The position numbers and the translations under genes were made by a program. Below the pieces are notes generated by a model. It was given only the letters and a program-made list of their open reading frames with translations. It was not told the origin of the DNA and did not search any database. This document shows positions 1-64,000 of a stretch of DNA of 64,000 bases, in pieces. This DNA comes from Candidatus Zhuqueibacterota bacterium. GTDB lineage: Bacteria; Zhuqueibacterota; Zhuqueibacteria; Thermofontimicrobiales; Thermofontimicrobiaceae. Each line of letters starts with the position of its first letter. The first letter of the stretch is position 1. The stretch is taken from the NCBI GenBank assembly GCA_049322915.1, contig JBMOPW010000013.1, positions 62,111-126,110 of the forward strand. Direction: 5' to 3'.

Positions 1-741
1 AAACAATTTGGATTCTGACCGTTCCAGCCCGCCAACAACTTCTCTCAATGGCCAGATGGACTTGCGCAACGATATTAGTTTTCGCTTCAACGTATGAATA
101 CTGTGCAATGTCTCGGACGTGGGCTGCTCCACCAGCTCTGCCTCCAACACCTCGATGTAATCGCCAAGCTTTTCCAGGATGACGAAATAATTGTCTACCA
201 CCGCGTCGATCAGGGAATAGGCTAAATAATCGGATTTGCTCTGCCGAATGCGCGAATGGCCAACCCGTATCCTCTCGCGCACTGGATCGAACTCATCGCC
301 TTCCCGCTCCTGAAACGTGATGACAAAATCTTTACCCACGATCAGACTGAGTTGCTCGTCGATAATTTCATTTCTAAGCTCGTCGTACAGCAACATTTTC
401 AGCACGACGTACATGTAAGTACCGAGGTCCTCGAATTTCGGGCGCTGACCGGTATGAAGAATGTCTTCCAGGATGAGCGGATGGATTTCAAATTTTTTCC
501 CGAGTTTGTCCACAATGCTGACATCGTGGAGGCCATCGATGTTGATCCATGTCAGACTGGGCTTTTCATGATACGGGTAACAGTCCTCTACGCGCTCGAC
601 TTCCTTTTCCTCGAGATTCGTTTCATCGAAATCGAAAACAGAAATACGGGTCTTCTCGGTCTTTTTTTCGCCCACGTGGATGAGCGTCCCCGGCGGAAGT
701 CCCACTTTTCGGGACGCTTCTTTCATGTATCTCGTTGCCAT
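1..741 (-). CDS. corA: Magnesium/cobalt transporter CorA (runs off the window; not in the ORF track)
   Basis: Manual translation from ATG 741 (SD GGAG upstream): MATRYMKEASRKVGLPPGTLIHVGEKK...WINIDGLHDV...IHPLILEDILHTGQRPKFED, typical CorA N-terminal motifs. Confidence 0.9.
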   Translation of the reverse strand, partial: MATRYMKEASRKVGLPPGTLIHVGEKKTEKTRISVFDFDETNLEEKEVERVEDCYPYHEKPSLTWINIDGLHDVSIVDKLGKKFEIHPLILEDILHTGQRPKFEDLGTYMYVVLKMLLYDELRNEIIDEQLSLIVGKDFVITFQEREGDEFDPVRERIRVGHSRIRQSKSDYLAYSLIDAVVDNYFVILEKLGDYIEVLEAELVEQPTSETLHSIHTLKRKLISLRKSIWPLREVVGGLERSESKLF

Positions 742-866
742 ACGTCTCCAATTTGATGGCAATACTGATTCGGGTGAATTCTGTCAATGCTCTGTCCGCA
801 CGACGCTCGCATGAATATTCAATTGTGACAAGCGGCGAATGAACCTGGCGGCGCCGAATAATGGCT

Positions 867-1058
867 TCACCTTTTCTTCGATTTTGCCGCAATGTAGCCC
901 AGGATGAATCCAATGATTAAAATCATCGGGATGAAAATAATGCGGGACATGGTTAAATCCCAGAGCAAGAACCGCAACGTCACCACACTGATATTTTGAA
1001 TGACGATGATCAGTATCAGCGCGATGAGCACCAGAGCGAGCACCATTTTTGCTTTCAA
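867..1058 (-). CDS. Small two-TM LapA/DUF1049-family membrane protein
   Basis: 63 aa, TM-QN-x-VTLRFLLW-TM-basic tail pattern; SD GGAGGG upstream. Confidence 0.7.
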   Translation of the reverse strand: MKAKMVLALVLIALILIIVIQNISVVTLRFLLWDLTMSRIIFIPMILIIGFILGYIAAKSKKR

Positions 1059-1088
1059 ACTTTCCCTCCGTGTCTCGTTTGTGAACCA

Positions 1089-1775
1089 TCACTTTTCTGA
1101 TTCATTTTTTTTGCTGATGGTGTGGATTTCAACACCGACAGCGCTTATCTCCTGGCCGATTTTATCGGAAGTCCTGGCTATTCCACTTTTCAGTCGACTC
1201 GCCAGATCGCGGGAATTCTGAATCAGGCGCTCGAATCCCGATTCCACGCGATCCCCGGCCCATCTGGCGGCATGCTTCAGATTATCGGACGTCTCTTCCA
1301 ACTCCTGCCCGGCCTGCGCGTAATTTTTCTGAGCCCAGGATTGCACCGCTTTTTTCTGGTACATAGTTGAGAAATACAGGTACACATTCGCAAATGATTT
1401 TCTCAAACGATTGATGCTTGTAATAGTTCCATTTTCGATGTCGTCGGCCAGGCGGGACAGACCTTCGCGCGTGGCTTGCAGCGCTTCCACCTCCTCCGGA
1501 ATAAGCTGCACTGATGGCTTCAACGCTAGAGCGCTTTTTCGAATCTCCTCCGCAGCTGATTTTCTGTCCCCGGCTTCGAACCGGGCTTCGGCCTGCAGGA
1601 AATGTTGTTCCATCGTATCGGCGCTGGCAGGTGTGGCCGGTGCTGTTACGGAATCAGGAGAATGCATCGTCTCCTGTGGCAGTTCAGAATTGTTCAGCCG
1701 AAACAGGACAATTACCAGGACAATGATGACTATCGTCAGGATCAGCGCGCGTCGCGACGATTTTCTTTCACTCAT
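1089..1775 (-). CDS. Hypothetical helical protein with N-terminal membrane anchor
   Basis: 228 aa ORF with SD AGGAG, basic N-terminus followed by a hydrophobic stretch. Confidence 0.7.
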   Translation of the reverse strand: MSERKSSRRALILTIVIIVLVIVLFRLNNSELPQETMHSPDSVTAPATPASADTMEQHFLQAEARFEAGDRKSAAEEIRKSALALKPSVQLIPEEVEALQATREGLSRLADDIENGTITSINRLRKSFANVYLYFSTMYQKKAVQSWAQKNYAQAGQELEETSDNLKHAARWAGDRVESGFERLIQNSRDLASRLKSGIARTSDKIGQEISAVGVEIHTISKKNESEK

Positions 1776-2066
1776 AAATCTCTCCTTTCGACCTTAACCC
1801 CGAGCTATCGGCGGTGATCCCGCACCATCCATCGCTGCAACAACGTCCCAATCTTCATTTCATCCCGTCGCCCCGCTTCGAATCTCACTCAACGTCAGGC
1901 AGCAATCACCCGCTCCGGGGAACTGCATTTTTTCGCTGAAAAATATTACAGGAAGATAGTAAAATTTGAAACCGTTGTCAATGTAAAATTAGAAAAATTA
2001 TATCCCGAGACCGAGTCAGCCAGCATGCGTCAGTTGGCTGGCGCCATCATTTCAGAGTGGAGAAAA

Positions 2067-3131
2067 TCACTGCGCGGAATTTCTGTCTCGCACCAGCGGC
2101 TTCCAGACAACATCCCGGCGAATCGACAGCTTCGTCAAAAACCGTCCGACCACTTCCGTTTCCAATCGTTCCCATTCCTGTTCATTTTCTTCCGTGCAGG
2201 GAATCTGACCGCCGGCCATGCGCGGATGTCCCCCGGCAGAGCCCATCGTGCCGACGATCTGCTTGAGCATTTTTCCGGCGTGAGCCTGAGGATGGTTGCA
2301 GCGCATCGAAATGAACAGTTGCTCATGATAACGCCCGGTCACCAGCGACCAGCCCATGCGCTCATGCCGCAGTAGCAGATCGGCGATCAGCGCGACAAAT
2401 TCGGGCGAGGCAACTTCTTTCAAATGGACATGAATGAGGTGCTGGAAAATCTTTGCCTGTTGAAGCGCCGTAAACAGCATCGAATAATACTGGTTCGGCA
2501 GACTGGGGTGAAATATTTTTGCCAGTTTGTGCTTGTTGGCTTTCTCGTAGACCGATAAATAGGTATCGATATCCGCCTGGGAGACATCCCGACCCAATTC
2601 CTGAGTTTCCGTGCGAATGGCGTAAGTCACCGCTGTGGCAATATCGACGAGGATTTCCAGGCCGGCAGCGTGAAGATATTCGATCAGCATGGTGGCGCTG
2701 GCGCCGTATTCCGGACGCACGTCCGCCAATTGCACATGTGCCAGGTCGCCGCCCCGATGGTGATCAAAAACCATGGCAGGAACAAGCTGTCGGGAGAGAC
2801 TGTTATTGCCAAAACCAGGCTGGGTATCCACCATGGCGATCAAACTGTGTTTATCCAGCCGAACTCCGGAAATGGGTAAGACGTGGAGTTTCAGTTGCTG
2901 AACCATGGCCCGATTCTCCGCTCGCGTGATGACGCCTCCGTAGACAATCCGGGGACGGACCCCGTATCGGTTTCGCACCAGATAGGAAAGAATCATCGCG
3001 CTGGCCAGCGCATCCGGGTCAGGATAATCATGCATCACGATGGTGAGAGTCTCTCGTCCGTGGATTATGCGATCGAGTCGCTTCAGATTCTGACCTGCAA
3101 CATCTCCTGATTTGTTCACCGTGATGAACAC
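2067..3131 (-). CDS. DHH/DHHA1 family phosphoesterase (NrnA-like); start may be GTG 3119
   Basis: HDYPDPDALAS, VDT, FDHH, YGASAT and SAGGH motifs. Confidence 0.88.
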   Translation of the reverse strand: MFITVNKSGDVAGQNLKRLDRIIHGRETLTIVMHDYPDPDALASAMILSYLVRNRYGVRPRIVYGGVITRAENRAMVQQLKLHVLPISGVRLDKHSLIAMVDTQPGFGNNSLSRQLVPAMVFDHHRGGDLAHVQLADVRPEYGASATMLIEYLHAAGLEILVDIATAVTYAIRTETQELGRDVSQADIDTYLSVYEKANKHKLAKIFHPSLPNQYYSMLFTALQQAKIFQHLIHVHLKEVASPEFVALIADLLLRHERMGWSLVTGRYHEQLFISMRCNHPQAHAGKMLKQIVGTMGSAGGHPRMAGGQIPCTEENEQEWERLETEVVGRFLTKLSIRRDVVWKPLVRDRNSAQ

Positions 3132-3243
3132 CTCCGAAATTATGTGGAACCGAATGAGACGCCTGCATCCGGCCGACCAGCCCTGCCCACTCAGGTTTCC
3201 CTGATTGAGCGCCAGCTATGAGCTGGCGAATGAAACGCACCGC

Positions 3244-3840
3244 TCATTTGCCGTTCTTTTCAAATTTCAATTGACTCCAAAACCTGAGCCGATTTTTTTC
3301 ACTGGTCAAAGGAAAGACTGTCTCCCGCGCCATTCGCACGTCTTCCACGGAATAGAACGCATTGGGACTGAATCGATTCACCATGCCCAGGACGGTCTGA
3401 AGTTCTTTCCGTTGTATCACCGTGAAAATAATTTTGACGACGCCGGTCAATCCCTCGCCATTCACGATAGTCACGCCATAGCCTGCTTTTTTCATGGCGG
3501 CAATTAATTCGCTCGCATCCCGGCGCGTAATGATGCGCACAACCTGAATGCCAATGGCCAGCTTCTGCTCCAGCGACATCCCGATGTAACTGCCGGTAGC
3601 AAATCCCCCGGCATAGGCCAGATAGCACAACGAGTTATTGAGATTATTGAATATCTGCCGAATTGCCAGCAGCCAGATGAGCACTTCGACGAATCCCAGA
3701 CAGGAAGCCAGTCTCCTTTTTCCGCGCGAAACGTACATGATTCGGAGCGTGCCCATGGATACATCGATAATTCGCGCAGAAAAAATGAGCATCGGGAGAA
3801 CCACCCAATTGAAAACGGTCGAGTCCATTAATAAATCCAC
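3244..3840 (-). CDS. DUF2179/DUF5698 (UPF0316) membrane protein
   Basis: ARIIDVSMGTLR, GFVEVLIW, YAGGFATG, GYGVT and FYSVEDVR motifs. Confidence 0.85.
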   Translation of the reverse strand: MDLLMDSTVFNWVVLPMLIFSARIIDVSMGTLRIMYVSRGKRRLASCLGFVEVLIWLLAIRQIFNNLNNSLCYLAYAGGFATGSYIGMSLEQKLAIGIQVVRIITRRDASELIAAMKKAGYGVTIVNGEGLTGVVKIIFTVIQRKELQTVLGMVNRFSPNAFYSVEDVRMARETVFPLTSEKNRLRFWSQLKFEKNGK

Positions 3841-3970
3841 TGCTCTTCACCTCACGTGTGAGTCGATTGATTGTTCATTTGTCCAGGGGGACATACGTTA
3901 AAAAAAAAGAGTAACCCCCCGCTATGGCTACTCCTCGATTCTGTCCATTCTGCCGCTCATCGCGTCGTCG

Positions 3971-4336
3971 TTATTCTTCTTTGAGAACTTTGAATTCACG
4001 CACTGAAATGATGAAAACCCCATCGTCATCCTTCACGACGATGCCGGTTGCCAGGACGTCCCGCCCGACAAAGTTCGTCAATTCCTTGCCTTTCTTGTTT
4101 TCAGTAACCAGATAATCGATGACGTATTCCTCCTCTGTGGTGTCCCCGGGAATGACCGTCACGGAGATGGCGATGGAAATGACGTTATCATTCTCATCCC
4201 ACTCCGTCCCGATGACCATCCCCTCGATGGTCGTCTCCTTCGCTTTTTCCTGGCTATAGACATCGCTGGACAGGATGGCCAATGCCAGCAGCGTAACACT
4301 CAAAAGCCCGACTAAGTAACTGCACTGTGTTTTCAT
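3971..4336 (-). CDS. Hypothetical secreted protein, possibly OB-fold-like
   Basis: 121 aa with signal-peptide-like N-terminus and acidic beta-rich body; SD AAAGGG. Confidence 0.65.
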   Translation of the reverse strand: MKTQCSYLVGLLSVTLLALAILSSDVYSQEKAKETTIEGMVIGTEWDENDNVISIAISVTVIPGDTTEEEYVIDYLVTENKKGKELTNFVGRDVLATGIVVKDDDGVFIISVREFKVLKEE

Positions 4337-4920
4337 TTCATATCCCTTTCAAATGGACGATGCGATCAAATTCAGCTTTAGTAAATGCGAACTACCGGCT
4401 CAGGACAGCCTCAGTGTTTGCGCTCCAACCTTCTTTCAAATCGATGCTACGCTCCAATCGATTTGAATTTCTGTGTCGTTACTATCGACGATTCAACCTC
4501 AATGAAGTGCTGCAACCCTGATCTCAGGCGCAGTGACACCCTCCCCATGCTGCTCTGCGGGAAGGAGATTTTCGGATCCGATGCGTTGTATTAAAATGAG
4601 TTGCAATTCATATCGAATAAAAAGGACATGCTCGCCCGTATCCATGCCCGTTAAAACTTTACAAAGACAATTCATTTGAAGAAAAAACTACCGGGTTAAT
4701 ATACACTTTGTACAACAAAATGCAAGTACGATTTTTCATAGACCAATAAAATGATGATTCCACGCATCTCAGCGCCAATCGACCGCAGACTGATTCCCGG
4801 GTGGGCGTCATGGTTTGCCGGAATTGATGTCGCCAGGGCCTCGTCATCTCCCAGACACATCTTCAATGGCTAAATTGTCAGCGGTGATTGATCGAACCGC
4901 GGCAGGATTTTCAGAGGATT

Positions 4921-4963
4921 CTCCTTCCGCGCGGTTCCCGGAAATCGACGGGCGCGGAAGGAG
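4921..4963 (-). terminator. Stem-loop directly downstream of the polysaccharide operon
   Basis: Perfect 12-bp inverted repeat CTCCTTCCGCGC/GCGCGGAAGGAG, 11 bp after the AsnB-like stop; no clear U-tract. Confidence 0.5.
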
Positions 4964-4973
4964 TTTCACATAT

Positions 4974-6800
4974 CTATTCCAGGTAATCGGAAAATTGCTT
5001 CCTGAAATCCCTTTCGATGAAGATGTCCCACCATAGCGTTAACAGCAACAAGTTCAAGAGTTGATTTCCCCGAATCTGATCGAACCAGAACCAGTAACTC
5101 CCTTTGTCGGACGACGCGTCGAACGCCTCGAAAAATGCATTCAGGAATTTCGGATTGAACATGGCGCGGGCGGCCTCGGACTCCCTGATGTACTGAAATA
5201 ATTTATGACGCAGCGCGTTATCCGCGAACATAACGCCCAGAGGTGCAAATCCCCCCTGTTTCTTTCGGCCCGACACTTCCGCCGGCAGTTTTGATTTCAC
5301 GGTCTTCTTGAGCAAAAATTTGCTCACGCCGCGCCCCTGCATCAGTTCTTTCAGCGAGCCCTTTGTCTTCAACTGGCGCGGCAGTCGCGTCAGGAACCGA
5401 TACATTTCCAGATCCATGTACGGGAACGTCAATGGCACACCGTGCAATTCCGACATGCGCGCTGCTTTGTACAGAATGGCCTCATTGGCGATTGTCCGGA
5501 TATCGATGTAAAAATTCCGCAGATTGTACAGCTCATCAAAATTGTGATACTTCCTCCAGCCGTTGGCATCGTCCTTCATCTTCAGATTGAGCAGTTGTCC
5601 GATGTGCTGCTGGGAAAATCCAAAATTTTCCCGGTCGAGCACGTCCAGAATGGCGCGATTATGGAAGCGGAACCGGAACAGCACATTATCTTGCTGGAAA
5701 AAAGACAGATGAGACAGCGACTGCGCCATCCTCTGCACCAACTGGAAACCATATTTTCTGCCCAGGAAATGCAGGGCGATCTGCTGCGATGCTGTCCCAA
5801 AGAGCTGGTCATTGCCATCGCCGCCCATGACTACCGGCAGCGTGGGATCCACAGATTTCATGGCCATATAATTGATGAAAAATCCCTGTTCCGCGAACGG
5901 TTCACCAAAATGTCGTACAATTTCCGGCAGGTAATCAATCTCAGAACCATCCAGAAGATAGGCATTGAATTCAGCGTCGAAGGTCTCCGCCATTTTCTTG
6001 GCAAATGGCAATTCCGACCAGGGATTATCCCTGAAGCCGATGGAATAGCTTTTGATTTTTCCACCGTAAACATCGCGCAGCGCGGCAATGACTCCGCCGG
6101 AATCATACCCGCCGCTCAGCAAAACTCCGACTGTCGAATGGTCTTTGATGCGCCGTTGAATCGCCCGGTGCAGCAGCGATATGTATTGCTCCGCAGCCTC
6201 GTCCTCGGAGATGGCCATTTTCTGCTGGTTGAAATCGCTGTAATCGAACAGCGAATCGACCGTGATGGTCTTATCCCGATAAATGAGAACACCGCCCGGG
6301 CTGAGTTTTCTGACTCCCTGAAAAATCGTCCCCGGGGAAATGACAAAACAGCCGTACAGAAACGACGACGCTGCATCCATATCAATTTTCGGGCTGAATG
6401 ACTGGAATGCCTGCAACTCGTCCATCGAACTGGCAAAGTACTCGTTGGTGAAAAAGAATCGCGGGCCAATGCCGTTCTTGTCCCGCAGAACATACATGCT
6501 CGATCCGTCCGAAATAATCACCAGAAATTTTCCATCGACCTGTTTGAAGCCATCCAACCCTTTGGTCAGAAACAGGCGCAGCAACAGTTTCTCAGTGGGT
6601 ACGCCGGGGGATGCCAGTGCTTTCTCCAAATCCGGCGCGTTGTAAATTTCGCCCCAGAAGAACAATTCGGCCGAATCTTTATTTGCAAAGCAGCAGTTGT
6701 TAGCCAGGATATTTCCTCTGGATTGGCTGAATGCGTCCGGCTGGTTCACCGATCCAGCCACATCACGATGCCTGTCGAAATGGCCAATAAATGAATTCAC
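4974..6800 (-). CDS. Asparagine synthetase B-like amidotransferase/amide ligase lacking the N-terminal Cys
   Basis: GEIYN, RDKNG, PP-loop LLSGGYDS, GGDGNDQLFG, FPYMD, K-LLK and RKKQG motifs; N-terminus is MNSFIG rather than MCGI. Confidence 0.85.
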   Translation of the reverse strand: MNSFIGHFDRHRDVAGSVNQPDAFSQSRGNILANNCCFANKDSAELFFWGEIYNAPDLEKALASPGVPTEKLLLRLFLTKGLDGFKQVDGKFLVIISDGSSMYVLRDKNGIGPRFFFTNEYFASSMDELQAFQSFSPKIDMDAASSFLYGCFVISPGTIFQGVRKLSPGGVLIYRDKTITVDSLFDYSDFNQQKMAISEDEAAEQYISLLHRAIQRRIKDHSTVGVLLSGGYDSGGVIAALRDVYGGKIKSYSIGFRDNPWSELPFAKKMAETFDAEFNAYLLDGSEIDYLPEIVRHFGEPFAEQGFFINYMAMKSVDPTLPVVMGGDGNDQLFGTASQQIALHFLGRKYGFQLVQRMAQSLSHLSFFQQDNVLFRFRFHNRAILDVLDRENFGFSQQHIGQLLNLKMKDDANGWRKYHNFDELYNLRNFYIDIRTIANEAILYKAARMSELHGVPLTFPYMDLEMYRFLTRLPRQLKTKGSLKELMQGRGVSKFLLKKTVKSKLPAEVSGRKKQGGFAPLGVMFADNALRHKLFQYIRESEAARAMFNPKFLNAFFEAFDASSDKGSYWFWFDQIRGNQLLNLLLLTLWWDIFIERDFRKQFSDYLE

Positions 6801-6831
6801 GCGTTTCCTCTCCTTTTATAATTTTTTTCAA

Positions 6832-8013
6832 TCATGCCCGGCTCGCCCGTTCCCACAGTACCGATTGCCTGCCCCGGGCCCATCTGAAAAATCCGAGCAC
6901 CGCTGCTGCATTCATCATGGAAAAATAGAACGGCACAAACAGCGGTTTGACCTGGATATTTTTCGTCTCGAAGTACCAGTTTAACAGCGTCATGCCATAG
7001 AACAGAATCTGCGCCCAGAACAGCACAGTGTATAGCCCGCCCCGGTGAATCATGAGCGCATAATTGGCCGGGAGTAAGGCGATGAGCAGAAACGGATCCA
7101 CTGCCCAGCGCAACACGCGATGCGAAATATATTGAAAACTGAGCATGCCATACTTCAGCGGATTGAGCAGGGCTTTGAGCCGCGCAATCGACTGGAATCC
7201 GCCGGCGCTGATTCGCACTTTGCGTTTCATCTCCTCTTTGATGGATGCCGACGGCGTTTCCAGCGCATAGGCATTGGGCTCATAGACAACCCGGTAGCCT
7301 TTCCCTGCGATGCGCAGCGAAATGATAAAATCATCCAGAATGGTATCGCGTTCCACTTCTTCAAAGAGCTCGGTTCGAATCGAAAACATCTCTCCAGCCG
7401 CGCCAACAATGGAGTACAGGTCAGAGTCCAGCTTTTTCAGGAAGGACTCATATTTCCAGTAAAGCCCTTCGCCAGCACCGCTGGAAGAATCTGCGCCTAT
7501 TTGTTTGATCCGCTTTTCCCCGGATACTGCGCCCACGTTGGGGTTCTGGTAATGCTTCACCAACTCTTTGATGGCCGTCGCGTTGAACATGGTGTTCGCG
7601 TCCGAGAAAACAACGATGGGAGTGTCCACAAATTTCATGGCGCGATTGATGGCCCCTATCTTCCCCGCCCGTTTATCTTCGTGCAGCACCTGGATTCGCT
7701 CGTATTTTCGCAATTCAGCCGGCGTGCCATCGGTCGAACCGTCCGTAATGAACAGCAGCTTCAATTTTTCTTTCGGATAATCCAGAGCGAACGAATTGGC
7801 CACCTTTTCGGCGATGCATTCCTTCTCATTGTAGGCGGCAACGAGCAAGGTAACTGCCGGCGATTCGGAGTCGCTGTCTGCAATCTGGCCTGGCTTTTTG
7901 CCTGAGATCGCCGCTTTCATTTTGACCAGAACAAACGCCACCACGCCATACCCGATGTAGGAATAGAACAGGATGGCCAAACTCACCCAGAAAAAGATCG
8001 CTAATAATTCCAT
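6832..8013 (-). CDS. GT2 glycosyltransferase, cellulose synthase/PgaC-like subgroup
   Basis: AAYNE, DGSTDGT, GK-GAIN, FSDAN, LDDF and RKVRISAG motifs; N- and C-terminal TM helices. Confidence 0.9.
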   Translation of the reverse strand: MELLAIFFWVSLAILFYSYIGYGVVAFVLVKMKAAISGKKPGQIADSDSESPAVTLLVAAYNEKECIAEKVANSFALDYPKEKLKLLFITDGSTDGTPAELRKYERIQVLHEDKRAGKIGAINRAMKFVDTPIVVFSDANTMFNATAIKELVKHYQNPNVGAVSGEKRIKQIGADSSSGAGEGLYWKYESFLKKLDSDLYSIVGAAGEMFSIRTELFEEVERDTILDDFIISLRIAGKGYRVVYEPNAYALETPSASIKEEMKRKVRISAGGFQSIARLKALLNPLKYGMLSFQYISHRVLRWAVDPFLLIALLPANYALMIHRGGLYTVLFWAQILFYGMTLLNWYFETKNIQVKPLFVPFYFSMMNAAAVLGFFRWARGRQSVLWERASRA

Positions 8014-8414
8014 CGATCATGTCCTTTGCTGTAAGTCACTTCCCGCGCCATTCGTCGTGTGATTGCATTGACTTTAGCTATTAGGTACGACATATCCACC
8101 GGCTTTTCCAGGTAATCATCGAACATGCGACTGAGCCCCTTCATTTTCAGCTCGTTCGACCCTTTGCCTGTGATGACGATGAATGGCGTCTCTGCTATTT
8201 CAGCATGATCCCTCACGGCTGCGCAGAATTGCTGACCGTTCTGGATGGGCATTTCGAAATCAGAAATGATCACGTCCGGGCGTTTCTCCAGCGCCACCTT
8301 CAACCCTTCGATCGGATTCTGTTTCACAAACACTTCGTAGCCGGCTTTGCGGAGATTGTACTCCAGCAATCTGCACATATTGATATCATCTTCCACGACA
8401 AGCACAGTGTACAT
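8001..8414 (-). CDS. Stand-alone response regulator receiver
   Basis: VLVVEDD, ISDFEMP, ITG and YLEKP; no output domain. Confidence 0.9.
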   Translation of the reverse strand: MYTVLVVEDDINMCRLLEYNLRKAGYEVFVKQNPIEGLKVALEKRPDVIISDFEMPIQNGQQFCAAVRDHAEIAETPFIVITGKGSNELKMKGLSRMFDDYLEKPVDMSYLIAKVNAITRRMAREVTYSKGHDRWNY

Positions 8415-8430
8415 AATTTGCTCCCACGCG

Positions 8431-9078
8431 TTATTTTAGTTTTTTGATTTCTTTAGCCGGCACACCGCCGACCAGGGTATAGGCTGGTACATCCTTCGTC
8501 ACCACCGATCCGGCCGCCACCACAGCGCCTTTGCCAATTCGTACGCCTTTCAGCACAATGACGCGCGTGGCCAGCCACACATCATCTTCGAGAGTGATCG
8601 GCGATGGCTTTTCAACGGTTTCACGATCCGACACGCCGTGGAAATCGCTGTCCATGATGACTACCTGGGTGGCAATCTGGCAATTCTTGCCAATGGACAC
8701 TCCATAGCGCACCGAGATCACAGTGCCGCAATTGATGAAGGCGCCGGCGCCAATGCTGAGGGTGCTGCCCTTCCCCACGGAAATGTGCGTCTTTGAAACG
8801 TGCGACCAAATTTTCACCCGATCTCCCAGGATAATTTCGCCGCTGCCCTCGATTCGGGGATGGCCGCGCACTGTCACAAGGCGACCGACTTTCTTACATC
8901 GCCACAGATAAATTTTCGCATTGATCACCCGTCCCGCGCCCTGCAGCAGTCGCAGCGCCAGCGCGCCGGCCCGACGTGCCTTGTCGCGCCCTGGCATACC
9001 TTCGGCGTCGGCGGTGTTCCCGGCGACTGGATTCAATTCCGACCATACACGCTGTTTCAATCTGGCTGTTCTCGACAT
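8431..9078 (-). CDS. Hexapeptide-repeat (LbH) O-acyltransferase
   Basis: [33 protein letters not shown] and GGVPAK motifs. Confidence 0.88.
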
Positions 9079-9094
9079 TCCAATTTCCCGTCCT

Positions 9095-10120
9095 TCATTT
9101 TAATGCATGTACTTTTTCCAGCAACACCTCTTCGGCAATCGATTGCCCGTCCAATCTCGCCTCCTGCGTCATCACGGTTATCCACGATTTGCGCGACAGG
9201 TTCCAGAAGAAGAACTTCGCGTACACGTCGAAGCCGCTTTTCAATTCGGCATAGCGCTTCGTATCTTTCGGCGCCACCAGCGATGGGAGGCCGTATCGAA
9301 TGAGCCACAGCGCCGAATAGAATGTGGTGCGCAGCCGATAGAGCCAGTACGAATATAAGGGATAACTTTTCTTCAGAAAGATAAATGCACTCTTGTAATT
9401 TTGAATGAACATCTCAATTTTCCGCTGGCTGGAAGCCGCCTTGCCGTAATGGATGATTCGGGCTTCCGGCAGATACATGATTTTCCAGCCGGCCTTTTTA
9501 ATGCGCCAGCACCAGTCCACTTCTTCGCCGTAGATATAAAATTGCTCATCCAGCAGCCGGATCTGCTCAATCACCTTGCGTCGAACCATCATCACAGCGC
9601 CGCGCGCCCAGTCGATTTCCCGGAGCGAAGCATGGTCCCAGAATGCCACGAATCGTTTTGCGAGAAATGCGCTGTTGGGAAAGAGCGTCGGGAAGATACG
9701 GTTCTCCAGCAATGTCGCCCAGAATGAATAGAAATTGCCCACGTTTTTTTGCAGCGAGCCATCGCCGTTCAGCAATTTCGAGGTGACCGCCCCGACCTCC
9801 GGGGCCGAGTCCAGATAGGCCACCAGCGTATCGATGGCGCGATCCAGCACTTTGGTATCCGGATTGAGAAGCAGCACGTACTCGCCGCGGGCTAAATGAA
9901 TCGCCTGATTGTTCGCAGCAGCAAAACCGCGATTGGTCGTGTTGGCGATGAGCTGCACCGTTGGGAAATCCGCCCGCACCATGCCGGCGCTACCGTCCGG
10001 CGACGCATTATCCACGACAAAAACTTCGTACGACGTCCGCGTCTCCTGCATCACCGACTCCAGACACTTTTTGAGCAGTTCCCGCGTGTTCCAATTGACA
10101 ATGATAATGGATAGTTTCAT
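9095..10120 (-). CDS. GT2 glycosyltransferase (WbbL-like)
   Basis: [33 protein letters not shown] and YGEEVDWC motifs. Confidence 0.9.
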
Positions 10121-10247
10121 AATTCGTCCAATCGATTTTCCAGCGAACTGGAGTCTATTTCAATCACGAGAAAGAGGTAACAGGCATCGCGTCGTTTGGC
10201 GCATCGGTTGAATCAAACCTGCCACTGCGTCGGCTCCACCAGCCCTC

Positions 10248-10982
10248 TCATTTCTTCCCATTCAAATGGGACGTCATAAACTCAATGCCGATTTCCACCG
10301 AGGCCATGAACACGCTGAGGACCTCCTTTGCGATGGATTTTGGTCGGAACATCGTGTCAATCTGATCTCTGCTCCATCGTCCCATGAAATACGAGCGCAG
10401 CGCCGGGTCCTGTGGATCAATGACATAGTCGATGGCATCTTTCCACTCGTGGCGCACTGTCAGCAGGTCAGGATAGGTTTTTATCAGGATTCGGAATCCA
10501 AGGGATTTCTGTCCCATGTTGTACAATAATAAATCGCCAAAATCGATGGGGAACTTCAGCCCGATTTTGTCTTTTTCCACCATGGTGATTTTCCCATCCA
10601 GTTCCAGAATCGCCCATTTATGGGAGTCCTTTGGAATGAGGTATTCGCCGATGAGGGACGGCGTTTCGATGTAGCCCCTCGGGGCAACGCGGGCGAACTC
10701 GCTGAAGAAGTTGGCCGGTCTCTCCACATGTTCCAGCACATGATTGCTGATGATGTAATCGAACGCCTTATCCTTGAACGGCAGGAATTCAGCGTCGGCG
10801 ATGCAGAAATGCTGCTTCTTGAGCACTTTGATATTCCCGCCCCGGTGGTAATTGCTCTCGTAAAACTTGTCAACAACGACATTCGACCGCGGGTGCGGAT
10901 TGTGACCACCCCCGACTTCGAGCACCCAATCGCTTTTCTTCACGGTGATATCGAATCGGGATTTTGGATTTCGGGTTTTCAT
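10248..10982 (-). CDS. Class I SAM-dependent methyltransferase
   Basis: VLEVGGG, ADAEFLPFKDKAFDY and HVLEHV motifs. Confidence 0.82.
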   Translation of the reverse strand: MKTRNPKSRFDITVKKSDWVLEVGGGHNPHPRSNVVVDKFYESNYHRGGNIKVLKKQHFCIADAEFLPFKDKAFDYIISNHVLEHVERPANFFSEFARVAPRGYIETPSLIGEYLIPKDSHKWAILELDGKITMVEKDKIGLKFPIDFGDLLLYNMGQKSLGFRILIKTYPDLLTVRHEWKDAIDYVIDPQDPALRSYFMGRWSRDQIDTMFRPKSIAKEVLSVFMASVEIGIEFMTSHLNGKK

Positions 10983-11183
10983 TTTCGCTCCGGTAGCAGA
11001 TTGTAATTCATAATGTGTTATAAAAAGATGATGTTATAGAAGTGTTAGAATTGTCTTCTATGGCTCATTGTCATTCTGGAAAATTCAATTTCATTTCGAA
11101 AACCAAATTCAGCCTTGTTGAGGCTGGAAAAACAGCGCCATCGCCCTGCCCGGGTAGAACTACCGGACTGCGATGCCTCGCTC

Positions 11184-12722
11184 TCACGGACAGTCCGAAC
11201 ACGATGGATCGGTCAGCTCCTCAGGCTTTCGCGCGGCCAGGCGATCTTTCATCTCCTGTTCAATCTGGCTGCCGCGATTGATGATAGCCGCCGCCACCCA
11301 GAACAGGAGACTGGTCGGCAACTGCTTGGTCGCCTCCTGGGGATAATTGACGACGAACAGGCTGAACAAAACGCACATCATGGCCAGTACTATATTTTTC
11401 ATGGCCGGATCGCGTATCGTGAAATAGCTATTGATGCCCTGCCTGAAAATTGCCAGCCAGAGGGCAAAATAGAGGGTCAGGCCGACCCACCCCAATTCCA
11501 CTGCCACGCGCACATAACCGCTGTCCGGCGGGAATCCTGCCAGAAATGAGTGCGGCGCAAATCGTTCTCCCCACACGCCGGTTGCGCCCAATCCTCCGCC
11601 GAACGGATGCTTCCAGACCCAGGGCCGGATGCGTCGCTGGTTCTCGATTCGCTGCAAATACGATGGATCATCCGACGGCTGAAACGCTGACTTGAATCGC
11701 TGAAACGTGGAATTGATATGAATGGGCAAATTGATCAATCCCACGAACAGGATACCCACGATCACTGTGGAGTAAATCAATTTTCGCTTCTTCGTCACCA
11801 TCACGTACAGGAACGCGCCGATCGGAAAAATCACAAATGCAGCGCGTGTACCTGACGCCAGCATGGCCTGGAACATGATGAACGATGTGATGAATAAAAT
11901 CACCTTGTTCCGGCGCGATGTTTTCCCCAGCGCAAGCAGCAAGGCCAGCAGCGCTGTGTAGCCGATATGAATGCCGAAATCGGCCGGACCGGCCAGAAAC
12001 GAAAATTTTCTCAAATGCCCCCACTGAAACATGAGCCAGAATCGTTTCGGATCCGCGTGCACCCAGGCGTCCTCGAAAGCAGCAAGCCCAAAATATTCCT
12101 GCTTCAGTCCGTACAGCGCCGCCAGCAGCGACAGGAACAGCCACAGTTTGATGAACATCTTGATGTGCGCTTTGGTCTTTATCACAAATGAGATGATGAA
12201 AAACATGACCATGTAGCCAGCCATGGATCGGATGGTGTAAATGTAGCACATTTTATTTCCGATCGGATTGGCCACGCTCGCGAACACATATCCCATGTAC
12301 ACGAGCACCATCCTGGCGATGGGGCTGCGCGCGAAGGACCAATTCTTGATATATAAATTTTTATAAAACACGCCGAACGCGAGGAATACAACCATAAAAT
12401 CGACCACCAGTCCCAGCGGCACATCCGGCAAGGCGCGATTGACCCCGGCTAGAAAATAGGCGATGGTGATGACCGTGAAAATGCCAAAGAACGGATTGAA
12501 AATCGTGGCAAACACCGCAGGCAGACTGATGATGAGCATAATCAACATCATGCCGAGCGGCATTCCCCTGGCGCCAAATACATAGGCAAATGCCACGCCT
12601 CCCAGCACCGCGTACACAACGCCGAACCAGTTACCCAGCCGATCTTCCACAACCAGTTTGCGCAGGTACTGAATTGTGGAACTCTGTCGTCTGAAGCATT
12701 TAGCGAATAGCGTGGAATCCAT
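11184..12722 (-). CDS. O-antigen ligase/Wzy polymerase family membrane protein
   Basis: About 12 TM helices; SGTRA motif, periplasmic loop with R-ENQ-HPFGGGLG and PDSGYV-ELGWVG. Confidence 0.85.
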   Translation of the reverse strand: MDSTLFAKCFRRQSSTIQYLRKLVVEDRLGNWFGVVYAVLGGVAFAYVFGARGMPLGMMLIMLIISLPAVFATIFNPFFGIFTVITIAYFLAGVNRALPDVPLGLVVDFMVVFLAFGVFYKNLYIKNWSFARSPIARMVLVYMGYVFASVANPIGNKMCYIYTIRSMAGYMVMFFIISFVIKTKAHIKMFIKLWLFLSLLAALYGLKQEYFGLAAFEDAWVHADPKRFWLMFQWGHLRKFSFLAGPADFGIHIGYTALLALLLALGKTSRRNKVILFITSFIMFQAMLASGTRAAFVIFPIGAFLYVMVTKKRKLIYSTVIVGILFVGLINLPIHINSTFQRFKSAFQPSDDPSYLQRIENQRRIRPWVWKHPFGGGLGATGVWGERFAPHSFLAGFPPDSGYVRVAVELGWVGLTLYFALWLAIFRQGINSYFTIRDPAMKNIVLAMMCVLFSLFVVNYPQEATKQLPTSLLFWVAAAIINRGSQIEQEMKDRLAARKPEELTDPSCSDCP

Positions 12723-12723
12723 G

Positions 12724-12966
12724 TTAAAAAAAACCCAGCATAACTTTTTGCCAGAAATAGCATCCGGCGACTACAATGAAAATGAAAGCCGCCCGCCTGA
12801 AAAATGCATCCGCTGTGCTCTCGAACGGTTTGCGGCAATGCGGACACTCCGCCGGGAACAGCTCTTTCACCTTCCGCTTGCAATAGCGACAGCGCTTGAC
12901 CACATTGAAATCATCCACGTCGCGGGCTGTGGGGATGTACAATTTTTCTTCATGCTTTTTTTTCAT
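12724..12966 (-). CDS. Small zinc-ribbon protein with C-terminal TM helix
   Basis: 80 aa from MKKKHEEK; CRYC-x11-CPHC then a hydrophobic tail; exactly fills the gap between two operon genes. Confidence 0.65.
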   Translation of the reverse strand: MKKKHEEKLYIPTARDVDDFNVVKRCRYCKRKVKELFPAECPHCRKPFESTADAFFRRAAFIFIVVAGCYFWQKVMLGFF

Positions 12967-13594
12967 GCGACTTCGCCGCCACCCATTTCTTCTGCTTAAA
13001 ATCCCACTCGCGGACAACTTTGGCCGGATTGCCCACCACCACCGAGTACGGAGGCACATCATCGACGATCACGGCGTTGGCGCCGATGCGGCTGTATTTG
13101 CCAATGGTCAGCGTCTCCCCATTCTTCTTGCCGAGAATCACGGTGCCGGTCCCGACAAACGCGTCCTCTTCAATCACAATCGGCGCGCGAAAACAGGGCT
13201 GAAAATGATGCGGCTCGCCGACGTCCAATCCGTGATGCATGCCATTCACCCGCACGTATTGCGCCAGCGTGACGTGCTTGTGCATTTCCAGCGGGCCCAG
13301 CAGAATGCAGCCGATGCCGGTATGCACTTCTTCGTGAATGATCACATCGCCCATGCCATTGGCCACCACAGTCCCTTTTTCGATGCGGGAGTTCTTCCCC
13401 AGCTTGAACTTGTGAAACGGGACCAGATCCAATCGCGCGCCGGCAATGATGCCATGATTGAAATAGCGCGGAAAGATCGTGAACAGCCAGATGAACCGCC
13501 GGACGCGCGAGGAATTGGGGCGGCGCCTGAACAGCAGCCATAGCATTAATTTTTTCAACTTCGGATTTTGTTTCAATGAGCTTTGGAATCCCAT
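12950..13594 (-). CDS. Hexapeptide-repeat (LbH) acyltransferase
   Basis: IEEDAFVG, IGKYSRIGANAVIVDDVPPYSVVVGNPAK. Confidence 0.85.
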   Translation of the reverse strand: MGFQSSLKQNPKLKKLMLWLLFRRRPNSSRVRRFIWLFTIFPRYFNHGIIAGARLDLVPFHKFKLGKNSRIEKGTVVANGMGDVIIHEEVHTGIGCILLGPLEMHKHVTLAQYVRVNGMHHGLDVGEPHHFQPCFRAPIVIEEDAFVGTGTVILGKKNGETLTIGKYSRIGANAVIVDDVPPYSVVVGNPAKVVREWDFKQKKWVAAKSHEKKA

Positions 13595-14808
13595 GATGCT
13601 GCTCCCTTTTTATGAAGCCATTCTTCCAGCAGCGTTGCAAAGGCCTGTCCGCGAGCCTCCCACGTATTGTCGCGCGCAACGGCCAGGCGCTGCTGTATTT
13701 TTCTTTCGGAATTTTCATGTAACTCTTTTTGAATCGCGCGCGCAAATTCCCCGGCAGTCGCGGCGACGGACACCACATGTTCCAGCGGCCCGATGACATC
13801 CGGGTTGAACGGAGTGGTGACCACCGGCTTGCCGGCGCCCAGGTATTCGTAGAGCTTCAGCGGAAAAATGGTGCGACTCACATGATCCACTTTGAATGGA
13901 ATAATCGCCACGTCAAAGCCCTTCAGGAATCCGGGCATGGTTGCGTAGGGCCGGGGGCCCAGCGTCGCCACATTGGGAATTTTCCCGAACCAGTCCGGGA
14001 AATAGGTGCGGTCAATGGGACCGACCAGAGCCAATGTCCATTCCGGATGCTGCTCCAGAACCTGCTTCAACAGATCGTAATCGATGCGGCGTTCGATGTT
14101 GCCGAAATAGCCGATGATCGGTTTTTTCAACGGAGAGAGCGCGGCAGGGATTTCCGTTTCCGGGGCCAGGGCTTTGGCGCTGTGGGCGAAGTTCGCAGCG
14201 TTGGGAATGAAGTAGCTGTTCGGATTGAATGCCGCTTTGTTCTCCATCAATGCCCGGGATGTGCTCACCACCAGATCCGCGTTCCGAATGGCCCGCGGTT
14301 CCAGATATTCGCCGTGCCGCAGCGTGTACGGCTTGATCATGGCATCGACGCAATGATAGACCGAAAGGCTGGGTTTCAGTAACCCGACCATATCCGGGTA
14401 GAGAAAATTCCATGAGTTGATGTAAACGAAGTCCCGCATCTTCAAACGCCGTGCTGCTCTCTTGATTCTCCGCGCGATCAGTCCATGATTGAATCGGGAC
14501 ATCACATCGTACATCGCGCCTCTGGGCAATGGATTGATTGGCAAAATTGGCGGAAGAACCAGAATGTGCAGCCGGATACCGTCTTTCTCATAAGGCAGCA
14601 GCCCATTGGAAAACGGCAGGAATTTCAACCAGCGTTTTTTGACTTGGGCCGATCTCACATTCTGAAGCACATCTTTCATCGTGAATGGATTATCAACGAA
14701 AATCACCCGGTTTTCCTTTGCCAGTTCCAGAGAGATATTGAAACTGGTGGACTCGTATTCGCCATCGAAACGGGGTAGCGCCAGAACGATGATATTCTTA
14801 TCTTTCAA
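13573..14808 (-). CDS. GT4-fold glycosyltransferase (TuaH-like)
   Basis: YHCVD, IPNAA, IGYFGNI, FDVAIIPF and PLKLYEYLGAGKPVV motifs; TTG start with SD GGAG. Confidence 0.88.
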   Translation of the reverse strand: MKDKNIIVLALPRFDGEYESTSFNISLELAKENRVIFVDNPFTMKDVLQNVRSAQVKKRWLKFLPFSNGLLPYEKDGIRLHILVLPPILPINPLPRGAMYDVMSRFNHGLIARRIKRAARRLKMRDFVYINSWNFLYPDMVGLLKPSLSVYHCVDAMIKPYTLRHGEYLEPRAIRNADLVVSTSRALMENKAAFNPNSYFIPNAANFAHSAKALAPETEIPAALSPLKKPIIGYFGNIERRIDYDLLKQVLEQHPEWTLALVGPIDRTYFPDWFGKIPNVATLGPRPYATMPGFLKGFDVAIIPFKVDHVSRTIFPLKLYEYLGAGKPVVTTPFNPDVIGPLEHVVSVAATAGEFARAIQKELHENSERKIQQRLAVARDNTWEARGQAFATLLEEWLHKKGAASWDSKAH

Positions 14809-14873
14809 ATTTTAGTCTCCGCGGTATGCTATTTTATCGGAAGAAAATCCTCATCCCGTAATGGGTGTTAAAA

Positions 14874-16112
14874 TCATTTTATATCTTTCAGCGACACTTC
14901 TTTGCTGTGCGCGGTGTGAATGAATTTGCCCTGAAGCTTTTGCGTCATGCTCCGGATCGCGGATTTCACCATGCTCCCAATGAACAGGGGGCTGGACGCA
15001 AGCGCGCGGTACACCGGGGCAGGGGCCTTATCCAGCAGTAGAAAGAAAATAATACTGGCAAAATAGCCAATTGAATAGGACGCCCAGACGGCTGCCGAAA
15101 TCATGCTCGCGCGCGGGAAGAGCAACGCCCACACTATCCAGCCGCCAAGCCCCAGCACATGTAGCGCCCGGGGAATTTTGAACAGGGTGATGGCGTAATC
15201 GATGGGATCCCATTGTCGGCGCTGCAATCCCAGCCGCAGTAATTTGAAAAAATTATGTTTGAATAAATAAAACTGCCCGCCGATCCAGCGGGTGCGCTGC
15301 TGGGTGATGGCCTGATACGATTCCGTTTTCTCTTCGAACAGGATCGCTTCCGGCTCATAAAAGACATGGATATTCATTTTGAGCAGTTCCAGGAAGAACG
15401 TTTTGTCGTGAACCGGCGAGCGGGCATCCACCCCGGAAATGGCGCGCTTGTACACATTGAAATCGAACGCCATGCCGGAGCCGCTGACCTCGGCGGAAAG
15501 TCCCAGCGCCGATTTCGCTGATCGAAGCATCTGGTCGTTCATGGTCTCGGAGATATAATCGAAGCAGGCCGCATTGGTATCCAGATTGAACGGCCGTCGT
15601 CGGCCCTGAACAGCGAGATACCCCTCCTGTAACCGCTGGTTGATCTTAGTCAGGAAATTGTCCTGAAGCAGATTGTCCTTATCAATCAGCACCACCGCAT
15701 CGTACGGCCGGTTGCCGGCATGGCGTTGAATGGATTCAATGAAAAAATTCAATGCGAATAAATAAGGATTGCCGGGGCTATCGTCGAATGTCTTCTCGCA
15801 GACATGGGCGCCTCTGGCCCGCGCCGTCTGAACCAGTTCGGCTGAGCAATGCTGCGCCAGCACAAATACGTCATATTTTTCAGCCGGATACTTCTGCGCA
15901 AAACAGGCGTCGATCACATGAAGTAGCTGATTGCTCGCTTTGTAGGCCGGCAGCATCAGGGCGAATCGCTTCCTCTTCTCCCCGGCGTCTTCCGCCGGCC
16001 GGTAACGCAGTTTGAAAATGACCGCGCAAACGACCGTGAAAAACATGAACCAGGTATAAAAAACGAAATAGAACTGGGGAATCGCCAGCGCATATTTTAG
16101 TAGATCTATCAT
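14874..16112 (-). CDS. GT2 glycosyltransferase with TM helices; start revised to ATG 16112
   Basis: LPAYK, LIDKDN, VQG, GSGMAF and QRTRW motifs; ATGA overlap with the flippase stop. Confidence 0.85.
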   Translation of the reverse strand: MIDLLKYALAIPQFYFVFYTWFMFFTVVCAVIFKLRYRPAEDAGEKRKRFALMLPAYKASNQLLHVIDACFAQKYPAEKYDVFVLAQHCSAELVQTARARGAHVCEKTFDDSPGNPYLFALNFFIESIQRHAGNRPYDAVVLIDKDNLLQDNFLTKINQRLQEGYLAVQGRRRPFNLDTNAACFDYISETMNDQMLRSAKSALGLSAEVSGSGMAFDFNVYKRAISGVDARSPVHDKTFFLELLKMNIHVFYEPEAILFEEKTESYQAITQQRTRWIGGQFYLFKHNFFKLLRLGLQRRQWDPIDYAITLFKIPRALHVLGLGGWIVWALLFPRASMISAAVWASYSIGYFASIIFFLLLDKAPAPVYRALASSPLFIGSMVKSAIRSMTQKLQGKFIHTAHSKEVSLKDIK

Positions 16113-17455
16113 ATTTTCTTCCCGACTGTTTTCTGTCGTGATACACTGCGGATGACCTTTTTGAAGCCATCCCGGTAAAACACCCACATGTAAATGAACG
16201 GGTGATGCGTCTTTGTCCGGATCAATCGAACGAGCAAAATCTGCTGGGTGGCCGTTCCGATCACCGTCGAAATGAACGTGGCGACAATCGCTCCCATAAT
16301 GCCGTAATGAATGATGAAGATCCAGTTCAGCGCGAAATTGATGATCAATCCGACAATCAGGATATAGGAATTGTAATTGGGATAGCCGATGCTGTCCAGG
16401 ATCGTGCCGCCCTGTCTTCCGAAGGGCTTCACAAAGGACATAATGGCGAACAATTGCAGCACAGGCACTGCAGCGCGGTAATTTTCGCCGGCAGTCCACA
16501 CCACAATGGGCTCGGCGAACACGATCATCGCCAGGGACGCCGGGATGATCATTGCCAGCATGATGCCGACCGAGCGCTCGTACAAATAGCGGACGTTATC
16601 CAGCCCCATCTCCTTGACGCGCAACGCCGCCTGCGGAAAGACCACAGTGGCGAGAGAATTCATCGGCACATCCACGTAATTGCCAATGCGCGTGGGAATA
16701 TTGTAAATAGCCACAGCAGTTGGATTGAGGAAATAGCCGATCATCATCAAATCCATTCGATTGAACAGCATCGATGAGAACGCCGATGCAATGACGAATT
16801 TGCCGTAGCCAAAAAGTCGGGAAACCCACTGCCAGTCGATGGCGCGGCTGAGTTTGATGTACTTTCCCCCGGAAATCGCAATCACCAGGAGCCCGACAAT
16901 CGCCGCCGAAGTCTGCACGAGTGGAATTTCGATCAATTTCAGTCCGCCGCGGAAATGGTTGATGGCTACGATGAAGACGAAGTTGGCGGCATTGAAAGCC
17001 AGCGTCGAACAGAACTGCGAGCGAAAGTCCAGATTGGCCATGGATAAAAACTGAAAGAATGCCAGCGGAATGTAGAACGCGCTGTACAGCCCATACATCC
17101 ATAGCACATTGCGCAGGTCAGGCACGTTCCACACGCGGCTCAACAGCGGCGCCAATGCCGTCACCAGCCCCACGCCGATCAACCCGGTGACACAATGGAT
17201 GAAGAACGACGCTGTGGTGATTTTCCGATAATCCGCCGCCTTGCCGCCTTCGAGATGTTTCACCAGTGCATTCTGGGTAATGCCGGTGCGCAGAATTTCC
17301 GGGAACGTGGTCACTGTCAAATACAACACCCACACGCCGAACTCCTGCTGGGGAAGGATTCTCACCAGCACCAGAAATGTCAAAAAGGCGAACACCAGGA
17401 TGGAGCCGTTGGACAGCAGGGAGAACATCCCCGAAGTGATCCAGTATTTTTTCAC
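16109..17455 (-). CDS. wzx: Wzx-type polysaccharide flippase
   Basis: About 12-14 TM helices; EFGVW, RMDLMMIG and AVAIY-VFPQ MOP-family motifs. Confidence 0.85.
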   Translation of the reverse strand: MKKYWITSGMFSLLSNGSILVFAFLTFLVLVRILPQQEFGVWVLYLTVTTFPEILRTGITQNALVKHLEGGKAADYRKITTASFFIHCVTGLIGVGLVTALAPLLSRVWNVPDLRNVLWMYGLYSAFYIPLAFFQFLSMANLDFRSQFCSTLAFNAANFVFIVAINHFRGGLKLIEIPLVQTSAAIVGLLVIAISGGKYIKLSRAIDWQWVSRLFGYGKFVIASAFSSMLFNRMDLMMIGYFLNPTAVAIYNIPTRIGNYVDVPMNSLATVVFPQAALRVKEMGLDNVRYLYERSVGIMLAMIIPASLAMIVFAEPIVVWTAGENYRAAVPVLQLFAIMSFVKPFGRQGGTILDSIGYPNYNSYILIVGLIINFALNWIFIIHYGIMGAIVATFISTVIGTATQQILLVRLIRTKTHHPFIYMWVFYRDGFKKVIRSVSRQKTVGKKI

Positions 17456-17486
17456 GCAGTATTCCCTCAGTTATTCCACGAAAAAG

Positions 17487-18782
17487 TCAGCGCGCCGGCC
17501 GGTCAGCCGCCACTGCATCATGGGCGGCCAGGACATTTTCAGCAGGTTGATTCAATTTAATCGGCCCAATGCCCGAACTTCCCGGCGAGCGCTTGCCCAC
17601 CAATTTCTGATAAAGCTGCTCCGTCTTCCCAGCGATGAGCGACCACTGGAAATCCGATTCGATCCGCTGTCGTCCGCGACGACCCATCTCGCGGGCAGCC
17701 TGGCGATCCGTCAACAGCCGCTTGATGGCGTCGGTCAGGGCCGGCACATTTTCTATTTCAACGAGAAATCCTTCGACACCAGAGGTGATCATTTCATTGA
17801 CCCCGCCGATATTGAATCCGACTACAGGCAGACCGCACGCCATGGCCTCCATGAAGACGATGCCCTGGCTTTCGCCCAGCGAAGGCAGCACAAAAATCTC
17901 CGCCTGCTGGTAATGGTGGAGCAGCGCCTCGCCGCTTTTGTTGCCGACGAGAAATACGACCTCCTCCAACCCGGCCTCGCGGATGCGCTGCTCCAGCACC
18001 GGCCGGTGATTGCCCTCCCCGGCAACATGCACCGTGAGCTGCGGGAATTGCGCGACCAGGGTTTTCGTCGCTTCGATCAAGAAGCGCAGGCCTTTTCTCG
18101 GATCCAGCCGCGCCACCGACGCGATGCGGAACGGGATTTTCGCTTCCGGCGCCGGCCAGTAGTCGCTCACATCCAGACCATTGTAAATAATGTCGACATC
18201 CTCGCGGCCATGTTGAAATTCTTCTTGCATCACATCGGACATTTTTTTGCTGACAGCGATGACGCCGTCGGCGTTGGCCAACAATCCGCGTTCGATGCCG
18301 GACGCGTAGCGCTGCACCAACTTCAACTCCCAGCGACGCCGGAACGATATTTTCTTGTCCGTCAATGCCGCGTCATTTTCATTTTTCATCGTCCCGTGAA
18401 ACGTGACCACGGCCGGGGGATCGCTCTCTTTTTTGAATCGGGGGTAAAGAAATCCATTGCGCCCCTGAAGATGAACGACATCGAACCGATGAGGCTGCCC
18501 GGCAATCATTTTTCTCAGACGCTGCAGCACCACGTAGTTGAATGAAAATTCATCCAGCGCAAACAAATGAAAGAAGCCCAATTGCCCTGAAATGTACGGC
18601 ACAGGTATCACCTCAATGCCTTCATCCATGAACGGCTGTCTGGGCCTGAGAAAGTTCTGAGCGATCATGACCGTCACGCGGTGACCGCGCTTCACGAGTT
18701 CCCGGGACAGCTTCCACACATGGGTCTGAATGCCGCCGGTGTACGAATAGTGCAGCGATTTCGAAATCATCAAAATATTCAT
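17487..18782 (-). CDS. GT4 glycosyltransferase; start revised to ATG 18782
   Basis: GGIQTH, IYNGLD, ARLDPRKG and ESQGIVFMEAMACGLPVV motifs; ATGA overlap with the upstream gene. Confidence 0.9.
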   Translation of the reverse strand: MNILMISKSLHYSYTGGIQTHVWKLSRELVKRGHRVTVMIAQNFLRPRQPFMDEGIEVIPVPYISGQLGFFHLFALDEFSFNYVVLQRLRKMIAGQPHRFDVVHLQGRNGFLYPRFKKESDPPAVVTFHGTMKNENDAALTDKKISFRRRWELKLVQRYASGIERGLLANADGVIAVSKKMSDVMQEEFQHGREDVDIIYNGLDVSDYWPAPEAKIPFRIASVARLDPRKGLRFLIEATKTLVAQFPQLTVHVAGEGNHRPVLEQRIREAGLEEVVFLVGNKSGEALLHHYQQAEIFVLPSLGESQGIVFMEAMACGLPVVGFNIGGVNEMITSGVEGFLVEIENVPALTDAIKRLLTDRQAAREMGRRGRQRIESDFQWSLIAGKTEQLYQKLVGKRSPGSSGIGPIKLNQPAENVLAAHDAVAADRPAR

Positions 18783-20854
18783 CGTCTCTCCGCATTGCTT
18801 TTGAAATACAAAATGAACACCGCCTGCCCGGCATTCAGCTCGGTCAGTTCCACCAGCCGTCCTTTCCAGGCGGAGTAAAATCGTTTCCAGACGCCGCTCT
18901 CCTGCAACTCCGCATTTACGGAGAGCAATTCGTACAGCGAGACCTCGCCGGTAACGACGGCTTTGATGAGGCCATAGCCCCATTTTTCCGCCTCGGCGCG
19001 GGCAGCCTGTTCCGCCTGTTCGGCGTCGAGCCGGGCCATGGATTTCACGCGATCGCCGCCGGCGCCGTAGCAGACATCATATTTGAGCGCGGCCAATTGC
19101 ACCAGATCAATGATTTTCTGAAGCTGCGCCGGCGAAGCGAATTTATCCACCGCAGCCTTTTCGACCTGGTTTCCCGCGCGATTGTAGAGCACGACGATTT
19201 CCACGCGACGATTCTTTTGCCTGTTTTCATCCGTCGTGTTGGGCGCAATCGGCTGGGTCTCACCGAATCCCTGAGTCTGTAATTTATCCGGATCGAAACT
19301 GATATACTTCAGCAGATAGTTTTTCACGGCATTGGCCCGCGCCACCGACAACTGCATGTTGTACTCGTTGGTGGCCAAATCATCGGTGTAACCGCTGATG
19401 ATGACGCTGGCGTCCGGGTAATTTTTCAGAAATTCCACGACTCTATTCAACAGGAATTCATTCTCGGGCCGAATGGTAGCGCGGTTCACATCGAAAAGAA
19501 TATCGCCGAGCGTGAATGTCTTTTTCTCGGGAATCACCAGAGGCGCTGGCTGCGCAACTGGGGCTATTTTTTTTGCTGCCGCCACAGTGACAATCCCCCG
19601 CTCTTGCAAGGACGAACGGTCAGTTCCGCAATAGACGGAAAAAACGTATTCAAACATGCCGGCGCCGACAAATCCGCCGCTGTCACTTACACCGTACCAG
19701 GTCAATTCTTCCGGCAGTCCGTTGCTGCCCTTCCATGTTTTCACCGGATTGCGGGCGGAATCCAGTATTTTCAATTCCCAGCGCTTTATCGATTGGCAAT
19801 TCTGAGTCTGAATATGAAACCGGCACAAATCATCGACGCCGTCGTTATCCGGCGAAATGGTCGTCGGCTTGACCCTGACATGTAGTTCCGGGATGGCCTT
19901 TTTCACGAAGGAATAGATGAGCGAAATGCGATGGCTGTTGCCCAGAATCCCCATGGGATTGAAAGCATAATCGAGTGAAAAATTCTGAAGGCGAATGCCG
20001 ACGCCAGTGGCCAGCCCGGCAGAGCGGCTCAATTCCTGGTTCATTGGGCCAAAGGAATAGCCCCCCCGCAATGCCAGCAATTTGACCGGCGAAAGCTCCA
20101 CGCCCACTTTCGCGACAAGCTGATTGTCCGCCGGTTTTTCCAGTTCCGCGGCAACGAGCGCGTACTGCTGAATCTGACAGGATCCGCCGCAGGAAAAAAT
20201 GAACGGCAAATTGAACGCTTTTTCGTTGAGCGCCAGTCCCGGCCCCAGATTCCGCACGGCCAGACCCAGACAAAATCCGCGGTAGGCGTACAACCCGCCA
20301 AAATCGAAGGAGAGCGTCTGTCCATTGTACATATCGATCGATTCGAAAATGGGCTTGATGCTGACGCCAAGACTGAGCCGATCGAAAGCCCGATAGGCGG
20401 AACTGATGGTCGGAGAAAAATCGGATGCGCTGAATGTGCCGCGCTGGACAAATTCTCCGGGAGCGGTGCGTTCTGTTTTGTCCAGGGAGCCGGCGTTGAA
20501 ATACGAGAAGGCGAGCGCGAATGTCCACTCCGGGCTGATGTGCGAAGTGAACACAGCCACTTCGTGCGCCATGCTCTGCACGTAGCGGTGATGCATAAAT
20601 CCCAATTCGGTATTCGCAATGAAACCACTGATCGCCGGATTCCAGTGAATGGACAGGGCATTGCCTTTCATCCCGACGCCGGCCCCGGCCATTCCCAGCG
20701 AACGGGCGTCCACGCCAATTTTGAGATAGTTGGCGCCGGTCGTGCCGGTGTTATCTGTCTGCCCGGAAAGCGGCGGCGCGAGAATTGCCAGCGCCACCAG
20801 CACGGCTCCGCTGTAACCGATCAGGTTGAAAACCAGTTTGTTCATATCAGGCAC
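18779..20854 (-). CDS. PorV/PorQ-family (FadL-like) outer-membrane barrel fused to an Ig/FlgD-like domain, an OmpA C-terminal peptidoglycan-binding domain and an extra ~135-aa tail
   Basis: GANYLKIGVDARSLGMAGA...WNPA (PorV-like N-terminus), DYAF-GILGNSHRISL barrel end, ISPDNDGVDD-W-G Ig module, ILFD-GYTD-NMQLSVARA-GFGETQP-NRRVEI OmpA. Confidence 0.82.
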   Translation of the reverse strand: MPDMNKLVFNLIGYSGAVLVALAILAPPLSGQTDNTGTTGANYLKIGVDARSLGMAGAGVGMKGNALSIHWNPAISGFIANTELGFMHHRYVQSMAHEVAVFTSHISPEWTFALAFSYFNAGSLDKTERTAPGEFVQRGTFSASDFSPTISSAYRAFDRLSLGVSIKPIFESIDMYNGQTLSFDFGGLYAYRGFCLGLAVRNLGPGLALNEKAFNLPFIFSCGGSCQIQQYALVAAELEKPADNQLVAKVGVELSPVKLLALRGGYSFGPMNQELSRSAGLATGVGIRLQNFSLDYAFNPMGILGNSHRISLIYSFVKKAIPELHVRVKPTTISPDNDGVDDLCRFHIQTQNCQSIKRWELKILDSARNPVKTWKGSNGLPEELTWYGVSDSGGFVGAGMFEYVFSVYCGTDRSSLQERGIVTVAAAKKIAPVAQPAPLVIPEKKTFTLGDILFDVNRATIRPENEFLLNRVVEFLKNYPDASVIISGYTDDLATNEYNMQLSVARANAVKNYLLKYISFDPDKLQTQGFGETQPIAPNTTDENRQKNRRVEIVVLYNRAGNQVEKAAVDKFASPAQLQKIIDLVQLAALKYDVCYGAGGDRVKSMARLDAEQAEQAARAEAEKWGYGLIKAVVTGEVSLYELLSVNAELQESGVWKRFYSAWKGRLVELTELNAGQAVFILYFKSNAERR

Positions 20855-20899
20855 AGTCTTTTAATTCGTTGTGTCCGTGATCCGATGGATCAACTCGAT

Positions 20900-23800
20900 T
20901 CATCGGACAATCGCTATTTTGCCAAATTCGTCCAGGGAAACGCCGCCCGCCCGGGCCACAAAGCGAAACATGTACACGCCGCTGGCCAGCTCGTTGCCGG
21001 CTTCATTCGTTCCGTCCCAGGCGATTTCCGCAGTGCTGCCCCGGGTGTAGCGTCCCTGCAATTGAATCACGCGCTCCCCGGAGACGGTGAATAATTCAAT
21101 TTCGATGTCCGCATCTTTGGTCAGCGTGTGAATGAAATAAGTCGATTCTGAAAAGGGATTCGGCGCCACGCCGAGCGTCATGATCCGAAATTCTGTATTT
21201 GAAAAATCCATCTGTCGGATGGACGAAGCCGATTGCTTCCTGTCCGCAGCAAATGAATTGTCAAAATCATTGTCATAGGCAAAAACCTGGCAGATGAAAA
21301 TATCGCCTTCCTGCAATGCATCGATGGCGCTGACCGTCCGGTAGCGATTGTCCCGGAGCCACTCCAACTGAATTTCCGCGGCGGACTGGTCCAATTCTCC
21401 GTCGCGATCCCATCGCAGGTACACGCCCTGGCCGTCGGAGCCGGTCGCGTCGTCGAACACGCCGGATGAGTCGAATATGTCGCATTCGACGAAGAACGAC
21501 CTGCCGGTCTGTATTTGTGTCGGTTCAAAATTGGTGAAGATGGGTCCTTCGGAGTCATCATCGCGGAGATAAATCGATTGGGCGAGACTGATGCCGAGCT
21601 TTCGGTCGGAGAACTCCTGGTTGTCAAAATCATCATCATAGGCGAAAATCTGGTACACGAGACTCTTGTTCAAATCCGGGATGCTCAGCTTTTGAGCCGT
21701 GCGATACCTGTTTTTTCCCGCATGGTGCATTTCAATCTCATTGGCGTCATTGGAAAGTTCGCCATCCGTATCCATGAGCAGATGCACGCCAAATCCGTCA
21801 CTGCCGGTCTCGTCATCGTAAATTCCCGAGCTGTCAGAGATGGTGCATTCGATATAAAATTCGCTGGAATCATAGACCTCCAGGGGACTGAACAGCGCGA
21901 ATTCCGGCGGTTCCTCATCATCGTCGAGAATCCGAACCACCTGCGCCATGCTGATTCCCAGCGATAAATCGTACGCGCCATTATTGGTATCATTGTCACG
22001 CGCGAAAACCTGGTAGACAACATCCACGTCCGCCGGCAATGCCGGGATGGAATCCACGGTCTGGTACATATTGCCGGAAACAAATTCAACCTGCTTTTCA
22101 TTGGCAGAGCAGGTCAGTTCGCCGTCGGTGTCCCAGAGCAGATAAATACCGTTCCCATCAGAACCGGTGGCGTCGTCGTACACACCGGAAGGATCAAATA
22201 TCTCGCCGGTAATCAGAAACGACTCATCATCGTATCTGAGCAAAGGCTGCCAGTTGGAAAACGTCGGACCCTGGATATCTGTGTCGCCCCCGGAATAGAT
22301 CACGATATTCCTCACCTGATTGGCTACCGGCAAACGGTCCGCGGCCACAGCATTATCGAAATCATCGTCATACGCCACGATCTGGAAGACGAACTCCGAG
22401 CCAGCCGCTAATCCGGGCAGCGTATTTTCAACGACAAACGTATCGCCAGCGGATTGCGTCATCGCTGTCTCGTTCGCGGAAAGAAGCAGCTCGCCGTCCA
22501 CGTCCCAGGTGACATAGACGCCAAATCCGGCAGAACCGCTGTCGTCATCAAAAACGCCGGAACCATCGCGGATGACCGATTTGATCAGGAATGGCGTGTT
22601 GACAGGGACAAAGGTCGGACTGGTTTCGATGATCACCGGCGGCGCAGCATCATCGTCCAGAATGGTCACCGTCGCAGTGGGCGACTGACTCCCTTTTCTG
22701 TCCAGAGGGTCGTTGTCATCGAAATCATTGTCACAGGCAAAAATCTGGAAAACAAAATGGCTCCCCCAAAATTGCGATGGGATCGCTGCGTCGCTGACGA
22801 ACAGGTCCCCGGCTGCGCCGGACATTGTTTGCTCCTGAAAATCGATATTCAGCTCACCGTCGATGTCCCAGCGAACATGCACGCCCTGGCCGGCAAAACC
22901 GGTATTGTCGTCAAATACGCCTGAGGCATCAGTAATTTCAGCCTCGATGAAAAAATGGGTCGTATCGTAGACCTGAGCCGGCGCCGTTTTGATGGCAGAA
23001 ATCGTCGGGCCGGTCGCATCATCGTCGTCCCCTGTCTGATTGAGCCGCACATACACATGACGGATGGACGAAATGCCCTGCGCCCGATCCGCTTCATTCA
23101 GGTTATCAAAATCATCATCAAATATGGAGACCTGATAGGCAATGGTGGCTCCGCCAGACTGGCCCGGGACAGGGTTCATGCTCCGAAACAGGTCTTCGGA
23201 AAATTTGTTCAATGCAACCTCGGAACTGGTTGCGCTCAGTTCACCATCGCTATCCCAGCGCAAATAGGCGCCCTGGCCATCGGATGTGGTTTCATCATCA
23301 TAACAGCCACTCTGGTCGGCCAGACCAACCTCTATGTAAAACGACTGGTTCTCATCCACCGAGTCCGGCGAGAAAAAGATGAATGTCGGGGCGTCGCTGT
23401 CATCATCCAGAACATCGATGCGATACAGTGAACTGACGCCGGCATTCTTTGACACGGTATTGTTGTCTTTGGCATACACCCGAAACACACATTCCGAATC
23501 TTCGGACTGCGCCGGAATTGCCGTCACGGTTCGGAATGTATCTCCGGCGACTCGATCCAGCATCAGTTCATTGGCTGAGGTTGTCAGCTCCCCGTCGTTA
23601 TCCCAGCGCAGATACACGCCGGATCCATCAGAACCGGTGTCGTCATCGTACACGCCATCGTCATCGGTAATGACTCCCCGAATGAAGAAAGCAGTCGTAT
23701 CGTAAACAACGCCAGGCTGGAACGATGAGAACGACGGTCCCTTGTCGTCGTTGGGCGCGGACTGGTTCAGGTACAATTTCAGGACGCCGCTCTGCTCGCC

Positions 23801-25495
23801 GACAATCAAATCCTGCCGGCCATCGCCGTTGATATCGTGCACTTTGGGGATTGGGAACCAATCGATATCAAAATTAATTTCCTGAAAAAATTCAGTGTTG
23901 ACTTCCCAGATGGGATAACTCGCATCTCCGACATTTTCGAACAGATTCAGATAGCCCTCATATTCACCCACAATCAGATCCAGATCGCCGTCATCATCGA
24001 TGTCCATGAATGCCGGGGTTGAATTGCTGCCAATGTCGATATTGCCATAAATGCTGGTGTCGGTTTCGATGATGTCAAATTGCGGGGCCTGTACTGTGCC
24101 GCGATTCCAGAAACAGGCCAACCGGCCGTTTTCTTCACCAACCGTCAGGTCCATGTCACCGTCCGCGTCCAGGTCTGCGAACTCCGGGATGCTGAAATTC
24201 CCAATATCGATGCCGAGGAACAGCAGCGGCCGGTATTCCCAGACCGGCGCGCTCCTGTCGCCGATGTTCACGTAACAATAAATCCGACCGTCCCAGGCGC
24301 CGGCCACAAATTCTTCGTCGCCATCGCCGTCCAGATCGACGAATTCCGGCGCAACGAAACGATCGAAAATATTCTTAATCTCCGGAAACGCAGTCGTGTT
24401 TTCGTTCCACACCGGCGCAGTCGCTGCGCCCTGGTTCAGATAGGTGTAAAGCGGTTTTGTCAGGGACGACTGCTTATGGCCGATCACCACATCCAGCAGC
24501 CCGTCATTGTTCACATCATAGATCGCCGGCGCGCTGTTAAAGCCAATGTCCATTCCGGCAAAGGCGGTCACGTCCCGTGTCCACACCGGCCGGGTCACTG
24601 AACCGGTATTTTCAAAATAGAAAATCCCATAATCCCAGTTGCCGATAATCAGGTCGCTGTCGGCGTCGCCATCCAGGTCGACCAGCGTCGGGTTGGAATT
24701 GGCCCCCACATCGATACCGGAAAAAAGCTCGGTATCTTCAATGAATTGGGGCGCATCGGCGCTGCCCTGATTTTCGTAATAGGTCAGCGTGCCATCCCCG
24801 GCGCCGATGAGCAAATCATAATCGGCATCGTTGTCCATATCCGCCAGAGTGGGACTGCTATTGGTGCCGACATCGATGTAAATCGGCGACAGGAAAAACG
24901 TCACTTCCTCCACCCAGTCCGGATTTTTGGCGTCGCCGATATTCTGGTAGTAATGCAATGTGCCGTCGATATCGCCGATGACCATGTCCAGATCTGCATC
25001 GTCATCCAGATCGACCAGAAACGGGACGGCCATTTCACCCTCGGAAATCTGAATGATGGCGTTCTCTTCCCGCCAGGATGGTTCTTCGGGCGTGCCGGTA
25101 TTTCTGAAGAAGTAAATGTCGTTCAACGTGGAACTCCCGCGAACGCCGACGATGAGGTCTAAATCGGCGTCAGCATCCACATCGGCCAGAACCGGCGTGG
25201 AAAACGGCGGGCCTGAAATAGGCGGGATGATAATGTCGTCCAACAAGAATAACTCCTGTGTCCATTGCGGCGCAATGGACGAACCGGTATTCCGGTAAAA
25301 AAGCAGCCGACCCTGGTATTCGCCGACAATCATGTCGAAATCGCCGTCATTGTCCAGATCGCCGAAGGCAAACCGATGGTTCGGTACCGATTCAACCAGA
25401 GATGGATTGAAAAACCCAATCTGCTTTGTGAATTGTCCCTGCGACGGCAAGGCCGTTAGCAGCAGTAAAATGCCTGTGAAATACCATTTATTCAT
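20900..25495 (-). CDS. Large secreted adhesin-like protein: 10 FG-GAP/VCBS repeats, 7 acidic ~120-aa repeats and a T9SS type A/FlgD C-terminal domain
   Basis: Signal peptide; ten DxDxDGDxD-LxVG-Y-N motifs; C-terminal APNPF...WDG-N-G-LASGVY...KIAIVR. Confidence 0.85.
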   Translation of the reverse strand: MNKWYFTGILLLLTALPSQGQFTKQIGFFNPSLVESVPNHRFAFGDLDNDGDFDMIVGEYQGRLLFYRNTGSSIAPQWTQELFLLDDIIIPPISGPPFSTPVLADVDADADLDLIVGVRGSSTLNDIYFFRNTGTPEEPSWREENAIIQISEGEMAVPFLVDLDDDADLDMVIGDIDGTLHYYQNIGDAKNPDWVEEVTFFLSPIYIDVGTNSSPTLADMDNDADYDLLIGAGDGTLTYYENQGSADAPQFIEDTELFSGIDVGANSNPTLVDLDGDADSDLIIGNWDYGIFYFENTGSVTRPVWTRDVTAFAGMDIGFNSAPAIYDVNNDGLLDVVIGHKQSSLTKPLYTYLNQGAATAPVWNENTTAFPEIKNIFDRFVAPEFVDLDGDGDEEFVAGAWDGRIYCYVNIGDRSAPVWEYRPLLFLGIDIGNFSIPEFADLDADGDMDLTVGEENGRLACFWNRGTVQAPQFDIIETDTSIYGNIDIGSNSTPAFMDIDDDGDLDLIVGEYEGYLNLFENVGDASYPIWEVNTEFFQEINFDIDWFPIPKVHDINGDGRQDLIVGEQSGVLKLYLNQSAPNDDKGPSFSSFQPGVVYDTTAFFIRGVITDDDGVYDDDTGSDGSGVYLRWDNDGELTTSANELMLDRVAGDTFRTVTAIPAQSEDSECVFRVYAKDNNTVSKNAGVSSLYRIDVLDDDSDAPTFIFFSPDSVDENQSFYIEVGLADQSGCYDDETTSDGQGAYLRWDSDGELSATSSEVALNKFSEDLFRSMNPVPGQSGGATIAYQVSIFDDDFDNLNEADRAQGISSIRHVYVRLNQTGDDDDATGPTISAIKTAPAQVYDTTHFFIEAEITDASGVFDDNTGFAGQGVHVRWDIDGELNIDFQEQTMSGAAGDLFVSDAAIPSQFWGSHFVFQIFACDNDFDDNDPLDRKGSQSPTATVTILDDDAAPPVIIETSPTFVPVNTPFLIKSVIRDGSGVFDDDSGSAGFGVYVTWDVDGELLLSANETAMTQSAGDTFVVENTLPGLAAGSEFVFQIVAYDDDFDNAVAADRLPVANQVRNIVIYSGGDTDIQGPTFSNWQPLLRYDDESFLITGEIFDPSGVYDDATGSDGNGIYLLWDTDGELTCSANEKQVEFVSGNMYQTVDSIPALPADVDVVYQVFARDNDTNNGAYDLSLGISMAQVVRILDDDEEPPEFALFSPLEVYDSSEFYIECTISDSSGIYDDETGSDGFGVHLLMDTDGELSNDANEIEMHHAGKNRYRTAQKLSIPDLNKSLVYQIFAYDDDFDNQEFSDRKLGISLAQSIYLRDDDSEGPIFTNFEPTQIQTGRSFFVECDIFDSSGVFDDATGSDGQGVYLRWDRDGELDQSAAEIQLEWLRDNRYRTVSAIDALQEGDIFICQVFAYDNDFDNSFAADRKQSASSIRQMDFSNTEFRIMTLGVAPNPFSESTYFIHTLTKDADIEIELFTVSGERVIQLQGRYTRGSTAEIAWDGTNEAGNELASGVYMFRFVARAGGVSLDEFGKIAIVR

Positions 25496-25603
25496 GTTGC
25501 CAGTCCTGATCCGAACATCGTTGCTTCACCTGTAATTTAACTTTCAGTCACTCATTCTGTATGACCCGAAGCTTAACCACGAAAAAATCAATCCGTGCAG
25601 CGT

Positions 25604-27913
25604 TCAGTCGTCATTCTTGCGCAGCACTCGCTTCTTCAGATTTTTCATCACCACGGAGAACTGCCGCATCACGAGCCGTTTCATCAGCACATGGACAAAA
25701 CTTCGCGGCTTTTCGATTTCTCCGAAAATGGGATCGAGAAAATCCCAACCCATTTCATTCAGAACCACTCCCACATAGCGGGCGCGCCCATTTTTCAGAA
25801 TTTGCAAATGCCGGTCATCGGCTTCCTGAAATGTATTGCCGGACCTGATGATGAACAGGGAAAGGTCTGCCTCATTCATAATTTCGAATGCATCGGCAAA
25901 TTCGTTCATGCCCGGCGTGTCGAACAAAACGACGTCGAACATCGCCTTCATCTCTGCAATGAACTCGCGCAGCCGAACCGGGCTGGCGATTTCGAGCAAT
26001 GAAAGATAGGATTCCCGGGCGCACAGCGCGCTCAGATTATCGATGCCGGTCGCTGTCGCGCTCCCGGCGAGCGTAGCTCTCCCCTGCAGCACATCCTGCA
26101 CCCAATGCGTTGCCGTCACCTCCAGCAGAGCCTCCAGAGACGGATGCTTTAAATTGCCATCCACAAGCAATGTCCGATGATGGGCCAGGGCGAATAGAAT
26201 TCCCAGCGTCGCTGTCACCAGGCTCTTGCCCTCCGCAGGTTTGGAACTTGTGATGACGATGACCTTGTTGTTGCCCTCGTGGCCGGCGATATGATTTCTA
26301 AGACTGCGCAGGGATTCTTTGAACAATTTCTGTTCGTTGTTTTGCGGTCGGCTCAGCAGGTTGAAATCATTCTCAGGATCGATGTGGATTTTCGGAATGC
26401 CTGCTATCACCGTGCTCTCGGTGAGGCGCTCCGCCTGCTTGATGCTGCGAACGCTCACATCGAAATATTCCAGGATGAAAATCGAAACGACGCCAAAAAT
26501 GAAGCTGCCCATGCCCGCCATGATGACCAGCATCTTCCGTTTCGACGCCATCGGATATTGCGGCGGAAATGCCCGCTCCACAATCTTCAGATTGGTGGAC
26601 GACATGGAATTACTCTCATAGGCCCTCGCCAGATTCAGTTTTTCGAGCATCTCCAGATATTCCTGCTCCGCCACCTGGATGTCCCGATTCAACTGGGCAT
26701 AGGTCGCTTCCATCGGCGCGAAATTATTGGAAAAAGTCCTGAGCCGATCTACTTCCCGCTGAATCACATCGCGCCGCGCCTTCGTCATTTCCAGTTCGAT
26801 CTGGTCATTGAGCAGACGGGAGGACATCTCCTGCCGCGACACCTGCGGATCGACGTGCTGTCCCAACCATTTCTCGTGGACTAACTTCCTGATTTTCTCC
26901 CGCAGTTGTTCAATCTGCGTTTCCAGATCAACGACGTCTTCCGCGCCCTGCTCGTAGCGCCGGATTAAAAACTCTTTCTCCAACGTCTTCAGTTGCTCTG
27001 TCAGGGAGACGATTTCCGCATTGGTCACCATCAACTCTGAGGACGCTGATGGCGTACTGACATCGGATAGCTTGCTCTCAATCTTCCAGATCGACGCCTT
27101 GAGCGTCTCAATGGTCTGTTCGTTTTCATCCAGCAGATTTTCGTACTTGCTCAACTGGCTCACCACGCCCTTGATCTGCTCGGACAGCATGACGATATTG
27201 TTCTGCTCTTTGAACGTCTTCAGTTCCTGTTCTTTGTTATGCAAATGCTGCGCAGCTTTATTCACCTGATTTTCGAAGAACTCCCGGGAACGACCGCTTT
27301 CCCCGGCCACCAGCATTCGATATTTTTCAATGAACACAGCCGTCAATGTATTGAGCGCAAAAACAATGTACTCGGGATTCTGGTCATCCAGCATGATGCG
27401 AAGAAAGTCGCTATCGCCGATCTGATAAATCTTGAAGCTCCGCGCCAGCGACAAAAAATCATAGCCGCGATCTTTAGCCAGCTTTTTAACGAGATAATTT
27501 TCCTCGCGGCTGAGGCTGACAATTGAGGTATCGCTCAACATTTTATCGATCAAAATCACCGCGGTATTGATGTCGTGAAATGAAAAGTTCGGATTATCCA
27601 ACGTGCTGATTCGAAACGGCCTGTCCGACACCAGATCGTGGCGCAATAACCGAAATCCCAATTCTTCATACACCGAGCGCGACCGCGCCAATTCCAGCAT
27701 GTTCATCGTCTGTTTCATTCGCTCGAACGCTTTGGTCGATGCATCGAGGGTCACGCTGCCACCGGTCAATCCCATGGAAATCATCACATAGGACGAGTAG
27801 GTTTTCGGTTGATTCCTCGTTGCGTAAATTGTGAGCGGCACTGCCACCAATGGCAATATCGCCAGAATCAAAATCCGCTTGCGGAGGATGCGTATAAAAT
27901 TCAGAAAGTCCAT
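25604..27913 (-). CDS. Wzc/GumC-like polysaccharide co-polymerase with BY-kinase-type P-loop domain
   Basis: Two TMs flanking a long coiled coil; ESLRSLR, Walker A SSKPAEGKS and Walker B VLFDTP. Confidence 0.88.
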   Translation of the reverse strand: MDFLNFIRILRKRILILAILPLVAVPLTIYATRNQPKTYSSYVMISMGLTGGSVTLDASTKAFERMKQTMNMLELARSRSVYEELGFRLLRHDLVSDRPFRISTLDNPNFSFHDINTAVILIDKMLSDTSIVSLSREENYLVKKLAKDRGYDFLSLARSFKIYQIGDSDFLRIMLDDQNPEYIVFALNTLTAVFIEKYRMLVAGESGRSREFFENQVNKAAQHLHNKEQELKTFKEQNNIVMLSEQIKGVVSQLSKYENLLDENEQTIETLKASIWKIESKLSDVSTPSASSELMVTNAEIVSLTEQLKTLEKEFLIRRYEQGAEDVVDLETQIEQLREKIRKLVHEKWLGQHVDPQVSRQEMSSRLLNDQIELEMTKARRDVIQREVDRLRTFSNNFAPMEATYAQLNRDIQVAEQEYLEMLEKLNLARAYESNSMSSTNLKIVERAFPPQYPMASKRKMLVIMAGMGSFIFGVVSIFILEYFDVSVRSIKQAERLTESTVIAGIPKIHIDPENDFNLLSRPQNNEQKLFKESLRSLRNHIAGHEGNNKVIVITSSKPAEGKSLVTATLGILFALAHHRTLLVDGNLKHPSLEALLEVTATHWVQDVLQGRATLAGSATATGIDNLSALCARESYLSLLEIASPVRLREFIAEMKAMFDVVLFDTPGMNEFADAFEIMNEADLSLFIIRSGNTFQEADDRHLQILKNGRARYVGVVLNEMGWDFLDPIFGEIEKPRSFVHVLMKRLVMRQFSVVMKNLKKRVLRKNDD

Positions 27914-28077
27914 TTAACCTGAATTATCCATGAATTCTCTCATAACCCAACTCAACATCCTTTTTTTATAAGGTGTGAATATATATGTAAAATCAAACTC
28001 AGTTTTATATGCGAATTTTAAATTTATGCACCATTCAGGTTATCCCGCTTCCTTAAAAATACGATGAATAAGGCGGG

Positions 28078-28749
28078 TTAATTGTCTACCAATTTCATCA
28101 AGGACGCTTTGGCGGCATGCACGTTCAGCTCGGCGCGGAGCAAATCCTCCAGCGCTTTTGATTTTTCATCAACCGCTTTTGTATAATCTTCCAGGGCCAT
28201 TTCACCATTTTTGAACTTTTCCACGGCAACGCTGAATTTGTCCTGCGCGGCCTGGAAATACTCCAACTGGACATGGTGCGACTCAATGGCCTTTTTGAAT
28301 TCGACAAAGAGTCGCAGCAATTCGTATTTGAGATTCGTCCGGGAACTCAGATACGCCTGTTCCGATTTGCGCAGTTCGATTTTCGCCTGGCGAATTTTAC
28401 TGGGAGTCGTGAAAATGGATTCAAAATCCAATTGAATATTGAACCCGAATTCCGGCACAATGCCAATGGCATTCTGCGTTGCATCCGTGGCCTGATTGAA
28501 TTGGAAGCCAAGTTTTAAATTTCTGAGAAACGACACTTTGCTCTGAAAAAGATGCTCTTCGCTGAAGGCGATCTCTTCCTTTTTGGTCAACAGCATCGGA
28601 TTTTTCGCCGCCACTTTTGTCCACAGCGAATCGAAGCCTGTGGTATCGATGCGGGCCATGTATTGGCTGGCGCCCTTTTCCGGCGTTGCCATAACTACGG
28701 CAACCAGCAAGACCAGCCAGACACTACGTTGAAGGTTGAATTTCATCAT
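28078..28749 (-). CDS. Short TolC/OEP-family outer-membrane protein (about one OEP repeat); ORF track start is 28836
   Basis: Signal peptide from MMKFNL; KNPML, a single beta-hairpin region and EKFKNGEMALEDY helical OEP signature. Confidence 0.7.
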   Translation of the reverse strand: MMKFNLQRSVWLVLLVAVVMATPEKGASQYMARIDTTGFDSLWTKVAAKNPMLLTKKEEIAFSEEHLFQSKVSFLRNLKLGFQFNQATDATQNAIGIVPEFGFNIQLDFESIFTTPSKIRQAKIELRKSEQAYLSSRTNLKYELLRLFVEFKKAIESHHVQLEYFQAAQDKFSVAVEKFKNGEMALEDYTKAVDEKSKALEDLLRAELNVHAAKASLMKLVDN

Positions 28750-28921
28750 GTTTTTCGTATCATATCGGCCATTGTCGTTGGGGTAAAAAATCAGCGCGCA
28801 ACGCCGTCCGTTACCACCAGGCAACGATGACAGCATTGCGCTTCGATACAGATTCAGAGCGTGGCCGGAGGTTGATGCGCATCCGCCATCGCTATGCTAT
28901 GTCTTGCGCCTGACGCGGCGC

Positions 28922-29761
28922 TCACACATCCTCACTCTGCATGAGCGCGGGAATCGTCCGGGCAATGATTTTCATGTCATTCCAGAATGAATAGGAGCGC
29001 GCGTACTGATTGTCCAGATCGATGCGCTCCTCTTCTGACATATCCTTTTTTCCGCGCTTGGTCACCTGCCATAATCCGGTGAGCCCGGCCGGCGCCATGA
29101 ATCGCTCGGCCCAGGAATCCTGGGTTAATTTCTCAGCTTCGTAAAGCGGCAGGGGCCTGTTGCCAACCAGCGACATGTCTCCTTTGAAAATGTTGAATAA
29201 CTGGGGCAGTTCATCGATGCTCAGTTTGCGCAGTATTCTTCCGACCGAGGTGATTCTGGGATCATTGGCGAATTTGAAAAACGTATCATTGCTCGCCGCC
29301 TGGCGCTGTGAAAATTGTTCCTCGGCAATCTTGCCCGAATCGCCGAACAGGTAAACCGTATCGGAAGAATCCAGGTCCGACTGATCCCAGGCGATGAAGC
29401 CATCGGCTCCGTCGGATTCTGCTTTACCCGGACTTTCTTTGGCGTACATATTCAGATGCGCCAACTCCTTCAGCCGTTTATCGGCATCCATGTACATGGT
29501 GCGAAATTTTATCAATTCAATGATATCGTACCCGGTGCCGGTGCGCCGGGATCTATAAATGATCGGGCCCTTCGAATCGAGCTTGATAATAATGGCCACC
29601 ACCAGCAGCAGCGGTGATAAAATGAGCAGCGCTGTCGCCGAGACCAGAATATCAAAAACACGTTTCGCGACCGGCATTTTGTATTGCCGATTCTGATTCT
29701 TTTTCGAGTCCGCCAATGGCTGACCTTGCTGAATGGTTGATGCTTCCACCTGACGTTTCAT
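28922..29761 (-). CDS. Priming (undecaprenyl-phosphate) sugar transferase, Bac_transf family
   Basis: [42 protein letters not shown] and GLTGLWQV motifs. Confidence 0.92.
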   Translation of the reverse strand: [279 protein letters not shown]

Positions 29762-29893
29762 TTTTCTGCCTGCCTTGTTAAATCGATATTCTGCCGCATG
29801 TCAATCTGCACTGAAACCGCCGATCCGTGAGAAACCCGCCTGCCGGCGATACGCTCCGACTATCCCGGCGCAATCGTGACCCATCTCCCCGGC

Positions 29894-30271
29894 TCAATTG
29901 GAAAGACGACGAAGGATATTTTCGATGCGAATGACGAGCTCCTCCGGATTAAAAGGCTTCACCACGTAATCTTCCGCCCCCAGTTTCAGCCCTTTTATTC
30001 GGTCCGTGCTCTGCGCTTTTGCCGTTAAAAAAATGACCGGGATGTGACTGTACCCTTTTCTGGCATGGAGGCTCTGGATGAAGCCATACCCATCCACCTT
30101 GGGCATATTGATATCCGCCACGATCAAATCCGGCTTGTTTCCGTCACAAATCAAATCCAGCGCCTGCTGGCCATCTTCGGCTGTGGTCACATCAAATTTC
30201 TTCCCCAGATTGTACTCCAGCAGCCTGCGCATGCTTTGATCATCGTCCACAATTAAAATATGCTGTTTCAT
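29894..30271 (-). CDS. Stand-alone response regulator receiver
   Basis: ILIVDDD, ADINMP, FLTAK and VKPF; ATG 30271 with SD GGAG. Confidence 0.9.
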   Translation of the reverse strand: MKQHILIVDDDQSMRRLLEYNLGKKFDVTTAEDGQQALDLICDGNKPDLIVADINMPKVDGYGFIQSLHARKGYSHIPVIFLTAKAQSTDRIKGLKLGAEDYVVKPFNPEELVIRIENILRRLSN

Positions 30272-30330
30272 TTTTCTCTCCAGAAGTAGTAACTGTTTAG
30301 CCATTTGTAGTACACAAAGGCTGCCACGGA

Positions 30331-30416
30331 TCGTTCGGGATATTCATCCCGAACGGTGCGCCTATTCAGGAACATACGTTCCAATCCATTTACCGCGCCG
30401 GATACATATCCGGCGC
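30331..30416. repeat. Two short stem-loops between the receiver genes
   Basis: CGTTCGGGA-TATTCA-TCCCGAACG and GCGCCGGATA-CA-TATCCGGCGC. Confidence 0.45.
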
Positions 30417-30487
30417 TTTCTCTACGGTATTAATATCTACTGCCGGTTGGTATTTTGCTTTATCGTTTGGCAATGGCAAACTCCCGG

Positions 30488-30877
30488 CTATCGTCCCGGC
30501 CGCTGTTTCAACCATGATCTCACTTTTTCAATGAGCAATGCCGGCTCGATCGGCTTGGTCAGATAATCATCCGCCCCCATTGCATTGCCCCGAAGAATAT
30601 CCGCCGTCTGCGCCCGCGCCGTGAGAAAAATGAACGGAACATTCAGCAGCCGTTCATCTTCTTTGATCCGTTTGAACAGTTCAAAACCATTCATGCACGG
30701 CATCATCACGTCGCTGATAATCAAATCAGGCACATGAGTGGAACAAAACTCGATCGCCTTCTCGCCATTCTCGAACGCATCGATGTGAAAGCCCTCTTTC
30801 TCAAGATTGTGACGAATCAGGATGCTCATCACGCGCTCGTCTTCAACCAACAGAATATTCGGAACTTGTTTATCCAT
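30488..30877 (-). CDS. Stand-alone response regulator receiver
   Basis: LLVEDE, SDVMMP, FLTAR and TKPI. Confidence 0.9.
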   Translation of the reverse strand: MDKQVPNILLVEDERVMSILIRHNLEKEGFHIDAFENGEKAIEFCSTHVPDLIISDVMMPCMNGFELFKRIKEDERLLNVPFIFLTARAQTADILRGNAMGADDYLTKPIEPALLIEKVRSWLKQRPGR

Positions 30878-30878
30878 A

Positions 30879-31991
30879 TCATTCCCCTGCCTCGTCGAGC
30901 GGCAGCAGAATCGTGAATCGCGTGCCTTTGCCTTCGGCGCTGGTCACTTCTATTTTTCCTTTGTGGTATTCAATAATGTCTTTTACAATGGGCAGTCCCA
31001 GACCGGTGCCCTGAATTTCCATGCCCGGCCGATCGACGCGGTAAAATTTCTGAAAAATCCTGGACAGGTCTTTTTCCGGAATTCCCAGGCCGTGATCTTC
31101 CACTTCCAGCGCCGCATATTCGCCATTACGGGTCAGAGCGATTTTCACAAAGCCATTGACCTGCGAAAATTTCACGGCATTGCTGACCAGGTTCAGCAGC
31201 GCCCGTTTTATGGCATCGCGATCGGCGGTAATTGTGGGGACATGGTTTTCAATGGTATATTCGAACGTGATCCCCCTGGCGTCGCACTGAATTTTCTGAG
31301 TATCGTACACCTCTTTGACAATCTGGTCAAGCTGAATGGGCTTGGGAGTATAGGCCACGGTCCGCGATTCGATTCGGGAAATACTCAGCACATTTTCAAT
31401 CAGATTGGATAGACGGAGACTTTCATCATGAATAATTTTGAGGAACTCGTTTCTGATGTCCTCGCCCATCTCTTTGTCGCGCAGGATGGTGCTGGAAAAA
31501 CCGAGAATGGACGCCAGCGGCGTTCTCAACTCGTGGGACACGCTGGACACGAAATCGGATTTCAGGCGGCTATTCTCCAGCAGCGATTCCTCGTATTCCC
31601 TCCGTTTGATATTCACATTGACCCGGGCCAATACCTCTTCCGGCAAAAATGGCTTTGTCACGTAATCCATACCGCCAGCTTCGAAGGCTTTCAACTTGCT
31701 GTTGGAGTCCGTCAACGCCGTAATGAACAAGACCGGAATATCTCTGGTGCTCTCATCGCTCTTGAGCTGTTCGCACACTTCAAAGCCGCTCATCTCCGGC
31801 ATCATGATGTCCAGCAGGATCAGATCGATTTTTTTCTTCCGGACAAATTCAATCGCTTCTTTTCCGCTTTTCGAAAGCACCACTTTATAGCCGTTTCGCT
31901 TCAGCAAACTCCCCAATACCTGGAGGTTCGTCGGCGTATCGTCCACAATCAGAATGAGCGATTGGTTATTTGGAGCTTGTGATATTTCCAT
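30879..31991 (-). CDS. Hybrid receiver-histidine kinase (REC-HisKA-HATPase)
   Basis: LIVDD-LDIMMP; SHELRTPL; NLVSNAVKF; DHGLGI; GTGLGL. Confidence 0.92.
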   Translation of the reverse strand: MEISQAPNNQSLILIVDDTPTNLQVLGSLLKRNGYKVVLSKSGKEAIEFVRKKKIDLILLDIMMPEMSGFEVCEQLKSDESTRDIPVLFITALTDSNSKLKAFEAGGMDYVTKPFLPEEVLARVNVNIKRREYEESLLENSRLKSDFVSSVSHELRTPLASILGFSSTILRDKEMGEDIRNEFLKIIHDESLRLSNLIENVLSISRIESRTVAYTPKPIQLDQIVKEVYDTQKIQCDARGITFEYTIENHVPTITADRDAIKRALLNLVSNAVKFSQVNGFVKIALTRNGEYAALEVEDHGLGIPEKDLSRIFQKFYRVDRPGMEIQGTGLGLPIVKDIIEYHKGKIEVTSAEGKGTRFTILLPLDEAGE

Positions 31992-32085
31992 TGGAGCACC
32001 GCATTAAATTCGCATTTCTTCCAATTTGAATTGAGCCTTATCGCTGAGCCGACTGCCAGGGAAACGCCCCCGACGCAGACGCGAC

Positions 32086-35000
32086 TCATGAGGTGGGCAT
32101 CTCCGACCTTTTTCCGGAATGATCGACCGCCTTCAATAACATATCGGTCATTTCCGGGAAGGAATTTAACAATGTTTCGATCTCGGCGATATTAAAATTC
32201 TGGACTGCTTCGTTCAAAATCTGTCCGAACGAGACCAATCCGCTGACCTGAAATTTCTCGCCGGTCTGAATGAGTCGATCCGCGAACAGTTCGACCAGCT
32301 CCATCTCTTTGGCACCTTGCAGGGAATGCCAGTCCGGTAATAACGTCCCCTGAATCGCCTCGGTAAACGCTGAAGCGTCCAGACCGTCGCCCGGGCGCAG
32401 GGATTCCGTGCTCAGTTGAATTTTACCCACCGATGACGGCGCCGGCGCCGCTCGCCGATGTTCCAGGAACTTTGATAATTCAGTGAACAGGCTGATAATA
32501 TTGATCGGCTTGAACAGAAATCCATCAAATCCAAATTCCAATAAATTAATCTCATTGTGCCGGGTGGCCGAGGCGGTCAACGCAACGATTTTCAGATGCC
32601 TGGTCCGGTCATCTTTACGTAGAATTCGCGTGGCTTCGAAACCATCCATGCCGGGCATTTTCAAATCCATCAAGATGATCTCAGGATGAAATTTTTTCGA
32701 GAAGGCAATGGCCTCGTCCGCGGATTTCGCTTCCAATACCTGCAAGCCGGCCAGGGTCAGCCACTCATTCAATAATTTTCGGTTCGAATACACATCATCC
32801 ACAATGAGCACGCACGCTTTTTGGAACGAAATCTGCCGGGGGTCGAGCAGTTCCTTGTCGAAACTGATGGTAGGTACTACCGTTGAAACATCCACTTCCC
32901 GCAGCTTCACCTGAAACACACTCCCCTTACCGACTTCGCTCTGAACCGCGATCTGACCATTCATCATTTCCACCAACCGACGGGTGATGGTGAGCCCCAG
33001 ACCTGTGCCGCCATATTTCCGATTGCTCTGTCCGTTCTGCTGCATGAATGCATCGAAAATTCTCTGCTGCTCGTTTTGCGAAATGCCAATTCCGGTATCG
33101 GCCACAGAAATGATCAATTCGATTTTGCTGCCATCCTGATCGATATTCAGTTTGTGAGCCGTCAATTTGATATATCCCTTTTCCGTGAATTTCACGGCAT
33201 TGCCAACCAGGTTCAACAGCACCTGACGAATCCTCATCTCATCCAGCAGCAGCGAGGCAGGCAACTCCGTGTCAATCTCCGTGATGAATTCCAGCTTCTT
33301 CTCCGAAAACTTCATTTCAAAGACCTGTTTGATTTCATTGAAAATGTAGAAAAGATTGACCGGTTCGTACATCATTTCCAACCTGCCGGCTTCAATTTTT
33401 GACAGGTCTAAAATATCATCAATCAACGTCAGCAGGCTTTTCCCGGCGATTTGAATGGACTGCAGATACCCCTTCTGCTTTTTATCCGTGATGAGTGTGG
33501 CAAGCAATTCGCTGAAGCCGATCACCGCGTTCATCGGTGTGCGTATTTCATGGCTCATATTAGCGAGAAACTCGCTTTTCGCCCGATTGGCTGTCTCCGC
33601 CAATTCCTTGGCTTCCTTCAACTTTTCCTCGGCTTGCTTCCGACCGGAGATGTCGCGCAGGGTGCCGACCAATTTTACCGGGCTGCCGGTTTCACTTTTT
33701 TCCAAACGGCCAGAAAAAGAGCACTGCACCTGATTGCCATCCGCATGCACAAGCACCATTTCATAATCATAAACGCTATCATTCTCCGCAAACAATTCCA
33801 TCAGACGGTAGTGCTGTTCCGGACCTGCGTAGAAATCGAAGATCGTCCGGCCCAGCGCATCCTCCCGATTGTAGCCGCCAACATATTTTACTGAAGGGCT
33901 GACTTCAATAATTCTCCCATCTTCCGCGTTCACTTCGACGTACACATCCTGGATGCTCTCGAAAATATTACGGTATTTCTTCTCTCTCTCTTTCAGCGTC
34001 CGTTCATTTTTGAAAATCACAATCGAATCCGCGAAAATACGTCCCACCATTTCCAACATTTTCAGAGCGTCATCTGACCATTTCTTCTCCTCTCTCACCG
34101 CATCAAAACCGATGAATCCGATGAGATCACTTTTTGTCACTAACGGTACAACCAGGAGGGACTGAATATCCTGGGCCTCCAGGAGGGCTTTCTCGGATGC
34201 CGCATCCGGCGGCATGTCAGCAATACGCGGGATATGAATGGTTTCAAATTTCTGCAATTTAACCATCCACCACGGGAACACGTTAACAGGTAAATCCTGC
34301 AATGAATCGATCTGCGGCTCCACGGTCTCTTCGCACCACTCGTGGGTGTTGGATATTATCTTCTTCTCAAAGTCGACCAGAAAGACATAAACTCGATCCA
34401 CCGCGATAAATCGGCCAATCCGCCCCAGGGCGTGGTTGATCTCTTTATCGATATCATCGAACCGGGCGCTGACGAAGCGCGCTGAAATGGACGCGATCAA
34501 ATTCTCAAAATCGTTACGGTACTGCAACGCCAGTTGCGTCTGCTTCAATTCGGTGATGTCCATATAACTTTCCACAATCACAGGCTCACCATCGAGGATG
34601 ACCGAGACCGCACTCTGGAATACCGGAATTTTTTTACCCGAAGCATGAATGATTTCACGTTCCGAATTCACGACATTCTCCGCCAGGTCGGTGATCGTAC
34701 AGGGTTCAGCCACACCGGGGCAGAATATTTTTTGGCACGAAGCACCGATCGCTTCGCTGCGCGGACGGCTAATGAGTCTCTCTGCGGCCGGGTTCATTTC
34801 CAGAATGACACGACGGGTGGCATCGATGACAAAGACCGCCACAGAAATGGATTTCAAAAGGATCTCCAACCGTTCCTGGCTCACCTTCAATTTTTGCTGG
34901 TTCAACATCCGCTCAGTAATGTCCCGCACGGTTCCCCGCGCAATGAGTTTATCCCCCTGGTTAGCCAACCGGACATCGATTTCCACCGGCACGCGATGGC

Positions 35001-35733
35001 CATCAGCATGGATCAGTTTGGCCTCAAAGCTGTTGAATTGTTTTCGGTGGAATATTTCGGACAGCACCTCGCGGAACTGTGACACATCTTTATCAGGCAC
35101 AAATTTTTCAATATTCGCGCCTATCATCTCCTCCAGCGTATACCCCAAAAGACTCAATGACTGCTGGTTCAAATAGAGCAGCGTGCCGGCCTCATCGACA
35201 AAAAAGATGGTATCCTGCGTGGCTTCAGCAATTAAAATCAATTCATCCTCGCGGGCGCGCGCTGATTCCCTGTCACGGACGGCACAACAGGTCTGAGCGA
35301 ACTTCTGATTGACGGCAACGAGGCCGTCGATGATTTCTGAAGGGAGTGGTTCGGCCTTGCATATTAAAAGAAGAAAGCCAAATTTCGGAAGGTCAAAAAT
35401 ATAGGAATAGGTCCCATCATCGCATTCCTGAATGAGCGGCGATTTCAAATTAGTGGAGCATTTTCCGGAACGACGCACGATGTCGTGAATTTTCTCCTGC
35501 GCGTCCTGCAAGGGCCGATGGGCTGCGCTGTCCGGCGGAATTGACGCGACCTGGTGTAATTCCAGGCTGGTTTCATTGGCGACTAAACACTCTAAAACAG
35601 CCACGGCAAAACAGCCTAATTGATGCTGATACGCATTGACCGTTGCCTGCACAAGGGAAACAAAGTCCTTGTCCAGATCAAAGGAAAGCAACATGTCGTA
35701 AAATAGTTTGATATGTCTGTCTGATTTATTCAT
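32086..35733 (-). CDS. Cytoplasmic PAS-PAS-GAF-PAS hybrid sensor histidine kinase with receiver
   Basis: Three PAS/PAC (DITE/DISG), GAF (NTHEWC-GFIGFD), SHEIRTPMN, N/G boxes and REC (VDD-MDLKMP); no TM. Confidence 0.92.
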   Translation of the reverse strand: MNKSDRHIKLFYDMLLSFDLDKDFVSLVQATVNAYQHQLGCFAVAVLECLVANETSLELHQVASIPPDSAAHRPLQDAQEKIHDIVRRSGKCSTNLKSPLIQECDDGTYSYIFDLPKFGFLLLICKAEPLPSEIIDGLVAVNQKFAQTCCAVRDRESARAREDELILIAEATQDTIFFVDEAGTLLYLNQQSLSLLGYTLEEMIGANIEKFVPDKDVSQFREVLSEIFHRKQFNSFEAKLIHADGHRVPVEIDVRLANQGDKLIARGTVRDITERMLNQQKLKVSQERLEILLKSISVAVFVIDATRRVILEMNPAAERLISRPRSEAIGASCQKIFCPGVAEPCTITDLAENVVNSEREIIHASGKKIPVFQSAVSVILDGEPVIVESYMDITELKQTQLALQYRNDFENLIASISARFVSARFDDIDKEINHALGRIGRFIAVDRVYVFLVDFEKKIISNTHEWCEETVEPQIDSLQDLPVNVFPWWMVKLQKFETIHIPRIADMPPDAASEKALLEAQDIQSLLVVPLVTKSDLIGFIGFDAVREEKKWSDDALKMLEMVGRIFADSIVIFKNERTLKEREKKYRNIFESIQDVYVEVNAEDGRIIEVSPSVKYVGGYNREDALGRTIFDFYAGPEQHYRLMELFAENDSVYDYEMVLVHADGNQVQCSFSGRLEKSETGSPVKLVGTLRDISGRKQAEEKLKEAKELAETANRAKSEFLANMSHEIRTPMNAVIGFSELLATLITDKKQKGYLQSIQIAGKSLLTLIDDILDLSKIEAGRLEMMYEPVNLFYIFNEIKQVFEMKFSEKKLEFITEIDTELPASLLLDEMRIRQVLLNLVGNAVKFTEKGYIKLTAHKLNIDQDGSKIELIISVADTGIGISQNEQQRIFDAFMQQNGQSNRKYGGTGLGLTITRRLVEMMNGQIAVQSEVGKGSVFQVKLREVDVSTVVPTISFDKELLDPRQISFQKACVLIVDDVYSNRKLLNEWLTLAGLQVLEAKSADEAIAFSKKFHPEIILMDLKMPGMDGFEATRILRKDDRTRHLKIVALTASATRHNEINLLEFGFDGFLFKPINIISLFTELSKFLEHRRAAPAPSSVGKIQLSTESLRPGDGLDASAFTEAIQGTLLPDWHSLQGAKEMELVELFADRLIQTGEKFQVSGLVSFGQILNEAVQNFNIAEIETLLNSFPEMTDMLLKAVDHSGKRSEMPTS

Positions 35734-36071
35734 GCCATCTCCATCGCCGCAACCGCTCTGAGTAACAGTGTCCGATCGCGCAGCGCCCCTGACACCAGAC
35801 GCAGATTCAGCCAGAGCGTGATTTGCCCCCCAACCAGCATTTCCTTTTCAGAATGATGAACAGGTGCAACAGCATAGCATCTATCCGATCCTTCATTGCA
35901 ATACCTATATTTTCGACGTATTCAGGCTAAACTTAATGAAGTTAACACAACCGCCGGAAGAATCTTCAGCGGGAAAAGCAGGAACCGGCTTGCGACTTCA
36001 ATGCTTCTCAGAAAACCGAGCCAACGACCACAAGTTCTGAGACGACCTGGTGCTACTGTCAGAATTTTTGC

Positions 36072-36100
36072 TTGACAAAATCATGTTATTTTTTTATATT
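36072..36100 (+). promoter_or_regulatory. Sigma70-type promoter of tRNA-Arg
   Basis: TTGACA-17 nt-TATATT, 16 nt before the tRNA. Confidence 0.75.
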
Positions 36101-36116
36101 AGGCGTCTTTCAAAAC

Positions 36117-36190
<74 letters not shown>

Positions 36191-36196
36191 CATAAG

Positions 36197-36233
36197 AAGC
36201 CTCTAAGCAAAACACGCTTAGGGGCTTTTTTTA
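36197..36233 (+). terminator. Intrinsic terminator after the tRNA; also left copy of a degenerate direct repeat
   Basis: AAGCCTCTAAGC-AAAACAC-GCTTAGGGGCTT followed by a T run. Confidence 0.75.
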
Positions 36234-36514
36234 TTAATTAACATCAAGTTAGGTGTATCGAAAAAATCTTTTAGATTCAACATTCAATTTCCCTTCTTTT
36301 CACCTTTTCCCTCTGACGGTGACACAAAAAGTGACACAGTATGGAATGGACATCGAATGGGTGGAATGAAACATTATATCATAGGGCCGATGGGCCGATA
36401 ATTATTTTATGCTGAAGGAATGTATGCTGCCAGCCAGATTTTTAATTTTACACTTTTACGCAAGTTGACTGGGCTTCCCTGAATATTATTCTTTTAAAAT
36501 TTTTTATTTTTCAC

Positions 36515-36543
36515 TTGCATTTATTGGATGGGTACGTTATATT
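36515..36543 (+). promoter_or_regulatory. Sigma70-type promoter of the rex-hyd operon
   Basis: TTGCAT-17 nt-TATATT with an AT-rich upstream element. Confidence 0.65.
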
Positions 36544-36545
36544 AG

Positions 36546-36580
36546 CTGTGAATATAATAACAGCGTTACAATTATCACAT
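36546..36580. promoter_or_regulatory. Putative tandem Rex operators over the transcription start
   Basis: CTGTGAATATAATAACAG (36546-36563) and weaker GCGTTACAATTATCACAT (36563-36580) versus Rex consensus TTGTGAAnnnnTTCACAA. Confidence 0.6.
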
Positions 36581-36596
36581 CTAACTTACTTTCAGC

Positions 36597-37250
36597 ATGG
36601 ACAAAATTCCTGAAAAAGCTTTAGAGCGGTTAATTCTCTATCGTAGAATTCTCATTAAGTTCAAGCGGGAGAATATCACCCATTTATTCTCGCATCAATT
36701 AGCCAAGCTTGCCGGGGTAACATCAGTGCAGCTTCGCAGGGATCTGATGGCGATTGGATATTCAGGCTCCTCTGTCAGCGGTTACGAAATAAATGAATTG
36801 ATGAACAGTATCGGCGAATTCATCGATGCAGCGGAAAAACAGGAGGTTGCACTGGTAGGTGTTGGGCATTTAGGCCGCGCGATTCTGGATTATTTTCACG
36901 GGAGACGCCCAAAACTTGAAATTACCATTGCTTTCGATAAAGACCCTGCCATTGTAGACAGGGTTTTTCACGGCTGCCGGTGTTATCATACCGATCAACT
37001 ACATCCGATTATTTTTGAAAAAAATATCAAAGTCGCCATCATTTCGGTGCCAGTCGATGAGGCCCAGGAAATTGCTGAGAAGCTCGTTCAGGCCGGGGTT
37101 ACAGGAATTTTGAACTATTCTCCTATCAATCTCCAGCTTCCTTCAGAAATCTATGTGGAAAATCGAGACATGATTATGGCCGTCGAAAAGGTGGCATATT
37201 TTGCACGACAAAAAACAAAAGAAGGACACAATAAAAATGAATTCAGTTGA
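36597..37250 (+). CDS. rex: Redox-sensing transcriptional repressor Rex
   Basis: KIPE-RL-Y, S-QLA-QLRRDL-GY winged helix, VGVGHLGRA Rossmann motif and GILNY. Confidence 0.9.
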   Translation: MDKIPEKALERLILYRRILIKFKRENITHLFSHQLAKLAGVTSVQLRRDLMAIGYSGSSVSGYEINELMNSIGEFIDAAEKQEVALVGVGHLGRAILDYFHGRRPKLEITIAFDKDPAIVDRVFHGCRCYHTDQLHPIIFEKNIKVAIISVPVDEAQEIAEKLVQAGVTGILNYSPINLQLPSEIYVENRDMIMAVEKVAYFARQKTKEGHNKNEFS

Positions 37251-37716
37251 GAATATTTTGCAGAAACATCCCAATGCGAAACGGGATTCACTCATTCCAA
37301 TATTACAAGAAGTCCAGGAAGCCGACGGTTTTTTATCGCGTGAAGCAGTTGCATCCATTGGCAAGCACCTGAATTTACCAGCCAGCAAGATTTACGGCGT
37401 TGCCACCTTTTACAATCAGTTTCGGTTCGAGCCGGTTGGCAAATACCACATTCAGGTGTGTCGGGGAACCGCATGCCATGTCAAAGGTTCCGCCAAAGTA
37501 CTGGAGACAATCACGCGAGAACTTAAAGTTGAAGCCGGCCGCACATCGCGAGACGGATTGTTCAGCATTGAAGTTGTCGCCTGCATTGGCGCGTGCGGCC
37601 TTGCGCCGGTGATAGCCGTTAACGGTGAATTTTATGCAAGCGTTACCCCGGATAAAGTGAAAAGCATTCTTGAATCGTATCACAGAAAGGTAGATGACGA
37701 TGGCCAAAATAGCTGA
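37237..37716 (+). CDS. hydC: [FeFe] hydrogenase NuoE-like [2Fe-2S] subunit (HydC/HndA)
   Basis: LIPILQEVQ, GVATFYNQF, CRGTACHVKG and ACIGACGLAP motifs. Confidence 0.9.
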   Translation: MNSVENILQKHPNAKRDSLIPILQEVQEADGFLSREAVASIGKHLNLPASKIYGVATFYNQFRFEPVGKYHIQVCRGTACHVKGSAKVLETITRELKVEAGRTSRDGLFSIEVVACIGACGLAPVIAVNGEFYASVTPDKVKSILESYHRKVDDDGQNS

Positions 37717-39694
37717 TATAAAATGTTGTGATAAATGCTGGCATAATGTGAACACACCTTGCCCGCAATTGATTGAATGTTTGAAAAACGGGCCGCTTTG
37801 CCACGGCGATGAAAATTGTAAGAACTATCGCCAACATATTTTGCTCACAAGCCAGAGAAAAAAAATTGAAAAACCTGTCATTTATATTGGAACCGGCACT
37901 TGCGGCCTGGGCGCCGGCGCTGGAAAAACATTGATTAAAATAAATGAATATTTGAAGTCGCACAATATCGAAGCGGAAGTCATCGAAGTGGGCTGCATCG
38001 GGCTTTGCGTGGATGAACCAATTGTCGACGTTCAGCTTGACGGGCGCAATCGGATTTCATTCAAATCAATCACCGAGGATAAAGCTGAATCGCTGCTGGA
38101 TGGAATTTTCAATGGTACGGTTCTGAAAGATAATGTAATCGGACAGCATCGAAATGGAAATTCAAGTGCGTGGGACGAGGTTGCTTTTTTGGACGAGCAT
38201 CCATTTTTCGCTCCCCAGACACGCTGGGTTCTCAAGAATTGCGGCATCGTAAATCCGGTGAATATCAACGAATACATCGCTGGCGGCGGTTATAGCGCGC
38301 TTTCGAAAACAGTTCACGACTATACCCCAGGCGAAGTGTGCGACATAATAGAAAAAAGCGGTCTGCGCGGTAGAGGCGGCGGCGGATTCCTCACCGGCAA
38401 AAAATGGAAATTCGCGCTGAACACAGCCTCGGATCAGAAGTACTTCATCTGCAACGCGGACGAAGGCGATCCCGGGGCGTTTATGGATCGGGCTGTCATC
38501 GAAGGCGATCCGTTTCGCCTGCTCGAAGGACTTGCCATTTCCGCGTATGCCATCGGCGCTTCGAAGGCGCACATTTATATTCGCGCCGAATATCCGCTGG
38601 CGATCAAACGGCTCAAGGAAGCAATTCAACAGGCCAAAGATTTTGGATTGATGGGTTTCAATATTCTGGATAGCGGATTCAACCTGGAGATTATCATCAA
38701 AATGGGCGCGGGCGCGTTTGTCTGCGGCGAAGAAACCGCGCTGATTCAAAGCATCGAAGGAAAGCGTGGCATGCCGAGGCCTCGTCCCCCATTCCCGGCT
38801 GTCAGTGGATTGTTCGGCAAGCCTACGGTCATCAACAACGTGGAAACGTTGTCCAACGTCCCGGCCATTGTCGAAAATGGCGCGGACTGGTTCAACGCGG
38901 TGGGAACGGAAAACAGCAAAGGCACCAAAGTTTTTGCCCTGTCCGGCAAAATTGCAAACACAGGCCTTGTCGAGGTCGCTATGGGAACCAAACTAAGGGA
39001 GATAATTTTCGATATTGGCGGCGGCATACCGGATGGCAAAAAATTCAAAGCCGTGCAAATCGGCGGGCCTTCCGGCGGATGTATTCCGGAAAGTCACCTG
39101 GACATTGACATTGACTACGAATCCCTGCAAACAGTCGGCGCCATGATGGGCTCCGGCGGACTTGTGGTGATGGACGAAACCACATGCATGGTGGACGTTG
39201 CAAAATTCTTCATGGATTTTATTCAGCGGGAAAGCTGTGGAAAATGTATCCCCTGCCGCGAAGGAACGCGCCGCATGCTGGAAATTTTAGAGCGCATCAC
39301 CCACGGACGCGGCAGCGAATCCGGCGTGGAAGCGCTGGAGCGATTCAAGGGTGTGATGTATCTGAATCGTTTGGCGGAGGTCATTAAGGATACGAGTTTA
39401 TGCGGGCTTGGCAAGTCAGCGCCGAACCCGATTCTCAGCACGCTTCGGTGGTTTCGCGATGAATACGAGGCTCATATTTACGAGCGCAAATGCCCGGCCG
39501 GCGTGTGCGCCGAATTGCTGAATTACACCATCATTGTGGATAAATGCACCGGCTGCGGGCTGTGCGCCAAAAAATGCCCGGCCGATGCCATCATTGGAAA
39601 CAAGAAAGCCCCTCATTTTATCATTCATGATAAATGCATCGGATGCGGCACTTGCGTGGAAGTGTGCCGATTCGATGCGGTGACGGTCAATTAA
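37700..39694 (+). CDS. hydB: [FeFe] hydrogenase NuoF-like FMN/NADH subunit (HydB/HndC) with N-terminal thioredoxin-like Fe-S domain and C-terminal 2x[4Fe-4S]
   Basis: GLRGRGGGGF, NADEGDPGAFMDR, GAGAFVCGEETAL, GGPSGG, ESCGKCIPCREG and two CxxCxxC motifs. Confidence 0.92.
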   Translation: MAKIADIKCCDKCWHNVNTPCPQLIECLKNGPLCHGDENCKNYRQHILLTSQRKKIEKPVIYIGTGTCGLGAGAGKTLIKINEYLKSHNIEAEVIEVGCIGLCVDEPIVDVQLDGRNRISFKSITEDKAESLLDGIFNGTVLKDNVIGQHRNGNSSAWDEVAFLDEHPFFAPQTRWVLKNCGIVNPVNINEYIAGGGYSALSKTVHDYTPGEVCDIIEKSGLRGRGGGGFLTGKKWKFALNTASDQKYFICNADEGDPGAFMDRAVIEGDPFRLLEGLAISAYAIGASKAHIYIRAEYPLAIKRLKEAIQQAKDFGLMGFNILDSGFNLEIIIKMGAGAFVCGEETALIQSIEGKRGMPRPRPPFPAVSGLFGKPTVINNVETLSNVPAIVENGADWFNAVGTENSKGTKVFALSGKIANTGLVEVAMGTKLREIIFDIGGGIPDGKKFKAVQIGGPSGGCIPESHLDIDIDYESLQTVGAMMGSGGLVVMDETTCMVDVAKFFMDFIQRESCGKCIPCREGTRRMLEILERITHGRGSESGVEALERFKGVMYLNRLAEVIKDTSLCGLGKSAPNPILSTLRWFRDEYEAHIYERKCPAGVCAELLNYTIIVDKCTGCGLCAKKCPADAIIGNKKAPHFIIHDKCIGCGTCVEVCRFDAVTVN

Positions 39695-39734
39695 AATATG
39701 GTTCAATTCGAAATAAATGAAAAAGGAAAGCACG

Positions 39735-41453
39735 ATGCAAATAGAAGTAAACAATAGAAAAATAGAAGCTAAACCTGGGGAAATGATTCTTGACGCGCTG
39801 GAGCGCGAAGGCATAAAAGTGCCGACGTTGTGCCATTTGAAAGGACTCTTTCCCAGCGGCGCCTGCCGAATGTGTGTGGTGGAAGTAGAAGGCCAGAATG
39901 GACTGATTCCCAGTTGCGCTTATCCGGTTCAGAAAGGCATGAAAATAAAAACGCACTCTCCCCGGGCGCTGCGAGCCAGAAAAACCATCATTGAACTGCT
40001 GCTCTCCAATCACCCGGACGATTGCCTGTACTGCATCCGAAACAATGAATGCGAGCTTCAGAGCCTTGCGGCAGAATTAGGGGTTCGGCAGCGCCGTTAC
40101 ACCGGAATGAAGAATCATTACAACATGGATTTGTCGAGTCCCTCCCTGGTTCGCGATCCGGCAAAATGTATTTTGTGCGGAAAATGTGTCCGGGTGTGCG
40201 AAGAGATTCAGGGAGTGAGCGCCATCGATTTTATCAATCGCGGGAGCCGCGCTATTGTCGGCCCGGCGTTCAACGAAGGGCTGAATATTTCCAGTTGCAT
40301 CAACTGCGGCCAATGCATCATGGTCTGCCCCACCGGCGCGCTCCGTGAAAAAAGCGATATCAAGGAAGTGATTGACGCGCTGAACGATCCTGAAAAATTT
40401 GTTGTTGTTCAACACGCGCCCAGTATTTCTGTCACCATCGGCGAAGAATTCGGCTTGAAGCCCGGGCTGGATTCAATCGGCATCATGACGGCAGCGCTAC
40501 GGCGTCTCGGATTCAATCGGGTTTTTGACACATCATTCAGCGCGGATTTGACCATCATGGAAGAAGCGGCTGAATTGGCCCATCGCATCAAAACCAATGG
40601 CAAGCTTCCCATGATGACAAGCTGCTCGCCCGGCTGGATTAAATTCGTCGAAGAATTTTACCCGGACTTCATCGACAATCTTTCGACATGTAAAAGCCCC
40701 CAGCAAATGATGGGCGCCATAATCAAAAGCTACTTTGCCGAAAAAGAAGGCATCGATCCTGAGAAAATCTATAGTGTTTCGCTGATGCCGTGCACGGCTA
40801 AGAAATTCGAAGCAGAACGGCCGGAGCTTGCTAACAACAATCTGCCGGACATCGACGCGGTTTTGACGACGCGGGAATTGGCGCGAATCATAAAAATGCG
40901 CGGTCTGGATTTGAACAACATGTCCCCTGAATCCAATGACACCCCGTTTGGCGTCCGAAGTTCTGCCGGTAAACTGTTCGGCGTGTCCGGCGGCGTTCTC
41001 GAAGCCGCGGTTCGCACAGCCCACTATTTCCTCACCGGAAACGAATTGGCTGAAATGAAAGTGAAAGAATTGCGCGGATTGAACGGGATCAAGGAAACGA
41101 AAATCACCCTTGGCGATTTGGAACTGAATGTAGCAGCGGTGAGCGGTTTGGGCAATGCCAGGAAAATGCTGGATGAAATTCGAAGCGGCAAAAAAACCAT
41201 TCATTTCATGGAAGTGATGACCTGTCCTGGCGGCTGCATTGCCGGCGGCGGGCAGCCGCTTTCCGCCAACTTGGACGCGGTGAAAGCGCGAATGAAAAAA
41301 CTGTACGAAATCGACCGCGACGCCCAGGTGACGGCATCGCACAATAACAAATATATTAAAAAACTCTATGAAGAATTTCTTGGCGAACCGCTCAAAGACA
41401 AGAGCCACCGACTTCTCCATACAACTTATCACAAAAGAGATGTCTTGCTTTAG
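39735..41453 (+). CDS. hydA: [FeFe] hydrogenase catalytic subunit, group A3, M3 type (HydA/HndD); ORF track start is 39717
   Basis: N-terminal [2Fe-2S], His-ligated and 2x[4Fe-4S] motifs; ADLTIMEE; L1 TSCSPGW, L2 MPCTAKKFE, L3 EVMTCPGGCIAGGGQP. Confidence 0.95.
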   Translation: MQIEVNNRKIEAKPGEMILDALEREGIKVPTLCHLKGLFPSGACRMCVVEVEGQNGLIPSCAYPVQKGMKIKTHSPRALRARKTIIELLLSNHPDDCLYCIRNNECELQSLAAELGVRQRRYTGMKNHYNMDLSSPSLVRDPAKCILCGKCVRVCEEIQGVSAIDFINRGSRAIVGPAFNEGLNISSCINCGQCIMVCPTGALREKSDIKEVIDALNDPEKFVVVQHAPSISVTIGEEFGLKPGLDSIGIMTAALRRLGFNRVFDTSFSADLTIMEEAAELAHRIKTNGKLPMMTSCSPGWIKFVEEFYPDFIDNLSTCKSPQQMMGAIIKSYFAEKEGIDPEKIYSVSLMPCTAKKFEAERPELANNNLPDIDAVLTTRELARIIKMRGLDLNNMSPESNDTPFGVRSSAGKLFGVSGGVLEAAVRTAHYFLTGNELAEMKVKELRGLNGIKETKITLGDLELNVAAVSGLGNARKMLDEIRSGKKTIHFMEVMTCPGGCIAGGGQPLSANLDAVKARMKKLYEIDRDAQVTASHNNKYIKKLYEEFLGEPLKDKSHRLLHTTYHKRDVLL

Positions 41454-41462
41454 GGAGAATGC

Positions 41463-43466
41463 ATGAGTCCGAAATACCGAAAACCCATGGTTTCGACCGT
41501 GAAGGACAAATGCCGCGTGTGCTACACCTGCGTTCGCGAATGTCCGGCCAAAGCCATACGAATCGCCAATGGCCAGGCCGAGGTGATTGCGGAGCGTTGC
41601 ATTGGCTGCGGCAATTGCGTGAAAGTGTGCAGCCAGAACGCCAAGCAGGTGATAAGCTCCATCGAAGAAGTGACGGAACTGCTTCAGACTTCTGACAAAG
41701 TTTCGGCGATCATTGCGCCGAGCTTTGCCGCGGAATTTGTTGAAATGGAATACACCCAATTCGTTGGCATGGTTCGCTCGCTGGGATTTGAATATGTGAA
41801 TGAAGTCGCGTTTGGCGCTGACCTGGTCGCGCGAAAAACCAGGGAGTTGCTTGCGGAATCCAATGGCAAACGTTATATTGCCACAGCCTGCCCGGCTATT
41901 TTTGGCTATGTGAAACGGTACCATCCGCATCTCATCGATGCGCTTGCCCCGGTCGTCTCCCCGATGATCGCCGCAGCGCGGGCGCTTCGAAAAATTCACG
42001 GCCAGGACCTTCGCATTGTTTTCATTGGGCCGTGCATTGCAAAAAAAGGCGAGGCGTACAGCGAAGAAATGATCGGCGAAATCGATGAAGTGCTCACATT
42101 CAGGGAACTGCGCCAGATGTTTTCCGATTCAGGCCTTCACCCGGAAACCGTTGCGGCTTCGGACTTCGATCCGCCCCATGGCAATAAAGGCTCGGTTTTT
42201 CCCATCGGTCGCGGTTTGTTGGAGACCGCCAATATCCATGAAGACCTTATCGAAGGGGATGTCATTTCCGCCAACGGCAAAGCCAATTTCATCGACGCCA
42301 TCATCGAATTCAGCTCAGGCGAGACCACGGCAAAATTTCTCGACATTCTCTGCTGCGATGGCTGCCTCATGGGCGCCGGCATGACGACCAAAGCGCCGTT
42401 GTTTCGCAGGCGTGCTCTGCAAAGTAATTTTGTGAGGAGAATAATCAAGTCGCGTGAACCCGGCGAATGGGTTTTTTACATGGAAAAATTCCACGACCTG
42501 GATTTATCACGAACTTTTTCGCCGTACGACCAGCGAATATCCGCGCCGGACGAAACAGAAATCAGGGCGATTCTCTCCAAAATAGGGAAAACAAAACCGG
42601 AAGACGAACTCAACTGCGGCGCGTGCGGCTATGAGACGTGCCGCGAACATGCCATTGCCATTCACAAAGGCCTGGCCGAAACCGAGATGTGTCTCCCCTA
42701 TTCCATCGAAAAGTTACACGACACCATCGGGGAACTGGCAGTCTCCAACGAGCAATTGGCCAACACCCGCGAGGCGCTGATTCAATCCGAAAAAATGGCC
42801 AGCATGGGACAACTGGCCGCCGGCATTGCCCACGAAATCAACAATCCGCTGGGCGTTGTCCTCATGTATTCGCATCTTCTTTTGGATGAGCTGGAAATAG
42901 CCGCTGAAGACAAAGACGCGCTCAAAATGATCGCTGACCACGCGGATCGTGCCAAGAAAATCGTGGCCGGATTGCTGCATTTCGCCAGGGAAAATAAAGT
43001 GGTGCTAAAATCGGTGAACCTGCCGAAATTAATTGATGATTGTTTGAAAGCAATTCAGGCGCCGGAAGGCATTCAAATCAAAAAAGAATTTAATCTGAAC
43101 GAACAAAATGCTGATCTGGATCGGGACCAGATAGTGCAGGTTCTGACCAATTTGATCAACAATAGCTTAACAGCCATGCCGCGCCGGGGAACGCTCACCA
43201 TTCGGGTTGAAGATGACGAGCGAAATGTTTTTTTAAAAGTCCAGGATACCGGCACAGGAATTCCCAAAGATATTTTGCCGAAGATTTTCGAACCATTTTT
43301 TACGACGAAAAAGCCGGGCGAAGGCACCGGCTTGGGTCTGGCGATCATTTATGGTATTGTGAAAATGCATCGCGGCAATATCGATGTTATTTCCAATGCT
43401 GACGAAAGCGCTGGCCCAATCGGCACAACTTTTACAGTGACGCTGCCGAAAAGGCATGGCAAATAA
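41463..43466 (+). CDS. Sensory [FeFe] hydrogenase (group C, HydS-like) fused to a histidine kinase (group C1)
   Basis: 2x[4Fe-4S]; [16 protein letters not shown] and [24 protein letters not shown] Fe-S domain; [22 protein letters not shown] and GTGLGL. Confidence 0.9.
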
Positions 43467-43642
43467 ACAAAACTGGTGAAACATCATCAACTACGATATT
43501 GGACACAGACCATCGCTGATAGAAACAGATTAATAGTATAAAATTTAAAATTGCTGAAGTTAGAATTATTTATTTAGCTTCGAGGCTATGCGACTTGGCG
43601 GCTGAATACTGACGTGTATTTTAAAAAATAATGAGGAAAAAA

Positions 43643-44053
43643 ATGGACGCGAACAAAGCGAAAAGGACAATTTTGGTTGTTGATGATGACATTGATTTTT
43701 TATCTCAAATGCAGATAAATTTAAAGGAGGCAGGTTTTACGGTCATCACCGCTGAAGGCCAGTCCGACGCCGAAGAAATACTCAAAACCACATCGCCAGA
43801 CCTGGCCATTGTGGATTTGATGATGGAAAATGTGGATGGCGGTTTTTCGCTTTCCTATCACATCAAGAAAAAAAATCCAGCTATCCCGGTAATCTTGGTG
43901 ACAGCCGTTGCCAGCGAGACAGGCCTGGAATTCGACGCCAAAACAGATGAAGAACGGTCGTGGGTAAAAGCGGATGTCTTTTTGGCAAAGCCGGTTCGTT
44001 TCGAACAACTCTTGCGTGAAGTCAATCGACTTTTAAAGGAAAAATTATCATGA
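43643..44053 (+). CDS. Stand-alone response regulator receiver
   Basis: ILVVDDD, VDLMME, LVTA and AKPV. Confidence 0.9.
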   Translation: MDANKAKRTILVVDDDIDFLSQMQINLKEAGFTVITAEGQSDAEEILKTTSPDLAIVDLMMENVDGGFSLSYHIKKKNPAIPVILVTAVASETGLEFDAKTDEERSWVKADVFLAKPVRFEQLLREVNRLLKEKLS

Positions 44054-45180
44054 TTATACTCCGCACACTCGTCGTCGATGATGAGCCTGGCATGCGTTCG
44101 AGCATCAAACGAGCGCTGAGCAAATTTAAATTAACGCTCCCGCACATCGAAGACGAAGTTCAGTTTGACGTGGATGTGGCTGAGAACGGCGAAGAAGCTG
44201 TCAGGAAAATCAATGCCAATCGACCGGATCTGCTTTTATTGGACTACAAACTGCCAGGCATCAGTGGCCTGGAAATTCTCGAGCAGGTGAAAGCCACGGA
44301 AAGCGAAATGATCACGATTATGATTACGGCGTATGCATCCATCGAAACTGCTGTCACAGCAGTTAAAAGAGGCGCTTTCGATTTTTTGGCGAAACCGTTT
44401 ACGCCGGAGGAATTGAAAAACGTGGTATCCAAAGGAACCCAGCGGCTCATTCTGGCCCGCGAGGTTGAAAAGTTGGCCCGCGAAAAACATCAGGTTCGAT
44501 TTCAGTTCATCTCTGTTCTCGGGCATGAATTAAAATCGCCGCTCAATTCCATCGAAGGCTACCTGGACATCATGCAGCATCACAAACTGGGCGCAGACAT
44601 CGCTTCGTACGACACGATGATCAACCGCTGCCTGGTTCGCATTGAAGGCATGCGCAAAATGATTCTGGACCTGCTCGATTTGACCCGAATCGAATCCGGT
44701 CAGAAAAAGCGCGAGCTGATAATCCATAATATTGTTGATAGCGCGAAAATGGCCATCGAATCGGTGCTTCCGGAAACCGGGCGCCGAAATATAGTTGTCA
44801 ATCTTGACTCGGAAGATTCAATACTGTTTTTGTGCGACTCAGGTGAAATTGAAATTATTTTTAACAATCTCATTTCAAATGCGGTGAAATACAACAGGGA
44901 TGGCGGAAAGGTCAATATTCATTTAGCCAAAAGGGACGGACAACTGGAAATAAAAGTCGAAGACACCGGCATTGGCATGACCAGGGAAGAAGCCTCGAAA
45001 TTGTTCAATGAATTCGTCCGAATCAAAAACGCGAAAACACGGGACATCCTTGGTAGTGGACTCGGGCTGACGATTTTGAAAAAGATCACATCCCTGTACC
45101 AGGGCACAATCGATGTAAAGAGCGAACCGGATGCAGGCAGCACATTCACGGTAACTCTTCATGAATCGGCACAAAATTAA
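44050..45180 (+). CDS. Hybrid receiver-histidine kinase
   Basis: LVVDDE-LDYKLP; GHELKSPL; NLISNAVKY; DTGIGM; GSGLGL; ATGA overlap with the receiver gene. Confidence 0.92.
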   Translation: MIILRTLVVDDEPGMRSSIKRALSKFKLTLPHIEDEVQFDVDVAENGEEAVRKINANRPDLLLLDYKLPGISGLEILEQVKATESEMITIMITAYASIETAVTAVKRGAFDFLAKPFTPEELKNVVSKGTQRLILAREVEKLAREKHQVRFQFISVLGHELKSPLNSIEGYLDIMQHHKLGADIASYDTMINRCLVRIEGMRKMILDLLDLTRIESGQKKRELIIHNIVDSAKMAIESVLPETGRRNIVVNLDSEDSILFLCDSGEIEIIFNNLISNAVKYNRDGGKVNIHLAKRDGQLEIKVEDTGIGMTREEASKLFNEFVRIKNAKTRDILGSGLGLTILKKITSLYQGTIDVKSEPDAGSTFTVTLHESAQN

Positions 45181-45426
45181 TTTCTTTATTAATTCTTTTT
45201 ACTGATAACTTATTTACTTTTATCAGTATTATTCACTATCTTCCGGCCTTGATCCAACTTAATTTATAACAACTTAAAAATGGAGGGGTGAATCCCTGAC
45301 ATTCAGGAGGAATTATGATCAACCAATCTACAAACCGGATGGCGTTTACAACCGGTTAAATGATCCCTTCATGAATATTCTTCCATTATCATCAGAAGAC
45401 TGGGACTGCCTTACAGGGAACGTAAA

Positions 45427-45464
45427 AAGCCCCTAAGCAAAACACGCGCACAGGGGCTTTTTTA
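45427..45464 (+). repeat. Degenerate direct-repeat copy of the tRNA-Arg 3' flank (attR-like)
   Basis: AAGCCCCTAAGCAAAACACGC-GCAC-AGGGGCTTTTTTA versus AAGCCTCTAAGCAAAACACGC-TT-AGGGGCTTTTTTTA at 36197. Confidence 0.7.
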
Positions 45465-45711
45465 TTTTGAACCAGGCGCATGCCTGAATCGTTGGCATCG
45501 AAATGAATCGGCCAGGGGAAAGGTTGTCCTGCTGGAAAGGCATCGTCACCTCCGAAGTTGATTCTGCGGACAAGAATCGGGGACGCAATTTCCACCCGTG
45601 TCGAGGCTGGCCAGACTCCGGCATTGACCATTGAAAGACCAGGCGCGACACACTATCGCCGCCAGCGCCCCTGGGGGCGCGCTTCAACCTCAAAGCCGCA
45701 GAATATATCTA

Positions 45712-45740
45712 TTGACTTTTAATAATAATTATATTATAAT
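45712..45740 (+). promoter_or_regulatory. Sigma70-type promoter upstream of maeB
   Basis: TTGACT-17 nt-TATAAT. Confidence 0.7.
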
Positions 45741-46002
45741 TGGTCTATCTTTTATGAGACCAGTGCTGCAACGGCCTTGATAAAGAAAATTCCCGGTCAG
45801 GTGCAACAAATTTCCAGGTGCGCGAATGCGCTTACAAACAACTCACCTGGTTTTTTTTGCATGGTCAGGTATAAATTTTTTTATTGAGTGTCTGAACAAA
45901 AAGTTGGCAGCGATAATCAAATAAGGAGTGGTTATGTTTATCTCAACTAACTTATGCGTAAAGGAGGTGGAGAAATGCAGAGCGTAAGCTCTGTATGACA
46001 TT

Positions 46003-48249
<2,247 letters not shown>

Positions 48250-48277
48250 TGTCCTGAACATCCTTTTTTAGCTTAAT

Positions 48278-48316
48278 AAAAAAGCCCGGTTTCACTCTCG
48301 AATCCGGGCTTTTTTT
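48278..48316. terminator. Bidirectional intrinsic terminator after maeB
   Basis: A6-GCCCGG...CCGGGC-T7. Confidence 0.8.
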
Positions 48317-48448
48317 GTTCGGCGATTTCTTCCACAGTTTTCAACCCGACTACGGTTGATTCCTCATCACCCCAGACCAGGGCCAGCGTGGGCTGGATAT
48401 TCTTCTCCATACGCGCGATCTGCTCGTGACTGGCCAGAAATTGTTTCA

Positions 48449-48945
48449 ACATGGATAAACAGGATGCACAGGATGAAACAAAATTCTGTTTATCCTGCCT
48501 ATCCATGTTCAATGGCTATAATGCGCGTAACCAGAATTTCCTTTCTATTCACATGGATGAACAGGATGGACAGGATGCGCAGGATGAAACAAAATCCTGT
48601 TTATCCTGCCTATCCATGTTCAATGGCTTTAATGCGCGTAACCAAAATTTCCTTTCTATTCACATGGATGAACAGGATGCGCAGGATGAAACAAAATCCT
48701 GTTTATCCTGTCTATCCATGTTCAATGGCTTTAATGCGCGTAACCAGAATTTCCTTTCTATTCACATGGATGAACAGGATGCATAGGATGAAACAAAATC
48801 CTGTTTATCCTGCCTATCCATGTTCAATGGCTTTAATGCGCGTAACCAGAATTTCCTTTCTATTCACATGGATGAACAGGATGCACAGGATGAATAAAAA
48901 TCCTTTTTATCCTGTCTATCCATGTTCAATGGCCTTACTTCGCGT
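48449..48945. repeat. Tandem array of five ~60-nt imperfect hairpins separated by four near-identical ~42-nt linkers
   Basis: Unit starts at 48449, 48551, 48662, 48764 and 48866 (periods 102, 111, 102, 102); ACATGGATGAACAGGATGCRCAGGAT-loop-ATCCTGTTTATCCTGYCTATCCATGT. Confidence 0.95.
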
Positions 48946-49328
48946 AAAGCGATTGTATTCCAGTTTCGGGTTGCCAAAGTTGATCAGCAAACCGACTTGA
49001 TTCCGGTGGCTTTCAGGTAATTAATAATCTGAGCCTGATTTTCTGGGGCGAGGGCTTTGACAGCCTTCAATTCAACGATCACCTTTCCATCGACATACAG
49101 GTCGGCGAAAAAATCACCCACACTTTCGCCTCTGAACACAACCTTAATCGGATGTTGTGCCACCACTGAAAGACCCTTTTGACGCAGGGCAATAAGCATC
49201 GCCTTCTCGTAAACCGATTCCAGAAATCCTGCGCCCAATTCATTGATCACTTCGAAGGCGCAACCAATCACCGTCTGGGTAATCTCCGAATATTTCAATA
49301 TATTATCACGTCTATCCCGATCATCCAT
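48916..49328 (-). pseudogene. GxxExxY protein (PD-(D/E)XK nuclease superfamily) with a 1-nt frameshift near 48998
   Basis: IGCAFEV-NELGAGFLESVYE, ADLYVDGKVIVELKA and AQIINYLKATG; the family tail VGLLINFGNPKLEY continues in another frame to TAG 48916. Confidence 0.85.
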
Positions 49329-49329
49329 G

Positions 49330-49545
49330 TCAATTCTCCTTTCCCACGATCGGCAGAAAACCGACAATATCGCGCTCGTCCTTCTCGATGTTATCGCCGA
49401 GCGAGTCGATGCCTGCTGGCTTGATGACAACGGACGGCTCAGCACGGATATTTGTAAGTGCATCGCCATCTTGGATGAATCGCCAGCCTGCGGTCTCGAG
49501 CCGTTTGTTTATCTTCATGCGGGCTGTGGTTTCTTTTTCGGGCGC
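49330..49545 (-). pseudogene. 5' fragment resembling a type I restriction R subunit (EcoEI-like HsdR) N-terminus
   Basis: KETTARMKINKRLETAGWRF...NIRAEP...LGDNIEK resembles the E-ARIKI-LL-AGW HsdR start from memory; SD AGGAGG followed by GCG instead of a start codon. Confidence 0.5.
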
Positions 49546-49790
49546 TCGGGTCCCTCCTTCAGTGCTGGTTGTAAAGCGGCATAGCGCGTAGCTCATTCGT
49601 GCGTTAGCTATCAGCGCGCTTTTTCACTGAGTTCTTGCGCATCAACAGGAGCGCCTTGTTGGACTTTTTGTATATCGTGAATAATAGTATCGGAGCTGCA
49701 CCTACTTGAATTCTGCACAATGGATGAGATCGATAGATTTGACGGAGCAGATGAAGATGCCGGGGCGAAACCTGTTAGCAAGTTCAGTCC

Positions 49791-50276
49791 TCAGCTCACC
49801 GCTTGTTTCACAAGCGCGATGATCCTTTCCTCCTCTGCGGCAGTCAACTCCTTCAGCGCGAAAGCGACAGGCCACATGGCGCCTTCGTCGAGGTTTGCCC
49901 TGTCGCTGAAGCCGAACGTCGAGTACCTCGTTTTGAATTTTTGCGCGCTCTGGAAGTAGCAGACGACATTGCCATCCATGGCATACGCGGGCATCCCATA
50001 CCAGATTTTCGGCCAGAGGTTTGGCGCGCTGGTTTTGATGATCTCATGGAGCCGCCTGGCCATGGAGCGATCCGGTTCCTGCATCTCGTCGATCTTCGCC
50101 AGCACGGCGCTCTCCCAATCCGCTCTGTTCTTGTTCGCGCGCGCTTCCGCCTTCAACTCCCGGGCGCGCTCCTTCATCGCGGCCCGCTCCTCTTCTGTGA
50201 ATCCCCGGGACTTGCTGCCGGTCGCGGAGGCGCTCCCGGCGGACTTTTGCCTGTCCCGCTTTGAAGGTTGGCTCAT
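49791..50276 (-). CDS. DUF1801 (YdhG-like) domain protein
   Basis: [41 protein letters not shown] and [14 protein letters not shown]. Confidence 0.88.
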
Positions 50277-51225
50277 CGAAACCTCCTCTAACTGAATTGA
50301 AAATCACTCCGCAGATCGAACAAGTGATTATTCACTTACTGCATATCACCCCGGATGAACCGAAATTAGCATAATAGAACTTCAGAAACAATCATCGCCT
50401 TTGGTGACATCGTTCCGTACTCATCCGAGGTTAATGCTGGGGACTATTTTTAAAAAAAAGCCTGCGATCCGGAGGGATAGCTCCGCTAATGGAACATCGA
50501 AAATCCTGCCGGGGTGTATGAGAATGAATATACAAAGATACTGCAGAAAATCAAGTTAATTTTTTCGTAAATCGCAACATGATCCCCTGTTGAATGAAAG
50601 GAGGATACGCGCCCTTTCAGCGCCCCAGGCTGAATCGCTCCGGCCACGCATCCAGGCTATCCTCTTCCACTCAACAGCGACGCCATCCGCCAGGACGATT
50701 GCGTCGCTGCCCTCCTTCCTCCCTACCCCGCGCTCCCGGCCTGCAATAAATCCCATTTTTCCTATTGATATTTTATTTTTATTTTTTTACATTGCCACTG
50801 ATTTTATTCAATGTTATAACCCCTTGAAAAGTTGACCATTCCAATCGTATGACCATTAGACATGTCTTTGCTTCGATACTGGCGACGCCTCATTTTTTTT
50901 CAGGTCACCAATTTTTGAAATTCATAGTCGGCATCGCCCCGACTCACTTGATTCACCCGACGTACATGACTGAAAATGGGCGGCGGCGAGGCAACCGGTG
51001 GAGCGACGGATGCATCGAAACGATTCTTTTTACCTGAATTTCTGAATCACAAATAAATAGCAATGACTGACTTTCAATGTTCGAACTGCTGTTCACGTCC
51101 TGCCTGACATCATGTTTTGCCGGAGTTTTGATTTTATCTCTTTGATTGTCGGAATTTGGTTGGCATTCGGTATGTGAAGAGTGGTACGCAACGAATTCAT
51201 TTTAGAAATACAGGTTTTACATTAC

Positions 51226-52275
51226 ATGATGACGTCACGGGAACGAGTCAAACGGGCGATCCATTTTCAACGGCCGGATCATATTCCCCACTATCTGCCC
51301 GACGGCGGAGAGAACGATATTCTCTGGGCGGCGCCGTGGACTGTGGGCGCGGGTCTCGGCCCGGCAGACATTCAGCCCTGGACCCACTGCGGCGACATCG
51401 ACCGGCGCATCGATGCCTGGGGCGTTACCTGGGAGCGCAGCGCGCAGCGCAACGGCGACATGGGCCAGGCGAAGCGGTATCCCATCGAGGACATCCGGCG
51501 CCACGGCCAGTATCGGTTTCCTGACCGAAACAATCCGGCGTACTATGTGGGACATAAAACTGCCATCGAAGATAACAACCGGTCGGCCAATCCCAAATAT
51601 GTCCTCGGCGTGATGGGCTTCAGTTCGCTGAACGAAGCAGTGCACAACATCCTGGGACTCGAAACCATGTTCATCAGCTACTACGAGCACCCCAATGAAG
51701 TGAAGTCGCTCATCGCCCGATTCGCTGACGCGCAGCGCGACTCCATTCGTCTGATGGCGGATTTGGGCTGCGATGGTGTGATGGGGTATGACGACTGGGG
51801 CCTGCAAAATCGGTTGATGATTCACAGGTCGCTGATCGAGGAATTTTTCATGCCGCATTATCGGGAGAACTGGGCGCTGGCGCACGCGCTGGGACTGGAT
51901 GTGTGGCTGCATTCCTGCGGCTGGATCATCGATCTGCTGCCGACTTTTTACGACGCAGGGCTCAATGTCATTCAAATGGATCAGCAGGAGAACATGGGGC
52001 TGGCCAATCTGGCGGAGCGGATCGGCGGTCGCTTGGCGTTCTGGTGTCCGGTGGACATTCAGAAGACATTGGCGCAGGGCTCGTCCGACGAAATCGAGCG
52101 GTATGTCCAAACCATGATGGCCACCATCGGCCGATTCAACGGCGGGTTGATCAGCATGGCCTACACCACGCCGGACGCGATCGATCTGGACCCGGTGCGC
52201 GTGGCTGCCATGTGCGCGGCGTTTCGGAAATACGGAATTTACGACGGCGCTGAAATCGGCATAGAACGCGGATGA
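51226..52275 (+). CDS. Uroporphyrinogen decarboxylase/MtaA-like TIM-barrel protein
   Basis: MTSRERV-PD, DAWGV-W, YDDWG-Q, WLHSCG and PVDIQ motifs. Confidence 0.85.
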   Translation: MMTSRERVKRAIHFQRPDHIPHYLPDGGENDILWAAPWTVGAGLGPADIQPWTHCGDIDRRIDAWGVTWERSAQRNGDMGQAKRYPIEDIRRHGQYRFPDRNNPAYYVGHKTAIEDNNRSANPKYVLGVMGFSSLNEAVHNILGLETMFISYYEHPNEVKSLIARFADAQRDSIRLMADLGCDGVMGYDDWGLQNRLMIHRSLIEEFFMPHYRENWALAHALGLDVWLHSCGWIIDLLPTFYDAGLNVIQMDQQENMGLANLAERIGGRLAFWCPVDIQKTLAQGSSDEIERYVQTMMATIGRFNGGLISMAYTTPDAIDLDPVRVAAMCAAFRKYGIYDGAEIGIERG

Positions 52276-52702
52276 CGCTGATGACACGGATTTTCACGGA
52301 TTTGAAAAGACTTTTTTTTAGTGAAATCGGAGATCACTGTGAAGAGATTTTTTTTCAGAATTTTTTTTCTGATAGCCTCCATCTCTCAAATCGTTGCCGT
52401 TGAGTTTTTTGTCGCCACAACCGGCAGTGATAGCAATCCCGGCACAAAAGAAAAACCGTTCGCGGCGACGGAATTTACGACAGCGTCCAAATCAGCATAG
52501 AACGCGGATGACGCTGATGACACGGATTTTCACGGATTTGAAAAGACTTTTTTTAGTGAAATTGGAGATCGCTGTGAAGAGATTTTTTTTCAGAATTTTT
52601 TTTCTGATAGCCTTCTACTCTCAAATCGTTGCCGCTGAGTTTTTTGTCGCCACAACCGGCAGCGATAAAAATCCCGGCACAAAAGAAAAACCGTTCGCGG
52701 CG
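52232..52702 (+). repeat. Diverged tandem duplication (236 + 235 bp) of a gene junction
   Basis: 52232-52467 versus 52468-52702, both ACGGAATTTACGAC...CCGTTCGCGGCG, with multiple substitutions and one indel. Confidence 0.92.
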
Positions 52703-54805
52703 CTGGAAAAGGCGCGCGACGCCGTTCGGAAAATGAAAGCGATCTCGGGGATCCCCGGCGAGGGGTTCACCATCTGGCTTCGGGGCGGGAGATATTTTCT
52801 TCACACAACATTCGAACTGAACGAAGGCGATTCCGGTTCTGAGGCCTCGCGCGTGGTGTACCGCGCCTATCCCGGCGAGCAGGTCTCCATCTCCGGTGGA
52901 AGAGCGCTGCCGGCGTCTCTGTTCAAAGCAGTGACCGATGAAAGAATTCTCAAACGGCTGCCGGACATCTCCCGCAGACATGTTTTGCAGGCCGATCTGA
53001 AATCATTCGGCATTGAAGATTTCGGCGCGCACGGACAATTCGGTCACGCCCTGCCGGTGGCGCCAGCGCCCCTGGAGCTGTTTTTCAATCACGACGTGAT
53101 GCCGTTGGCGAGATACCCCAACAGTAGCTTCATCCCCATGGGCCGGGTGATCGACGCCGGCTCGATTCCCCGCATCCGCGATTACGATCATATCCGCGGC
53201 GGCACCTTCGAATACACGGACGAGCGCCATTCGCGCTGGGTCGATTGTCCCGATGTCTGGCTGCAAGGCACATTCAAACACGGTTTTGCCGACGACAAGA
53301 TCAAAATCGAGACCATCGATACGACCCGCCGGCGCATCACATTGAGTACCCCGCATCTGTACGGGCTGGGCCACGGCGAGCCGCACACGCAATACGTCGC
53401 GCTCAATATTCCCGAAGAGCTGGACGCGCCCGGGGAATGGTACATGGACAGGCAGAGCGGCATTCTCTATTTTTGGCCGCCATCGGATATTGCCAATGCG
53501 GAAATTGCAGTATCCATGCTGGAAGCGCCGCTGGTGGCGATGGAGGGCGTTTCGTACCTCACATTCCGCGACATCATTTTTGAAGAGACGCGCGGCATGG
53601 GAATTTACATCGAGCGCGGCCGGGGCAATCTGATCGCAGGCTGCACCTTGCGCAACATCGGCACCTCCGCCATCTTCATGGGACAGGGCGCGCGGCAAAC
53701 CTTTCCGCACATCACGCACGATGATTACGAGGGCGTTCCTGTATCGCGGGAAATCGGCAATCTCCAGGGCCACATTTACAAATACACTGCCTGGGACCGC
53801 AAGGCAGGCTACCATCACGGGGTGTTGAGCTGCGATATTTACAATACCGGTTGCGGCGGCGTTTACCTCAGCGGCGGCAGAAAGAAGGACCTGATTCCCG
53901 GCCATTGTTTTGTGGAGAACTGCCGCATTCACGACTACAACCGGCGCAACAAATTTCTCTGGGCCGGCGTCAATGTCGATGGCTGCGGGAATCGCATCGC
54001 CCACAATGAAATCTACAATTCCGATTTTCAGGGCATTTACGTGCATGGCAATGACCATGTATTCGAGTACAATTCCATTCACCACACAGCGTTGAATTCC
54101 AACGACACATCGCCGTGGTACATTGGCCGCGACCCCAGCGACCGCGGCAATATCATCCGATACAACTTTTTTCACCACTGCGGGAATCCTGCGCACCGCT
54201 GGACCATGGGCGTCTATTTCGACGACGCCAGTTGCGACGCGCTGGTCGAGGGCAATGTCTTTTACAAGGTCGGGTCCTACGGCACAATTTACAGCAATGC
54301 CGGCTCCGATCTGGTCGTTCGCAACAATATCTTCGTCGCCGGATACGGCCCCGTGCTTCACATCAAATCCATGTGGTACGATTTCGCACTGGGCCAGAGG
54401 GATTATTTCTTCGGCGACGATGGCGTGTACCGGCGCCGGCTGACGCAGGAGGTGAATATCAAAGAACCGCCGTACAGCGTGCGGTATCCGGAACTGGTCA
54501 CGTGGCTGGATTTAATGGAGGATGGCGAGACATACGCCGGCATGTATCCCCGGCGAAACCTGTTCGAAAAGAACCTGATTTACAAATACGATCAGACCTA
54601 TGTCTACACCGGGGAATACGCCCGCTTTGACTTGCGTGACAATTTCATCGCGCTGGACGATCCCGGTTTCATCGATCTGGAAAATTTGAACCTGCAATTG
54701 AAAGACGATTCGATTGTCTATTCAAAGCTACCCGGATTTGAAAAGATACCGTTTGAAAAAATTGGCCTCTACGAGGATGAATTTCGGAACCGAATTAAGC
54801 AATAA
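52574..54805 (+). CDS. Secreted right-handed parallel beta-helix protein (pectin-lyase fold); start revised to GTG 52574
   Basis: SD GGAG, signal peptide, FFVATTGSDKNPGTKEKPF, LARYPN, ELDAPGEWY, many N-I-N-I rungs and GVYFDD. Confidence 0.85.
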   Translation: MKRFFFRIFFLIAFYSQIVAAEFFVATTGSDKNPGTKEKPFAALEKARDAVRKMKAISGIPGEGFTIWLRGGRYFLHTTFELNEGDSGSEASRVVYRAYPGEQVSISGGRALPASLFKAVTDERILKRLPDISRRHVLQADLKSFGIEDFGAHGQFGHALPVAPAPLELFFNHDVMPLARYPNSSFIPMGRVIDAGSIPRIRDYDHIRGGTFEYTDERHSRWVDCPDVWLQGTFKHGFADDKIKIETIDTTRRRITLSTPHLYGLGHGEPHTQYVALNIPEELDAPGEWYMDRQSGILYFWPPSDIANAEIAVSMLEAPLVAMEGVSYLTFRDIIFEETRGMGIYIERGRGNLIAGCTLRNIGTSAIFMGQGARQTFPHITHDDYEGVPVSREIGNLQGHIYKYTAWDRKAGYHHGVLSCDIYNTGCGGVYLSGGRKKDLIPGHCFVENCRIHDYNRRNKFLWAGVNVDGCGNRIAHNEIYNSDFQGIYVHGNDHVFEYNSIHHTALNSNDTSPWYIGRDPSDRGNIIRYNFFHHCGNPAHRWTMGVYFDDASCDALVEGNVFYKVGSYGTIYSNAGSDLVVRNNIFVAGYGPVLHIKSMWYDFALGQRDYFFGDDGVYRRRLTQEVNIKEPPYSVRYPELVTWLDLMEDGETYAGMYPRRNLFEKNLIYKYDQTYVYTGEYARFDLRDNFIALDDPGFIDLENLNLQLKDDSIVYSKLPGFEKIPFEKIGLYEDEFRNRIKQ

Positions 54806-54813
54806 GGACGACA

Positions 54814-55968
54814 ATGATACAGGATGGCATCCATGCCCTGCCGCGGCCGGAGAGAATACACCCTTCGGCGAAGAAACTGCGCGACGTCTACGCGATCACG
54901 CCGGAAGCGCCCTTTTTCCACAAGACCTTCGGACTCTGGTTCTGTCTGCCGGTGTGGTACGAAAACGGTCTGGATCAGAATACGAATATCGATGAGTTTT
55001 TCATGTTCGATCCGCCTGGCGTCCATGAACTCATGGAACTGGGCTGGTGCGAAGCCGCTTTTCTCCCCCGGTTCGAGGAAAAGATCATCGAAGACCGCGG
55101 CGACTATGAAATCGCGCAGGACTTTGCCGGCCGCCATATCCTGTATTTCAAAGGCCGGCGCCAGGGATTCATGCCGGAATATTTGACCCATCCGGTGAGA
55201 GATTGGAAGACCTGGGAAACGGACGTGAAATGGCGCATGAACCCCCATTCACAGGAGCGATTCGCCGGGTTGGAAGACCGCATGCGCACGGCCATTGAAA
55301 TGGCGGGGCAGGGCTACATGATGCAGCAGCGCATCGTCGGCGCGTACATGTATCTTCGCAGCCTCATCGGGCCTTTGGAATTGCTGTATTTTTTTCACGA
55401 CAAACCGGATCTGATCCATGAATGCATGCGCGCCTGGCTTGTCCTGGCCGATGCGGTGACGGCGAAACATCAACAGTACGTTACATTCGATGAAGTATTC
55501 TTCGGCGAAGATATTTGTTACAATCATGGCTCGCTCATCTCGCCGGATATGATTCGGGAATTTCTGTTCCCCTATTACCAGCAGCTCATCCGGAATATCA
55601 AATCCCGGCAAATCGATAAAACGCGGCATCTGTACGTTCAGGTCGATACCGACGGTTATTCCGTCCCGGTGATCGATCTGTATCGTGAAGCCGTCGGGCT
55701 GGATGCCATGTGTCCGTTCGAAGTGGCCTCCGGCTGCGATGTGGTCCGAACCGGGAAAGACTACCCGGATCTGGTCATCAGCGGCGGAATCGACAAGCGC
55801 ATCCTCGCTCAGGACAGGCAGGCGATTGACAGACATCTGGACTATATTTTGCCGGCCATGTGGAAGCGCGGGGGATATATTCCCACGTGCGACCACGGTG
55901 TGCCTGAGGAAGTGACCTGGGAAAATTACCTGCATTACAGGAAACGATGCGTCGAGTTTGGGAGATAG
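54814..55968 (+). CDS. Uroporphyrinogen decarboxylase/MtaA-like TIM-barrel protein
   Basis: FGEDICY-GSLISP, VDTDG, PFEVASG, GGIDKR and GGYIPTCDHGVP motifs. Confidence 0.85.
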   Translation: MIQDGIHALPRPERIHPSAKKLRDVYAITPEAPFFHKTFGLWFCLPVWYENGLDQNTNIDEFFMFDPPGVHELMELGWCEAAFLPRFEEKIIEDRGDYEIAQDFAGRHILYFKGRRQGFMPEYLTHPVRDWKTWETDVKWRMNPHSQERFAGLEDRMRTAIEMAGQGYMMQQRIVGAYMYLRSLIGPLELLYFFHDKPDLIHECMRAWLVLADAVTAKHQQYVTFDEVFFGEDICYNHGSLISPDMIREFLFPYYQQLIRNIKSRQIDKTRHLYVQVDTDGYSVPVIDLYREAVGLDAMCPFEVASGCDVVRTGKDYPDLVISGGIDKRILAQDRQAIDRHLDYILPAMWKRGGYIPTCDHGVPEEVTWENYLHYRKRCVEFGR

Positions 55969-56059
55969 CAGGCTGGTGAATTTTTAATTGGAATTGGCTG
56001 AAATCCGGAACGGTCGGACGAGCCTTTTCGCGTTCATTTCAGAGAGATGATGCCAATCG

Positions 56060-57184
56060 ATGTCCCGTGAAAATCAAGGAAGCGGTATGTCAGTCAATTT
56101 TTCAGCCGAGCGCTGGGAGAAAATTATACGCGATTGCGAGAAATGGTGGCAGGGCACACTGGGTCGCCCGCTGATTCAGATTCGATTGAAAGGCCGGCAG
56201 CCGGATCGCGACGAACCCTCGTTGCCATACTTCGAATTCACTTCGTTTTATGACGAGACCATTTCGGCTGAACACATCATCGATCGCATCGATTTTAAAC
56301 TGGCCGGCGTCACATTCATGGGCGACGCCTTCCCCCATTTCTGGCCGAATTTCGGGCCGGGAGTGATCGCCGCGTTCCTGGGCTGTCCCCTGAAAAACGG
56401 CGTGGACACAGTCTGGTTTCAGCCGGAGACGACGCCGGATATCCATTCGCTGTCGTTCCGATTCGATCCGGACAATTTCTGGTTCCGGCGAATATGCGAC
56501 ATCCTCCGCGCCGCGCAGGAACGCTGGGGCAATCGTGTTCAGTTGGGTCTGACCGACCTGGGCGGCAACCTGGATATTCTCTCCTCGTTTCGGCCATCGG
56601 AGAGTTTGCTGCTCGATCTGTACGACCACCCGGATCAGGTCCGGCGGCTGACGTGGGAAGCGCATCAGGTCTGGTGGGACTATTTCGAAGCGTTCAATGA
56701 GATTCAGGGCGCAACCAATCCGGGCACGACCGCTTGGGCGCCGATCTTTTCGCCTGGCCGGTATTACATGCTGCAATGCGATTTCTCGTACATGATCAGC
56801 CCGGCCATGTTCGATACTTTCGTCAAGCCGGAATTGGACGCGACCATCGCCCGGCTGGATCACCCATTTTATCATCTTGACGGCATTGGAGAATTGCCGC
56901 ACCTGGATGCACTGCTGCAGATGCCGAAATTGAAGGGCATCCAGTGGGTGCCCGGCGACGGCAAGCCGGATGTTTCGCGCTGGCCGGAAATTTACAGAAA
57001 AATTTCCGAGGCAGGGAAATTGACTCAATTTTTCAGCAGTCAGTACCACGGCAATCCCTTTGAACTCCTGGATGTATTACAGCGTCAACTGGGCGCAGTG
57101 GATAACATGGTTTACATGATCGACGCCCCGATCTCGCAGCAGCGCGAGGCGGAAAAATTACTGGAGCGGTATGGCTTTTCATAA
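56060..57184 (+). CDS. Divergent URO-D/methyltransferase-like TIM-barrel protein; start may be 56087
   Basis: NFGPG-AAFLG, TDLGG-D, QCDFSYMISPAMF, YHLDG and IQWVPG motifs. Confidence 0.75.
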   Translation: MSRENQGSGMSVNFSAERWEKIIRDCEKWWQGTLGRPLIQIRLKGRQPDRDEPSLPYFEFTSFYDETISAEHIIDRIDFKLAGVTFMGDAFPHFWPNFGPGVIAAFLGCPLKNGVDTVWFQPETTPDIHSLSFRFDPDNFWFRRICDILRAAQERWGNRVQLGLTDLGGNLDILSSFRPSESLLLDLYDHPDQVRRLTWEAHQVWWDYFEAFNEIQGATNPGTTAWAPIFSPGRYYMLQCDFSYMISPAMFDTFVKPELDATIARLDHPFYHLDGIGELPHLDALLQMPKLKGIQWVPGDGKPDVSRWPEIYRKISEAGKLTQFFSSQYHGNPFELLDVLQRQLGAVDNMVYMIDAPISQQREAEKLLERYGFS

Positions 57185-57292
57185 CAGCGGCTGGCGCATC
57201 GTTTCAGCCGTGGCGACGATTTTCCCGTTTCAAGCAGGAATCGAAAGCACTTTGGGCAGCGCACGTCATTTTCGAATCGGAAGGAATGACCC

Positions 57293-59476
57293 ATGATGGG
57301 CTTACCCCTCATCGACCTGGTTACAGTTTTTGCCTATTTTCTCTTTGTGATCATCGTCGGCGTCTGGGCCTCGCGCCGGATTCATTCGCAGGAGGACTAT
57401 TTCTTAGGCGGCCGCAAATTCGGCAAATTCATCCAGACGTTCGCCGCCTTCGGACAAAGCACTTCGGTGGAAAGCGCCGTGGGGACGACGGTCATCGTGG
57501 CGCGAAATGGCATGGCCGGCGTCTGGCAGTTGCTCACCAGCGTGCTGGGGCTGCCGATTTATTGGATCACTTCGGTCTGGTACCGGCGCATGCGGTTGCT
57601 CACTCTGGGCGATTTTTTCGAGGACCGCTATAACTCCCGGGGATTGGCCGCATTCTACGCCATTGTCAGTTCCGTCTTCTTCATGGTCGTGATTGGGCTA
57701 GGCTTCACTGCCATGACCAAAACAGTCACCGGCATCGCAGCCAGGCCCTACGAGTCACTCTCCGCTTTGGAGAAAAAGGAATACGACACCGCCGTCGAGC
57801 TGGAAAAGCTTGAAAGCACCGATGTCGATCTTCTGACGCCTGTGGAAGTTGAACGCATGGAGCAGCTTCGTCTGCAGGATCCACGCAAAGAATTTTCATA
57901 CCTGAGCGAAGGCGTCATCATCTGGGCAGTGGCGATCATCGTCATTTTCTATGCGGCGCTGGGCGGATTAGAGGCCGCCTACATCACCGACACGGTGCAG
58001 GGGATTTTCATCCTCATTCTTTCCATGCTGCTCCTGCCATTTGCTTTCATCAAAATCACCCGCGTTTTCGAAGTCAGCGGTCTCAGCGGGATATTACACG
58101 CCGCCCGGGCGCAACTGCCGCAATCGGCTTTCGAAATCTGGGGATCGCCGGATATGGTCGACTTCACCTGGTATTACATCGCCTCCCTGATTGTGATGAT
58201 ACAAATCAACGTCGCCATTCAGGCCAATCAACTGACTGCCTGCGGCTCGGCCAAAGACGAATACACGGCGCGATTCGGCTTCACGACAGGCATCTATCTC
58301 AAGCGCGCCACCACGCTGCTGTGGGGTATTTCAGCGATGATGCTGGTGATTCTGTACGGCAATGTCATAAAAAATCCGGATTACCTCTGGGGGCATGCCT
58401 GCCGTGACCTGCTCGCTCCGCTCGGACTTGGACTTGTCGGGCTGATGATCGCCTGCCTCATGGCCGCGCTCATGTCCACGGCGGATATGATGATGATTAC
58501 CACTGCCGGGTTGCTCACGCATAATCTCGTGCGGCCGCTATTCCCCCGGCTGGATGAAAAATTATACCTTCACATCGGCCGGGTGATTGGAATTATCGCC
58601 GTTGTCGGCGGGGTGCTGATCGCAACCCAATTTGACACGGTGTTCAACATGCTGAAATTGATCTGGGAATTCAATATAATCATGGCGGCCGCTTTCTGGA
58701 TGGGAATCCGTTGGCGTCGCGCCACGCGAGCCGGCGCATGGTGGTCCATGACATTCGCTCTGGTTTTCTTCATCCTGTTGCAGGTCATAATTCCAATTTT
58801 TCCCGGGGTGAGAACCAATCCCTATTTGGCCAAGACCGTCGAATCGATTCAGGTGGAGCGAACATACACCGCGCGCCCGGTGGATGCTGTTCAGCGGCGC
58901 CAGGCGATTGCGGTGTGGGAGCAACTCAATAAAATCGGGAAAGCAAAGGGGGAGCGGCCGGAGCCGCTCGTCCCGGGCCAGGAATTCATCAAAAAATATA
59001 ACACCCCTAAAAAATCCATTTTCTGGAGTCAGGGGATTAAACTCGCTGAGGATGGCCAGGTGACCGGCTCCGGCATGGTGAGCCTGGAACTGGTGATTGT
59101 GGATTGGCTCGGTTTCGATCTTTCGAAAAATCCACACGCGCTCAACGAGACCATTCGCATTATTCTTCGCACCACCTTGCCATTCATGATTCTGATTCTG
59201 GTCTCGTACCTCACCCTCCCGGACGATAAAAAACGGCTAGACCGATTTTTTGTGAAAATGAAAACCCCGGTTCATACCGATAAAGCAGAAGACCGCAAGG
59301 AAATGAATATGTCGTACCAGGATCCCTATCGGTTCGATCATAAAAAGATGTTCCCCCGTTCCAACTGGGAGATGGAGAAACTGGACCGAACCGACATCCG
59401 GGGCATTCTCTGGTTCACGGCAGGGGGATTGCTCATTTTAGCAATCGTGTATTTCATCGCGACGATTGGAAACTGA
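57293..59476 (+). CDS. Sodium:solute symporter family transporter
   Basis: EDYFLGGR, DFFEDRY, GGLEAAYITDTVQG and AALMST motifs; many TM helices. Confidence 0.9.
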   Translation: MMGLPLIDLVTVFAYFLFVIIVGVWASRRIHSQEDYFLGGRKFGKFIQTFAAFGQSTSVESAVGTTVIVARNGMAGVWQLLTSVLGLPIYWITSVWYRRMRLLTLGDFFEDRYNSRGLAAFYAIVSSVFFMVVIGLGFTAMTKTVTGIAARPYESLSALEKKEYDTAVELEKLESTDVDLLTPVEVERMEQLRLQDPRKEFSYLSEGVIIWAVAIIVIFYAALGGLEAAYITDTVQGIFILILSMLLLPFAFIKITRVFEVSGLSGILHAARAQLPQSAFEIWGSPDMVDFTWYYIASLIVMIQINVAIQANQLTACGSAKDEYTARFGFTTGIYLKRATTLLWGISAMMLVILYGNVIKNPDYLWGHACRDLLAPLGLGLVGLMIACLMAALMSTADMMMITTAGLLTHNLVRPLFPRLDEKLYLHIGRVIGIIAVVGGVLIATQFDTVFNMLKLIWEFNIIMAAAFWMGIRWRRATRAGAWWSMTFALVFFILLQVIIPIFPGVRTNPYLAKTVESIQVERTYTARPVDAVQRRQAIAVWEQLNKIGKAKGERPEPLVPGQEFIKKYNTPKKSIFWSQGIKLAEDGQVTGSGMVSLELVIVDWLGFDLSKNPHALNETIRIILRTTLPFMILILVSYLTLPDDKKRLDRFFVKMKTPVHTDKAEDRKEMNMSYQDPYRFDHKKMFPRSNWEMEKLDRTDIRGILWFTAGGLLILAIVYFIATIGN

Positions 59477-59555
59477 TCAACAGCCTGTGCGCGTTGAATT
59501 CAACGCGACACGCCCCTTTTCGTCGTGTCTGTTCATTCATTCAATCGAATCGCCC

Positions 59556-62500
59556 ATGACAATGCCAGATATCTACGCCGACATCGCTGCGAAAAGATTT
59601 AGCGAGCGGGAAAAAGAACTGATCGAGCCTCAGCCGGCGCAAGTCCCCCGGCGGATTCTTCCGCTGGATGAAACGCCCGGCCTGACCCGTTTTCCGGCAT
59701 TCACGAAAATGGATACGTGGGACGCGCTGCACGCCGAGCTGGAGTCGCAGCGAGTTCGGCATTCACCCTATCTGGAAAATCACGCGCCGGACATCGAATC
59801 CGGCCGCATCACCACCCGGCTGGGAAGTTTCGATTGGCGTATCGAATCAGATGCGGATCGATCCGATTTCTCTTCTGCGCTGCGCGGGGATGGACCCTGG
59901 GAAAAAGTGAGCATCCCCCATTACGGGCCGCCCCTGGGTCGCGCCGTGACATTCTATCGCACGACCTTCGAGTTGACGCCAGCCATGCTGGAAAAGGGCG
60001 CGCTGTTCATCTCGTTCAAAGGCGTGGATTACATCGCGCACGTGTTCGTGAACAATGCCTTTTTGGGTTCGCATCAGGGATTCTTTGCTCCGTTTCAATT
60101 TGAATTCACCAGACACGCCCGACCCGGTGAAAACGTTCTGCTCGTCCGGGTGGATAATGATTTCATCCACATGGGCAGTCGCAGCGAATCCAGTGAGACG
60201 CGCTATCAGGGCGATAAACTGTACGCGGCGACCGGCTGCGGCTACGACGACCCGGCCATCGGCTGGCACCATTGTCCGCCGGGGATGGGAATTTATCAGG
60301 ACGTGTTCGTCGACGCCCGAACCAGGCTGCATCTTCACGATATTTTTGTCCGGCCATTGCCGGAGAGCGAAAGCGCGGAAGTATGGGTGGAAATTTTCAA
60401 CTGCGATGTCAATCCGACGAAAGTCCTTTTGGAGCTTTCGCTGTATGGACAAAATTTTCAGCAGGTTATTTTCGAACAATTGACGTATCAGCCAGCCGGC
60501 ATCCACGTGCCCGGGCTGGGCGATGTGGCCAAGCGAACCGGGAAAGAAATTCCCCTGCTCATGGGGCCTGGCGTCAATCTTCTCAAAATACCTATTGCCA
60601 TCCCGGCGCCTCGCCTGTGGGAGCCGGCGTCGCCCTGGCTGTATCAAATTCAGGTGCGGCTGCTCGATGAAGGTGGCCATATTCTGGACGCTGGCAGCCG
60701 GCAATTCGGCATGCGTTCGTTTCGGATGGATGATCAAAACGAACCCCGCGGCCGATATTTTCTGAATGGCCGGCCCATCAAATTGCGCGGTGCCAATACC
60801 ATGGGGCACTTGCAGCAGTGCGTCTTGAAACGGAATTGGGATCAGCTCCGGGATGACATCCTGCTGGCCAAAATATGCAACATGAATTTCCTCCGGCTCA
60901 CCCAACGGCCGGTGCAGCCGGAGATTTACGATTTCTGCGACCGATTGGGATTGATGACCCAGACCGACCTGCCTCTGTTCGGCGTGCTGCGGCGCAATCA
61001 ATTCAGCGAAGCTGTGCGCCAGGCTGAGGAGATGGAGCGGCTGATCAGAAATCACGCCTGCGCAATTCAGATCAGCTACATCAATGAGCCGTTCCCCAAT
61101 GCCATGGACGAACCGCATCGGCATCTGCTTCGCGGTGAATTGCAGCATTTTTTCGAGGCGGCGGATAGCGTGGTGAAAATGAACAATCCGGATCGCGTCA
61201 TTAAAGCCGTGGACGGCGATTACGATCCGCCCGGGCCGGGCCTGCCGGACAATCATTGCTATTGCGGCTGGTACAATGGTCACGGTCTGGATCTGGGCAA
61301 ATTGCACAAAGGTTATTGGCAGAAAGTGAAACCAGGCTGGAATTACGGCTGCGGTGAATTCGGCGCAGAGGGCCTCGATCCTGTCGACGTGATGCGAACG
61401 TATTATCCCCGGGAATGGCTGCCTCAGAATCCGGATCAGGAAAAATCCTGGACGCCGAACAATATCGTCATGGCCCAGACCGGGCGATTCCATTATTTAT
61501 GGTTCGATACGCCGCATACGCTGAAAGACTGGGTGGCGGCGAGCCTCGCCCATCAGGCCTGGGTGACCCGGTTGATGACGCAGGCCTTTCGCCGGAATAA
61601 CGGCATGCACAGTTTCGCCATTCATCTGTTCATCGACGCATTCCCGTCCGGCTGGATGAAAGCCATCATGGATGTGGAACGCCGGCCCAAGCCGGCCTAT
61701 TTCGCCTACCGCGACGCACTGACGCAGGTGATGGTGAGTCTGCGCAGCGACCGCACCGCCTTTTTCTCTGGCGAAACAATTGCGGTCGAAGTCTGGATTT
61801 GCAACGATCTCAGCGAGCCGATCGCCGATGCTGCGCTGGCGTACACCGTCGAACTGGAGAACACTCCAATTCACAACGGGACCACGCGGCTCGACGTGCC
61901 GGCCTTTCAGAGCGTCTGTCACGGCCATCTGCAATTTCGCGCGCCGGATGTTTCAGCGCGCCAACGGCTGACCGTGCGTTTGGCTGTTTCTGACCGTTCC
62001 GGCCAGGCGCTGCACACCACCGAGGCAGCGTTCGGCATTTTCAAACCGATGGAACGCGCAGCGCGTCCGGCAGTGCACATCATCAGCACGCATCCCGAGC
62101 GATTGGCGCAGTTCGCCCGCAGCCTCGGACTGGATCCGGCCGGGGACCAAACGCTGGCTGCGCCGCAGCGAATACTCATCGATGATTTCTCCACGTTCAG
62201 GGCGCAGCAGCAGTCCATTCAGTCCGCGGTGCAGGAAGGCGCGATTGCCATTTTTTTCGAATTGCCACCGGGAACGCATCAAATCGCCGGGACGGAGATT
62301 GTCGTCACTGAGTGCGGCATGGGCGCGAGACACTTCGTCTCCCGCGCCACGCATCATCCCATGGTTCAGGAATTTCTCCCGGAGGATTTTAAATTCTGGT
62401 ACGACGCCGGGGTGGACTATCCGACACCATTGCTGTATTCCACATTTACAGCGCCAGGCTGGACGCCCATCCTCACGTCCGGCAATGGCGACTGGCAGGG

Positions 62501-62678
62501 CGATTGGTCGGCAGCTTTTGCCGCCGCTGAAAAGAAACAGGGCGCCGGGCATTGGCGGATATGTCAGGTCCAGCTCATGGACCGGCTTGAAGGCAATCCG
62601 GCAGCGACCATGTTTGCAATGAATTTATTGGAGACGCGACGTAACCGATCACAGGGTGATTTAAACAAAAACGGCTGA
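59556..62678 (+). CDS. Glycoside hydrolase family 2-like protein with C-terminal extension; no signal peptide; ORF track start is 59466
   Basis: FKGVDY-VFVN-H-G-F, LW-P-LY, FGMRSF, FLNG-LRGAN, CDRLGLM, INEP (acid/base) and GEFG (nucleophile). Confidence 0.85.
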   Translation: MTMPDIYADIAAKRFSEREKELIEPQPAQVPRRILPLDETPGLTRFPAFTKMDTWDALHAELESQRVRHSPYLENHAPDIESGRITTRLGSFDWRIESDADRSDFSSALRGDGPWEKVSIPHYGPPLGRAVTFYRTTFELTPAMLEKGALFISFKGVDYIAHVFVNNAFLGSHQGFFAPFQFEFTRHARPGENVLLVRVDNDFIHMGSRSESSETRYQGDKLYAATGCGYDDPAIGWHHCPPGMGIYQDVFVDARTRLHLHDIFVRPLPESESAEVWVEIFNCDVNPTKVLLELSLYGQNFQQVIFEQLTYQPAGIHVPGLGDVAKRTGKEIPLLMGPGVNLLKIPIAIPAPRLWEPASPWLYQIQVRLLDEGGHILDAGSRQFGMRSFRMDDQNEPRGRYFLNGRPIKLRGANTMGHLQQCVLKRNWDQLRDDILLAKICNMNFLRLTQRPVQPEIYDFCDRLGLMTQTDLPLFGVLRRNQFSEAVRQAEEMERLIRNHACAIQISYINEPFPNAMDEPHRHLLRGELQHFFEAADSVVKMNNPDRVIKAVDGDYDPPGPGLPDNHCYCGWYNGHGLDLGKLHKGYWQKVKPGWNYGCGEFGAEGLDPVDVMRTYYPREWLPQNPDQEKSWTPNNIVMAQTGRFHYLWFDTPHTLKDWVAASLAHQAWVTRLMTQAFRRNNGMHSFAIHLFIDAFPSGWMKAIMDVERRPKPAYFAYRDALTQVMVSLRSDRTAFFSGETIAVEVWICNDLSEPIADAALAYTVELENTPIHNGTTRLDVPAFQSVCHGHLQFRAPDVSARQRLTVRLAVSDRSGQALHTTEAAFGIFKPMERAARPAVHIISTHPERLAQFARSLGLDPAGDQTLAAPQRILIDDFSTFRAQQQSIQSAVQEGAIAIFFELPPGTHQIAGTEIVVTECGMGARHFVSRATHHPMVQEFLPEDFKFWYDAGVDYPTPLLYSTFTAPGWTPILTSGNGDWQGDWSAAFAAAEKKQGAGHWRICQVQLMDRLEGNPAATMFAMNLLETRRNRSQGDLNKNG

Positions 62679-63046
62679 AGCGTTTTCAGGAGTTCTTTTG
62701 GGATGATTATAACACCACGATGAATTGTAGTGTTAGTTCAACTCCACTTTGAATCAACACCATGATTCCCAGTATTGTCTCCTTAAAAAATATGGAACAC
62801 TGGGCAATACATCGCGGTGTTTACTGCATGAATGAAACATGTCCGCTGCCGTTTCACGGCTTCTCTATACATCCCGTGATCGGTTACGGCGTGACGTCTG
62901 TAAAATGGCATTTTAGAATTCTTTGTGGCGTGGTGACTTAACGGCAAGAAAACATGCCTGAATAGTGACAACATTAGAAGATAAAAGTATATAAAAATCC
63001 ACTTTCAAATTCACCATTAACTTCACACATGGTCAGAGGAAAAAAC

Positions 63047-63769
63047 ATGGTTCGCATCATTCCGTGTCTGGCATTGATGGTTGCAATGGTATTTTGCAGC
63101 ATGATTCACCCGCTTTCCGGCCAGGATGAATGGCCCAACCAACTCACGCAGCAGGAGGTGAGGGCCGGCTGGCGATTGCTTTTTGACGGCCTCAGTTCAA
63201 CCGGCTGGAAAAGCGCGACGCACGCGGGCTTTCCGTCCCGTGGATGGCTGGTCAAAGACGGGACGCTGTCGGTTCTGGCAAATTGCCGGGGCGGAGATAT
63301 TGTGACAGTTGAGCCGTTCAGCAATTTTGAATTGTCGCTGGAATTCAAGCTCACACCCGGCGCCGAAAGCGGCGTTAAATATCTCGTCCCGGCCAACTCG
63401 ACGCACGGCCCGGAGTATCAGATTCTGGATGACAGTGTGCATTCGGACGCGGCATTGGGCGTGGCCGGGAATCGCTCTCTCGCTTCGCTCTACGACTTGA
63501 TCCCGGCGGAAAATAAAATTGTCCGACCGGTTGGCGAGTGGAACATTGCCCGACTGTTCGTTGACAAAAACCATGCGGAACACTGGCTCAACGGCGTCAA
63601 AGTTGTGGCCTTTGATCGCGATACCCAGATGTTCCGCGCCCTGGTTCAAAAGAGCATGTTCAAGGATATTGAAAATTTCGGTCTCACCAACCAGGGACAC
63701 ATCCTGTTACAGGATCACGGCGATGCAGTCTCGTTCCGAAACATCAAAATTCGGATATTGCGCAATTAG
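63047..63769 (+). CDS. DUF1080 (3-keto-disaccharide hydrolase-like) secreted protein
   Basis: GWRLLFDG, NFELSLEFK, SGVKY, EYQILDD, SLYD, GEWN and LQDHG-V-FRNIKIR motifs. Confidence 0.9.
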   Translation: MVRIIPCLALMVAMVFCSMIHPLSGQDEWPNQLTQQEVRAGWRLLFDGLSSTGWKSATHAGFPSRGWLVKDGTLSVLANCRGGDIVTVEPFSNFELSLEFKLTPGAESGVKYLVPANSTHGPEYQILDDSVHSDAALGVAGNRSLASLYDLIPAENKIVRPVGEWNIARLFVDKNHAEHWLNGVKVVAFDRDTQMFRALVQKSMFKDIENFGLTNQGHILLQDHGDAVSFRNIKIRILRN

Positions 63770-64000
63770 TGTCTGTCCGAAAGCGCCTAAATTACCTATG
63801 GGATTGATATTTTCAAACTTCATTACGTCAGACTTCATCCCCTAAACTCCCTCTCCTTGTAGGCTAATCCTTACCCATAAGTTGGGGGATATTAACCCTA
63901 CAACGTCATTTAGTAAATTTATCACACTATGTTGAGTTTTTCATCTATCAAAAATACAATATACAACGATAAAAAATCTATGTGACGTAGTAGGGTTAAC

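Follow-up and report, generated by a model that had tools for sequence, protein, structure and literature searches.

What kind of event leaves five hairpins in tandem against the 3′ end of a small nuclease gene, and did the nuclease itself have a part in it? The question is raised by a locus within a 64,000-nucleotide stretch of a Candidatus Zhuqueibacterota contig (the window, by which we mean the whole of the DNA analysed). A preliminary description had read the gene and its hairpins as a candidate mobile system analogous to RAYT/REP, which either amplifies its own ends or produces a structured RNA.

A frameshifted GxxExxY gene with repeat arms at both ends

The gene and the array that adjoins it comprise the following features.

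48450–48507, no strand: hairpin 1, the outermost, with extended arms TTCAACATGG...CCATGTTGAA
48508–48551, minus: linker 1 (linker alignment)
48552–48618, no strand: hairpin 2, 67 nt with one extra 9-nt module (repeats, folding, alignment)
48619–48662, minus: linker 2 (linker alignment)
48663–48720, no strand: hairpin 3 (repeats, folding, arm scan)
48721–48764, minus: linker 3 (linker alignment)
48765–48822, no strand: hairpin 4 (repeats, folding, arm scan)
48823–48866, minus: linker 4, a 16–18-nt post-hairpin leader, GTGAATAGAAAGGAAATT, followed by a copied GxxExxY ORF end (~26 nt)
48867–48924, no strand: hairpin 5, with forward arm, 8-nt loop and reverse arm; the cassette's own 3′ palindrome
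48916–48996, minus: displaced 3′ end of the ORF, VGLLINFGNPKLEYNRFTRSKAIEHG, with stop TAG at 48916–48918 inside hairpin 5 (conserved C-terminus of relatives)
48984–49328, minus: GxxExxY (PF13366/TIGR04256) ORF as it stands, 114 codons, premature TGA (profiles, alignment A2)
48993–49001, minus: frameshift site, one base missing relative to relatives, just after the ATC codon at 48999–49001 (locus L023, alignment A2)
49305–49329, minus: degenerate forward arm CATGGATGATCGGGATAGACGTGAT holding the start codon (ATG 49326–49328), translated MDDRDRRD

The minus-strand ORF at 48987–49328 matches PF13366 (E 9.7e-35; 119.9 bits, cut-off 22), its sole Pfam match, and TIGR04256 (E 6.7e-34; 116.7 bits, cut-off 35), in keeping with its initial assignment to the GxxExxY family of PD-(D/E)XK proteins. 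The GxxExxY motif and the D...E-x-K catalytic residues are present, with GFLESVY, the D of FFADL and VELK falling on the invariant columns E37, Y40, D76, E86, L87 and K88 of alignment A2. The profile match covers only positions 2–99 of 117, the remainder lying in the other frame, so that the domain is incomplete in any one frame. Once the missing base is allowed for, the ORF ends within hairpin 5, as had been proposed.

Both the start and the stop codon of the gene lie within arm sequence. The start arm agrees with the arm consensus, CATGGATnnnCAGGATnnnCAGGAT, at 16 of 19 specified bases and is 80% complementary over 30 nt to the arm at 48547–48576; the proteins of relatives begin MDxQDxQD. 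In an AlphaFold model (mean pLDDT 90.1), the arm-encoded residues 1–8 and 133–137 are disordered, with pLDDT below 50. A search of solved structures by sequence returned none for this protein, and a profile search gave one match at E 0.18. By Foldseek, we found weak, generic matches to nuclease folds only, among them Cas4 SSO0001, lambda exonuclease and Hjc (TM 0.4–0.56). For PF13366, a superfamily-wide survey gives the function as 'Unknown' and records multiple transfers (PMC3424549).

Structure of the hairpin array

Immediately 3′ of the gene, five tandem units, each of 102 nt except for one of 111 nt, combine a ~58-nt hairpin built of CATGGAT/CAGGAT 9-nt modules with a 44-nt linker that carries a copy of the gene tail. 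Tandem Repeats Finder reports a period of 102 with 4.7 copies and 89% matches at 48459–48947. A repeat search returned five copies at spacings of 9/102/102/102 nt, the 9-nt offset arising because unit 2 (111 nt) has an extra module; units 3–5 are 94–97% alike. All five hairpin cores form stable RNA folds, at −26.9 to −33.5 kcal/mol (z = −4.75 to −6.82), and for every one of them 0 of 200 shuffles folded as well as the native sequence. The array of 9-nt modules, with its extra module in unit 2, is confirmed.

The resemblance of the linkers to the gene tail is also borne out: 20 of the 26 terminal nucleotides are identical, and the alignment score was reached by 0 of 2000 shuffled linkers. The four linkers differ mutually by no more than 1–2 bases (one is off by 1, another by 1) yet match the gene's own tail at only 20/26, a pattern that suits a single duplication with later amplification in place. 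The leader in linker 4 resembles the post-hairpin sequence at relatives' loci L011, L017 and L023. The outer ends of the element read CATGGAT...ATCCATG, with TTGA on either side by eye.

Short-read contigs fail to span the array, and Logan unitigs break within it. Contigs of run X1, which may derive from the source sample and are therefore not independent, reproduce 48856–49650, including the frameshift site, with no difference, indel or alternative allele; the same contigs fragment the array into short pieces with a depth of up to 253× compared with 65–71× in the flanks. No contig of runs X1–X4 bridges the array; the figure of five copies, which no read or contig spans, comes from the assembly. 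Nevertheless, it is highly improbable that the array is an artefact of assembling one or two hairpins: its units have substitutions of their own, unit 2 carries the extra module, unitig depth reaches about 3.7-fold the flanking value, and comparable arrays occur at 8 of 80 relatives' loci, at least one of which (L015) lies on a 34.8-kb contig.

The element is flanked by remnants of a type I restriction-modification operon

On either side of the element we found short coding remnants, a context that the preliminary description had overlooked.

46003–48249, plus: maeB
48278–48315, no strand: G+C-rich hairpin with A/T runs either side, between maeB and the remnant (inverted-repeat search)
48363–48434, minus: C-terminal stub of an hsdM/S fusion, ASHEQIARMEKNIQPTLALVWGDE, which begins within about 15 nt of hairpin 1
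49333–49521, minus: N-terminal stub of hsdR, 63 codons, with stop TGA at 49330–49332, one base ahead of the cassette ATG

Residues 1–56 of the hsdR stub align to residues 27–82 of an 864-residue ResIII+HSDR_N protein with 52% identity (E 9e-19), and that protein is encoded directly upstream of a relative's cassette. The stub is matched in all five relatives' genomes searched (E 2e-11 to 5e-15), each time in a long frame at the cassette locus; in G042 (locus L098), the matching frame ends 12 nt before the cassette gene. The hsdM/S stub is 58% identical to the last 25 residues of a relative's 814-residue N6_Mtase+Methylase_S protein (E 2e-7). It matches weakly in four of the five relatives' genomes (E 0.002–0.023), near the end of a long frame in G043 and G044. 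By Pfam, the cassette's neighbours in relatives are likewise ResIII+HSDR_N and N6_Mtase+Methylase_S. The window's cassette therefore has HsdR homology upstream and HsdM/S homology downstream, all on the same strand. We had considered that the two small ORFs beside the element might be halves of one split gene; their separate matches, to HsdR and to HsdM/S, rule this out.

Intact hsdR, hsdM and hsdS are absent from the locus, where about 56 and about 25 codons are left, and the organism's own genome gave no match to the cassette-type hsdM at E ≤ 1e-40. Each of the two losses stops no more than about 20 nt from the outer edge of the cassette or hairpins. The G+C-rich hairpin next to maeB is probably a two-way terminator; a promoter and terminator scan nearby returned only a short terminator-like site at 48304–48322 on the plus strand, with counts overall near those of shuffled sequence. 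In a relative of the same genus, maeB is followed by a terminator and an unrelated gene, beyond which there is no synteny. The empty-site alleles predicted downstream of maeB were not readable: tblastn with six neighbouring window proteins against the maeB-adjacent regions of five relatives recovered maeB only.

GxxExxY cassettes lodge in operon gaps and have relatives in many phyla

To place the gene and its arms among homologues, we scored 80 relatives' loci for arms and arrays, with 1600 control windows as background for the arms. A forward arm lies at the start codon in 50/80 loci and at the stop in 33/80, a reverse arm occurs within 160 nt past the stop in 53/80, and a start arm and a downstream reverse arm occur together in 40/80; the background was 15/1600 and 56/1600. 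Reverse arms end in CATG in 40 of these 53 loci, and in two loci this CATG supplies the start codon of the next gene; start codons read CATGGAT in 44/80. The arms thus travel with this GxxExxY subfamily, and their position at the gene ends, which had been noted at the window's locus, is a conserved property of the subfamily. The relatives are spread over many phyla, with up to 79% amino-acid identity.

In intact relatives, the order is hsdR, a GxxExxY cassette of ~0.5 kb and an hsdM/S fusion. The cassette ORF starts inside a 25-nt module arm and ends inside a second arm copy, and an inverted arm copy usually follows to give a palindrome of ~60 nt. An hsdM of the cassette type starts 3–697 nt past the GxxExxY stop in 20/80 loci. 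Among the operons examined, the gap between hsd genes holds GxxExxY cassettes or other small ORFs. We surveyed this slot in Chloroflexota operons with 15 usable upstream regions. Four slots are empty, with the hsdR stop followed after 6–22 nt by the hsdM ATG, and four hold GxxExxY cassettes of two different arm families; of the others, two have short non-coding inserts, three have other gene pairs and two are unresolved. The cassette class is therefore real, mobile and insertable DNA that lodges in short gaps between operon genes, and the arms are predicted to be the DNA sites through which it is moved. Locus L025 has an internally deleted mini-cassette.

Tandem GGAT-hairpin arrays adjoin relatives at the 8 loci mentioned above. 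The L015 array (5 × 74 nt) is almost pure hairpin and stands beside an intact 143-residue gene, while the array of L023 (2.4 × 149 nt) consists of hairpin plus hsdM/S tail. In the latter, an unrelated Chloroflexia locus, the junction between hairpin and hsdM/S tail falls within about 9 nt of its position in the window. Unit boundaries vary between loci, which argues for non-specific duplication. In the literature, partly judged from titles and the openings of abstracts, we found no account of repeats around GxxExxY/PF13366/TIGR04256 genes, and this widespread type of cassette is apparently undescribed.

The hairpins are confined to one locus, and a second GxxExxY family behaves differently

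A genome-wide count of orphan hairpins had been proposed as a check on the RAYT/REP analogy. By BLAST, the unit, hairpin, linker, gene and both flanks match this locus only in the whole 6.25-Mb genome; over both strands, the genome has 13 occurrences of CAGGAT-N3-CAGGAT. With no copies elsewhere, the array is a local duplication, not REP-like dispersal, and the analogy further fails in that the enzyme is not of the HUH type. Of the mobile system originally proposed, then, the insertable cassette class stands, by virtue of the empty and occupied slots in homologous operons; at this locus, the gene is frameshifted and the array is local.

The genome also has a second GxxExxY subfamily, family A, a 584-bp element in ~15 copies with terminal inverted repeats (TIR) of 16–17 bp and an 8-bp target site duplication (TSD). 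The TSD matches at 7/8 or better in 19 of 31 TIR pairs, compared with 0/31 at 6 or better in a shifted control. The idea that family A proves GxxExxY to be a transposase has been downgraded. Gene-less elements of 148–267 bp carry the same terminal repeats, which also form the borders of gene-less, GTAACCG-ended MITEs in 19 of 21 genomes from the order (370–470 bp in the copies of G015); in four related genomes, the GxxExxY genes come with arms and without the family A repeats; and seven family A sites with an ORF-breaking 65-nt insert are still 97–99% identical to other copies. The search for an autonomous partner for these repeats gave no IS66 family match. A 3.6-kb repeat pair considered for this role encloses sugar-transporter genes, by eye, and is a chance pair. 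Small contigs hold transposase-like ORFs, again by eye, none with family A ends. The window's cassette has no terminal repeats of this type.

Origin of the locus and alternative explanations

Taken together, we consider it likely that a horizontally acquired type I restriction-modification operon was wrecked here, and that what survives of it is a selfish cassette which once sat between its genes. This copy of the cassette is dead. On this account, hsdR would have been reduced to its first ~56 codons and hsdM/S to its last ~25, the nuclease ORF would have lost one base, and one 102-nt block, made up of ~26 nt from the end of a GxxExxY ORF, the palindrome and a downstream leader of ~16 nt, would have been copied in tandem to give five units. 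The array may have begun with a single illegitimate duplication and expanded through replication slippage or unequal recombination at the palindromes, with one 9-nt module slipping in unit 2; transposition would not have been its origin, and it is probably now without function. As the window's locus has no empty-site allele, decay in place and arrival as an already broken fragment are indistinguishable.

Some features of the locus would not be expected from random decay. The deletions that end beside the arms, together with the similar junction in L023, hint at a role of the arms themselves in promoting breakage or recombination; if so, the truth shifts towards the active element that the preliminary description had in mind. 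In its full form, that idea makes the locus an active, or recently active, nuclease-plus-palindrome system in which GxxExxY recognises the arms and amplifies its ends, leaving the array as a product. The arms at both gene ends, the element's end contained in the array units and the arrays beside intact relatives such as L015 are in its favour, as are the deletion edges and the L023 junction. We nevertheless regard it as unlikely, given a frameshifted gene encoding a PD-(D/E)XK rather than an HUH enzyme, a hairpin unit absent from the rest of the genome and unit boundaries that vary by locus. A tentative proposal, which we think unlikely, is that GxxExxY proteins are the mobilising enzymes of a new class of miniature cassette, binding arrays of the CAGGAT module and cutting at their outer edge. 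The proposal draws on the counts given above for CATG at the ends of reverse arms, CATGGAT at start codons and the two loci where that CATG starts the next gene. Such cuts would explain insertion into short gaps before operon genes, the deletions that stop at arms in the window, and the tandem end-plus-hairpin arrays both here and at the 8 of 80 relatives' loci. Were this true, the locus would be a fossil record of insertion, deletion and array formation, not of passive decay.

The hairpins might instead work at the RNA level, as processing sites, stabilisers or attenuators, with the array giving rise to a structured RNA and the association with the gene being secondary. The stability of the folds agrees with this, as does the placement of hairpins between genes of a single operon on the coding strand; at L131, an ORF crosses the reverse arm and its stop overlaps the hsdM start codon, in what looks like translational coupling. 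Against it, folding has no strand bias: among 16 downstream hairpins (those of the 80 loci that passed the filter), the sense strand folds better in 5 and the antisense in 8, with 3 ties, and G-U pairs number 25 versus 27 between the strands. It is moreover the GGAT/ATCC core sequence that is conserved, and the 3-nt spacers are often unpaired. In Rfam 15, no family came near its gathering score, the best being a microRNA hairpin model at 31 bits against 63. We therefore think a role in RNA quite improbable, and the structured RNA suggested at the outset finds no backing here. The remains of a restriction-modification operon, with its cassette, stay our preferred account.

Relation to known systems

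REP/REPIN sequences and their REP-associated tyrosine transposase (RAYT) comprise a small gene flanked by inverted short palindromic repeats. The cassettes share with them a single small gene between inverted repeat copies, gene-less repeat copies and clusters of hairpins. They differ in that the enzyme belongs to PF13366 and has a PD-(D/E)XK fold, not HUH/Y1, in that the window's hairpin family is not dispersed in its genome, and in that the arms are translated arrays of 9-nt modules, with the start and stop codons falling inside them. In the ORF-bearing intervening sequences of 23S rRNA genes, a small ORF lies inside a long stem made by its two ends; there, too, an end-paired stem encloses an ORF and the host transcription unit is left intact, but the host here is a protein-coding operon and the ORF, from its sequence, a GxxExxY nuclease.

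Free-standing homing endonuclease genes of the seg/mob type sit between phage genes and are not known to have bounding inverted-repeat arms. The cassettes resemble them in placing a small nuclease gene in a short intergenic gap that is empty in four and occupied in four of the 15 Chloroflexota operons, whereas they have inverted-repeat arms and encode a nuclease of another family. Like MITEs with a passenger gene, family A has a TIR and a TSD; the window's cassette differs in lacking the terminal repeats of family A. The rlo genes of Campylobacter are reportedly small unrelated genes lodged inside type I restriction-modification loci, and in both cases the gap between hsd genes gathers small foreign genes; we know of no rlo-type report of a GxxExxY cassette or of module arms at the borders.

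PF13366 is a large family found across phyla, and the properties of the cassette offer a testable handle on the role of its nuclease. Members of the subfamily have start and stop codons built into their own arms, occur in some genomes and not in others between the same pair of operon genes, and leave behind hairpins, mini-cassettes and tandem arrays. Should the nuclease move the cassette, this would be a transposition-like mechanism on a restriction-type fold. For annotation, MDxQDxQD N-termini, "hypothetical" ORFs over hairpin arrays and broken hsd genes can be read as cassette debris.

The window gene and its cassette class

The window gene lies within a cassette of about 0.5 kb whose start and stop codons sit inside arms of 9-nt modules (CATGGAT/CAGGAT type). 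By profile search, 114 residues at 48987–49328 on the minus strand match PF13366/PDDEXK_3 (E 9.7e-35) and TIGR04256, 'GxxExxY protein' (E 6.7e-34). The profile match ends at position 99 of 117; the absent C-terminus, VGLLINFGNPKLEYNRFTRSKAIEHG, is found in another frame, where it ends at TAG 48916–48918, and comparison with relatives places a single-base loss directly after the ATC codon at 48999–49001. Since the alignment shows the D...ELK residues intact, as well as the glutamate and tyrosine of the motif, and the C-terminus persists in the other frame, the gene was an ordinary family member until one frameshift. The start, CATGGATGATCGGGATAGACGTGAT, is a degenerate arm agreeing at 16 of 19 specified bases. 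The preliminary description of the gene, the hairpin array beside it and the repeat-derived gene ends was right in all points checked. The window instance is a dead copy, valuable as a clear fossil of what the cassette does to its surroundings.

Searchable literature yielded no description of repeats around GxxExxY genes, and the part of a superfamily survey that covers PF13366 gives its function as 'Unknown', with 'Multiple transfers' (PMC3424549). Our analysis covered arm association, operon-slot polymorphism, array recurrence, restriction-modification context and a MITE-borne copy. The window protein has relatives, sharing up to 79% identity, in Planctomycetota, Chloroflexota, Acidobacteriota, Nitrospirota, Armatimonadota, Bacteroidota, Verrucomicrobiota, Proteobacteria and others. 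From 292 candidate stretches with 124 confirmed relatives, 80 loci were kept. Allowing up to 3 mismatches in 19 specified bases, the arm CATGGATnnnCAGGATnnnCAGGAT overlies the start codon in 50/80 and the stop in 33/80, and its reverse complement follows within 160 nt of the stop in 53/80; control windows placed beyond 350 nt of the gene gave 15/1600 and 56/1600. Fifty of the 80 ORFs start with MD, mostly MDxQDxQD, and many end in ..KHG; these termini are translated arms, and form disordered ends (pLDDT <50 at residues 1–8 and 133–137) on an otherwise confident model (mean 90.1). These comparisons indicate that the cassette class is real. Reduced forms also occur: just downstream of an intact cassette, an internally deleted mini-cassette (L025:1690–1960) has the leader, the start arm and the first 12 codons fused to the last ~16 codons, then an arm, and at two relatives' loci (L080, L094) hairpins without the gene sit at different gene boundaries within the same operons.

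Arm sequence differs between subfamilies. The 21 PF13366 matches in the window's own genome represent several subfamilies, every one of which has a module of its own, such as ACGCGGATG, CTCTGCGTC and AATTCGCGT. Judged by eye, 8/9 GxxExxY loci in four related genomes have inverted arms whose modules differ again in sequence. Arms thus evidently accompany their protein subfamily, which agrees with the arm–protein co-variation proposed earlier.

A truncated restriction-modification operon

Three features of the window surround or abut the gene:

48363–48434, just beyond hairpin 1: C-terminal stub of hsdM/S
48450–48924, plus strand, downstream of the gene: five tandem hairpin units, period 102 nt (unit 2, 111 nt)
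49333–49521, minus strand: N-terminal stub of hsdR, a 63-codon ORF just upstream of the cassette gene

Residues 1–56 of the hsdR stub match residues 27–82 of an 864-aa ResIII+HSDR_N protein (52% identity, E 9e-19), and in all 5 relatives' genomes searched the match lies within a long open reading frame of the cassette locus; in one (G042), the ORF list ends the long hsdR frame 12 nt before the GxxExxY gene. The other stub (58% identity over 24 residues, E 2e-7) has as its counterpart in relatives the C-terminus of an N6_Mtase+Methylase_S fusion that comes after the cassette, and an hsdM start of the same type occurs 3–697 nt past the GxxExxY stop in 20/80 loci. From these identities and the neighbour order, the window locus therefore appears to be an hsdR–cassette–hsdM/S operon minus ~800 hsdR codons and ~780 hsdM/S codons. 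Both losses stop no more than about 20 nt from the outer arms. In the cave-metagenome run X2, contigs carry pieces of both stubs and the gene with 2–10 differences per 150–185 nt; a related population thus has the broken state too.

A separate break is seen in a Chloroflexia genome (L023:2290–2660), where a hairpin cuts hsdM/S after ~200 codons and is followed by 2.4 tandem copies of the hairpin plus the last 29 hsdM/S codons, with a hairpin/tail junction within ~9 nt of the equivalent window junction.

Empty and occupied operon slots

The same hsdM type was found in 17 of 401 Chloroflexota genomes, and the 900 nt upstream could be inspected in 15 usable cases. Four slots are empty (hsdR stop, 6–22 nt, hsdM ATG); two hold non-coding inserts of 75–80 nt, one of them a hairpin whose modules belong to another family; four hold a GxxExxY cassette; three hold another small-ORF pair; and in two the hsdR tail is not within reach. 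Two of the four cassettes have CATGGAT-type arms, and the other two (L133, L134) combine a different module family, CACGAA-type per L134, with a different protein subfamily. With two cassette families in one gap alongside empty gaps, the polymorphism is direct evidence of insertion; the cassette evidently lodges in the short spaces separating genes of an operon. The window's own phylum has the operon in 4/167 genomes, with the cassette in one and, by eye, other small genes in three.

Other small genes occupy the hsdR–hsdM gap at L099, L101 and L102 (own phylum) and at L128, L129 and L132 (Chloroflexota); by eye, a nucleotidyltransferase-like pair and IS200/RAYT-like ORFs are among them, as is a conserved pair of ~110-aa and ~90-aa ORFs.

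At two loci, L131 and L130 (the latter sharing its record with L051), hsdM takes its start codon from the outer CATG of the reverse arm, and in L131 the nuclease ORF runs through the arm to a stop in an ATGTTAG overlap. This layout is in the minority, at 1/44 reverse arms of the first set.

Structure and origin of the hairpin array

Each array unit comprises a ~58-nt hairpin and a 44-nt linker, with one additional 9-nt module in unit 2. Folding energies of the hairpins run from −26.9 to −33.5 kcal/mol (z −4.75 to −6.82; 0/200 shuffles as good). Each linker shares 20 of its final 26 nt with the end of the gene itself, with 0/2000 shuffles attaining the alignment score, and the first 16–18 nt (GTGAATAGAAAGGAAATT) are similar to the post-hairpin sequence in relatives, right before the next gene's start. 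The four linkers are near-identical mutually and clearly diverged from the gene's tail; the array therefore fits a single initial duplication that then expanded locally. Comparable arrays occur in 8/80 relatives' loci, including:

L015: five 74-nt units, almost pure hairpin
L023: 2.4 units of 149 nt, hairpin plus hsdM/S tail
L045, L049, L069: periods other than those of L015 and L023

Because unit borders vary between these loci, the probable source of the arrays is palindrome-prone slippage or unequal recombination rather than a site-specific reaction. The nuclease and palindrome had been likened to a RAYT/REP system; at the window locus the analogy fails on enzyme family and on dispersal, as BLAST of the unit, hairpin, linker, gene and both flanks against the own genome (45 contigs) found no second locus, every further hit being a chance match of 14–20 nt. 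The earlier suggestion of a structured RNA fares less well than a DNA-level role, which appears the better fit because no coding-strand preference in hairpin folding and no match to a known RNA family were found.

The cassette evidently decays into hairpins, mini-cassettes and arrays. We propose that cutting or copying of the cassette takes place at the arms, with the GxxExxY protein only a candidate enzyme. Its Foldseek neighbours are generic nuclease folds only (Cas4, lambda exonuclease and Hjc; TM 0.4–0.56), and a sequence search found no solved structure of a relative. The palindromes would render their neighbourhood liable to duplication and deletion, an instability that in the window may have produced the array and possibly also the two hsd deletions.

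Elsewhere in the window, 52232–52650 is a tandem duplication of 235/236 nt (94% identical) covering the end of ORF 51181–52275, a solitary arm built from 9-nt modules of the ACGCGGATG type, and the beginning of ORF 52394–54805, a further example of gene ends duplicated along with a module arm. Upstream of a gene of another GxxExxY subfamily with CACGAA-type modules (L113, G005:C231), a half-arm unit of ~36 nt is repeated in tandem about four times.

A second GxxExxY element in the same genome

The window's own genome (G000) also carries family A, a 584-bp element whose sole ORF is a GxxExxY gene. It has about 15 copies, 5 complete plus 10 left and 10 right ends at contig borders, most 97–100% identical; many assembly breaks fall inside it (20 contig-end fragments). 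Copies lie, for example, at:

C14:373346–373929 (L007:147–730)
C26:198878–199461
C34:463781–464364
C26:132725–133306
C7:98780–99428

Terminal inverted repeats of 16–17 bp (GTAACCGATCACAGGG) enclose inverted GACAGGATAACAGGATG arms around the ORF. At the genome's repeat pairs an 8-bp target duplication is perfect in 11/31 and matches at 7/8 in 8 more, against 0/31 at ≥6 in a shifted control. At seven family A sites a palindromic insert of 65 nt, with inverted ends of 12 nt (CCCCGTGTAATA...), lies at the same position within the GxxExxY motif codons and breaks the ORF; the insert was not found elsewhere in the own genome. The sites are:

C7:26
C7:98996
C14:1092116
C15:16750
C16:323545
C37:56
C38:7888

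The nuclease was considered as the driver of family A transposition and set aside. The terminal repeat is a hallmark of MITEs across the order, in 19/21 genomes with up to 224 sites in one (0–1 for a reversed-pattern control); other GxxExxY genes, in four related genomes, lack it; and the seven ORF-broken sites have nonetheless multiplied. These observations argue that the family A cassette is probably a passenger in a MITE mobilised by some enzyme. A search for a partner of the repeats found no IS66-type gene. Family A is nearly absent from a same-genus relative. Its terminal repeats are also those of gene-less elements of 148, 247 and 267 bp, and the 267-bp ones have the inner arms as well. 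In the window, one such 247-bp element lies at 62641–62887, with flanks matching at 6/8.
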